Shown here: piece after piece, positions 1 to 64,000 of the stretch | Layout of the letters: the number at the start of each line of letters is the position of its first letter | Position numbering within the stretch: position 1 is the first letter of the stretch | NCBI GenBank assembly: GCA_964016885.1 | Contig: OZ024758.1 | Location: 15,748,001 to 15,812,000 of the forward strand | Length of the DNA: 64,000 bases | Source: Eledone cirrhosa | Taxonomy: Eukaryota | Direction: 5' to 3' | The notes under the pieces: model-generated | Told to the model about the DNA's origin: nothing | What the model saw: only the letters and a program-made list of their open reading frames with translations | Databases searched by the model: none | Position numbers and translations under genes: made by a program

Positions 1-250
1 ATATATATACATAGATATGATCTGTGTATAGATATGATATTTATACATAGATGATATGATCTGTGTATAGATATGATATATATATATACATAGATGATAT
101 GATCTGTGTATAGAAGATATGATATTTATACATAGATGATATGATCTGTGTGTAGATATGATATATATATATATATATAGATGATATGATCTGTGTATAG
201 ATATGATATATATATATATATACATAGATGATATGATCTGTGTATAGATA

Positions 251-283
<33 letters not shown>

Positions 284-345
284 TGATATGATCTGTGTAT
301 AGATATGATATTTATACATAGATGATATGATCTGTGTATAGAGAT
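1..345. repeat. Minisatellite AGATGATATGATCTGTGTATAGATATG with variable (AT)n spacers
   Basis: About 8 copies visible. Confidence 0.9.
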
Positions 346-676
346 GACATGTATGCATATGTATCTGTGTGTATACCATGACTCATACACTATTCACATT
401 CCTGACATTTGCACATTCTATACTATACATGCAACTTTGATGAGTTGTAGTGCACCTGAGCACTGTACACAATAATTTTCATTATTATTTATGATATAAT
501 CTCTCTTCCAACGGGTCCTGTCAGAAGTAACTATCTCCAAATAATCTGATTTGATCTCCAAGCGAAACCAGCCGTGATTCAACCATCTTTGCTCAAGGTC
601 TATTCCTGGGTCTCCTGCCAGTTGGTTTTGCCCATAAAATCTGTCCAGTGATATTCTTTCCTGAGACATTCTATAG

Positions 677-1307
677 CAGATGTCCCAAACCACCAGGCTG
701 CGGGCCGGTACCAGTCCATGGATCATCTGTACTGAGCCGCAAAGAAATAATTAACTTGTTTAAAATTAAATACCATATTTCCTGTCATCAAAGATGCTAC
801 TTTTTTCCTGAAATAAGTCTCAAAAATGTACCATGCATCCTGGAGTGTTTATTATTTTCTTTTCAAATTTTGGGTGTCTCCTTGAGGACGAAGCGTCTTC
901 GGCGCCAGGAAATACCATAATAGATAAATTGAATATTGGACTTTAATTTAAAGATTTGTTTAAATATTCAATATTCATCTACTTTAATAAATTGCTCTTT
1001 TTATCGAAATGCACTTAACCCTTTAGCATTCACATTACTCTATATATACTATTATATTTTCATGGTAAAGGCTTTACCTCACATAATATCAAATCTATGA
1101 AATTTTGAAAGAATTTATTTTGAGAACAATACCTTAACATCAGTATGAGTGGCCAGATACAGCCAGTCTCAACAGAAAGAGGTAGAATAATTCTGGCCGG
1201 TTTGAACATTAAAGGGTTAAATAACACATATGTGCAAACACCGGTCTGCGGAAAGATTGTCTGACATGAAACCAGTCTGTGGTATAAAAAGAAGTTGGAG
1301 ACCACTG
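677..1307. mobile_element. hAT/Charlie-like non-autonomous element with a nested TTAA MITE, inserted into an RTE fragment
   Basis: CAGATGTCCCAAACC...GGTACCAGTCC left end and GTTGGAGACCACTG right end resemble MER1-type termini. Confidence 0.55.
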
Positions 1308-1619
1308 CTATATAAGAGTTTCCATATTGAACATTTTCTTCAACCCTGATTTAAATAACAGTAATAATTCAATAAAGCCTTTTTTGTGATACATCAAAGA
1401 TTTAATGTTGACAAAAAAAGAAAAGAAAAAAAACTGAAATAATAAATAAACGAAATGTTTGTACTTTAATCGGTGTAACTGAGTCATTTAGGATATGATG
1501 TATTTTTTATTTTTAAATATATTTATTATTTTATGTTAAGTTCTTTATTTATTTAACAATGTCATGTATTAGTATTAGTACAATAGTGTTATGTTGCCAA
1601 GTTATTTAGCATTTCAAGC

Positions 1620-1670
1620 ATATATATATATATATATGTATATATATGTGTGTGTAAACACACACACACA

Positions 1671-1741
<71 letters not shown>

Positions 1742-1877
1742 GTGTATATATGTATATATATATGTTGCCTATGTATTCTATTTCTCTGCCAGAATTTAGA
1801 ATTTAATTAGAAGATGGGAAGAAGTTTATAAGGAAGTATAAAAATTTGTTTGTTGTGTGTGTGCATACATGTATATG

Positions 1878-1926
<49 letters not shown>

Positions 1927-1945
1927 ATGTGTGTGTGCATATATG

Positions 1946-2021
<76 letters not shown>

Positions 2022-2038
2022 GTGTGTGTGTGTGTGTG

Positions 2039-2073
<35 letters not shown>

Positions 2074-2110
2074 CTGTGTGTATGTGTCTATGTATGCATG
2101 TGTGTGTGTA
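1620..2110. repeat. (TA)n/(TG)n microsatellite block
   Basis: Direct inspection. Confidence 0.95.
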
Positions 2111-2804
2111 TAAAGGACTAAGATCTGCTGCTTTATCTAGTTGAATATAATAATTAACTATAACCTAACCTGTAACTCTGAAGTAACTATTGTTATCCTT
2201 GTAGAAGCTCAAGAGAAAATACAATAGAAACAGTGTTGCCAACTTTGGGTGTTTATTTAGAGGATGTGACTAGGTAGAAACAACTGTTCTATGTATTTTG
2301 TCTTCCTTCAAAACTATTGTCTCTAATGCCAGACAAACGAAGCTCTAGTTTGATAAACTTCCTTCTGCTGTTGTTTTTTCTCTTTAATGGTAGGTTGAGC
2401 TATGTTAGTTGAATGGATAAAACAAGCGAGCAAGTACGTAAGATAGTTGGGTTAATCAGCTGAAGATTTTGGTGTCTTCGATTAAAAAAAAAAAAAAAAA
2501 AAAAATGTATATATATATATATATGTATATAACGAAATCAAAAAGATATATGTATATATATATAGAGAGAAGAAGAACCATACATCATATAAGAAACACA
2601 GTATATTGTATATATACCAAATACACATTCTATAGAAGAATATGTACTCGTACATAGGAATCAGCTGAATTTCTTGGTGTTTAAGATAATATATACCCCC
2701 CCCCCCCACTATCAAGAGCGTGAAACTAATAAACCTTTGTTTGGACTGCCTCTCTGTTTTGTTCCCGTTGCATTTTTCACTATATATATATATATATATA
2801 AATA

Positions 2805-2856
<52 letters not shown>

Positions 2857-2862
2857 AATAAA

Positions 2863-3197
2863 TGGAGGCACATGGCTTAGTGGTTAGAGCATTGGCCTTG
2901 CAATCGAAAGGTTGTGAGTTCAATTCTCAGACCGGGTGATGTGTTGTTTCCTTGAGCAAGACACTTTATTTCACATTGCTCCAGTTTACTCAGCTGTAGA
3001 AATGAGATGATAGGACTGGGGTCCATATCATTCCACTGCAAAGTGGTCGTGGAGGTGCCATAGCAAAAAAGCACCCAGCACTCACTGTAAATGAGGTTGG
3101 TGTTAGGAAGGGCAGCCAGCTGTAGAAATCAAGCCAGAATCAGTTCCCGTCCCACCCTTGCAAGCAGGGAAAAGCAGACGTAAAATGAAATGATGAT
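2863..3197 (+). mobile_element. tRNA-derived CORE-type SINE (family A) with RTE-derived 3' tail
   Basis: A box TGGCTTAGTGG, B box GAGTTCAATTC, CCTTGAGCAAGACACTT core; tail shared with the RTE LINE; near-identical copies at 27697-28020(+), 42575-42918(-), 54695-55030(+). Confidence 0.85.
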
Positions 3198-3381
3198 ATG
3201 TAGAACAATATATGTAGAACAATAAATATGTTGACTAGACACTTTCTGGTTCACAACATATCATGTTACCTTATTTTATCTGATGAGAGCGCAACTATCG
3301 TCCCAGGATGATATTTGTTTTTGAAATGTGCATAATAAAATATATGGAACTTTTTTAACCATCTTTTAATTTCTTCTTATA

Positions 3382-3444
<63 letters not shown>

Positions 3445-3791
3445 GACCCCGACAGCTGAGCTCCGGCTGTTTCAACAGCTAGATTCGGATCTAGCTGTCG
3501 AAACGACCAGAGCTCAGCCATCTGGGTCCCGAATCTTTTCATATATTACCCACTCTACTACCCTAAGTATCGAGTACTCTGGTGGGTTATGGCCCACCTG
3601 GTATTTTACCACACCTTATCTGATATATATATGTATATATATGTATATGAGTTAATCAGCTGAAAATATATAATAATAATAATAATAAATGTGAAGACTA
3701 AAATCCAAAGAAGATCCCGTTGAGGGTGAAAGCAGCGATTCTTTGCTTAAACTTTAATCTGTTATTTTAATAAATAAATATATATATATAT

Positions 3792-4051
3792 ATATCTTTA
3801 AGTCGTTTGGAAGCCTCGACAATGCAAATGGGTAAATCTCCGGGTAACAAGGTCCGGTGGTGGAGAGAGAGATGTAAGTGGGTGTACGTTGAGATGCGTG
3901 GTGTGTATAAGATGTGTGAGATGTGTAGAATGAAGGGAAGAGTATAAAGGACCTTGTTACCCGGAGATTTACCCATTTGCATTGTCGAGGCTTCCAAACG
4001 ACTTAAAGATATTTACTTATTGTTCCACAATGCTTCAAGCAAACTTCAATA

Positions 4052-4058
<7 letters not shown>
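3792..4058. mobile_element. (TA)n-embedded element with 64-bp perfect inverted repeats and a one-sided tail
   Basis: Arms 3792-3855 and 3949-4012, purine-rich spacer, ~45-bp tail, then (TA)n. Confidence 0.7.
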
Positions 4059-4107
<49 letters not shown>

Positions 4108-4134
4108 GAAAGTGAACAACACAATATATAACTA

Positions 4135-4202
4135 CTCCATTACCAAAGGTTTCAGGATCCTAGACAATATTAACATATGTCTAGTTCACTCATCAGACAG
4201 AA
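4135..4202 (-). ncRNA. Type I hammerhead ribozyme motif (Penelope-like element pLTR)
   Basis: Minus strand: UUCUGU-CUGAUGA-(GUGAA CUAGACA...UGUCUAG GAUCCU)-GAAA-CC UUU GG-UA^AUGGAG. Core complete; helix I has wobble pairs; the base of helix II is imperfect. Confidence 0.65.
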
Positions 4203-4375
4203 GGGTTTTCTATTAACCCCTCTATCTGGAGTAGTAATGGAGTAGTTATATATTGTGTTGTTCATTTTCTTATTAAATAGCTCTGTTCTATAGCACTCTT
4301 TTTTCCTTTGCTTTTTCTTTGGAAATACCTAATATATATATATATGTATTCTTGGTGTCTAAGATAAAAAATAAA

Positions 4376-4417
<42 letters not shown>

Positions 4418-4643
4418 TCTTGTAGAAAACCAGCCAGAAACAGTCCTATATGAGTGAGACATGGTCACCTGACACAATTTGCCTCTTAATAGGACAAACC
4501 CGTCTAACCCATGCTAAGGTGGAAGATGGAGGACATTAAATGATGATGATGATGAGTTAATCAGCTGAAGTTTTTGGTGTCTTAAGATAAATATATATAT
4601 AACACACACAATTTAATCAGCTGAAATTCTTAGTGTCTAAGAT

Positions 4644-4681
<38 letters not shown>

Positions 4682-4962
4682 TCATAGATTGAGTTAGAAA
4701 CTCAAAATAGTCTTTTACAATTAAATAGCTCAAGGAAGGGAATCTTTCCGAGCCGTGTAATACAATTGAATATATGAGAGGGATGAACACCGATGCGAGT
4801 ATACATGTGTTCGAATTGCAAATGACCAACGAGAAGAGTTTGTTGATTATTGGGTAAGAAAATTGCTCCCACACTGAACTGAAGACACTTAATTAACTAA
4901 CGACCCCAAATTAAGAATTTACTGTTAATGTTAGAAGGATTTGATTAGAAGAAAGACATTTG

Positions 4963-5697
4963 TAACCCTTTTGATACAAAACTGCCTGAAACACTCCTGG
5001 TTCTATGGTACCAAACAGCTTGAAACCACCTCTGGTTCTACAGTACCAAACAGCTTGAAACACCCCTGGTTCTACGGTACCAAACAGCTTGAAACACCCC
5101 TGGTTCTACGGTACCAAACAGCTTGAAACACCCCTGGTTCTATGGTACCAAACAGCTTGAAACACCCCTGGTTCTACGGTACCAAACAGCTTGAAACCAC
5201 CCCTGGTTCTATGGTACCAAACAGCTTGAAACACCCCTGGTTCTATGGTACCAAACAGCTTGAAACACCCCTGGTTCCATGGGAACAAAACTGTTTGAAA
5301 CACCCCTGGTTCTATGGGCACAAAACTGTTTAAAACTACCTCTGGTTCTATAATACAAAACTGTTTATGTTTATCTAAAAACCTTCCATCATAATTTTAT
5401 GTAAGAACCTTTGTTAAGTTATCTTCCAACCATCCCTGATTCAACGATACAAGACTGCTTGAAAATGTCCTTGGTTGTATGATACAAAACTTTGTTTTAA
5501 AGTGTTTATATTTATCTAAAAAAAAACTCCCATCATAATTCTATGAAGGAGTCTGTTATGTTATGTTCCAAACTCCAGATTAATAATGAGGAAATTAGTT
5601 ATTTGACTAAATCTCTTCAAATTATTGATTATTTTCAAAATTATTTGGAAATCATGGGGAGTGTCTTTCATTAGAAATAGGGTAATGAAAGGATTAA
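4963..5697. mobile_element. Second TTAA-type MITE family with an internal 34-bp tandem array (4985-5350)
   Basis: TAACCCTTT...AAAGGATTAA ends; unit CTTGAAACACCCCTGGTTCTACGGTACCAAACAG about 10 times; related copies at 36490-36973, 41200-41432, 50470-50735. Confidence 0.7.
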
Positions 5698-6210
5698 CGA
5701 ACTGTTTCAGACAATAATCTGATATTTTTTACATGGAAACAAAGATTGTCAGACAAATGAAATAATAATTATAAAACAATTGTAAAACCCATTTTGATTG
5801 CAGCTTCTAGCTAGTGTATAATTTAGATATGGATGGATGCAGCAGTTTGCATAAAAAATCACGAAGTGAGGTTCTGTGTTTGGACCGGATGTGTAACATC
5901 TTGAGCAATTAGTTGTCTTTAACCATAATAACCTTATGTTGAAAACTGCGCAGAGGCCCATCCTAACCCATTTAAGCATGTAAAACAATCAGTATTCTAT
6001 GATGACGATGATGATGATGATGATGATGATAGAGTAACTTTCTCATTATTAAGCTGGTGTTTGTAGCATAACAATTATAGTCTCAAATTGACCAATGCCT
6101 TGAGAATAAAATTTGGTAGATGAAAATTGTGCAGAAGCCCATCCTAACCCATGTAAACATGTAAACAATTAGTATTTAATGATGATGATGATGATATATA
6201 TATATATATA

Positions 6211-6410
6211 TCAGATAAGGTGTGGTAAAAAACCAGGTAGACCATAACCCACCAGAGTACTCAGTACCTGGGGTAGTAGAGTGGGTAATATGAAAAGATT
6301 CAGGACCCCGACGGCTGAGCTCCGGCTGTTTTGACAGCTAGATCTGAATGTTCGGATCTAGCTGTTGAAACAGCCAGAGCTCAGCCGTTGGGGTCCTGAA
6401 TCTTTTCATA
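6211..6410 (-). mobile_element. (TA)n-embedded fold-back element; family also at 3444-3623(+) and 18714-18915(+)
   Basis: ~120-bp palindrome plus a conserved ~80-bp one-sided tail ending in (TA)n. Confidence 0.75.
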
Positions 6411-7817
6411 TATATGTGTGAGTGTGTGTGTGTGTGTCTGTGTCTGTACTTACATTTACTGTCTATTAGTGATTCAACAGTAAGAAATCAATAAAATATG
6501 TATGAGACTCGAAGACATAAGCACTGGGAGTCATTATTATCAACTAAATCCCTCCAAAGTGTTGCCCCAGCATGGCCAGTCTAGTGAAAGAATAAAAAAA
6601 ATATAAAAAACATATTGTAATTTCTTTGAAAAGGAGAGTCCAGTTAAGTGTTTTTGTTGTGATAAATGTTAACCTCTGAGTTAATTTTTGTTTAATTCCA
6701 AACAGATCCATTGACGAGAAGAATCTGTAAGAAGTTTAATTATAAGTTAGCTAATTAATTAACACAAATTGTCAACGGAAGTTTTAAATTTTGTTGTAGT
6801 TCCTGTAAAGATAGGTAAATTTTTTATTAGGTTTTCTAGATTTTATAAATCTTATTTTATTTTCCCTCCGTATCCCTTCTATCATCACATTATGGCTATT
6901 GTCTCTGTTATTTGATATTGTAATATCTCTTACTCTATATCTTCTTCTTCTCCTCTCACTTATTCCTGAGAGGGTCGTGGGGCAGAGTCCTCAAACACTC
7001 CTTCCAGCAGGTCCTGTCAGAAGCAACCATCTCCAACTGATCTGCTTGGATCCGCAAGCGTGACCAGCCAAGCTCATGGATGTTATCCAACCATCTTGCC
7101 AGTTGGTTTTGCCTGTAAAATCTATCCAGCGATTCTTTCCAGAGACATTCTAGCCACATGCTTATAGTAAGAGCTATGATCTCTCAATTTGGAGAAGTAG
7201 CAGCTCTACCTGGAGAAACTCTTTGATCTCCGAGTTACACATTCTTTCCTGAGACATTCTAACCACATGCCCTTAATATCAAAACTGTGCTCTTTCAATT
7301 CCTAGCAATAGCAACTCTACCTGGAGTGACTCTCTGATCTCCGAGTTACACATTCTTTCCTGAGACATTCTAACCACGAGCTTATAGTATTGGAGCTGTT
7401 ATCTCTCAATTCGGAGAAGTAACAGCTTTTATCTGTTACTGTATATCTTTTTTTCTTTCTTGTGGACACAGCACAGCTTAGTTGAAAGGTCAAGTAGTTC
7501 ACTTCACAACATTAAGATCCTGGATTTGATCCCACAGCATCATATCTTGGGTTAACCCATGCCTTTTGAGTGATATTGGGTAGATGGAGACTGTTTGGAA
7601 TCTTGTCATAAGGACTGTACAGAGCTTCCATTACAGTTTTGGGGAGGGGGAGCTTAAGTATATAAACTGTACATATGTGTTGTTGTTATTGTTAGCTCAT
7701 GCTTAGGGTGGGGGAATGGCAGTATAGGGTAGAGCATTGGATAGAAAGTAAAGGTTCTGTGATAGAAAATAAGCCAATCAATCATGTTCTCAAAACAGAC
7801 ACAGCCAGCCATTACAG

Positions 7818-8185
7818 GCCACTGGTGTGTCACTCTAGATGTGGCACTGGTACAGCTAGTCACTGGTGTGTGTCACTCTAGATGTGCCACTGGTACAGCT
7901 AGTCACTGGTGTGTGTCACTCTAGATGTGCCACTGGTACAGCTAGTCACTGGTGTGTGTCACTCTAGATGTGCCACTGGTGCAGCTAGTCACTGGTGTGT
8001 GTCACTCTAGATGTGCCACTGGTACAGCTAGTCACTCTAGATGTGCCACTGGTACAGCTAGTCACTGGTGTGTGTCACTCTAGATGTGCCACTGGTACAG
8101 CTAGTCACTGGTGTGTGTCACTCTAGATGTGCCACTGGTACAGCCAGTCACTGGTGCAGCCAGTCGTTGGGGTGCCACTCTAGAT
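7818..8185. repeat. 43-bp minisatellite (~7 copies)
   Basis: CACTGGTACAGCTAGTCACTGGTGTGTGTCACTCTAGATGTGC. Confidence 0.92.
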
Positions 8186-8637
8186 GCTTTTGTAGTCAGC
8201 CATTGCCACTGGTCTCTATCCTCCATCATATGTAGAAGGGTCTCAATGCTGTGACCAGTCCAGTCTTTGATGTTGGGCCAGGATTTTCTTTGTTTGCCTC
8301 TCCTTTGCCCCTGCCTCAACTGTGCCCTGAAGGATGGTTTAAGACAAGGAGTTGTGGTGGGATACATGACCATACCAGGCAAGCTTCCATCTTTTCACCA
8401 TCGTAAGGAATGGTTCCTGTCTTCTAGCTTTTTTGTTATTTTAAAATGTCTATATTTAAATTAAAACCTTCCATCATAATTTTATGTAAGAGTTTTTTAA
8501 TATATGGTTAAAAAAACAACTTAATAATGAAAATATCAGTTATTTTAATGAATCTTTCCAAATTCTATGTTCTTGTTGTTGAGGTAAACTTTGAAGTCTT
8601 TACTAAATTAACACAAAACATACACACACACACATAT

Positions 8638-8962
8638 CATCATCATCATCATCATCATCATCATTTTACATCCGCTTTTCCCTGCTTGCAAGGGTGGGAG
8701 GGATCTTATTCAGCACAGCATCTCTCCACTCGTCACGGTCCTTCGTCATCGCCACCGTGAGCTTCAATGATCTGAGGTCTGTTCTCACCACCTCCGCCCA
8801 TGTTTTTCGTGGTCTACCTCTACCATGTCTTCCTTCAACTGGCATTTCCTGGCACTTCTTCACCCATCGGTCATCCTCCATGCGCATCACATGTCCATAC
8901 CACCTCAGTCTCCTCTCCCGTACACTACATTCTATCCCTCTCAGACACAGTTTCTCTCTCAA
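8638..8962 (-). mobile_element. RTE-clade LINE 3' fragment
   Basis: RRLRWYGHVMRM...GRGRPRKTW..V..DL, ending in GGACGTAAAA(TGA)n. Confidence 0.88.
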
Positions 8963-8987
8963 CACATATATATATATTTCTCTCTCA

Positions 8988-9039
<52 letters not shown>

Positions 9040-9625
9040 GTTTCCACTTTTGGCACAAGGCCAGCAATTACCCAGTACATTATTATGTGAAGACTAGAAT
9101 CCAAAGAGGGCTTGATAAGGATAAATATATATCAAATATATAAGAACCCTAGAGAAAATATTTCTTAAAATAACAGATTAAAGTTTAAGCAAAGATCCCG
9201 TTAAGGATGAAAGCAGCGATTCTTTGCTTAAACTTTAATCTGTTATTTTAATAAATATATGTGATGTGTTGTGTACTTGAGCAAGACACTTTATTTCACA
9301 TTGCTCCAGTTTACTCAGCTGTAGAAATGACATGATAGGGACTGGAATCCCTATCATTCCACTGTAAAGTGGTCGTGGAGGTGCCACGGCAAAAAAAGCA
9401 CCCAGCACTCACTATAAATGAGGTTGGTGTTAGGAAGGGCATCCAGCTGTAGAAATCAAGCCAGAATCAGTTCCCGTCCCACCCTTGCAAGCAGGGAAAA
9501 AGCGGACGTAAAATGAAATGATGAATGATAATATAAATTTAATGCAGAAATGGCTTCAACAGGACTAGAACTGTTTCATTCGAATGAAACACCTCTAGTC
9601 CTGTAGAAGCCATTTCTATATTAAA

Positions 9626-9664
<39 letters not shown>

Positions 9665-10098
9665 CATCATCATCATCATTTAATGTCCATCTTCCACGCT
9701 AGCATGAGTTAGACGGTTTTGTTCCATTTGATGAGGGAATGGCCAAGAGACCGTGTCTCGCTCGTACAGAAGTGTCTCTGGCAGGTTTTTTACAGCTGGA
9801 TGCCCTTCCTAACACCAATCACATTTACAGTGTGGACTGGGAGCCTTTTTACTGTCTCCTACATGACCACCTTAAAGTGTGGACTGTTGTGTCTTCGACA
9901 CAGTGGATGGAACGGGAAAGGGAGGATGGGTTAGGGTGTGTGGGATGGGGTGTACATTGGGTTAAGAGGTGCCTAATGACTGTAGATTTGTATGCAATGA
10001 CAGTCGGGTCTTCTGTACAACTGCATGGCGCCAAAGATTTCGATCCAGTGTCATTGTCTTAGGGAGGTGTAAGTGAGCAAGGTCAGTTTTTATCACTT

Positions 10099-10138
<40 letters not shown>

Positions 10139-12057
10139 TCATCATTTTACGTCCGCTTTTCCCTGCTTGCAAGGGTGGGACGGGTCCTATTCAGCACAGC
10201 ATCTCTCCACTTGTCATCTCCTCCGTGAGCATCAGCGATCTGAGGTCTGCTCTCACCACCTCCGCCCATGTTATATATATATAAGGAAAAGAAATTGAAA
10301 ATGCAACTGGAGTCTTTTTAAGAATATTTCGAGACACACCACAAACCCTCCATCTGAATTCTACATTTGAAAAGCATAAGAACTGTGAAACTGGTAAAGG
10401 ATATATATAAATATAACTAGTAAAGGATATATATAAATATTCTTAAAAATACTCCAGTTGCATTTTCGATTTCTTTTCCTGATACTTTCACCCTTGTAGG
10501 ACATCTGGTTTTTTTATTTAAAAAAACACCCTCATTCTCTTATATATATATATATATATATAGAGCAAATATTTATTAAAATAACTATGGTTTTTATATA
10601 TTTATATATATATTATCCTTATCGAGCCCTCTTCGGATTTGTCTTCACGTTTATTATTATTACTATATATATATATACATATATACAATTATGCTGTTGT
10701 CTCTATACATTTCACTGGTGTATTTAAATAAGTGTTTATTTCCACTATAAACATGGTGACCCAATCTCTCTCTCTCTCTCTCTCTCCCATACACACTCCC
10801 TCTCTCATACACACACTCTCTCGCTCTCTCTCACTAAACTTCCTTCTAAGAAGCCATTTAATTAAAGAGATATATCCAATCATACAAGCCAGTCACTGTA
10901 ATTATTGTATAAATGTTCTGTGTAGGTTTTGTTTCAGTTTCTATTCTTCACACACAGTAAAACAATGGGGAGTGGTGTGTGTCGGGGAAGTTTCTACCAT
11001 TCATGCTTTGAAACATCTTTTATTTCATTCTATTTATTTAAAAAAAAATTTTTTATACTGAATACTTTTTTTTTTAGATAATTTTACACACGTTTTTTGT
11101 TTTTCTTTTTTACAATTAAATAAATTTTTTTTAAAGATTTGTTAACCCTTTTGTTAAGCATTTACATTACTCTATATTTACTATTGTATTTTCACAGTAA
11201 AGACTTTATCTCATATAATTATCTCACATTATATCGAATCTATGAGATTTTGGTATTATTTATTTTGAGAACAATACCTTAACATCAGAATGAGTGGCCA
11301 GTTACGGTGAGAATGTAGTGAGAGAATTCTGGCCGGATACGGTCGGTTTAACCCTTTAGCATTTACATTATATATACTATTATATTTTACGGTAAAGGCT
11401 TTATCTCACATAATATTGAATCTATGAGATTGTGATATTATTTATTTTGAGAACAATACCTTAACATCAGTATGAGTGGCTGGTTATAGCCGGTTTGAAC
11501 AGGAAAGAGGTGAGAGAATTCTGGCCGAATATGACCAGTTTAAATGCTAAAGGGTTAAAGAATAATGGTGAAAGTGTATAATTTTCAATGCAATATCATA
11601 TTTTCTGCCATAACTGGTCCTAAGAAACAGATATAGATATACTGTACAGTTGTGTGTGTGTGTGTATATATATATACATATATATATATATATACATATT
11701 TATATATATATATATATCATCATCATCATCGTTTAATGCCTACTTTCCAAGCTTAGCATGGGTTAGATCATAAATTATATATGAAGGCGTGTGGTTGAGT
11801 GGTTAGAGAATTGGATTTGCAATTGTGAGGTTGTGAGTTTAATTCCTGGACCAGGTGATGTGTTATGTCCTTGAGCAAGACACTTTATTTCACGTTGTTC
11901 CTTCTACCTGGAGTTGTGACCGATAGATAGTATTAGAAATTGGAAAGACCAACGGATTTGACGAAAGTCGATCGACTGTTGATATATATGTGTGTGTATA
12001 TATAGATATATATCATAAAAATATGGATGAGGTGTCAAATTTTCATTACATCTATTG

Positions 12058-12148
12058 AGGCATGATGCGTGTTTCGCAATTGATCAGCTCAAGGTTCGAT
12101 CTGTGTTGATCGGGCCTGACTCTGGAATCAAAAGCTCATCAGATTTTT
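12058..12148 (-). ncRNA. Hammerhead ribozyme motif with long helix II (Penelope-like 3' end)
   Basis: Minus strand: CUGAUGA-GC..UUGAU..CAG..UCAGG..CGAUC(AACACA)GAUCG..CCUUGA..CUG-AUCAA..GC-GAAACACGCAUC^, followed by a short tail and (TA)n. Confidence 0.62.
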
Positions 12149-13011
12149 TTTAAGGTGGTTTGATATAAACAAAGGTTATAGAATGGTTTCTTACTTCTTT
12201 CTCATAATATATATTTATTTTATAAAGTGATAACATAATACTGAAAGTTCTAAAAATATTTCTGCAACTAATGCCGTTTAAAAAATTTTTTTTCACTTTA
12301 ATAGGGTTCTTACATAAATTATGATGGAAGGTTTTTCTGTTTGTTTTTTTCTAGATAAATATAAACACTTTAAAACAAACAGTTTTGTATTGTAGAACCA
12401 GTGGTGGTTTCAAGCTGTTTAGTATGAAAAGGGTTAAAACAAAACACGCAGAAAAACTGAACTAAGTTACCCACTTAATATCATGGCTTTGACAAGTGTT
12501 ATTTTAATGATCCTTTAGGGAGCTGACAAGAGTTAAGTAGTCCTTTGTAACTGCAATATTCGGTCAAATGAACTGAGAGTAATTGCAGGTAAGACTGAGT
12601 ATTATTAGTCAGCTGTAGATTACTGCCTTGTTACAATGTATGATTAAAAGTATCTGACAGTAAGTAATTGGGTCTCTGGTTGCTCTTGTTGTCTGTTAAT
12701 GTTAACATCTTCATATTATTAGAAAAGGTTTTCTTTTTTCTTGAGTACAGTTGACATAATTACAAAGCATCAAGACAGAAAGTCACATCAACAATTGGGT
12801 TATATATATTTTCAAAGGACGTTAGTTCTATTCCTAACACATCTCTTTATCTATATTAATAGTGTCAGGTTAAATTCTGAACTATTTATTCCATGTTCAA
12901 ATCATGCTGTCATTGTACTGTGTTTTATGTTTAGAGGATACTAACCCTAACTTACTCTCTAAGCCTAGAGCACAGCAAAATGACTATTATGGCACTTTCT
13001 AAGCCTAGAGG

Positions 13012-13188
13012 TCTACTGAATCACAGTTGAATTGTGGTTAAACAACAACTGTTCTGGCAAGTTTGAAAAAAGTATTCTGTTAGTCTATTGCCTTTGCAAG
13101 CTAATAGACTAACAAACAAACAGAATACTTTTTTCAAACTTACCAGAACAGTTGTTGTTTAACCACAATTCAACTGTGATTCAGTAGA
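13012..13188. repeat. ~177-bp imperfect palindrome
   Basis: TCTACTGAATCACAGTTGAATTGTGG...CCACAATTCAACTGTGATTCAGTAGA. Confidence 0.9.
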
Positions 13189-14954
13189 TCTATGATAAAA
13201 AGCATTCTCATTTATTTAAACCTTTACTGGGGAGGCTTGACATGGAGATCCCTCTATAATGAGAACAATCTCTTTTTGAAAATTGCCATTGCTTAGGTGC
13301 CTTTTCAGAGATCCAGGCCACCTGGTACACACGATTCAGCCCAAGAATACCTTCTCTATTTATGGCTTTTAACAACTCAGGCCAAGATCCATCCTCCTCA
13401 GAGGCCTAGCCACATTTGAACGATTTAATTTATCTGGTGACTTCAGCCTTTGAGTGGTTAGTCATTGCTTATAGATGCACCTCAAGCATATCAGAAGATA
13501 CTGTTGTGACCGAGTTTAGGAGAACAGGGAAGTATTCTCTCCATCTCACAAAGATGCAACTCTCTGAAGAGAGAACTCCAGATATGTTCCTTCAAATCAT
13601 AAGTAGTGTCTCTCAATAAGAAATATGGTAGGTAACGAAAAGGGTCAGGATTGTTGAAGGAGAATTGACTACTCTTTCTAGCAGGTCAAGTAACCATATA
13701 GAGGTTGCTCAAAACAGTGGTTAATACTGGACATTTGTTGCAACTCACTCCATCCATTCAAGATGCAAACATTGATGTCACCATCATCATTGTTTTAACA
13801 TGTTTTTCTCTTGCTCACATGGGTTGATGTCTCTCAATATATCACCTTCCTTTGTCATTTTTGTTTGTAAAGTTTCTTAAGTTCAACTTTCACCACTTCT
13901 ACCATTTCCACGACTTCCTTACACTTGGAACTCTTGGCACTTCTTCTTCACTCAACCGTGTAAATATAACAACTGTTTGTTTGAATCTTGTCTTTGGTGT
14001 ATGTGTGTGTTTCTTTTCTTTTCAAACATGCAGGAAGTGAACTAGTTGCCAAATGTGCTCATTAAAATAGAACAGAGCAATTATTCAAATATGACAATTT
14101 CTAATCTTGTATGTTTGTACTTTGAATAGGTGCTTATCAATTAAATTTTGATTAACACCATACAACAACAACAACAACACAACATACATTTTAAGGTGAT
14201 TTTCTCTGTTTCAGAAAAAGTTAGTCTTGCTGGACCCTATAACAGGTTTTTTTCCATTTTGCCCTATCCTTTAAGTGGAGGCACGTGGCCTAGTGGTAAG
14301 GGTGTTGGACATAACGATCTTAATGTTGTGGGTTTGATTCCTGGGCTGGGTTGTGTGTTGTGTTCTTGAGCAAAACATTTCATTTCCAGTATACTTAGCT
14401 GAAAATGTGTTCAAGCAATAGCTGGGGGTTTAATCCTACAATAGACTGGCATCCTGTCCAGGAGGAGTCTTGTACTCTCAATCGCTTCATGCCATGGAAA
14501 CTGGGATGGCACTGGCCTGATGGGTCTCTGGGCATGAGACAGACTTTATTCTATCCTTTACAACTTCCCCTATCCAACTGCCTGGCTTTCATTTCATTCT
14601 TTGTCATCTTTAGCTGTGTCTTTCTTGGTCATCTTCTTCCCACGTTTACTTCTATCATTCCTCTCACCTAGTCATTTTCATCCTTCCTCAACATATGACC
14701 CAGCCATCTCATTCTATTTCTCTTCACAACATTCAGATGCTTTATCCCCCATCATTCACTGCAATTCACTGTCTGTCTCTCTCTCTCTCTCTCAGCAATA
14801 CTCCACTCATCCACTGCAATTCACTGTCTCTCTCTCTCATCAATACTCCATCATCCATTGAACTACTCTCATTTTCTTTCTCTCCAGCCTTCTCTGTTGC
14901 TCCACATTCAACACCTCTCTCTCGCTCCCATCATGTCACTTTTCACACATGTAA

Positions 14955-15875
14955 CATTTGTCGTAATACAAAATATACACATTTGAAGGAAATCTTTGCT
15001 CTTCCTTTTCACATATGTAGCATATGTCATAATAGAAAATATATATATTTGAAGTAGATCTTTGCTCTTACTTTGCACATATGTAGCATATAATAGAAAA
15101 TATATATATTTGAAGTAGATCTTTGCTCTTACTTTGCACATATGTAGCATATAATAGAAAATATATATATTTGAAGTAGATCTTTGCTCTTACTTTGCAC
15201 ATATGTAGCATATAATAGAAAAAATATATATTTGAAGTAGATCTTTGCTCTTACTTTGCACATATGTAGCATATAATAGAAAATATATATATTCGAAGTA
15301 GATCTTTGCTCTTACTTTGCACATATGTAGCATATAATAGAAAATATATATATTCGAAGTAGATCTTTGCTCTTACTTTGCACATATGTAGCATATAATA
15401 GAAAATATATATATTCGAAGTAGATCTTTGCTCTTACTTTGCACATATGTAGCATATAATAGAAAATATATATATTTGAAGTAGATCTTTGCTCTTACTT
15501 TGCACATATGTAGCATATAATAGAAAATATATATATTTGAAGTAGATCTTTGCTCTTACTTTGCACATATGTAGCATATAATAGAAAATATATATATTTG
15601 AAGTAGATCTTTGCTCTTACTTTGCACATATGTAGCATATAATAGAAAATATATATATTTGAAGTAGATCTTTGCTCTTACTTTGCACATATGTAGCATA
15701 TAATAGAAAATATATATATTTGAAGTAGATCTTTGCTCTTACTTTGCACATATGTAGCATATAATAGAAAATATATATATTCGAAGTAGATCTTTGCACA
15801 TATGTAGCATATATCATAATAGAAAATATATATATATATTTGAAGTAGATCTTTGTTCTTACTTTGCACATGTCC
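14955..15875. repeat. ~61-bp minisatellite (~14 copies)
   Basis: TTTGAAGTAGATCTTTGCTCTTACTTTGCACATATGTAGCATATAATAGAAAATATATATA. Confidence 0.95.
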
Positions 15876-16232
15876 ATCAACAACAATATTATTTTTTAAT
15901 ATCGTAGTAAGGTTTTATCCTTCTTCTCCAAAATTACAGTGAGCCCAAATCTTGCATGATCAATTAATTTAACCCCCCCCCCCCCTGGTTATTAAAAAAC
16001 TATGTATGTTCAAGATCCCTATATGATAGTGTCTGTTACATCACTGTTTTGGAGGAGACATAACACCAGCTTCTCTGGGAGTTGAAGAAAACTCAGGAAA
16101 CTCAGCTTCATGTGGAAGAGGACGTTTTTTTTTAATTTCATAAAAAAATATTTTCCTGCTGCATATGTTCATAACTCTATAACTTGTATCACCCAATGTA
16201 TTGAAATAATCTGTAATTTCATATAATTTCAG

Positions 16233-16408
16233 ACTAAAAAAAGCTGGCTTTCCAATCAATCTGTTACCACATGTTAAAGAAGCTGGGTCTGGTGCAGGAA
16301 CTCTAAAGTGTGACTGGTTCTCAATTCCAAAAGGAATCCCAGTGCTTGTTGCATTAGGAGACTTACAGTGTGCTATCATGTCCACTATTAAAGATAGTAC
16401 AGATGCAG
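16233..16408 (+). CDS. SHPK: Sedoheptulokinase (FGGY family), internal exon (LKKAGFPINLLP...IPKGIPVLVALGDLQCAI)
   Basis: TTTCAG/GTTGGT boundaries; resembles human SHPK GFPVHLLP...VALGDLQASV. Confidence 0.92.
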
Positions 16409-16447
16409 GTTGGTCACATTCCTTTCTCTATTTCAGTCTAGGTTGTG

Positions 16448-17755
16448 TTAACTCCTTAGCATTTAAACAGACCATATCTGGCCAGAATTCTCTCACCTCT
16501 TTCTGTTCAAATCGACCATATCTGGCTAGAATTCTCTCACCTCTTTCTGTTCAAATCAACCATATCTGTCCAGAATTCTCTCACCTCTTTCTGTTTAAAC
16601 AGACCATATCTGGCCAGAATTCTCTCACCTCTTTCTGTTTAAACAGACCATATCTGGCCAGAATTCTCTCACCTCTTTCTGTTTAAACAGACCATATCTG
16701 GCCAGAATTCTCTCACCTCTTTCTGTTCAAATCAATCATATCTGGCCAGAATTCTCTCACCTCTTTCTGTTCAAATCGACCATATCTGGCTAGAATTCTC
16801 TCACCTCTTTCTGTTTAAACAGACCATATCTGGCCAGAATTCTCTCACCTCTTTCTGTTCAAATCAACCATATCTGGCCAGAATTCTCTCACCTCTTTCT
16901 GTTCAAATCGACCAGATCTGGCTAGAATTCTCTCACCTCTTTCTGTTTAAACAGACCATATCTGGCCAGAATTCTCTCACCTCTTTCTGTTCAAATCAAC
17001 CATATCTGTCCAGAATTCTCTCACCTCTTTCTGATTAAACAGACCATATCTGGCCAGAATTCTCTCACCTCTTTCTGTTTAAACAGACCATATCTGGCCA
17101 GAATTCTCTCACCTCTTTCTGTTTAAACAGACCATATCTGGCCAGAATTCTCTCACCTCTTTCTGTTCAAATCAACCATATCTGTCCAGAATTCTCTCAC
17201 CTCTTTCTGTTTAAACAGACCATATCTGGCCAGAATTCTCTCACCTCTTTCTGTTTAAACAGACCATATCTGGCCAGAATTCTCTCACCTCTTTCTGTTT
17301 AAACAGACCATATCTGGCCAGAATTCTCTCACCTCTTTCTGTTCAAATCAACCATATCTGTCCAGAATTCTCTCACCTCTTTCTGTTTAAACAGACCATA
17401 TCTGGCCAGAATTCTCTCACCTCTTTCTGTTCAAACCAGCCGTAACAGATTAATACAAATGTCACAACTCCTTTTTTCCAGCTGAAAAACTGCAGCAATG
17501 TGGAAAGAACGTGTTAAATGTATAATGCAGATGCAGTATTCATCTCGTTTAGCATTTAAACTGGTCGTATCCAGCCAGAATTCTCTCACCTCTTTCTGTT
17601 CAAACCGGCTGTAACTAGTCACTCATATTTATGTTAAGGTATTGTTCTCAAAATAAATAATATCAAAATCTCATAGATTTGATATTATGTGAGATAAAGC
17701 CTTCATCGTGAAAATAGAATAGTATATATAGTAATGTGATTGCTAAAGGGTTAAA
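16448..17755. repeat. TTAA MITE containing an internal 44-bp tandem array (~22 copies, 16464-17435)
   Basis: Unit AAACAGACCATATCTGGCCAGAATTCTCTCACCTCTTTCTGTTT is the subterminal segment of the MITE; MITE termini flank the array. Confidence 0.9.
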
Positions 17756-18139
17756 TAAGATTTAGTTAAATCGTGATTATTTATTAGACATAGAAACAAA
17801 GAAGTCAGCAACCCTTTCATTACTATATTTCTATTGAAACTTCTTTGCCTTGTTGTATGACATACACAGTAGCTAGAGAAACAGGTCGAGACAGGAAAGC
17901 CAAACCAAGGTGTCATTTGCAGCATTATGGATTGCCTCCAGGCTGCCATGAAAACATCTGAGGGGGGCAATCCTGAACTAAATTACAGTAAGACACTACA
18001 CATTATTTTCAATTAATTTTGAAAATAATTAAGAATTTGGAAGGATTTAGTAATATAACAACTAATTTGATCATTTTAAAGCTGATGTTTGGAGTGTAAC
18101 ATAACAAAGGTTCTTACATAGAATTATGATGGAATGTTC

Positions 18140-18420
18140 TAATTCTTTTTCATGCTCAGAGTTGCTGAAGCATGGAATAAACTACCTGCATCAGTTGTTA
18201 GCTGTCAAGACACTGCATCCTTTAAAACCTCCATGCTTCCTGAGATTCGCCAACAAAATACTTGATATCCCCCCTCCATACACACACATGTATTTCATGA
18301 CTTGTACAATGTTCATTTTCCTGACATTTGTGCATTAATCTATGCACTATATATATACATGCACCTTTGATGAGTTGTAGTGCACCTGAGCACTGTACAC
18401 AATAATTTCATTATTATTAT
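18140..18420 (+). mobile_element. CR1-like LINE 3' end fragment
   Basis: [16 protein letters not shown] plus 3' UTR identical in form to 60895-61155. Confidence 0.75.
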
Positions 18421-19814
18421 ATAATACACTTGAAAATGTGTTTAGCCAAATCTCCTTTAAATTACAGTCTTGGTTTAAGAAAGGGAACTACAAACTGTAT
18501 ATAGTCCTAAATATATTCTATGCATCTTCCAAAAGATCGCTTTATGTCCACTTTTCCATGCCACCATTATTGACTGGACCTTTTTAAGGACATTTTTTAA
18601 AACCAGGTGTCCTACCAGATGCCAACCATTTTAGTTGGTTCTTATGCTGGGCCAGCAGAAGGTCTTCAGAGAAGAACCCCACCGCTCAAGCCCTTAACTT
18701 ATATATATATATATATGAAAGAGTCGGGACCCCGACGGTTGAGCTCTTGCCGTTTCAACAGCTAGTTCCAGTCTGGAACTAACTGTTGAAACGGCAAGAG
18801 CTCAGCCGTCGGGGTCCCGACTCTTTCATATAACCATACTCTACTACAAGTACTACAAGTATCAAGTACTCCGGTGAGCAATGGTCTAACTAATTTTTTA
18901 CTGTATCTATCTTAATATATATATACGAACAAAAAGCGCCCGGCCCACATTGTAAAGTGGTATCACAACAAAAAGTACTCAGTACTCACTATAATTGTGG
19001 TTGGCATTATGAAGGACATCTAGCTGTAGAAACCAATCAGTTCTGTATGAGCAATACATGGCCGGCTGACCTGGTTTGTATCTTAACGGGACAACTCGTC
19101 TAAGCCATGCTAGCGAGGAAAATGGACGTTAAACGATGATGATGATATATTTATAATCGAACACTTTGAACCCCACGTTAATTTAGCTACTCCCATAACA
19201 AATCTGGGATACACATTGAAAAACTTTTAATCATCTTTAAAAAAAAAAATTTAATTGATTTTATTTTCTACCCATGATGCAACAGTAGAAGAAATGACCA
19301 AGTTAGCGACATCAGTTACCTGGAAAAATTTTGGGTGAAATCTCAAGAACGATAACTTTGCCTGTCTTAGTTTGCAAAATTGGGTGTCAAAAAATTATTG
19401 AACGACTGTATTTTTCATCTGCAGAGTTCAAAGCATTTTTTAAAGCACTCGTGTCGGCTGTTTGTTTCAATGATATCTATTTTTTTAATTTAAATTAGTT
19501 TAAAGGAATGTTTATTATACATACATAAGAATGTATGTGTCGTCTGCTTTTATATTTACAACAAGCAACCACATCGTATCGCGTGATATAGTCGATCACA
19601 TCAACCCCAAAATTATGTTATCGATCAGTTTTGTCGAACCGCTAATTTACGAAACGTTTCTCTAATACATTCACGTTTTTCTAATACATATACACATATA
19701 CACACACTGTATGTGTATATATATATATATTAAAATAACAGATTAAAGTTTAAGCAAAGAATCGCTGCTTCCACTCTTAACGGGATACACTATATATATA
19801 TATATATATATAGT

Positions 19815-20540
19815 GTATCCCCTACTTTCGTGGTATTTTCTTATGGCTTTTTTCGTGCCAATCTGCGAACCACATAAATGTCGCCGTGGACTCTTTCGGA
19901 CTCCACCCGCTTTCCTGTCGCCACAGTGCCGGCCGCCCTCCACGCCATGCTGCCCTCAACGAGGTTATTAAGCATGGCTTGGGCGCTGCAGGCTTCGCCT
20001 CCCAGCTCGAGCCGGTGGGGCTGGCAAAAGGGCAGACGGTATAACCATCTTCCCGTTCTGCGGTGGCAAACCCCTCGTCTGGGATGCCACTTGCAGCGAC
20101 ACTTTCTCCAGCCGCAACCTGCGACTAACCCAAGTACTGTTGCACGTCGGACTTAGGAGGCAAAAACTCTCCAAGTACAGGTCGTGCCCTTGGCAGTGGA
20201 GACTTCTGGAGTACTTGGCCCTAGGGTTACCTCCTTATTCACCACCACAGGCGCTGAGCTAGCCAGCCGCAGGTGTGAGCCTCGCGAGTTGGAATGGCTC
20301 TTCCAGCGCATCTCCCTTACCATCCTGTCTGCCGGGGCTGTGGTGAGGTCAGCACGTGGGACCCCATTTGCTCACCATTAATAGGCAAAATTATAAACTA
20401 TATTTTTTTTAACGCTAAACTATTTGCCGTCTTATTGGATAGGGTTCTCCCTCTTTTTTTAAAAATTTTATTTTAGTTATATTTTGACGTTTGTAGGCAT
20501 TTTTATGGGTGCTCTTGGAACGTAAGCACCGGGGACTATT
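19815..20540 (+). mobile_element. 5'-truncated, frameshifted RLE-type non-LTR retrotransposon (CRE-like)
   Basis: Across frames: zinc-knuckle remnant (HPLSCRHSAGR..RHAALNEVI), RADGITIFPFCGGKPLVWDATCSDT, VPLAVETSGVLG, WLFQRISL; flanked by (TA)n. Confidence 0.8.
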
Positions 20541-21204
20541 TCTCTCTCTATATATATTTATATACACACACACTACGCGAGTGTGTGCATATCTATTTCT
20601 TCATTAGCAAAACAAATAAAAGGAAAATTTGGCTGCTGTTTTTAGCATTCTAAAATATTATACGAATTGTGATATGACTGTTTCTTTTATATAAATGTCA
20701 ATGTTTGGCTGCCATTTCTAGCATTGTTGTCGACCACTTAACTGTCCAGGGGCAGGGTCCAAAGTTTTATGATTACCTCCCTTTGACCATAATATTTACC
20801 TTAGTTTTCCAGAATGATTTTTAACTTTCTTAATTCATTAAAGTATGTAGATTACAGTTCTGAAATTATTATATGAATTTAAAATATTTCTTTGCTAATT
20901 CTATTATTTTCTGACACATTAAATGTGTTTTGAGGGAAATTTAGATGTCATATTTGTATGTCCTGTAGATGTTTCTTTTCAAGAGATCGATAAAATAATC
21001 TGTATGTGTGTTTGTATAAATGTGTGTGTATATATTGGTCGTGCTGGAGATAATATAACATGGTTGGCGTTAGCAAGGGCATCCGGGCATAGTAACCAAG
21101 CTGAAATACAGATCCATAAGAGCAAGACATGGTCACCTGACCTGAATTGTCTCATAACGTGACAACAGATCTAACCCATGCAAGCATAGAAATTGGACGT
21201 TAAA

Positions 21205-21630
21205 TGATAATGCATGGTAGTGAGACATGGGCAGCAACTGTGGAGGATATGCGACGGCTGGAGAGAAATGTAGCAAGCATGCTCCGATGAATGTGCAATG
21301 TCAATGTGCGTGAACGACCAAGCATAGACGAGTTGAGAGAAAAACTGTATAAGAGGGATAAACTAGTGTGCAGGAGAGAAGACTGTGTTGGTATGGACAT
21401 GTGATGCACATGGAGGATGGACTTCTGGGTAAAGAAGTGCCAAGAAATCCCAGTGGAAGGAAGACGCAGTAGAGGAAGACCACGAAAGACATGGATGGAG
21501 GTGGTGAGAGCTGATCTCAGATCACTGAAGCTCACGGAGGAGATGACGAATAGAGAGATGCTGTGCTGAAAAGGACCTGTCCCACTCTTGCAAGCAATGA
21601 AAAGCAGACGTAAAATGATGATGATGTTGA
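21205..21630 (+). mobile_element. RTE-clade LINE 3' fragment
   Basis: HGSETW...WYGHV...GRPRKTW; same tail. Confidence 0.85.
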
Positions 21631-21879
21631 TGAAGAAGACTGCTCTTTGCTTTTTAACCCTTTAATGTTCAAACCGGCCAGAATTCTCTACCTTTTTCTG
21701 TTGAAACTGGCTGTAACTTATCACTCAAACTTATGTTAAGGTATTGTTCTCAAAATAAATACTTTCAAAATCTCAGATTCGATATTATGTGAGATAAAGC
21801 TTTTACCATGAAAATATAATAGTATATATAGGGTAATGTGAATAGTAAAGGGCTAATCTAGATTTTTTTTCTCATTTAG

Positions 21880-22080
21880 TTCTTAACATCAGTACTTCAA
21901 CACAGTTGGCATTTCCAATATCCCTTAAAGGATTTATACCTCCACCAACCAGCCCAGATAATGCCATTGAATATTTCCCATACTTCGGCAGAACTTACAT
22001 AGCAACTGTTGCTAGTCTTACTGGTGGTAGTGTGATGGCTAACTTTGTCAAAACTCTGCAAGAATGGTTTTCAGAATTTG
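21880..22080 (+). CDS. SHPK: Sedoheptulokinase, penultimate exon (VLNISTSTQL...YFPYF...ASLTGGSV)
   Basis: TTTAG/GTGAGT; resembles human VLNISTSVQL, YFPYF, ASLNGGNV. Confidence 0.94.
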
Positions 22081-22833
22081 GTGAGTGATTTTAATTTTGT
22101 TTGTAATGTCATGCTAAATGATAAATAGTAGATAAAAGATGGTTCTAAAAATCTGTCTAGAGTCCAGAGTCTAATTAGGACTGTACATATATCGGTTTTC
22201 ATGGTGTCAAGTGACTGAGAGTACGAGACTCTCCTCTGGACAGGATGCCAGTCCACCATAGTTAAACTCCCAGCAAGCTTGCCTAAAACTACACATATGC
22301 ATCAATGTATACAACTCTAGAGGTGGCGAATTGGCAGAGTCATTAGAACGTCGTATAGAATGCTTCACGGTATTCATTCCAGCTCTCTGAGTTCAAGTTT
22401 GCCTTTCAACCTTTCAGGGTTGATAAAAAAAAATACGTCTTGCAATGGGGTCGATTCTTCTTCTATATCTCTTCCTCTGGAAGAAATCTGCTGTACTCGG
22501 GCCTGGAGAGGGATGGGCTCTGCCAGGCTTAAAATGCCATGTCAATACAGCACCCCTATGACTCTATCAAGAGTTATGGGACCACAACTCTACTCTGCAT
22601 ATTTTGACTCCCTCATGTCATTACTTCCCATGGGAAAAAAATAAAGGTAGATAGTTTTTTGACAGTTTGTCTGCAATGATTCAATTACAAGGCATTGGTC
22701 AACCTGCAGCTATTGTAGAAGACACTTTAAGACACTTTTCAGTGGGACTGAACCCCCAAACCATGTTGTTGCAAAACAAACTCCTTAACTATACACCTTT
22801 TTCTCTTTTATTTATTTATTTATTTTTTCACAG

Positions 22834-23243
22834 GTGTTCAATTAGAAGAAGACCAAGTGTGGCAAAAGCTTATAAAACTTGCTGAAAAAGTACCAAATAC
22901 TGATCTCCAAATTGTACCAACTTTACAGGGAGAACGTCATAAACCAGATCAGCGAGGAAGTGTAGCTGGACTTAACATGAATAACATGTCTCTGGGAAAA
23001 GTGTTTCGTGCTCTGTGTAGTGGTCTTGTTGAGAATTTGCACGACATGATGCCAAACACTTACCTGGAAGATCACGGCATTAAACGGATCATTGCGAGTG
23101 GCTCTGGTGTCACTAGGAACCTGATTGTTCAACAAGAAGTAAAAAGATGTTACAAGACACCAATGGTCAACGGTGACCGCTGTGATTCTGCCTTAGGAGC
23201 TGCATTATGTGCAATTAATTCCTGCTGTAAGAGTTCACACTGA
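22834..23243 (+). CDS. SHPK: Sedoheptulokinase, last coding exon (PTLQGERHKPD...RALCSGLVENLHDMMP...DSALGAAL*)
   Basis: CACAG acceptor, TGA stop at 23243; resembles the human SHPK C-terminus. Confidence 0.94.
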
Positions 23244-26144
23244 ATTGACACTGGTTTTCATTACATTTGACACTGACTTCTCAAATTAAGACTCATGAAA
23301 TCTTATTTTAGAAATGCAACTCTTGGTTCTACAAACAGAGAGTTTTATATATATATATATATTTCATCAAAGCAGGTTTCAGAGAAGATTACCACTCTCA
23401 GCAATAGTAAACTGAACTGAAAAGTCAACTGAGACACTTTTCTATAATTCTTGAAGTATAAAACATCACTATTACTGCTGCCTCACATTAAGAATTGAAG
23501 TCTTTGCTCTATCTAATATTACAAATTTTCACAATGGTCTGTCCAGTAGTAAAGATACTATAAACATTTATAAACCTATTTTTAGATAATTTTCTGTTAA
23601 ATCCTTACAGGATGTTAAGAGTTAATGAACCAGAGAATAATGACAATAATATAGATATATTTATAATTTTTATATTATAAAAGCAGGGAGTTACTGAAAA
23701 TATACCAGGGAGTTAGGTAATTAATATATGAACAGAAAACTAAGTTGTTTTAAAATTTCAAGGACGTAGTACTTCATATTTGTCCTGCTAATGATTCAAA
23801 ATCCTTAAAAGTGTTTCAGTTTCATAAAAGTTTTGTAATACCAAGTCAAGAAATACCATTTTCTAAAAGCCAGAGAAGATGAGGAAGTCAAAATATAGAA
23901 ATGAGATACCGTTTCTATATTTCTGTATTAGTTTGTCAGTAGACTGCGACCATGTTGGGGGCACCACCTTAAAGGGATTTAGTTGATCATACTGACACCA
24001 GTACTTATTTTAACAATCTCTTTTTGTCAAACTACTAAGTTGCAGGACACAAACAAACACCCATATATACGCATGAGATGTTTCTGCAGTTTTTATCTAT
24101 CAAATTTCACTCACGAAGCTATAGTAAAAAAACTTGCTCAAGGTGTCATGCAGTCGCAGCGAACTCAAAACCACATGGTCATGAAATAATCTACAGATGA
24201 ATTATTTTTATCTCTTTTTGTTTTACAATTTTGTAAAGTCAGTCTCAGTATTTACTTTTAACATCCTGTACCACATAAAACCACATTAGCGAGACATTCT
24301 AGCACCCATTACACACTGTAAATGTGGTTGGCGTTAGGAACGGCATCCAAAATGAGATAATTAATAATTGTCAAGTATTTAATTATTTCAAATATATTAT
24401 AAATAAATATTGTAACAAAAGGGTTAAAGATGACCAAAACATAAATATATAGCAGTATGTTCAACCTTTTTATTCTTAAAAAATTACAAGAGACTAGGAT
24501 ACAAAGTGAATCTTAAAAGAAAAGGAGCTGATTGTTAGATTGGACCCAAGGAATCAGTGTTTTTATTGGTCTTTCTATTACTGATACTATCTGCCAATAA
24601 CATCTTCTGGCAGAAGGAGGTGGGATTTGAACTCAGAACACACAGAGAGCTGGATCAAATATTGCCAACCATTCTGTTTAAATCTTTAACAATTCCACCA
24701 CCACTGGACTAGTATGGTATTTATTAACCCCTCACACCAAAAAAAGATCAAAGACAAAGTTGACCTCAATACAATTTGAACCCACAACACACAGAACTGG
24801 ATCAAATACCACAAACTAGGCTGTCCAACTCTTTAACCCTTTAGCATTTAAACCGGCCAGAATTTTCTCGCCTCTTTCTGCTCAAACCGGCTGTAACCGG
24901 CCACTAATACTGATGTTAAGGTATTGTTCTCAAAATAAATAATATCAAAATCTCATTTGATATTATGTGAGATAATTATGAAAATAGTAAATATAGAGTA
25001 ATGAATATGGTAAAGGGTTAACAATTCCACCAATCCATCATCCCTGGACTAGTACTGTATTTATTGACTCTGAAAAGCTGGAAGAGAGGTAACATTGTCC
25101 TCAAAGAGCCACAACAAATATCAAGGCATTTAATCTGACATTCTAATGACTGTCAATTTTGCCGTAAATCATAAACTGATACTAAAGATTTAATATGAAA
25201 GTCAGAAACATTACAGTTGTTGAGATCAGTTATGTCAAATACTAGACTTAGATATGTCTACAATTAACCCTTTAGTGTTCAAACCAGCCAGAATTCTCAA
25301 CCACTTTCTGTGGAAACTGGTTGTAACTAGTCACTCAAACTGATGTTAAGGTATTGTTTTCAAAATCATCTCATAGATTCGATATTATGTGAGATAAGTA
25401 TGTGAGGTAAAGCCTTTACCATTAAAATATAATAGTATATATATATAGAGTAATGTAAATGCTAAAGGGTTAACAAGCAAGGAATTTATTTAACCCTTTA
25501 GTATTTAAACATGCCGTAATTCTCTCACCTCTTTCTGTTCAGACCAGCAGTAACTGGTCACTCATATCTACATTAAGATATTGTTCTTAAAATAAATAAT
25601 ATCAAAATCTCATAGATTCAATATTATGTGAAATAAAGCCTTTACTGCGAAAATACAATACTAAATATAGAGTAATGTAAATGCTAAAGGGTTAAATCGT
25701 TATACTTCTTCAATTTTAAATGTTTTTCTTTTATAATTAGTTGACAGTTAAATAAAAATGTTATTTATTTTGATATACACAAATTTAATTTGAGATGAAG
25801 AAAAAACAAAAAAACAAAAAATTTTTTTTTTAATTATCAAAAAACAAATGATAATCTTTGAAAGACATGATGCATGTCATTTATATGATAGATTTTATAA
25901 TTGTTATAAAATTAATTTACTACTCTGTTAAAACACTAGAGTAGAGTATTAACCCTTTCAATGCCAAGCTGCCTGCAACCATCTCTGATTCGACAATACA
26001 AAAATGTTTTTGTTCTCTTTCAAAGGGTTTATATTTAACAAAAAACTTTAGTTGAGTTATTGTCTTAAACACCAGATTTATAACGAAGAGATTAGTATTT
26101 TAATAAATTCTTCCAAATTGTTGATTATTTTCAAAATTATTTGT

Positions 26145-26305
26145 AGCACACAGGCACAACCCCCCCTAGTGCTGCTGTCACAATAAAACACACAGGCACA
26201 ACAACCCCCTAGTGCTGCTGTCACAACAATCTCCCTAGTGCTGCTGTCACAATAAAACACACAGGCACAACCCCCCCCCCCTAGTGCTGCTGTCACAATA
26301 AAATG
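26145..26305. repeat. Short tandem repeat (CCCTAGTGCTGCTGTCACAA, 4 copies)
   Basis: Direct inspection. Confidence 0.8.
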
Positions 26306-26711
26306 CACTGAGTTGAGCACTTTACATATGGAAATGAGATGAAGGTTCCCTGCTCAGTTCATTTGAGAGGTCAGTGGCCCCACATGGGTACTGATTCGGC
26401 CTGTGAAGACCCATAAAACCCTTGCTTGCTAGCAAAGAGAACATGATGATGATGGGCAACATCTTTCATTAGAAATACGGTAATGAAAGGGTTAAAATGT
26501 AGCAACATGATTAATATAAATATTACATAATTTAACCTTTTAGCATTTAACCTCTTTCTGTTCAAACCGGCTGTAACTGGCCACTCATACTTATGTTAAG
26601 GTATTGTTCTCAAAATAAATATTGAAATCTTGTAGATTCAATATTATGTGAGATAAAGCCTTTACCACAAAAATACAATAGTAAATATAGAGTAATGTAA
26701 ATGCTAAAGGG

Positions 26712-26927
26712 TTAACCCTTTAGCACTTAAACCGGCAATGTCCAGCCAGAATTCTCTCTCCTCTTTTTGTTCAAACTGGCCCCAACCGGCCACTCATACT
26801 GGCATTAAGGTATTGTTCTCAAAATAAATAATATCAAAATCTCATAGATTCAATATTATGTGAAGTAAAGCCTTTACCATGAAAATACAATAGTATATAT
26901 AGAGTAAGGTAAATGCTAAAGGGTTAA
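26712..26927. mobile_element. ~210-bp TTAA-flanked piggyBac-type MITE (representative of about 20 copies)
   Basis: TTAA|CCCTTTAGCA...TGCTAAAGGG|TTAA; copies at 1015-1220, 11349-11558, 21654-21855, 24834-25021, 25264-25473, 25490-25695, 26532-26715, 30060-30264, 35220-35594, 36612-36843, 38290-38492, 46905-47122, 51171-51374, 51893-52061 and others. Confidence 0.88.
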
Positions 26928-26999
26928 TATATAAATATGTACATGAGTGATACATTAACATTGTGTTCTTACATGTCCAGCAAGTTTGTCTGTTATTCT

Positions 27000-27035
27000 T
27001 CAATTGATGTGAGCCTCAGAAGGTAAATTTATTAA
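27000..27035 (-). CDS. DNA2: DNA2 terminal exon 32 ([11 protein letters not shown])
   Basis: Preceded by a U12 branch box TTCTTTAAC and an AC acceptor; resembles human IIDLPSREH; TGA at 27002-27000. Confidence 0.85.
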   Translation of the reverse strand, partial: LINLPSEAHIN

Positions 27036-30000
27036 GTAATTTCAGTTAAAGAAAATACCAGAAAACAAATGTTACACATTTATAAAAAGAGTTCATCTTA
27101 TTTGACTTTTTTTTTTTTCAAGATAATATTAAAAAGTTAAAAAAATAAAAATGTATTTTAAAATATATTTTGTTAAATCATAACTGAAAGAATACAAAAA
27201 ACCCCAAATATTTTCCCTGTTTAAACAGGGATTAGCATCGCAAGCCCCGTGACAAGTTTCTTTATTTTGCTCTGTCCTCTTCCAATATCTTTAGCCATGT
27301 CTTTCTTGGATGTTAAACGATGATATATATATATATATCATCATCATTTTACGTCCACTTGCAAGGGTGGGACGGGAACTGATTCTGGCTTGATTACTAC
27401 AGCTGGATGCCCTTCCTAACACCAACCTCATTTACAGTGAGTGCTGGATGCTTTTTTGCCGTGGAATGATAGGGACCCCAGTCCCTATTATCTCATTTCT
27501 ACAGCTGAGTAAACTGGAGCAATGTGAAATAAAGTGTCTTGCTCAAGGAAACAACACATATGTTGTGTGTAAATACTTGCTTGAGTGGGTGGTGGTTCCT
27601 CTGAAAACCTGCTGCTGCCCAGCTCTCCTGAAAGTTTTTTTACCACTATGTGTGTGTTTGCATGTGAATCTTTATATTGGGCTATAAATCGAATATGAAG
27701 GCACATGGCTTAGTGGTTAGAGCATTGGCCTTGCAATCGAAAGGTTGTGAGTTCAATTCTCAGACCAGGTGATATGTTGTTTCCTTGAGCAAGACACTTG
27801 ATTTCACATTGCTCCAGTATACTCAGCTGTAGAAATGAGATGATAGGGACCCCAGTCCCTATCATTCCACTGCAAAGTGGTCGTGGAGGTGCCACAGCAA
27901 AAAAGGCACCCAGTATGAGGTTGGTGTTAGGAAGGGCATTCAGCTGTAGAAATCAGGCCAGAATCAGTTCCCGTCCCACCCTTGCTAGCAGGGAAAAGCA
28001 GACGTAAAATGATGATGATGATATATGTTATATATTCACCTAGTGTTGGTGATCTACATGATAAACACACTCAGTACACGCTGTAAAGTAGTTGGTAATA
28101 GGAAGAGCGCCCAGCCATAGAAATCTTGCCAATCAAAGAGTTGGAAGGACCCTCAGTTATATCAACCTCTCCTGTGCACTCGGTGGAATGTTGTCTGTAC
28201 ATAAACGAGACACAGATCGTCCGGTCTGTCAGGGAGATCAGTAGCTCCACATCAGTACTGACTTCATCTATGTAGACCCGTCCAACCCTTGCTAGCAGGG
28301 AAAGTGAATGTTAAAACAACAATAATGATGATATAAATATATACATGTGTGTGTGCAAGAAAAACAATACAATAATATAGACAAAGGATATAAGTTGTTT
28401 CTCGTATAAAACCATTATCAAGTCTGCAAGTGGTTTAAATAGTTCTAGGGTCTCAATATTTCCAATGAAAATCAGTTTACATTTAGCTCGAGTCATGGCT
28501 ACATTTAATCGTCGGTTGTCTTTCAGTAGCCCGCCAGCCTTGAAAAAAAATAATTGAGATTTATACAAGGGCATCCAGCTTTAGAAACCAAATTTCAGAT
28601 TTAAAAAAAAAGTTTACTCCGCATTAAGATTAATGCTGCATTAGCCCCCCCCCCCCCAACTATAGCAAAAAGAAAAAAAAAAAAGAAATGGGCACCCTAG
28701 GCTTCAACACACACAGCCTTATAAATAATGAGGACCCTAGGCTTAGACACACACAGCCTTATAAATAATTGTTTCTACTTTAGGCACAAGGCCAGCAAAT
28801 ACCCAGTGCATTACTGGTACTTTAGTTTATCGACCCCGTAAGGATGAAAGGCAAAGTCAACCTCGGCGGGATTTGAACTCAGATCGTAAAGGGACGTAAC
28901 TATGCTGGAAAGCATGGCGTCCGACCCTCTACCGATACTGCCAGTCCAGAGGACCCTAGGCTTCAACACATACAGCCTTATAAATAATGAGGACCCTAGT
29001 CTCCAACACATAGCCTTATAAATAAGAAGGACCCTAGGCTTCAACATACACAGCCTTATAAATAATATGGCCCGGATTAAAGATAATCATTTTTTAAAAA
29101 TTCTAAATAATATGAATCTTGCAAGATGGTTGGATAACATCCATAAGGTTGACTGGTCATGCCTGATCAGGTGGGGATGGTTACGTCTGACAGGACCCCC
29201 TGGAGGGAGTGTTTGAGGACTCTGGCCCCCACGACCCTCTCAGTAATAAGAGGGCAGAGAAGAAGAGTGTTTACTTACATTGCAAGATTTTAAATTTTCT
29301 TTGAGACCGCTTCTCACAAATGTAACAATAATTATATCTTTATCACGTCCCTGGTATTGATCAACTGTATTGACCTCAACATATTGAGCAGCTTCTTTTC
29401 CAATAACACTAATCAGTGATTGCTGGACATGCTTGACTTGATTCCTGTATGGAGCTATGACACCAATATCACTGAGATTTATACCATCCTGAAAATACAC
29501 AATAAACAAAAATACTATTACCCAATTATATAATAATGGTTTCCGATTTAGACACAAGGCCAGCAATTTTAGGAGAGGGGAAAGTTGATTGAATTGACTC
29601 CAGTGCATTCCTGGTACTTTATTTTATCGACCTCAGAACATAAAGGGCTGTAACTCCATGCTTCGAAGCATGGTATCTGACGCTCTATTAATACTGCCAA
29701 TCCAAATGTGGGCTAGTGGTAAGGGTGTTGGACTTACGATCACAAATATAGGTGGGTTTGAGCCCTGGGCCGGTTTGTATGTTGTGTTTGTGAGCACACC
29801 ACTTCATTTCACAATGCTCCAGTATACTCAGCTGAAAATTAATACCAGCAAGAGCTAGGGGTTTAACACTGCGAAGGACTGGCATCCTCTCCAAGGGGAG
29901 TCTTGTACTCTCAGTCACTTCCTGCCACAGAAACCGAGATGAGCTACCAGGCTCTTGACAGTCTAGTACTGGGGTCAATTCTTCCTCTATATCTCTTTCT

Positions 30001-33000
30001 CAGGAAGAAATCTGCAGTGTTCAGACACGGAGAGTGGAAAGGGATGGGCTCCGCCAGGTTTAACCCTTTAATGTTCAAACCGGCCAGAATTCTCTACCTC
30101 TTTCTGTTGAAACTGGCTGTAACTGGTCGCTCAAACTGATATTAAGGTATTGTTCTCAAAATAAATAATATCAAAATGTCATAGATTCGATATTATGTGA
30201 GATAAAGTATTTACCATGAAAATATAATAGTATATATAGACTAATGTGAATGCTAAAGGGTTAAAATGCCTAACAAATGCTGTATGCCACTATGGTACCC
30301 CTACAACTCAGTCGGGAGTTACAGAACCATACATACACATATATTGTGTAGAGGAGATACTTAAATCCTGACAGATAATCTCTTTAGCACTGGTGATATG
30401 ATAAAATGCACTGTAAAATGGTTGGTGATAGGAGGGGCATCCAGCCAGAAGTGAAAAAACACAACCTTACCATTTGGAACTGAGAGACTATCCTAGTAAT
30501 CAGTTTTGCCTCAATGCTATTCTGAACCTCTCCTTTTATATTGTGTGATTCTGGGGCTGGAACCTGAAATATTAGGAATGAAAGATGTAAAAAAAAAAAT
30601 GACTAAATATAAGCAAACTTTAAAAAACGCTAGTGTCATGTTTTTTTTTCATTTTAACCCTTTAGCATTTAAACCAGCCATATCCGGCCAAAATTCTCTC
30701 ACCTCTCTCTGTTAAGGTATTATTCTCAAAATAAATAATTGTTTCTACTTTTGGCACAAGGCCAGCAATTACCCAGTGCATTACTGGTACAAAATAAATA
30801 ATATCAAAATATTTACGATTTGATATTATGATATTATCTGAGGTAAAGACTTAATGATGAAAATACAATAATAAATATAGAGTAATGTAAATGTTAAAGG
30901 GTTAAGGTCCATTTTCCATGCTTGCATGGGTCAGACAGGTCATCCACATTGAGAGACAAGTCTGGCCAGAATTGGCCACACTGTACCTTGCTCTGACAGG
31001 ACTGTAAATTTGGCCAGGGTTTTTTTTACAGCTGGATGCCTTTCCGAAAGACCAACCACATTTCCATTATAAATATATAGTTGGTTAATACCTAAATAAT
31101 TGTTTCTACTTTTGGCACAAGGCCAGCAATTACCCAGTGTATTACTGGTACTTCATTGTATCAACCCCGTAAGGATGAAAGGCAAAGTTAACCTCGGCAG
31201 GATTTGAACTCAGAATGGCAAGGGCCGTGACTCTATGCGTCAAATACCTAAATAATAATGCTTTGTTATATAAATTAGCTACGAAAGGAAAATACCATTT
31301 TTGTGTTGAGAAACAGAACTGCTTTATTTAATTCTCCATTGACAACATCTAACATCCAAGGGGGAAGATTGGATTTCTGTACAAAAGAAAAATTACAAAT
31401 ATTAAAAATCAGGAAAATAAAAGCATTAAAAATACTCAGAGTAGGTAATGTGAAAATCACAATCATCTCGCTACAAACGAAAGGTCGGTTGTATGATGCC
31501 TGCGTGAGATGAGCAATGCTGCATGGTAGTGAGACATGGGCAGCAACTGTGGAGGATATGCGAAGGCTGGAGAGAAATGAACCAAGCATGTGTGAATGAC
31601 CAAGCGCGAACGAGTTGAGAGGTAAACTGTGTATAAGAGGGATAAACTGTAGTGTGCAGGAGAGAAGACTGTGTTGGTATGGCCAGGTGATGTGCATGGA
31701 AGATGTCCGCATGAAGAAGAAATGTCAAGAAATCCCAGTGGAAAGAAGACACATAAGAAGAAGACCATGAAAAACATGGCCGTTTAACGGACATTTTCTA
31801 CGCTACCATGGGTTAGGCGAGTTGTCCTGTTGTGAGACAAGTACGAGATGGTTTGAAAATCATAGGTAGTGTCTTTCTTTAGAAATATGGTTACAAAAAG
31901 ATTAAATAATATTCACACACAAAAACGCCACCTACTCTTTCATCAAGGTTAACAGGCAGAAGGGTCCGTGTTGCTACTTCTTCGTTGCCACATTGTAGAC
32001 AGCCTTCATATATCAGCTCATTTGATAAGGACATTATCTCCCTGCAATGAAAAGAATAAATTTTAAGGAAGTAGTCAATGGAACTACCCAGGGGGTGGGG
32101 TTGCAATTTAACTTTTGCTTTGGACCAAAACCTGACATTTGTAAAAATCATTTGGTTTCTGAATCAGGCACAAGGCCAAGAATTTTGGGGGAGGGGAAAG
32201 TCAATTAGATTGACCCAAGTGTGTTACTGGTACTTTAATTTATGATAAAATAATGCAACTGGCTTATGCAGGTTTTTAATTTATACATAATTAGTCATTA
32301 TTGTCTATTAGTAAACCAGAGCCAGCAATAAATGATGATAATAGCATTGAACGTCTTCTTCTCCCACTTATTTCAACCTGCAATTGGTCAAGTGTAGTAA
32401 CTATAGCGACACCACTGACATGACTAAAACCAAAGGTCCAACATGAGTGATAAGACTGGATTAGATTGGATATAAAGTACCCGACCTCCCATGGGTACAA
32501 GCTGAAGCATATAGACAATATGCCCCCACACCCCCCACCGCAAAGTGGTCGTGGAGGTGCCACGGCAAAAAAGCACCCAGCCCACACTGTAAAGGAGGTT
32601 GGTGTTAGGAAGGGCATCCAGCTGTAGAAATCAAGCCAGAATCAGTTCCTGTATGAGCAAGGCATGGTCAGCCGACCAGACACTGCCCACAACAGGACAA
32701 CCCGTCTAACCCATGCTAGCGTGGAAGAACGGACGTAAAACGGTGATGATGATGATGATGATGATAAAGACAAGAATATTACCTGTTCATTCTGTACTGA
32801 AGATTTAGCTGTACAGTCGAGCCTTTATCTTCAAGCTCTGCAAACAGACTTTTGTCCATGCCTAAACTTCTGCAAAATGTAAAAATAGAATAATATAGGT
32901 TTTATAGAAATACTTCCACTACCACCGTAAACTAGAATAATAGTGTAAGTACCACCTTAACCCTTTAGCATTTAAACCAGCTGTATCCATCTAGAATTCT

Positions 33001-33924
33001 CTCACCCCTTTCTGTTCAAACCGGCTGTAACTGGCCACTCATACTAATGTTAAGGAATTGTTCTCAAAATAAATAATATCAAAATCTCATAGATTCGATA
33101 TTATGTAAGATAAATATAGTCTCAAGTTGCAGATAACGAGATGGTGATTAGCTGACAGCTCAGTAGTAAGAATTAGAAATCAAAAACACACAAACATGTA
33201 TATATAATACACACACAGACATACAGGGGTTGGACAAAATAATGGAAACACCTAGCATCATAGCATCATAATTTTGAAATATCTATAAAACCGTCAAAAG
33301 CTTGTTTATTTTTATGTTTTTTGATTTATTATTAGTGTTGCTTAATATGTTTTGTTAAAATCACTGTTTCTTTTCAGATATCATCAGAAAAAGGTAATTA
33401 AAATTCATTAAAATGACAGATCTATCGGACTTTCAAAGAGGTCAAATTGTTGGTGCTCGTATGGCAGGCGCTAGCGTAATGAAGACAGCCAAAATGTTTG
33501 GTGTATCAAGAAGTACTGTCTCGAAAGTAATGACATCCTTTGAGAAAGAGGGAAAAACCTCCTCGTCGAAACAAAACTCCGGAAGAAAACCAAAACTTTC
33601 AGATAGGGACCGTCGGACTCTTACGCGAATTGTTAGAAAGGATCACAAAAGTACAGCCCCCAAAATTACTGCAGAGCTTAATGACCACCTCGAGAACAAT
33701 AAACATAAACAAGCTTTTGACGGTTTTATAGATATTTCAAAATCATGATGCTATGATGCTAGGTGTTTACATTATTTTGTCCAACCCCTGAATATATATA
33801 TTTATATATATGTAAACACACATATACACATAGATGTACATATAGATATATCAATTAAAACGTTTCACTATTTCCCTCTAGATATATATACACATACACA
33901 CACACACACACACATATATATATG

Positions 33925-33964
<40 letters not shown>

Positions 33965-35380
33965 GAAAAATTGAACAGGGACAGAACAGAGAGGCAGTAC
34001 AATAAATGTTTATTAAATTCACGCTCAGGAGAGTGGGGGGTAGGTGGGGGATGACGTTTCGGGCATAAGCCCTTCTTCATGTGAGAAGTGTGTGGGAACA
34101 GAGTTCAAAAGGTGTGTAGGGGAGTGGTGGAGAGACATATAGCGAAAGGAAACGGTGCGAATGAAAAATTAACAAATAAAGACAAAAAATATAATAAATA
34201 AAAATATTAAAAAAATTATCAATTTACTTTGCTTGATCACTTTGAACAATAGGAGGAAGCTGCTTTGAGTCTCCAACTAAGATGAATTTCTTGGCAGAGA
34301 ACAAGGGACCCAGACAGGAAGGTAGCATTACTTGAGACGATTCATCAATGATGCACACATCAAACTGACGATTGCATTGAGAGAACAGTGTATGGGACAT
34401 GCCCACACATGTAGTTGCAACAACTTTCTGGGGAAGAAGAAGAAGAAGAAAAAAAAAAGAGAAAGAAAATACATAACATTAAATTAGATTATCTAGACAT
34501 TATAGAACAACAACATCAACATCAACAACAACAATATTGGCATGGTTTCTACAGCTAAATGTCTTTCCAAACATCAACCATTTTACAACGTGTAACATGT
34601 CACAAGCACCAGATGACTCAGCACTACACACAATGACGCCTCTGGGATCGTTGACTCCTCTTTTCACTTCTACAGTCCTATATACATGTAAGTGTGATGG
34701 ACAGACAGACTGAGAAACAGCTCTTCTTTTATAATGATGATGATAATGATGATTGAAATATATAGGCAGTGTATTTCATTAGAAATACGGTAACAAAGGG
34801 TTAAAACCCCAAATATTGTAAATGCCATTAGATTTACTATGTTTCCAGTTAAGTCAAACAGAAGAGGTAAAAAAAAGAGGGTATTGGTCTCTTGGCTGAA
34901 GAGAATTGAATGACCATACAACTTAGAAAATAGCAGAAATTAGCTGTATTCTTACCATGGACTCATATATAGTCTTTAATTCCTGAACAGATTCCACAGT
35001 CTTAGTCAATTCATCTGCTGAATAAGGGTAGAGATCAGGGTGGATACGATCCTTTCGGCCCATACGTAAAAATGGAATATTTTCCTAGAAAGGAACAAAA
35101 GAACTAAATTATAAACAAGAACATGTGTCACCAAAAATAACTAGTTTTATATCATAGGCAAAATAAATAAATAAATAAATAAAATAAAATCAGAAAACCT
35201 GTGCTCATGGCCATGTGATTAACCCTTTAGCATTTAAACCGCCCATATCCGGCCATAATTCTCTCACCTCATTCTGTTAAAACTGGTTGTAACCGGCCAC
35301 TCATACTGATGTTAAGGTATTGTCCTCAAAATCTCACAGATTCAACATTATGTGACATAAAGTGTTTACCGTGAAAATAT

Positions 35381-35411
<31 letters not shown>

Positions 35412-38400
35412 GTAATAATAAATTTGAAGACTAAAATCGAAAGAGGGCTCGATAAGGATAAATATATATCAAATATATAAGAACCGTAGAGCAAATATTT
35501 ATTAAAATAACAGATTCAAATTTAAGCAAAGAATCGCTACTTTCACCCTTAACGGGATCTTCTGAAACTATAGTAATGTAAATACTAAGGGTTAAGGCAG
35601 TGTCCCAGCAAGGTTTTCAGACTCATGAATGAAACCCAGTTAAGAGTAATTTTAAAATTAAAAGAACAAAACAAAACAAAATAAAATAAAAACCTACTTT
35701 TTTCAGTTTCAGAAGTATATTGTCAATAGCAGAGTGGGTAAAACTGGAGATTAATATTGTAACACCACTAGCAACTAACATCTGAATGAGGGCAACTATT
35801 GTAGAAGTCTTCCCTGAAATTGAAATAGAAGGTATGTATATGTTGTGACAGATACAGGGTGTCCCTCCACCAAAAATAATGTATGCAGTTGAGGTCTTTC
35901 CTGAAGTTGAAATAGAAGACATCTATATGTGCTGTGACATATACAGAGTGCCCCCCCCCCCCCCCCCCCAAAAAAATGTATACATACTTCAACAGCATTC
36001 TAATAAATATTGCCTCTACAGGTAATCAAAGCGTGTATACATTTTTGGGGGACACCCTATAATCTGATCTGAGGAAATAGTTGAACAAATTTGGAGGCAA
36101 TAAACAGCAATAGAACCCTTAAACTATAAATCCAGTACTATATACATTTGAATATAAAACACTAAGTTAAACCAGCTATATCCGGCCAGAATTCACTCAC
36201 CTCTTTTCCTTTACCATGAAAATACAATAATAAATATAGAGTAATGTAAATGTTAAAGGGTTAAACATATATCTGGGTTCATATATGCTGTTACTCAGAA
36301 GGGTTAAAGAATAGAAGTGTACCAACCTGTTCCTGGATAACCACGGATAAGGACATAATCTTCACTCATGAAAACCTATAAGACATGATAAATTTTCATT
36401 AGAGTAGATTCATCTAGTATGCACCACCGATGGACAAACAACATGAGTTAAAGAAATGGGAGCATTCTTTTTTACATTAAATATTAGCACTAACCCCTTT
36501 GATATGAAACAGCCTGAAACTGCTCTTGATTCTATAATACAAAGCTGTTTATTTTAAAGTGTTCATATTTATCTAAAAACCTTCCATCATAATTTTATGT
36601 AAGACCCTTTGTTAACCCTTTAGTATTTAAACTGGCCATATCCGGCCAGAATTCTCTCACCTCTTTCTGTTTGAACCAGACGTAACTAGCTGCTTATACT
36701 GATGTTAAGGTATTTTCCTCAAAATAAATAACATCAAAATCTCATAGATTCGATATTATGTGAGATAATTATTATCGTTTAACGTCCATCTTCTACGCTG
36801 GGTTGGACTGTTATATAGAGTAATGTAAATGCTAAAGGGTTAAGTTACACCAGCTCAATGTTGAAAAGTTCAGTTATATTAGAAAAAATTATCCAAATTC
36901 TTGATTATTTCCAAAATTATTTGAAAATCATAGACAACATAGTTGAACAGAAATATAGTAATGAAAGGGTTAAAGCAATTCATATGAGAAATGCTCTGGT
37001 TTGGAGAAATACTCAACTATAACTGAATTTAGTATCACGGCAGAATATTGTGGATTGGCAGTATCGGTAGAGGGTCGGACGCCATGCATTGACGTACAGA
37101 GTTACGGCCCTTGACATTCTGAGTTCAAATCCCTCGAGGTTAACTTTGTCTTTCATCCTTACGGGGTCGATAAAATAAAGTACCAGTAATGCACTGGGTA
37201 ATTGCTGGCCTTGTGCAAAAGTAGAAACAATTATCTAATCAAAGATCAAATCAATTCATGCTACTATGGACAAAAAAGGAGCCATTCAATCATCATCATC
37301 ATCCAGTTTTTGATTATACAGGACACAATTAATCCCCAAGTAGGGGGTGGGCCCTGCTTGACAGCGCTTCTTAGTGTCCCGCTTCATGTGTTTCTGTCTG
37401 CTGGTCTCACTTGGGCCAGGCGAAGCCTAGTTTGATCCTGACGGAGATCCTCCATCCAAATCCTTTTTGGTCTTCCTGGGCCTCTACTGTCTCCTGGATC
37501 GACAGTCATCACTAAAAGATATTGATATCGATAACAATGGTCATGTTAGTGGTCTTGATGTTGGTCCTGGTATCCATAATGACCATGAATATGTAATATG
37601 GGAAGTGGTTTGGTTAAAAAAAAAACAAGTATAAGAAGAGGAAGGTAAAAATCATAAAGGCTTACCTTTAGAAGTGCCACTTTTTGTAGTTTGTTTAAAG
37701 GCTTGAAAATAGATTTCACTGAAATAAAAATACAAAGAATCAATTAATACAGCAATTGGAGGAGGGGATGGAAAATTTAAAGAATTATAACCAAGTCGCG
37801 GTTCTACTCCAGGTAGAGCTGTAACTTCTCCGAATTGAGAGATCACAGCTTCGATATTACGGGCATGTGGTTAGAATATCTCAGGAAAGAATTGCTAGAA
37901 AGATTTTACGGGCAAAACCAACCGGCTAGAGATCCAGGGGTAGACCCTGAGCAAGACGGTTGGATAACATCCATGAGCTTGGCTGGTCTCGCTTGGGGAT
38001 CCAGCTGGATCAGTTGGAGATGGTTGCTTCTGACAGGACCCGCTGGAAGGAGTGTTTGAGGACTCTGGTCCCACGACCCTCTCAGGAATAAGTGGGCAAA
38101 GAAGAGAAAGAGGATAACCAAGTAGTTTCAAAGCCGGTACAATGTGGTAGAAACATAAAGGGCAAAGGATGACAAATAAAACAAAACAAAGTAATGTTTC
38201 ACCCAGTATATTTCAGGGCTACTACCCTCTTTTCAAATGTAGCTGAGGTCCCAGGTTCAATCCCACTGCATGAGACCTCATGATTGTGTTTAACCCTTTA
38301 GCATTTAAACTGGCCAGATTTCTCTCACCTCTTTCTGTTCAAACCGGCCGTACACTAGCCACTCATACTTATGTTAAGGCATTGTTCTCAAAATACTATC

Positions 38401-41400
38401 AAAATCTCATAGATTCGATATTATGTGAGATAAAGCCTTTACCATGAAAATACAATAGTAAATATAGAGTAATGTAAATGCTAAAGGGTTAATAAACCAT
38501 AATAAACTTCAACAAACCTATGAACAATTGCTCTTTATTCTTTTTAATGAAGTTTTACTAAATAATCATAAAAAATCTCACCATTTTGAACTGTGCTTTT
38601 GGCCAATGTAGAATGGACTTTAGGTTTTTCATGGTCAATTATCAACTGTCTTAATCTTGTGCTGAAAAAAAAAAAAAAAAATATATCATCATCTAACGTC
38701 TGCTTTCCCTATAGTAAAGGTTGGATGGATCTACACAGACCAAGTCAGTACTGAAGCAGAGTAGCTGGTCTCCTAGACAGGCGCGGGATCTACATCTACA
38801 ATAACATGGACAAACAATCAGTCACCGCTGTTGGCAACAATAACAACAATGATCTGATAGATAACACTGGTCAACAAAATTTGGCCTTTTTTTCTGCTAT
38901 TATACGCAGGTATATATACATGTAGATATGATACGTCAAATAAAATCGTAATTGACAATATATAATACATAGAAATTGAACGAAGACTGCGTTACACTGT
39001 CTTATTTAATCAGTAACGTAATCCATGATACATTAAAAAAGACGATATTATATATAAACTGCATTAGGAGAAAATTAATATGTTTATTTAAGCGATGGCC
39101 AACCGGAAGTGTTGACATTTCAGAAATTTTAAAGTGAATCTTTAAATAAACAAAATATATTTAATCAACAGCCACAAAATTTAGTAGATAAATTATGTAA
39201 TATTCATTCATTATTTATTCAAAGTAATCCAACTTATTTTACTAATGGGATAAAAAATTATAAACCGTACACAGTCCCGCGCTCCTTACTTTATTATAGT
39301 TTAAATAGCTCAGCAGTTCAGTGTATTGATTATGTTGATTTACCAAACAAAGTCCAACATCCTTCTTACCTGTGTGGAGTGTCTGCCATTAGAGTAATCA
39401 GATTGTTGTAACATATACCCCAATTTTCCCAGTCAGTACATTTGTCAACTTTGAAAATTTCTTTGTTAACGTTGGGATGGTCATCAAAACTTCTGAAAAG
39501 GAAAGAAAAGAAAAGAAAATACAGCTTTATTATGTAAACCAGAATTATTCTGAAAGTTCTAGTTACTACAGATAGAGATCCCCTTTGGTCAAGGATGACC
39601 ATGGGCTTGTAACTTCTAGTTACTACAGGACTACAGATAGAGATCCCCTTCGGTCAAGGATGACCACGGGCTTGTAACTTCTAGTTACTACAGGACTAAA
39701 GGTAGAGAGTCCCTTTGGTCAAGGATGACCATGAGCTTGGTAACTTCTAGTTACTACAGGATTACATATAGAGAGCCCCTTTAGTCAAGGATGACTATGG
39801 GCTTGTAACTTCTAGTTACTACAGGACTAAAGGTAGAGAGTCACTTTAGTCAAGGATGACCATGAGCTTGGTAACTTCTAGTTACTACAGGATTACATGT
39901 AGAGAGCCCCTTTAGTCAAGAATAGCCAAGGGCTTGGAAAATTCTAGTTTTTGGTGTATTTGGATGGTGAGAATGGTTTGGTTTGGCAATGTCAATGTGC
40001 GTGAACGGCCAAGCTTAGATGAGTTGAGAGAGAAACTGTGTATAAGAGGGATAAGTTGTAGTGTGCAGGAGAGAAGACTGCGTTGGTGTGGACATGTGAT
40101 GCGCATGGAGGATGACCGCTGGGTAAAGAAGTGCCAAGAAATCCCAGTAGAAGGAAGACGCAGTAGCGGTAGACCTCGAAAAACATGGGCGGATGTGGTG
40201 AGAGCAGACCTCAGATCGCTGAAGCTCACGGAGTAGTTGACGAATGGAGAGATGCTGTGCTGAATAGGATCCGTCCCACCCTTGCAAGCAGGGAAAAGCG
40301 GACGTAAAATGATGATGATGATGGCAGGAGTCAAGAGAACAGGTTGGTGTACAGTTTAGGGTGTTTGCTCAGGGTTAGTAGACTGATTGGAGCAATAACG
40401 CGTCTTATTATGTAAACCAGAATTATTCTGAAAGTTCTAGTTACTACAGATAGAGATCCCCTTTGGTCAAGGATGACCATGGGCTTGTAACTTCTAGTTA
40501 CTACAGGACTACAGATAGAGATCCCCTTCGGTCAAGGATGACTATGGGCTAGTAACTTCTAGTTACTACAGGACTAAAGGTAGAGAGTCACTTTAGTCAA
40601 GGATGACCATGAGCTTGGTAACTTCTAGTTACTACAGGATTACATATAGAGAGCCCCTTTAGTCAAGGATGACTATGGGCTTGTAACTTCTAGTTACTAC
40701 AGGACTAAAGGTAGAGAGTCACTTTAGTCAAGGATGACCATGAGCTTGGTAACTTCTAGTTACTACAGGATTAAGCCATGACATCAACAGAAAATAGAAA
40801 GTAAAATAACACTCTACCTATCACACATAACAACAAGATATTCTTCCGAGACACTGTATATATATCCTCTACAGATAACAATCTGTTGTTTGTCTTCAAT
40901 ACTAACTGCAACACCGTCGTGGACATTTAATCCAACTGTATTAATAGGTTCGAATGTCTGATGTAATCTGGAAATAAATAAACAAATATAATATTGATTA
41001 GAATCATTTCTTTGTTATCACTCACTGTAAATGAGGTTGATGTTAAGAAGGGCATCCAGCTGTAGAAACCAAGCCACAATTGGTTCTGTATGAGCAAGAC
41101 ATGGTCACCTGACCTGGCATTGCTCACAACAGGATAACTCGTCTAACCCATGCCAACATGGAAATATGGATGTTAAATGACGATGATGATAATTGATTGA
41201 CTCTTGATACGAACCCAGCCTAAGCTGGTCCTGGTTCTATGAAAATAAACTACCCATTTCAAAAGACTCCTCACTAAATTTATATCTTCCAACATGATAT
41301 TATACAAGAACCATATTTTAAGTTATATTTGGAATGAAATAATTAATCAATTGAGTAAATCTTTCAAAATTCTGCATTAATTAACTGAAAGAGAGTATAT

Positions 41401-44400
41401 TTCGTTATAAATATGGTAATGAAAGGGTTAAACAAATTAGTTATTAACATGATGGGAGTGGTGAAGGGCAGGAGACTGAATTAAGTGTAAGAATTGCTGG
41501 AGCTGGTGAAGAAATACTGGTAATCAGAAGAAGGGAGGTAGGAGTATCTTCAAATTCAGTATTCATGCCTACGGTCAGGAATCTTGGGTAATGATAGAAA
41601 GAATACGATCGTGAATACAAGTGGTCAAAACGGGGTTCCTCCAAAGGTTCTTTGGAGTAACGTTACTTGACAGCGTGTAGCTCAGAGATCGAAGAGTTGC
41701 TCCAGGTAGATCTGCTACTTCTCCAAATTGAAAGATCACAGCTCAGATACTCTGAACATGTAGTTAGAATGTCTAAGGAAAGAATTTCTAGAAGGATTTT
41801 ACAGGTAAAGTCAACCGGGAGGCAACCCAGGGGTATACTAAGAGTAAAATGGTTGGATAGCATTCATGAGGTTGGATGGTCTCGCTGGAAGGATGAAATG
41901 TAAAGTTGAGATTGGCAAGATTTGATTACAGAAAGTAAAGGACTCTGTAAGAAACAGCACAAAGTGTTTTGTTTGATGTTCTAATAATTCTGGTAATCAT
42001 AAACTACAAACTTTTATAATCCTTTGGATTGGTTATATTTTCTACGATGCAGGGGTACTAACAATTTTATTTCAGGTGTAACTCCCGACTACAAAACAGG
42101 AGACTTTGAAGCGAGACTCCAACCGAAACTCCCGATAGCGAGGAATGTTGCTTATTTATAATAGTCCGCAGAGTCCATTTCTTTAATTCCAAAGGGGTGT
42201 TCACTGCAATACAATCAAAGAAGTTAATCATAGAGGCAGTGATGAAACAACAAACTTACTTTGAATATGGATGCCTTTTAAATGAATTAAGAATCTTTTC
42301 TGTGTTTGCAAGTTTCTGAGAGCCACAAAACTGGAGGTTGCTGATACATTCTCCTTTTTTTTCTCTGAAATACAGAAATAATAATATTACATAAATAACT
42401 CAACAGAGCTGAAAGAGAAATAAACTGAATACAGTCTGTTCATTTTTTTACGTGAAGATGCGTTCGCAAACACAGCACATAAAGCAAATTCATATAATTC
42501 AAACCTAATGTTATATTATATTCCTGATAAATAAAAAAAATTAAAAACCACACACGTTATTTGTGCAAAGTGAATCATCATCATCATCATTTCATTTTAC
42601 GTCCACTTTTCCCTGCTAGCAAGGGTGGGACGGGAACTGATTCTGGCTTGATTTCTACAGCTGGATGCCCTTCCTAACACCAACCTCATTTACAGTGAGT
42701 GCTGGGTGCTTTTTTGCCGTGGCACCTCCACGACCACTTTGCAGTGGAATGATAGGGACATCAGTCCCTATCATCTCATTTCTACAGCTGAGTAAACTGG
42801 AGCAATGTGAAATAAAGTATCTTGCTCAAGGAAACAACACATCACCCGGTCTGAGAATTGAACTCACAACCTTTCGATTGCAAGGCCAATGCTCTAACCA
42901 CTAAGCCATGTGCCTCCATATTCAATAATCTTTTTCAAGACATGTTAAAGCGAATTCCCGTACTTCAAGTTCACGTAAAAAGCAAACAGACAAGATAAAT
43001 AATCTTATTTTGCATATTTCAGGGCTATTACTATCTCTTCAGATGCGAAGCTGAAACAGTCCAAGACAAAACAAAACAAATGATCGAAGTATTCTTCCCT
43101 TCCTATTAGGGAAGAAAACTCTGATCACCCGTTTCATTTTAAAATGAAAATTATTGTGTACAATGCTCACGTGCACTACAACTCATCAAAGGTGCATGTA
43201 TAGTACATAGAATAATGTACAAAAGTCTGGAAAGTGAACAATGTATAACCATTTGGCCATAGTGCATCTATTCTTTTGGTGTTACACATAGTGAAACAGT
43301 ATAAATATTTGCAACAAACCTCTCAATACCAGTTGAGCACCAAATATCACGGACCCCTTCACCATGGATACTACTTTGCTTTTCAAACTCGATCATGACA
43401 CACCAGCGAAGGAAAAAATTAATATGTGACTGGCTTAAATGAGATAATGACGTCTGGTGAAGCTCTTTGCGCTTTTTACTCATCTTCTCGAGACCTGGAG
43501 AATAACTGGAAAGATATAAACAACTCGATAGTAGAATAAAATATAAAATACTTGGTAGTAGAAAGATATTTTAAACTTTTATACATTATAAAACCAAAAT
43601 ACACAATAAGTTGTGTGTTTTTGAGTTGGTCAGTCTCTTCAACAAACTCTTCACTATTTCTCTCTCGATTTCTTTAGGGAGCTGCTTCCGCTGTTGACAA
43701 AGAAGGGTTTCTCCCTACGAGCGAAAGGCCGATTATATGATGCCAGTGTGAGATGCGCGATGCTGCATGATAGTGAGACATGGGCAGAAACTGCGGAGAA
43801 TATGCGACGGCTGGAGAGAAATGAAGCAACTGCAGAGAATATGTGACGGCTGGAGAGAAATGAAGCAAGGATGGGTAAAGAAGTGCCAAGAAATCCCAGT
43901 AGAAGGAAGACCACGAAAATCATGGGTGGAGGTGGTGAGAGCAGACCTCAGATCGCTGAAGCTCAGAGGAGATGACGAAGGACCGTCATAGTGGAGAGAT
44001 GCCGTGCTGAATAGGACTCGTCCCACCCTTCTGAGCAGGGAAAAGTGGACGTAAAATGATGATGATGATGATGATGATGATTTCCATCATCTGCAAATCA
44101 TTGTTTGTCTTCATCTCTCTCAAGCTATACTCTGCACATCCACAAACCGTTCTCGTTTCAGTTCTTACTACCTTCTCTGCTGCTCTATGTTCATCATCCA
44201 TGCTCGAATTCCATAAATCATGGCACTTCTCACACATGTAGCCTACACCAATAGAATCATCCATGTCTTACCCCTACTTCTCACACATGTAGCCTACACC
44301 AATAGAATCATCCATGTCTTACTCCTACTTCTCACACATGTAGCCTACACCAATAGAATCATCCATGTCTTACTCCTACTTCCCACACATGTAGCCTACA

Positions 44401-45982
44401 CCAATAGAATCATCCATGTCTTACTCCTACTTCCCACACATGTAGCATACACCAATAGAATCATCCATGTCTTACTCCTACTTCCCACACATGTAGCCTA
44501 CACCAATAGAATCATCCATGTCTTACTCCTACTTCCCACACATGTAGCCTACACCAATAGAATCATCCATGTCTTCCTCCTACTTCTCACACATGTAGCC
44601 TACACCAATAGAATCATCCATGTCTTACTCCTACTTCCCACACATGTAGCCTACACCAATAGAATCATCCATGTCTTACTCCTACTTCCCACACATGTAG
44701 CCTACACCAATAGAATCATCCATGTCTTCCTCCTACTTCTCACACATGTAGCCTACACCAATAGAATCATCCATGTCTTACTCCTACTTCCCACACATGT
44801 AGCCTACACCAATAGAATCATCCATGTCTTACTCCTACTTCTCACACATGTAGCCTACACCAATAGAATCATCCATGTCTTACTCCTACTTCCCACACAT
44901 GTAGCCTACACCAATAGAATCATCCATGTCTTACTCCTACTTCCCACACATGTAGCCTACACCAATAGAATCATCCATGTCTTCCTCCTACTTCTCACAC
45001 ATGTAGCCTACACCAATAGAATCATCCATGTCTTACTCCTACTTCTCACACATGTAGCATACACCAATAGAATCATCCATGTCTTACTCCTACTTCCCAC
45101 ACATGTAGCCTACACCAATAGAATCATCCATGTCTTACTCCTACTTCTCACACATGTAGCCTACACCAATAGAATCATCCATGTCTTACTCCTACTTCTC
45201 ACACATGTAGCCTACACTAATAGAATACATTATTAAGGCGGCGGATTGGCAGAATCGGTTGAGCATTAGACACCATGCTTTGCAGCATAGAGTTACGGCC
45301 CTTTACATTCTGAGTTCAAATCCCACAGAGGTTAGCTTTGCCTTTCATCCTTATGGGGTTGATAAAATAAAGTACCAGTAATGCACTGGGGTCGATTTAA
45401 TCAACTTTCCCCCTCTCCCCAAATTGCTGGCCTTGTGCCTAAAGTAGAACACATTTATTACTGGCGGTGGTGGATTGGCAGTATCGGTAGAGGGTCGGAC
45501 GCCATGCTTTCCAGCATAGTTACGTCCCTTTACGATCTGAGTTCAAATCCCGCCGAGGTTGACTTTGCCTTTCATCCTTACGGGGTCGATAAAATAAAGT
45601 ACCAGTAATGCACTGGGTAATTGCTGGCCTTGTGCCTAAAGTAGAAACAATTATTACTTACCCTTGATAAATAGAGCAACTGAGAAGATGGGGACATTTA
45701 TTACAAGCAGATACATTGCTGATCGGTTCAGGTAGTTTACCGAGGATCTTTGATAAATCTTCAGGCAGTGAGTTCTCCTTCAGTAAACTGTTTTGTATAT
45801 AATACAGAATTTCATTTCTGAGCTGGATTAATCCTGTTAATGAGAGAAAAATAATGCAGTAAGTGAAACCATTCAACTACACAAACGAACATGGTAGCCC
45901 AAAAGTCACCAGACAATTTTATATACATTATAATTTGAAATGGGCTAGTGACTTTTGGGACACCCAGTATACACATATATAT

Positions 45983-46015
<33 letters not shown>

Positions 46016-49000
46016 CACACATCATCATTGTTTAATGTCAATTTTCCACGCTAGCATGATCAGGTTGGTGGACCTTGATTCGCTCACACAGAACTGATTT
46101 TGGTCTGGTTTCTATGGCTGAATGCTTTTTGTCGTGACACCTACACAACTACTTCACAGTACGGACTGGGGCTTTTGTCAGGATACCTATACGACCACTA
46201 TATAGTGTGGGCTGGGTTCTATTGTCATGGCTCCAGGAGGGGTTGGAACTTGGGATGGGAAATGGTAGAGGAAAGTGCTGTATACTAGATATATGCCTCA
46301 GCCCAAGCACGTGAGAGGGTAAGTCTTTTGTGATACTCCTTCACTGTAATCATCCCACCTCTATACCTATGTCTTAAACAGGGTTAATGTTTGGCTCAAT
46401 CACACCAACCCCTTTTGTCTTGATGTTGAGCTAAAACAGGGCTCATGTTTGGCTAAAATAGGGAGCATGTTTGGCTAAAATAGGGAACATGTTTGGCTAA
46501 AACAGGGAGCATGTTTGGTTAAAACAGGGCTCATGTTTGGCTAAAACAGGACTCATGTTTGGCTAAAACAGGGAGCATGTTTTTTCTAAAACAGGACACA
46601 TGTTTGACTAAAACAGGGATCATGTTTGGCTCAGTTACACCTACCTCTTTTGTCTTGATGTTGAGCTATAACAGGACTCATGTTTGGTTGATCTTTCAAA
46701 TAAAGAAGTAAACCTTCTTTTGGATCTTCTCGTCTATCAGACATCATCATAGTGTACAATGTAACCTGGAACAGAGAGGGAAAAGAAGTAATGACGGGTA
46801 AGAAAAGTATTTTTATGGAAAATGTGTAATTTAATTGCTATCTAATAAACTTTCTACTTATTTTAAGAGACTTTCTTTAGAATGTGCAACCTACAAGATG
46901 CTATTTAATCCTTTAGCGTTTAAACCAGCCACATCCAGCCAGAATTCTCTCACCTCTTTCTGTTCAAATCAGCAGTAACTGACCACTCATACTTATGTTA
47001 AGGTATGTATTGTTCTAAAAATGAATAATATCAAAATCTCAGATTCGATATTATATAAGATAAAGCCTTTACCACAAAAATACAATAGTAAATATAGAGT
47101 AATGTAAATGCTAAAGAGTTAAGGTCGTTTCCCTTCTAAAGCAAGGGTTAGATTTCAATTCAATGACAGAGAAGTACATGTCTTAGACACTATACAATTA
47201 TATCCTGGAGATTTTGTCTCATGAGATTGTGGATTTGACCCCAGAAAGTTCATCTCCAAGGCACAGGCCTGGGTAAGGTATTGACCATGCATGAAACTAT
47301 CCCCTGTTGATGTTTGGCTGTTGATTCTGAGGAGTTCATCTGCCCTTTTAACAGCTCGTTTTTTTTTTGTGCTGGTAGGTTTCAACTTACCGTCTTCACC
47401 AGACCAGGGTCCAGTGAAGGAACCTGTTTAGTCATTGACCACTTGACCATGAAATAGGTTGTACTGGATTACATGGTACCAGTAGCAGACAGAAGCCTGA
47501 CCAGTGTGTGGTAGTGGAGTCAGTTTAGTTGCTGACCACTCAACCATGAAGCAGTTTGTATTGAGTTACATGGTTCTAGTAGCAGACAGAAGCCTAACTT
47601 GACCAGACCAGGGTCTCGTGGGGGAGCTGGTTTAGTCGCTGACCACTCAACCATGAAGCAGTTTGTATTGAGTTACATAGTACCAGTAGCAGACAGAAGC
47701 CAGACCTGACCATGGTACTTTATTTATTGACTACAAAATGGTTGAAAGTCAACACTGACTTCAGTGGGATATTAATTTAGAAAACAGAGAACCAGATTAA
47801 ATACCACAAGGAATTTAATTCAACACTTGTATAACAATTTTCCACCCTAAAGTTACATTAGAATCCTAAATATACAACATATGAAAACAAAAATTTGGGA
47901 TCTATAAATATTAGATATACTACCTGGCCTTTATGTTCAGCAGAAAATGAAGGATTTCCAGTCTTCAATTCTAAAGGGACCACTTTCCTTTTTAAATCGT
48001 GTGTCTGTTGTTAGATTATAAAATGAAGAAGAAAAATCCCAGCATTAGTTGCAGAAATATTTATAGGATTTTCAGTATCATGTTATCACTTTATTAAAAT
48101 AAATATGATATATTCTGAGAAAGAAGAAACCATACTATAACTTTTGTTTATATCAAACCACTGCTGGTTCTATGATACAAAACTACTTGTTTATCATCTT
48201 GTCATCATTATTATTTAACATCCATTTTTGATGCTAGCAAGAATTCTATTTATCTAAAAATCTTCCATCATAATTTTATGCGAGAATCTTAAAGATATGT
48301 TGTAAACACCAGCTTAACACTTTAGCATTTAAACCGGCCGTATCCGGCCAGAATTCTCTCACCTCTTTCTGTTCAAACCGGCTGTAACCAGCATCTCATA
48401 CAGATGTTAAGGTATTGTTCTCAAACTAAATAATATCAAATTCTCATTGATTCGATATTGTGAGAGATAATTATGTGAAGTAAAGACTTTACCATGAACA
48501 TATAATAGTAAATATATGGTTTGAATAGAAAGAGGTGAAAGAATTCTGGCTGGATACAACCAGTTTAAACGCTAAAGGGCTACTAAATATTTAACAAAAT
48601 AACTATAACTATTTTAACTTACTTTGATTTCCACAGTGAGATCAATTTTCCCCTTTAAACCAAACCTAGAGAAAAATTGTAAAGTTGAAATTTAGTACAA
48701 AGTTTATTCTTATATTTTTTGACAATTTTGACAATTTATCATAAGTAATAATACTTTTAATATTAATATAAAGAATGGTGTGCTGTGCAGAGATGCTATA
48801 AAATAGGGTGAAGACACTTAATCATAATAATAATGAAATTTATTGTGTACAGTGCTCAGGCGCACTACAACTCATCAAAGGTGCATGTATAGTACATAGA
48901 ATAATGTACAAATGTCAGGGAAGTGAACAGTGTATGTGTTATGATATATACACACAGACACACATGTATGTGGAGGGGGGAATATAAGGTATAGTGTTGG

Positions 49001-52000
49001 CGAATTTCAGGAAGCATAGAAGTTTTGAAGGATGCAGTGTCCTGACAGTTAACAACTCATGCAGGCAGTTTGTTCCATGCTTCAGCAACTCTGAGAGTGA
49101 AGAAATGTTTCTGAAAGTTGTCATTGGCCGTTGGTAGCTCCTTTCTCTGTCTCTAAGGGTCTTCGTCCTATTTTATAACATCTCCACACATAAAAACACC
49201 ATACTTTATATTAACTTTAACCCCGCCACACTTCGTAAAAATCTGAGAGATGGGCTACGTGTACACGATATCAATATTAATATTTTCAGGAGGCCACAAT
49301 GAAAGGATGAAGCAACCCCAGTATAAAACTGGTACATACAATAGAAACCATACATGGTTGAAAAGAAAAGCTGCCTCCAATGGGATTTGATTTGATTTCA
49401 AACCGAGATTAAACTAAATATTATAAGGTATTTAATCTTATGTATTTCTGTTTCTCACAGGTTAGGTTAGGATTCTGTCTGTTACTGGTACCATGTCACA
49501 CAGAACAACCTGCTTCGTGGTCGAGTGGTCAGCAACTAAACTGGTTCCCTCACCAGACCCTGATCTGGTCAGGTCAGGCTTCTGCCTGCTACTGGTACCA
49601 AGGGAGGATGAAATCCTCAGAATCAATGGCCTATCACCTCAACTATGGGAATTAAAACTTAATTACAACTTACCTGGGGGACCAAATATTCTCTTCAATA
49701 TCACAGACAGACGTAACTATAGTTTTCTTGTCTTCTGTATTACTGAGTTAAAAAATAAACATAGAAAAACATCACAAAATATCAATAGAGTGAAAAACTG
49801 TTTTATATCAGGCCTGTTATTTATAAATGTCTGTATCAACTACTTTAACAAAACTACAACCATTAGCATTTAAACCGGCCGTATCTGGCCAGAACTCTCT
49901 CACCTCTTTCTGTTCAAACCAGCCGCAAATAGCTACTCATACTTATGTTAAGGTGTTGTTCTCAAAATAAATAATATCAAGATCTCATAGATTCGATAAA
50001 GTCTTTACCATGAAAATACAATAGTAAATATAGAGTAATGTAAATGCTAAAGGGTTAAAGGGTTAAAAGTATATGTTTCTATAGAATACTCAACCACTTA
50101 CACATTAATTAATTCACGAATCAGATGACCAGTTGATTGATTGAACAACTAAATGCTCATGGTATCAAAAAAGATCAACTAGGAAGGGCATCCAGTTGTA
50201 AAAACTCAGGCCAAATTTACAGACTAGTCTCCCGACATGGATGACCCGTCTAACCCATGCAAGGATGGAGAAATGGATGCTAAACGGTGATGATGAACAT
50301 GTAATTCTTACCTCTGGTGCTTCATAAAATCTGTATGATGCTCAATCCACTTCACAATACTTGGAATATATTTGGAAACTGCTTCCAGTACAGTAGATTC
50401 ATCGCTACCATGACCATAACTAGTGAAAACAAAAGAAGCAACAATCATTTTATAAAACAATAATAAATTTGAATGCCATTTAAAAACACTAATTCTAATT
50501 ACTATATTTCTAATGAAAGACACTACCTATAATTTTCAAATTGTTTTGAAAATAATAAAGAATTTGGAGGGATTTAGTAATATGACTTTCTCATTATTAA
50601 ACTGGTGGAGTCATAACTTAACAAAGGTTCTTATATAAAACTAGGGTGGAAGGTTTTTACATAAATCTAAACACTTTAAAACGGTCTATTATTGTAAAAC
50701 CAGATACAAATTCAGGCAATTTGACATCAAAAGAGTAAAAAGCCACCAAAATATACACTTGAAACCATTAACCCTTTAGCATTTACATTATTTGGGTGGA
50801 TTGGCAGTATCGGTAGAGGGTCGGACGCCATGCTTTGACGCATAGAGTTACGGCCCTTGCCATTCTGAGTTCAAATCCCGCAGAGGTTAACTTTCCCTTT
50901 CATCCTTATGGGGTTGATAAAATAAAGAACCAGTAATACACTGGATAATTGTTGGCCTTGTGCCAAAAGTAGAAACAATTATTTGATATATGTTATTATA
51001 TTTTCACAGTAAAGGCTTTATCTCACATTATATCGAATCTATGAGATTTTCATATTATTTATTTTGAGAATAATACCTTAACATCTGTATAAGTGGCCAG
51101 TTACAGCCAGTTTAAACAGAAAGAAGTGAGAGAATTCTGGCCGGATACGGCTGGTTTAAATGCTAAAGGGTTAAACCAGCCAGAATTCTCTCACCTCTTT
51201 CTGTTCAAACTGGCCGTAACCAGCTGTTCATACTGACATTAAGGTATTTTTCTCAAGATAAATAACATCAAAATCTTATAGATTCGATATTACATGAGAT
51301 AATTATGTGAGGTGAAGCCTTTACCGTAAAAATACAATAGTATATATAGAGTAATCTAAATGCTAAAGGGTTAAAACAAACAATATTAAAATTCTTACAT
51401 TTCATGCAGAAAATATTTTCTTTTCATAATTGATTTGGTTAATAAAATAATTTCCTTTTCCCTGAAGACTTTTGTTTTTAAAACCTGAAAAGAAAAAAAA
51501 AAAAAAAATTTACTTAACTGTAAAAATATATTACATACGACAAATATATGAGACAGTTTACATATAAAGGATAGAGTGAAATATTTAGAGACTGAGATAC
51601 CTTCAGGATGGTAAGGAGGAAGGGGAAACACATCCATCTGATGGTATACACAGCTTGTTAGTTCAGAGTAAGAGAAATTGTTGTGGTAATGTTGAGAGAG
51701 AGAGTTTATATGTTTGCTAGTCGTAGTAGTGTATGGATGGGTTACAAACCAATTGGATGGTCCAGTTTAAATACATGTTCATGTATAAAGCAGCTGCTTA
51801 ATCCCAGATATGTGAGCAATACTCTAGTGTGGGACCTCCCATTTGTGCTTTGTACAAGACCGGATAACTGTTCAAAGCTATATCTTCTTTCTTTAACCAT
51901 TAAGCATTTAAAATGGACGTATCTGGCCACTCATACTTATGTTAAGGTATTGTTCTCAAAATATATATCAAAATCTCATAGATTTGATATTATGTTAGGT

Positions 52001-55000
52001 AAAGCCTTTACCTTGAAAATATAATAGTAAATATAGTGTAATGTAAATGTTAAAGGGTTAAGACAATAAACTAACCTCTTGTAAAAGACAATGTACAATA
52101 CTTCCATATAACATATGCATATTTCCTTTGTCAATTCCCTGCAAATATATAAAAAAACATTTACATTATAAAATAAAACAACCAATTCTTCACCAAAGTC
52201 ATTATATAAGGACTAAATAAAGATAATTTTTTTTTCTATTTTAGGCACAAGGCCAGCAATTCCCAGTACATTACTGGTACTTTATTTTATCGACCCCGTA
52301 AGGATGAAAGGCAAAGTTAACCTCGGCGGGATTTGAACTCAGATCGTAAAGGGACGTAACTATGCTGGAAAGCATGTCCGACCCTCTACCGATACTGCCA
52401 AAAAGATAATGTCAAGAAGAAAGGATTCTAGTGATGTCAGAGACATGACAACCTCTCAAGTGTTGGTGCCATGATAAAATACAGTAGGAACATTGTAAAT
52501 TGGTTGGTCTTAGGAAGGTCATCCAGCCGTAGAAACCATGCCAAAAATTGGAACATATCAATAAGACATGACCCACTACTCTATCTTGGAGGGTAGTAAC
52601 TTCATAGAAAAACTCATTTATCATCATTACCATCACTGTTTAACTTCCCTTTTTCCACACTAGCATGGGTTAGACGAGTTGTTCTGCTGTGAATCAAGTC
52701 ATATTAGGTGACTGTGTCTTGTTCATACAGAACTGTTTCTGGCTTAGTTTCTAAGGCTGGATGCCCTTCTTAATGTCTATCACATTCACAGTGTGAACTG
52801 GGTGCTTTTTATTGTGACACCTACATGGCCACTCTTCAGTGTGGACTGGCTGCTTATTCAATGTATGCCAGGATAGAAAGAGGACATAAAATGATGATGT
52901 CTCCCTTTTAGGGTTATTCTACCAACTAAAGAAGTTCCGCACCATATATATATATACAAGTTAATATAAATTAATATATGATAAACATTAATATAATCAT
53001 ATAAGTGTTTGTATTGCAAATGACCAAGTTAGCTAGATTGAAAAGTACTAATTAGATTAATACAGTTTGCCTGTCTCGATTTAAAATAATAAATCAATAA
53101 TTGATTTATTATTTTAAATCGAGACAGGCAAACTGTATTAATCTAATTAGTATTTTTCAATCTAGCTAACTTGGTCATTTGCAATACAAACACTTATATG
53201 ATTATATTAGTGTTTATCATATATTAATTTATATTAACTTGTATTTCACGGCTCAGAAATACTTCTTTCTTTGAGCTAATTAATTGTAAAAGACTGTTTG
53301 AGTTTATAACTCTATATATAGTATATATATATATATATATATCCAAACAGATATTTATTTCTTAATGCCATGCAGTATTTAGTCCTGTCTTAAGTCACAG
53401 CAATGTGTATGTGTGTGTGTATAGTCCCATCAGTGTCTGTACACATATTAAACATTTAGAAAGTCAAAATAATAAATATAGTAAATAAGACACTAACCCT
53501 GAACCTTTCATTCAAAACTGCTCTGAAATATAAAAATTAAAAAGATTTTTAAAAGACATAACTTACAAAGGAAATATCATGTAGAAATCAGGGCCAAATA
53601 CAATATCCAGTATAATTTAATCCTTTAACATTTACATTATTCTATATTTACTATTATATTTTCATGGTAAAAGCTTTACCTTACTTAATATTGAATCTAT
53701 GAGATTTTGATATTATTTATTTTGAGAACAATACTTTAACATCAGAATAAGTGGCAAGTTATGGCTGGTTTGAACAGGAAATTTCAGGCAAGCACAGAAA
53801 ATAGACGTTAACCAGTGCTGAAGATGATGGAGGGGTTTTAAATAAATATTAAAACTTTGTAAGAAACAGTTCTGTACAGCAGAAACAGGGGAGATTTCAG
53901 GCAGTTTAGTATTAAAAGTGTTAAAGGGTTTATCAAATAACAAAGGAAAAACAAATGAAAATGTCTGCAACTTACTTTCTCATACAAAACAAAGATGAAA
54001 CAACTGTCGTACTAGAGACCAAGGAGTCAGGATTAATTACAAGTAAACCTCTCTCATCAGCTATGTGATAAACACCACTGGAATCAGTTGTAGCATCAAG
54101 AATATGGACAATATCACCTACTGCAGCATTGCTGTAACACCTGAAAATATACACCTGCTTTATAATAACTGTATACACCTGTACAGTTATAATAACTGTA
54201 TACATCTGTACAGACATTTCAGAATAATACTAAGAGCAAATGGATATATATACCCATCAAATACATGTTCTCTTGTGGTTGATTGGATAAGCTACACCTT
54301 CCGATGAGGGTCCAACCAATCGATTAAAGATCATTTTTTTCAATTTACAGGGAAATTCCTATTTTCTGGGAAGTTTACATGCCTACATATTAGATATCCT
54401 CATCATCATCATCGATTAACACCGGTCTTCCACGCTAGCATGGGTTAGACGGGTCCCATTTAGAGGCAAGTTGGGTCGGGTGATCATGTCTCCCTTATAT
54501 AGGAGTGTTTCTGGTTGATGCCCTTCCTAACGCCAACCACATGGACCGTGTGGGCTGGGTGCTTTTTGTTGTGACAATGTGTATATATATATTTATATAT
54601 GTTGGTGCAGTTTCAGCTACACTCCTTGTATTTATACAGATATAACTTTATCATACACTTCAGCTGCTAGCACACTTCTTAATATATGTTTATGTAGGCA
54701 CATGGCTTAGTGGTTAGAGCATTGGCCTTGCAATCGAAAGGTTGTGAGTTCAATTCTCAGACCGGGTGATGTGTTGTTTCCTTGAGCAAGACACTTTATT
54801 TCACATTGCTCCAGTTTACTCAGCTGTAGAAATGAGATGATAGGGACTGGGGTCCATATCATTCCACTGCAAAGTGGTCGTGCAGGTGACACGGCAAAAA
54901 AGCACCCAGCACTCACTGTAAATGAGGTTGGTGTTAGGAAGGGCATCCAGCTGTAGAAATCAAGCCAAAATCAGTTCCCGTCCCACCTTTGCAAGCAGGG

Positions 55001-58000
55001 AAAAAGTGGACGTAAAATGAAATGAAATGAAAAAATGTATATGGTAAATTAATTTTATAAAATGGTGCAACTTAATTCAAGCAAGAGAAAGTTGAAAGTA
55101 TTTTCAACTATATCAAAGACATGACAACTTCCATAGTGTTGGTGATTTACACAATAAACACACCCAGTACACTCTGTAAAGTGGTTGCTGATGGGAAAGG
55201 TGTCTAGCCATAGAAAACTTGTCAACAAACCCTAACCCTAACTCCATCCTTGAAACTACTTACCAAAATCCATGCAACATACATGAAATAGTTTGTTCTT
55301 TGTTGATCAAAACCAACTCAATTTCTTGTCTGAAAGAAACAAGTAAATATAGTATTAGTACTGAGATTGTTAAATGTTATCAAATAGACAGAAAGTAGTT
55401 GATTTAATGACAAGATACACAGGAAAAACCCATTCTAGATAATCTCAGATAAACCCTTTTGTTACCACATAAATATATATCTAATAAAAATCACTACCTA
55501 TGATTTTCAAATAATTTTGAAAATAATCAAGAATTTGGAGGGATTAAGTATAACTAACTTTTTTGTTATTCTAAGTAATCAGTGTCGGTTGATCAAAGAA
55601 TCAACCAACTTGGTGTAATCAGATGTAAGCACTCCACATCCATGGGTATAATAAGGTATTACTTATATGGTATCAGACAGAGTATCAGTATTATTAAAAA
55701 GAAGAGAGCCAGTATCATGTATACAACTTCAGTTTATTACATGTACTATACTGAGGATACGTATGTGATATTGTCTCCCTCTTCTTCATCATCATCATCA
55801 TCATCATCACCGTTTTACGTCCGTTCTTCCACGCTAGCATGGGTTAGACGGGTTGTCCTGTTGTGGGCAGTGTCTGGTCGGCTGACCTTGCCTTGCTCAT
55901 ACAGGAACTGATTTGGCTTGATATCTACAGCTGGATGCCCTTCCTAACACCAACCTCATTTACAGTAAGTGCTGGGTGCTTTTTCGTGGCACCTACATGT
56001 CCACTTTACAGTGAGTGCTGGGTGCTTTTTCGTGGCACCTACACGTCCACTTTACAGTGAGTGCTGGGTGCTTTTTCGTGGCACCTACATGTCCACTTTA
56101 CAGTGAGTGCTGGGTGCTTTTTCATGGCACCTACACGTCCACTTTACAGTGAGTGCTGGGTGCTTTTTCGTGGCACCTACACGTCCACTTTACAGTGAGT
56201 GCTGGGTGCTTTTTCGTGGCACCTACATGTCCACTTTACAGTGAGTGCTGGGTGCTTTTTCATGGCACCTACACGTCCACTTTACAGTGAGTGCTGGGTG
56301 CTTTTTCGTGGCACCTACATGTCCACTTTACAGTGAGTGCTGGGTGCTTTTTCATGGCACCTACACGTCCACTTTACAGTGAGTGCTGGGTGCTTTTTCA
56401 TGGCACCTACACGTCCACTTTACAGTGAGTGCTGGGTGCTTTTTCGTGGCACCTACATGTCCACTTTACAGTGAGTGCTGGGTGCTTTTTCGTGGCACCT
56501 ACACGTCCACTTTACAGTGAGTGCTGGGTGCTTTTTCGTGGCACCTACATGTCCACTTTACAGTGAGTGCTGGGTGCTTTTTCATGGCACCTACACGTCC
56601 ACTTTACAGTGAGTGCTGGGTGCTTTTTCATGGCACCTACACGTCCACTTTACAGTGTGGGCTGGGTGCTTTTTAATGGCACCTACACGTCCACTTTACA
56701 GTGTGGGCTGGGTGCTTTTTTGTCATGGCACCTCCACGGCCACCTTGCGGTGGGGTGTGTGGGGGTATATTGTCTATATGCTTTAGCTTGTACCCATGGG
56801 AGGTCGGGTACTCTGTATTACTGCGCGACGCCAGAGGTCACGGTCGTGTGTCATTGCCTTTGAGAGGTGTAATTGGGTATGGTAACTCTTTTTATAATTA
56901 AGTTTCTGTTAAGCGTGGTGGATTGGCAATATCGGTAGAGTGTCGGACAACAATTTTTGCAGCATATAGCCACGTCCCCTTACATTCTGAGTTCAAATTC
57001 TGCTAAGGTTAGCTTTGTCTTTCATCCTTACAGGGTTGATAAAATAAAGTACCAGTAACAAACTGGGGTTGATTTAATCGGATTTTTTCCCCTCCCCCAA
57101 ATTGTTGGCCTTGTGCCTAAATAGTGATGGTGGTGGTGGTGGTAATGACAATAATGATGATGATGATTATTAAACAGATATATTTAGAGATATTAATATC
57201 CCCAATTCTGTATTACTTACCCTTCAGATTTGACATCAATGACTTGGTAACGATTATACAAAGTACACACAGGAGCACAGGACAGTGGATTATCTTTTAT
57301 ACTGAAATAATAAAATAAATAAACTCTGGACAATTGCAGAACAGGAAGCAAACTACAAGAAGAAAAAACCCCTAACATTTTAACTGGCCGTATCTGGCCA
57401 GAATTCTCTCACCTCTTTCTGTTTAAACCGGCTGTAACCAGTCACTTAAACATGATGTTATGGTATTATTCTCAAAATCTCATAGATTCGATATTATGAG
57501 AGGTAAAGCCTTTACCACGAAAATACAATAGTAAATATAGAGTAATGTAAGGCTATTTTTCTTTGCTAGAATAGGGGTCAGCTTTTCGGGGACCCATTGT
57601 AGGCTTCAAACTCAACAAGTGGTATTTTTTTTTAGGCAGCATTTTATGGCCTGATATCCTTCCAGACATCAACTCTTTCATCTAGAAAGCTGGATACACA
57701 CAGATATAAACAAATTGGAAAAGAAATAAAGAAAAATTGAAAGCATAAAAGAAAAAAAATTAACTTACGTTTTCGTTTCAGATTTAAAAGGAGAAAGTTT
57801 TCTTATTTCATCACAGAATTCCTCATCAAAGTCTGACAATTTAGACATGGACATGTTATCATCAAAGTCAAAAGACGAATCCCATTGAGAAAGTTCTATA
57901 ATGTTTTTTTCTTCATCAAGCTTATTCTTATGTTCCAGTGATATATTGTTATTGCTTACAGAAGAAACAAGTTTTATCTCAGGAACTGTAGAACATGAAG

Positions 58001-60814
58001 TAGGTGAGTTAGGTTTAGGTTTGGTTTGAATGTGTCTTGGATTAAGATCCACTAAGTTTGTCATATTATCGTTTTTACTAGTACCAACCACACTAGTAAC
58101 ATTGGATGTTTCCATATTTGATTCAATGGCATGATTATTTTTTATATCCAGAGACATATCATTGTGAATTTTATTCGGATCAATGATATTGTTTGATAAT
58201 GTCTTATCATTGGAACTAATCTCTTGGAGAATTTCAGACAATATTTCTTTATCGTTAATAGAAAATTCACTTTCAATTGTAGGCTTGTCTTTTGGAACAT
58301 TTTCCACACAATTCTTAACTTTAGTCATTATTTGATTATCTTTAAATAATTTCTTACTTTTCGTCACTGGAATTTCTGCTAGAATTTCAGATAAAAACGT
58401 ATCACCTGCATCGTCTGATTTTTTCACATCTTTATCTTTTCTTTTTCCGAACCAATTAAACACTTTATTTTGAGTACTGCTGTTACTATCATTTTTATTC
58501 AAGGTATTGATGGACACACTTGGATTACCTTCAGAATCTGGAATATTTTCAGGATGATTACACGTTTCTAAATTCTGAAAATTCTTTGGAACATTTTCTG
58601 TAGGGGTTTCAGAACAATCATTTTGTAACCAAACATCGTTTGGGTCAGGAGTTAAGTTTTCCCACTTAGCTAACAGTTCATCTGAGTATGATTCATTGAT
58701 ACTAAGAGTATTTTCTGGAGTAATATTTTTATCCTCATCATTAGGAGGAAACAAGCTAGATAACTCAACGACATGTGCAGCAGTATTATGCAATGATGTT
58801 TCAGTCTGTTTTAATTCTCTACTAGGAACACGTTTTGACAATGGTGAACACCCTGAAACTGCCAACCGTTTAACAGATGTTCCTGAAGAACCAGTGTAAT
58901 TTTTTACAGGGGTCACTGGTTTTTCAATAGGTTCTGTTGCTTTCAAGGCTGTGTATTCCACATTAGTGTCTCTACATCCTATAGATTCATCTTCTTTCAC
59001 ATATTTCTTTTGAATTTTAGGCTTTAATAATTTATTTTTACGATTAACTTTTCTCGAAGTTGAAGTCTCAAGACTCTGATTTATTCTGTTTTCCACCGTG
59101 TTTTTTAAACCAACAGACGAAGAGAGGAAGCTGCGTTTATAAGATTTTTGGGGCTTTCTCTCAGGGGTCTCTTCTACAAAACAACGGCCAGTTTTACAGT
59201 TTGATCCTTTTACAAATATAGGCGAAGAAAACTGTTCAGGAAAACTAGAAGTGCTATCTTTCGGAGAAACTAAGTCAGAAGTTATTCCCATTTCTGATTT
59301 CTCTTTGCATCTTGGTACGTTTGAGTTATTTGGAGAAGAATCTTTATCAAATTTCCCTAAACCATCAAAAGTGTCAGTTTTTTTTGTAGAAATTTGTTTG
59401 ACTGGTGTTTTAAGCACAGGAATAGAATTAGTCATATTAACCGTTTCCACATTCATAGCTTTTGATATGTTGGAACAATTCTGCAGAAGATGTGCACTAG
59501 TAGTTAAATTATCATCAGATACACAGACATTCTTTGAGGAAGTTCCATGATGAGAGACTTCAGGAATCTCAACAGTTTCTTTTTCTACTGATTTCACAAT
59601 GTCTGAGGTAGTTGGGAGAGAAAATGGACTAAAATTAGTCAAATCATCGAAGGCACTAACTGTCTTAGAACAAGATTTTCGGGGTTGTGGATCAGGAATT
59701 ACATTCAACTTGTTAATAATGTCTGTTGTATTCTGATTTGGGCCAGTAACCATTGTAAACAGCAATGGATTTGTGGAGGTATGACATGGAACGGATGGCT
59801 TCTCAGGACTTCTAGTAGTTTCTGTTTGGTTCTGTACTTTGGTAAAATCTTCCTGTTGTGTCGACACATAAACAGTTGATGTCTTTCTCGACAGCCGTAA
59901 TCGGTTTTTGAAATTTGGTTTTCCAACAACAGAAAACAAATTACCTTTATTTGAATTATTCTAAAAACAAAATAATAATAATAATAATAATTTCATTTAT
60001 TATAAAGACGAAAGAAACTACAGTACAATACAAAATAATTGTTTCTACTTTTGGCACAAGGCCAGCAATTAACCCAGTGCATTACTGGTGCTATATTTTA
60101 TTGACTCCATAAGGATGAAAGGCAAAGTTAACCTCGGCAGTATTTGAACTCAGAACGTAAAGGGCCGTTACTCTATACTGCAAAGCATGGCGTCCGACCC
60201 TCTACCGATACTGCCAATCCAGTACAATACAAAATAAAATAATGCAAATAAAGAATATATGAAATGCATTGTCTTACCATAAAGAAGGATATTTTTGGCT
60301 GGCTGGAATCCTAAATAAAATGAAAATAAAATCTGTTAGACAAAGTATAAAGAAATAAGTCGGTGTGGTGGGTTAAAATCCTAATTATCTCAATTCTACT
60401 TCCTTTACATCAGGAATACCCAAATTGTTTTAGTCCATTGACCACTTCATGAAATCCCACTTAAGGATAAATTATAGCCCTTTTCCTACTGACTAAGTGA
60501 TTAACAAGTTTAAGGTCGCATTCATGAAGACACGAGAGGTTCCAGTGCTCTTAGCTATATCGTTATCTTTTGTTCTGGCAGTGGTTCGTTTGTCCCCCCC
60601 TTTCGCCTGCCTTTTGATGTATGTGGTCCAAGATGTGTGTATTTTTTCTTCTTTTCCTTTCTTTATACAATTGTGAATAAAAACTTTAACTCTCAAAAAT
60701 ACAGTGCAGAGTAGGAATTGCAAAAAAAAAAAAAAAAAAGTATTAAAGAATCTCCATAAGTTCAAAGTTCTATAGAGACATATTTACCGAGGCGGCTTTC
60801 CCAGGTTTCCCCAT
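27000..60814 (-). CDS. DNA2: DNA replication ATP-dependent helicase/nuclease DNA2, 32 coding exons, 1760 aa (whole gene span)
   Basis: Exons join in a consistent phase (5283 nt = 1761 codons). Motifs: Fe-S cysteines (LFCMRK; [10 protein letters not shown]), nuclease [18 protein letters not shown]...PLELKTG, SF1 helicase [55 protein letters not shown]. Confidence 0.96.
27036..28391 (-). other. U12-type (minor spliceosome) AT-AC intron of DNA2
   Basis: 5' ATATCCTTT (28391-28383); branch box TTCTTTAAC (27053-27045) followed by TGAAATTAC| acceptor. Confidence 0.88.
27697..28020 (+). mobile_element. SINE family A copy (inside the U12 intron)
   Basis: Near-identical to 2863-3197. Confidence 0.85.
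28392..28538 (-). CDS. DNA2: DNA2 exon 31 ([20 protein letters not shown])
   Basis: AG acceptor; ends at the U12 donor ATATCCTTT; motif VI. Confidence 0.93.
28695..29065. repeat. 40-bp minisatellite interrupted by a SINE B insertion
   Basis: GGACCCTAGGCTTCAACACATACAGCCTTATAAATAATGA units on both sides of 28765-28948. Confidence 0.8.
29279..29488 (-). CDS. DNA2: DNA2 exon 30 ([12 protein letters not shown]...[11 protein letters not shown])
   Basis: AG/GT; helicase motifs IV/V. Confidence 0.95.
30471..30563 (-). CDS. DNA2: DNA2 exon 29 (VPAPE...NSIEAKLI)
   Basis: AG/GT; NxxEA motif. Confidence 0.92.
31296..31376 (-). CDS. DNA2: DNA2 exon 28 (PWMLDVV...VLFLNT)
   Basis: AG/GT; FLNT motif. Confidence 0.88.
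31455..31780 (+). mobile_element. RTE-clade LINE fragment
   Basis: [18 protein letters not shown]...WYGQV, degenerate. Confidence 0.8.
31936..32041 (-). CDS. DNA2: DNA2 exon 27 ([17 protein letters not shown])
   Basis: AG/GT; conserved SNxLxYxGxLxCG. Confidence 0.93.
32783..32869 (-). CDS. DNA2: DNA2 exon 26 (GMDKSLF...LQYRMN)
   Basis: AG/GT; QYRM motif. Confidence 0.94.
33224..33790 (+). mobile_element. Internally deleted Tc1/mariner transposon
   Basis: ~90-bp TIRs starting CAGGGGTTGGACAAAATAATG after TA; ORF 33413-33748 is the Tc1 N-terminal paired-like HTH ([12 protein letters not shown]...[13 protein letters not shown]); DDE domain absent. Confidence 0.9.
33962..34200 (-). mobile_element. 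Penelope-like element 3' end with degenerate minimal hammerhead
   Basis: Minus strand AUGAAGA-A-GGGC UUAU GCCC-GAAACGUC (34080-34053; C3 mutated), then AATAAA, a short tail and (TA)n. Confidence 0.6.
34228..34427 (-). CDS. DNA2: DNA2 exon 25 (VVATTC...[11 protein letters not shown]...VGDSKQLPP)
   Basis: AG/GT; Walker B and motif III. Confidence 0.95.
34956..35084 (-). CDS. DNA2: DNA2 exon 24 ([12 protein letters not shown])
   Basis: AG/GT; FLRxG motif. Confidence 0.92.
35698..35813 (-). CDS. DNA2: DNA2 exon 23 (GKTSTIVAL...[13 protein letters not shown])
   Basis: AG/GT; Walker A GKT and motif Ia. Confidence 0.93.
36327..36375 (-). CDS. DNA2: DNA2 exon 22 ([11 protein letters not shown])
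   Basis: AG/GT; first half of Walker A. Confidence 0.92.
37666..37718 (-). CDS. DNA2: DNA2 exon 21 ([15 protein letters not shown])
   Basis: AG/GT; helicase Q motif LNxxQ. Confidence 0.9.
38582..38661 (-). CDS. DNA2: DNA2 exon 20 ([12 protein letters not shown])
   Basis: AG/GTGAG; LRxLIID motif. Confidence 0.9.
39370..39492 (-). CDS. DNA2: DNA2 exon 19 (FKVDK...NNLITLM)
   Basis: AG/GT; phase consistent. Confidence 0.88.
39527..40773. repeat. ~65-bp minisatellite present as two duplicated blocks (39527-39935, 40406-40773) around an RTE fragment
   Basis: Both blocks begin TTATTATGTAAACCAGAATTATTCTGAAAGTTCTAG. Confidence 0.88.
39985..40323 (+). mobile_element. RTE-clade LINE 3' fragment
   Basis: [12 protein letters not shown]...GRPRKTW; (TGA)n tail. 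Confidence 0.87.
40818..40967 (-). CDS. DNA2: DNA2 exon 18 (barrel domain)
   Basis: AG/GT; DGVAVSIE...[17 protein letters not shown]. Confidence 0.88.
41440..41900 (+). mobile_element. Second RTE-family LINE fragment (related pieces at 495-676, 6955-7260, 29120-29250, 37790-38100)
   Basis: [30 protein letters not shown]. Confidence 0.7.
42260..42364 (-). CDS. DNA2: DNA2 exon 17 ([10 protein letters not shown]...FKRH)
   Basis: AG/GT; ERExxGxCIxNL motif. Confidence 0.88.
42575..42918 (-). mobile_element. SINE family A copy
   Basis: Near-identical reverse complement of 2863-3197. Confidence 0.85.
43320..43505 (-). CDS. DNA2: DNA2 exon 16 ([20 protein letters not shown]...IWC...ER)
   Basis: AG/GT; stalk-region similarity to DNA2. 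Confidence 0.9.
43665..44080 (+). mobile_element. RTE-clade LINE 3' fragment, rearranged
   Basis: [24 protein letters not shown]...GRPRKSW; (TGA)n tail. Confidence 0.83.
44222..45225. repeat. 54-bp minisatellite (~18 copies) in a DNA2 intron
   Basis: CACACATGTAGCCTACACCAATAGAATCATCCATGTCTTACTCCTACTTC(C/T) unit; explains the 338-aa repetitive ORF. Confidence 0.95.
45237..45652 (+). mobile_element. Two tandem copies of tRNA-derived SINE family B
   Basis: TGGCAGTATCGG A-box-like, GAGTTCAAATCCC B box, GCCTTTCATCC..GGGGTCGATAAA central domain; further copies at 28765-28948, 31095-31240, 37045-37232, 50794-50980, 52230-52400, 56915-57122, 60035-60220, 62575-62760. Confidence 0.82.
45662..45833 (-). 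CDS. DNA2: DNA2 exon 15 (LIQLRNE...[13 protein letters not shown])
   Basis: AG/GT; three Fe-S cysteines CxxCx5C. Confidence 0.93.
46380..46640. repeat. 22-bp minisatellite derived from the 3' end of DNA2 exon 14
   Basis: CATGTTTGGCTAAAACAGGGAG unit, about 9 copies. Confidence 0.85.
46645..46765 (-). CDS. DNA2: DNA2 exon 14 ([24 protein letters not shown])
   Basis: AG/GT; QVxLY and GLLLYLK motifs. Confidence 0.93.
47924..48004 (-). CDS. DNA2: DNA2 exon 13 (VVPLELKTG...EHKGQ)
   Basis: AG/GT; ELKTG nuclease motif. Confidence 0.93.
48623..48665 (-). CDS. DNA2: DNA2 exon 12 ([14 protein letters not shown])
   Basis: AG/GT; catalytic Asp of the PD-(D/E)XK nuclease. Confidence 0.93.
48825..49125 (-). 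mobile_element. CR1-like LINE 3' end fragment
   Basis: Same 3' end family as above. Confidence 0.75.
49674..49742 (-). CDS. DNA2: DNA2 exon 11 ([10 protein letters not shown])
   Basis: AG/GT; diagnostic DNA2 motif. Confidence 0.93.
50312..50419 (-). CDS. DNA2: DNA2 exon 10
   Basis: AG/GT; [28 protein letters not shown]. Confidence 0.87.
51399..51484 (-). CDS. DNA2: DNA2 exon 9
   Basis: AG/GT; [28 protein letters not shown], phase consistent. Confidence 0.85.
52076..52138 (-). CDS. DNA2: DNA2 exon 8 ([21 protein letters not shown])
   Basis: AG/GT; MLxGxxxH nuclease histidine motif. Confidence 0.9.
52955..53243. repeat. 289-bp near-perfect palindrome (143-bp arms, 3-nt loop)
   Basis: Arms 52955-53097 and 53101-53243; flanked by (TA)n and a ~70-bp tail. 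Confidence 0.93.
53498..53522 (-). CDS. DNA2: DNA2 exon 7, 25-nt micro-exon (AVLNERFR)
   Basis: TTTCAG/GTTAGT; needed to restore phase; resembles human RRAVLSETFR. Confidence 0.85.
53976..54140 (-). CDS. DNA2: DNA2 exon 6 (GDIVHI...[25 protein letters not shown])
   Basis: AG/GT boundaries; first Fe-S cysteine. Confidence 0.93.
54695..55030 (+). mobile_element. SINE family A copy
   Basis: Near-identical to 2863-3197. Confidence 0.85.
55264..55329 (-). CDS. DNA2: DNA2 exon 5 ([22 protein letters not shown])
   Basis: AG/GT boundaries; CxLxxxW OB-fold motif. Confidence 0.88.
55955..56720. repeat. 46-bp tandem array (~16 copies) expanded inside a SINE/RTE-tail element (55795-56810)
   Basis: TTACAGTGAGTGCTGGGTGCTTTTTCGTGGCACCTACACGTCCACT; occurs as a single copy in SINE A and at 32475-32765. 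Confidence 0.92.
57221..57301 (-). CDS. DNA2: DNA2 exon 4 ([27 protein letters not shown])
   Basis: AG/GT boundaries; NRYxV matches the start of the conserved DNA2 core. Confidence 0.88.
57769..59960 (-). CDS. DNA2: DNA2 exon 3, 2192-nt exon encoding a low-complexity N-terminal region
   Basis: 724-aa ORF in the track; TTTTAG acceptor at 59962-59961, GTAAG donor at 57768; phase 2 joins exon 4 in frame. Confidence 0.88.
60278..60310 (-). CDS. DNA2: DNA2 exon 2 ([11 protein letters not shown])
   Basis: TTTAG acceptor, GTAAG donor, 33 nt, phase 0/0. Confidence 0.72.
60788..60814 (-). CDS. DNA2: DNA2 coding exon 1 (putative start; MGKPGKAAS)
   Basis: ATG at 60814, donor GTAAAT, upstream acceptor TTTCCAG at 60843-60842 (implies a 5' UTR intron); phase 0 matches the next exon. 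No homology support. Confidence 0.6.
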
Positions 60815-60889
60815 CGTTTATTGCAATGTCGGCAAAAAGAACTGGAAATTAGTAAAAACAAAAACGAAATCAAGTGTGAGTAATATAAT

Positions 60890-62110
60890 GATAATGAAAT
60901 TATTGTGTACAGTGCTCAGGTGCACTACAACTCATCAAAGGTGCATGTATAGTACATAGAATAATATACAAATGTCAGGGAAGTGAATAGTGTATGAGTC
61001 ATGATATACATGTGTGCGTGTGTATGGAGGGGGAATATTAGGTGTAGTGTTGGCGAATCTCAGGAAGCATGGAGGTTTTAAAGGATGCAGTGTCTCGACA
61101 GCTAACAACTGATACAGGTAGTTTGTTCCATGCTTCAGCAACTCTGAGCGTTTAAAAATGTTTCCGAAAGTGATGGGAGCTGTTCTGTTTTCTGACTTTG
61201 TTGGACGTTGCAACTCGGTGCAGTAACAGTTCCAGTCTGCTTTATTCCAGTGAGCAGTTTGGAGATGGTTGTGGTTTTTGTTATTGCCCATGAGGGATAG
61301 ATTGGCAATGATCATAGAATGATCAGAGTCACTTAAAGGTTCCTCAGTAGTAACACTAATAACTGATTCAGGAGTAGTGGTGTAGAGTAGATCCAAAGTG
61401 TTGTCACTTCTTGTTGGGGAGGTAACTACTTGGGACCAGTTTGAGTCCAAACTAGCTCAAAGAAATCATTTGTGCTTTTTGGCCAACGAAAGGTTTCCCA
61501 GTCAATCTCAAGGTGATTGAAGCCCCCTGAAATAAAAACATAAGTGGCTGTTTTCCTGGCAGCAGCAGCTGAGGATATCACAAAGTTGAGTAACCTGATG
61601 GTAATTTAGGGGATGGTAAACAACTCCAAGTAGTAGTGTTGACATAGTCATACGTATATCGCAGAAAAATACTTCTTGCTGCGATTGGTTCAAATCAACA
61701 CAAGGAATTGCTGAAAAATTTGACCGAACGTAGACCATTGCACCACCACCACCACCACGATTAATGCGGTCTTTACGAAACAAGTTGTAGCCAGTTGTGC
61801 TGAAAACCCCATCACAGAGTAAGGAATATGCCCATGTTTCTGTGACTGTAATGAAGTCAGGGTCGATACTTTTGACGTAGGGGTCAAAAAGATGTATCTT
61901 ATTGCATAGACTACGTGCATTAAAGGACAACAATTTGTACCTTGATTCCAGTCTATGATTATGTGCAGAGGATGGCAGGTTGTTCTGATTTAGTTTCCCA
62001 GAGTTTTTTCAATTTTTTTAATTGTCAGTTGTTGTGGGTAGTGTTTTCAGACCAGCTGGTATCTCTTTTCCATGTTTCACTAGCCTTAATAAACTTCCAT
62101 ATCTGCCCAT
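60890..62110 (-). mobile_element. CR1/L2-group LINE remnant: APE endonuclease joined to the element 3' end
   Basis: NARSL..K, TETW, GYNLFRKDR..GGG, GDFN, PTR..NTLDL, SDH motifs with frameshifts; then [10 protein letters not shown] and a (ATT)n tail shared with 360-490, 18140-18420, 43140-43250 and 48825-49125. Confidence 0.85.
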
Positions 62111-62131
62111 CATCATGTGTGTGTGTGTAGA

Positions 62132-62492
62132 AGAGGGGTCTCAAACTCAAGGACATAAAAGGGCCATTTAGTCCTGGAGGAGAGGCACGGTGGGCCAAAC
62201 ATGGTGATGGGTAATGATTTTCACCAGTTATAATCATTTCTACTATAGGCACAAGGCATGAAATTTGGGGTTTAGGGTCCCGTCGATTACATCGATACCA
62301 GTTCACAACTGGTACTTAATTTATCGACCCCAAAAGGATGAAAGGCAAAGTACCGCGAAGCATTTCGCCAGATGTGCTAACGATTCCACCAGCTCGCCGC
62401 CTTATTTTCACCAGTTATAATGCAATCTGAAATATTGGTTCTACCACGGGCCATAGAAAAGTAGTTCGCGGGCCGTATGTTTGAGCCCCCAG
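62132..62492. mobile_element. hAT/Charlie-like MITE with a nested SINE B carrying an 18-bp target-site duplication
   Basis: GGGGTCTCAAAC / GTTTGAGCCCC termini; ATTTTCACCAGTTATAAT duplicated at about 62217 and 62404 around the SINE. Confidence 0.65.
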
Positions 62493-64000
62493 ATGGAGAG
62501 ATAGATAGATAGACGTGTACCAAACACACACATTTCTTACTCTGACTCTCCCTTTCTCTCTTTATTTATATATATAATTGTTTCTACTATTGGCACAAGG
62601 CCAGAAAATTACCCAGTACATTACTGGTACTTTATTTTATCGACCCCGTAAGGATGAAAGGCAAAGTTAACCTCGGCGGGATTTGAACTCAGAATGGCAA
62701 GGGCCGTAACTCTATGCGTCAAAGCATGGCGTCCGAACCTCTACCGATACTGCCAATCCAAATGCGTTGTTATTTGACGTTGTTGAAAAGAGCAGTGGCC
62801 TTTGACCCGGCAATAAAAACTGGAAACAAAATTCTTTCTGTACCAAAAACAAGGCACACACAAGTTTGTGTGCGTGTATGTATCTATCTATGTCTAATAT
62901 AAGGGATACAGATATTGTTTGCTCACTGTCACCAAGCATCTCAATTCATTCGTAGCAACTAAGTTTGTGATCGAGGCACTTTATTTTGCAAGTTAGTATT
63001 TTCCCCTTGAGTTTGTGATTCCAGAGAAAGGTAAAAAATTCTTCATATTTTGCATCTTTTGTATTTTGACTTGTATTTTGAATTGTAGAATTGTCTAGCC
63101 ACTAAAAATATTGCGACAGCTAACAGTGAAATATAGAATTTAAAAAAACAAACTTTTTCGACTGACATCAAGTCTTTGAGAACATTCACGTATATTTTTC
63201 AAAAATATATAATTTGAAATAGTTTGCTTTTGTTTTGGACTGAAACTTTTTTGTATTTAATTCGTACGAGTTTTTTTTTTTTAAGATTCTAACATAACTT
63301 GATTTGGTCCAGTAATTTACTGATATCAAAATCAGTAGTATATTGAAAAATGGAAAAATAGGGTAGGGGGCCTTTCGTGATTTCGAGGGGCAAAATGGGC
63401 CGAAATGGGTTGAGAACCAGTGGTTTAGCACTTTTGTTAACGAGATAAATACAATGTTTGTTTATGTATTTCTGTTTTCCTATGTATTGTGTGTGTATGC
63501 AAAAAGATCTGCACACGAATATATAATTATATATATATAAAATTAAAAGGTGTATGCGGGTTAGAAGCGAAGTCAATGTTCAAAATGGTTTTACAAATGT
63601 ACGTAAGATTGGCCGGTATAGTGTCTCACACGAAATAGTGTGGTTTCTTTTCACTTGTGTGTATATGCGTGTGGTATGTATCATAATCTATAAAGCTCAG
63701 TGTGTGGTCATGCTCCTTCGTTATAGAAATTTACGATATAGAATTTCTTCAATTGAAATTTACAATTCAGTATTCGAAATAGTTTCGATTGCGTCTTGAC
63801 GAAGATAATTTTTTCAATTTCACCCACAATTACGCAAAAAATAGATAAAACTCAATATTTTACGATTTTTCTCTCTCGAACTCTTTCTACTACCATTCAA
63901 AATCTATACAACTTCATACTTTCTGCTACTTTCTCTTTCCAAGCTTGGTGATACTGTCCGTTCACACCACTCCCTACTGTCTTAAATTTAGAAAACACAT

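Follow-up and report, generated by a model that had tools for sequence, protein, structure and literature searches.

Penelope-like elements (PLEs) of the Hydra clade have been described before, together with their hammerhead ribozymes, their inverted copies, a tail that is often found at one end only and their targeting of (TA)n repeats (PMC8557442). Section 11 of that paper gives RWK, DKT, a CxCx5C linker and the absence of CCHH as diagnostics of the clade. How PLEs form their tails and inverted ends is named in it as an open question, to which in vitro work has given a partial answer: working on uncleaved RNA, a PLE protein cut both strands and extended each of them, with initiation at the two sites flanking the tail (PMC11167929). 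The monomer activity of metazoan PLE hammerheads is low or nil (PMC4209133).

We analysed a stretch of 64,000 nucleotides from Eledone cirrhosa (the window, to which all positions refer), in which an initial annotation had pointed out a hammerhead within an inverted-repeat element. The insertion unit runs from 4103 to 4332 (230 bases), is non-coding and inverted in layout, and is flanked on both sides by (TA)n. The left tract (4057-4102), in which it inserted, and the right tract (4333-4345) were both delimited by sequence; a target-site duplication is unreadable within the repeat. The short arm (4103-4209, minus strand) contains the entire hammerhead and extends from about -67 to +38 relative to the predicted cleavage site, where it stops at the short end of the family; on this scale, which is used throughout, +1 is position 4140 on the minus strand. 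The main part of the long arm (4234-4332, plus strand) runs in sense direction from -3 to about +102. It includes the short-end site at about 4267-4277 and a tail of about 60 nt (4278-4332, plus strand) that leads on into the 5' UTR and ORF in ORF-linked copies. The inverted repeat is slightly longer than had been described (4098-4143 versus 4234-4279, 46 nt, 93% identity), and the ATTAAA-containing tail and (TA)n flanks are present as reported. ATTAAA, at 4272-4277, is a marker of the short end of the element, and not necessarily a polyadenylation signal.

The breakpoint of the inversion had been placed at the cleavage site of the ribozyme. This overlooked an extra inverted piece at 4214-4226, a second copy of the 5' strand of helix I (-68 to -56). 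In the 5' part of the long arm (4214-4233, plus strand) it is fused to +2 to +8, after which the sequence restarts at -3 (4234) and continues to about +102 (4332). On account of this piece the true inversion centre is placed in the spacer separating both arms, at about 4208-4213. Both arms of the window copy reach the -69 edge, and what interrupts the sequence near the cleavage site is not the inversion point: the long arm has lost the ribozyme core by an internal deletion (-56 to +2) and carries a short duplication. The same junction was found at one other locus (L228), 189 kb away on contig C19, with flanks that are not shared. Contigs from two sequencing runs of one sample did not span the locus, and the 64-kb window contained no remnant of a parent ORF.

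The complete minus-strand core claimed for the hammerhead was confirmed, both by the sequence and by a descriptor fitted to the motif, which gave 1 match in the window and 0 in 200 dinucleotide shuffles; as the descriptor was tailored, this is a lenient test. The layout is that of a type I hammerhead, with a CUGANGA / GAAA / NUH core, helices II and III closed and helix I open. CUGAUGA is at 4196-4190, followed by helix II (4189-4154), of which the distal stem (CUAGACA, 4184-4178, with UGUCUAG, 4166-4160) is stable and the base is weak (G-U, U.C, two pairs, A.A). The segment 4153-4141 holds GAAA (4153-4150), a 3-bp helix III with a UUU loop (A-CC-UUU-GG-U, 4150-4142) and the GUA triplet, with U16.1 and A17 at 4142-4141 and predicted cleavage between 4141 and 4140. 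Helix I comprises 6 bp (4202-4197 with 4140-4135), to which the family adds a 2x2 loop and 5 bp, and is indeed wobble-rich, with 3 G-U pairs. The 10.1-11.1 pair, usually G-C in hammerheads, is G-U in the window copy, with U.C next to it. The Rfam models did not pick up the motif: cmscan of positions 3000-5500 (E ≤ 5) gave 21 matches with no hammerhead among them.

The minimum free energy fold of the isolated motif was not better than that of shuffled sequences (z -0.36), with helix I pair probabilities of about 0.1-0.14. When the minus-strand transcript of the whole unit was folded (z -12), the inverted arm, which emerges first, captured the partners of helices I and III, and the pair probabilities of these helices were 0.005 or less. 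Because the inverted arm takes these partners, the ribozyme of the window copy is predicted to be sequestered and hence inactive. A second type I hammerhead-like motif, with an 8-bp A/U helix I, CUGAUGA, a long helix II and a near-palindromic helix III, is located at 3272-3345 (plus strand). It is probably from another PLE family; akin motifs with a rewritten helix II occur in many of the loci that were fetched.

A similarity search of the host genome (3.0 Gb) with the unit yielded 1586 candidates; 40 were scored, 39 of them other copies, near full length at 79-87%. Exact matches to a 26-mer, a 25-mer and a third pattern numbered at least 441, 442 and 131 genome-wide, against 0 for the controls, and these counts are lower bounds on the size of the family. 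The copies sit in (TA)n and related tracts, which is the insertion preference of the Hydra clade. The window copy was aligned with 61 of 87 extracted motifs (62 rows), leaving out rows with indels, second arms, helix I strands replaced at a junction, and sister families. Core conservation in this alignment is partly built in, since extraction needed a near-intact core; among 27 non-duplicate loci picked by upstream sequence alone, 20 had a perfect CUGANGA and 23 at most one change.

In the alignment 89.5% of the helix cells were paired, versus 33-53% for slid controls. A U-A/C-G swap was seen in 18 of the 62 rows, and several G-U/A-U swaps preserve pairing on the ribozyme strand. The 10.1-11.1 pair was A-U in 25 rows, G-U in 12 and unpaired in 25. 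Double-change pairs (3) did not exceed shuffles (mean 4.0), the single frequent compensatory change may stem from one inherited event, and RNAalifold on the 62 copies gave no consensus structure. The sister families L127/L122, L128, L135 and L136 have the same core and cleavage triplet, with helices I and II rewritten yet well paired. Judged by comparison of the sequences, this rewriting across families is stronger evidence of conservation than the thin covariation within the family. In the master element the hammerhead is likely conserved as a motif that depends on a dimer or on assistance by protein. The core of the 3' hammerhead copy is without A9 in the L128 family.

Three of the copies selected by upstream sequence extend beyond the tail, and in 9 of 20 loci fetched with post-tail DNA the GAAA/cleavage anchor is directly upstream. 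The start of the own-family ORF lies about 225 nt beyond the cleavage site, and in the copies examined the frame is broken. Its pieces contain RWK, DKT, FDIVDFY, YRDDG, CxCx5C and VVY..YVG, the stretch from VVY to YVG being free of Cys (locus L092). RWK and DKT are present both in L092 and in the sister L128, and the intact 714-aa ORF of L128, which is 49-79% identical over segments to the broken own-family ORFs, has CxxC and CxH near its C-terminus. There are many sister families in which a frame of 714-719 aa is open, L127, L128, L129 and L122 being among the young Hydra-like ones with intact frames. The ORF was unrecognised in Pfam and PDB sequence searches; a segment from L092 had 84 database relatives. 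A fold model from the single sequence was unusable (pLDDT 34); with 60 sequences the L128 model reached pLDDT 92, and its nine best matches in a fold search were all telomerase RTs.

These results bear out the Penelope-like origin proposed for the hammerhead unit: a type I hammerhead in a pLTR, an inverted 5'-truncated copy and a tail at one end are all found here, and ORF-linked copies carry Hydra motifs. Linking the tail to a full-length element with RT and GIY-YIG had also been proposed as a check. The tail leads to an RT ORF, in which the VVY..YVG motif pair marks a candidate GIY-YIG domain; profile searches gave no GIY-YIG match, nor did the fold matches listed for the full-length model include a GIY-YIG structure. 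The own family yielded neither an intact ORF nor a copy in which two pLTRs bracket an ORF, and the tandem arrangement pLTR-ORF-pLTR was seen only in a sister family (L122). By its sequence, the unit is almost certainly the non-coding end of a Hydra-clade PLE. Three loci were rejected as parents or links. The 2.6-kb inverted pair L061 is not a full-length parent, as the interior between its arms is a DNA transposon (L061:2050-4520, presumably hAT-like) with terminal inverted repeats and an 8-bp duplication, centred in a fold-back unit. L215, a direct pair of 2.3 kb, has no ORF and reflects local duplication, and in L102, where an ORF is followed by a hammerhead, the link is interrupted by other repeats and was not used.

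Arm ends were surveyed with an anchor at +14 to +38, outside the ribozyme, taking the first 100 of the 442 matches (contig C1 and part of C2); two loci already in hand were skipped and five duplicates removed, and the survey set held 85 loci with 133 arms. The initial annotation allowed for a non-autonomous retrozyme insertion with its inversion breakpoint at the cleavage site; on this reading the hammerhead cut of the RNA would set the breakpoint. The long arms of the window copy and L228 do jump from 1-3 nt off the cleavage site to the 5' strand of helix I, similar jumps occur in L006 and L024, and 3 of the 133 arms begin exactly at +1. However, of the 124 arms with their ends in the interval from -80 to +14, only 4 break within 3 nt of the cleavage site, where about 8 were expected (p=0.96 for enrichment). 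Most arms run intact across the site, and internal deletions with microhomology are spread all over the motif. In addition, cleaved RNA ends would not yield ends at +40, +105 or -69, and the 85 anchored loci contained no head-to-tail array of the unit, the only direct pair being a 2.3-kb local duplication. As a family rule the cleavage-defined breakpoint is largely refuted, and a retrozyme-like element of this kind is very improbable. The initial description of a short non-autonomous PLE insertion holds for a short, non-coding PLE end; its retrozyme variant is not supported, given the missing arrays and ends that lie off the cleavage sites.

The 5' ends showed a different pattern. The chance that an arm ends climbs toward the 5' edge of the ribozyme: 33 of the 46 arms reaching -63 stop at -73 to -63, and 14 end at exactly -69, with positions blurred by microhomology of about 5 nt. 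At a fixed threshold, 36 motif matches reach -69 and 8 extend further upstream. In a younger sister family (2994 exact anchor matches, 30 loci examined), none of the 26 arms reaching -63 end at -73 to -63 (p=3e-10). Stalling at helix I was considered as a general cause of the pile-up and rejected, since the pile-up is absent (0/26) in this sister family, of which helix I is stronger. From the pile-up in the family of the window copy and its absence in the sister family we infer that the template of the former likely starts near -69, either at the start site of an internal promoter or as a short non-autonomous RNA; for Penelope an internal promoter start site has been demonstrated (PMC2377424). 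The 2994 anchor matches of the sister family far exceed the few copies noted for Hydra-1_Obim.

At 46 of the 85 loci two anchored arms were in inverted orientation, and at further loci the second arm of the inversion was cut short. A short end (at about +38 to +44) was combined with a long end (at about +102 to +108) in 39 of the 46 pairs, where 21 were expected (p=5e-8); by eye, one pair was short-short and one long-long. Some of the pairs are non-independent (L173-L175 have a common junction). The same short and long pairing was found in 6 of 6 pairs of the sister family, and non-inverted copies finish at either site. Arms of one insertion differed at 33 of 245 subfamily sites, a share to be set against 47% in random copies and 7.7% where sites are invariant; this fits arms drawn mostly from one template source, with exceptions.

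The explanation that we favour, as probable though far from assured, is that the unit is an inverted Hydra-clade PLE end produced by priming at two sites followed by joining. The RT-endonuclease of the element would nick both DNA strands of the (TA)n target. Priming, with one event per strand, would take place on uncleaved RNA at two sites past the cleavage site, at about 40 nt for one cDNA and about 105 nt for the other. Both cDNAs would run off at the 5' end of the RNA near -69, one of them skipping the ribozyme core in the window copy, and would be joined head to head by microhomology. L1 twin priming with end joining is an analogue of this route. In vitro priming on two strands at two sites (PMC11167929), taken with the pairing rule, makes one priming event per strand the likeliest arrangement, and on balance the two-site, two-strand mechanism itself seems marginally favoured. 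A more specific version can be put forward only tentatively: a short hammerhead RNA of about 175 nt, non-autonomous and starting at the 5' edge of the ribozyme, would be mobilised in trans by the Hydra RT, and the one-short-one-long rule would be the genomic footprint of an asymmetric PLE dimer that, from a single RNA, primes the two target strands at separate sites.

The long and short asymmetry would also follow naturally from a single priming event, if the cDNA from +105 reached the 5' end of the RNA, snapped back on its self-complementary ribozyme helices, copied itself to about +40 and joined (TA)n by A/T microhomology. Arm similarity is accounted for equally well in this way, rare alleles are common to both arms in 12 of 39 pairs, and certain junctions lie at helix I/II complementarity (overlaps of 5 nt in L206, 26 nt in L164 and 22 nt in L168). 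Yet ends at +40 are also found in non-inverted copies, so that +40 can prime first, and four pairs (L038, L047, L144 and L205) differ at three subfamily sites, which suggests separate RNA-templated copies. The extension of both strands in vitro (PMC11167929) also speaks against snap-back, which we regard as a serious rival, though the less likely explanation. For the window copy in particular, the junction has only one other occurrence in the genome, also on C19 at a distance of 189 kb and without common flanks, and another junction, with differing ends, is common to three C1 loci within 380 kb. The copy could therefore have arisen from a nearby fold-back unit by copying at the DNA level (gene conversion or repair between TA tracts), and not by its own reverse transcription. 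We give this somewhat less than an even chance; it leaves the origin of the first unit unexplained, and local retrotransposition of a fold-back transcript is an alternative to it. It is compatible with two-site priming and joining as the explanation for the founder unit. Clusters with a shared junction suggest some later local copying at the DNA level. The C1 loci L173, L174 and L175 have one common junction and different flanks; two of them, L173 and L175, also have the same derived ends around a centre in opposite orientation, which suggests local copying together with inversion between arms.

Elsewhere in the window, an inverted unit with 72-nt arms (96%) lies in (TA)n at 3784-4056, with a tail of about 40 nt on one arm only, a short and long layout. 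Three fold-back units of one further family, with one-sided tails, are located at 3445-3620, 6255-6411 and 18712-18870; GAG(C/T)ACTC is present in two of these three tails, and also in the tail and 5' UTR of Hydra families. A palindrome of 291 nt (98% identity) at 52954-53244 adjoins (TA)n. Frames with exon-like stretches, which seem sugar kinase-like, were seen at 16210-16686 and 22752-23243 (plus strand), and the PLE unit may lie within or upstream of the gene to which these frames would belong. The 731-aa open frame at 57765-59960 (minus strand), rich in Ser, Asn and Lys, is likely a large host exon.

The locus itself is ordinary transposon scrap. The one-short-one-long rule, for which we found no statement in the literature searched (most subscription papers fall outside it), holds in two families and is a sharp prediction for a reconstituted reaction; intact sister ORFs and about 3000 anchor matches are available for testing it. 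The data also speak against hammerhead cleavage as what defines the inserted cDNA. If true, the asymmetric dimer would account for the tail of Penelope-like elements as well as for their inverted pLTRs.

Of the described systems, non-LTR retrozymes (PMC7229834; bioRxiv 10.64898/2026.07.22.740005) resemble the unit in being short, non-coding and PLE-related and in carrying a type I hammerhead. They are, however, described in these sources as head-to-tail tandem repeats that yield circular RNAs, whereas the window unit is inverted and solo. With the minimal hammerheads of PLEs (Cervera and De la Pena 2014, PMC4209133) the family shares solo and opposite-strand motifs from truncated PLEs, a weak helix III and a long helix II; compared with the examples given there it is nearer to canonical hammerheads (helix III of 3 bp, helix I of 6+5 bp), and G10.1-C11.1 is absent. 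The Poseidon element PAc of Anolis (Frangieh et al. 2024, PMC11167929) is alike in its two tail-bounding initiation sites downstream of the hammerhead, its AT-rich target and its use of uncleaved RNA. It belongs to another clade, and its ORF starts within the hammerhead, unlike that of the window's family, which starts about 225 nt past the cleavage site; the parts of that paper referred to here report neither a difference in start site between strands nor a pairing of one short with one long end. The closest system is the EN+ PLEs of the Hydra clade (Craig et al. 2021, PMC8557442; Hydra-1_Obim, Penelope-13_HM), which likewise have RWK, DKT and CxCx5C, no CCHH and a single ORF of about 700 aa, as well as a type I hammerhead with a short helix III, a (TA)n target, inverted 5'-truncated copies and a one-end tail. 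The own-family ORF resembles the Octopus Hydra-1_Obim protein in the supplement of that paper, a likeness judged by eye alone, and other Hydra motifs in the supplement likewise show a mismatch at 10.1-11.1. The hammerhead sequence of the window's family is not the motif given there for Hydra-1_oBim, its tail is about 60-65 nt versus the 30-40 given for the clade, and most of its copies are ORF-less units of 110-300 nt with their 5' ends piled up at about -69.
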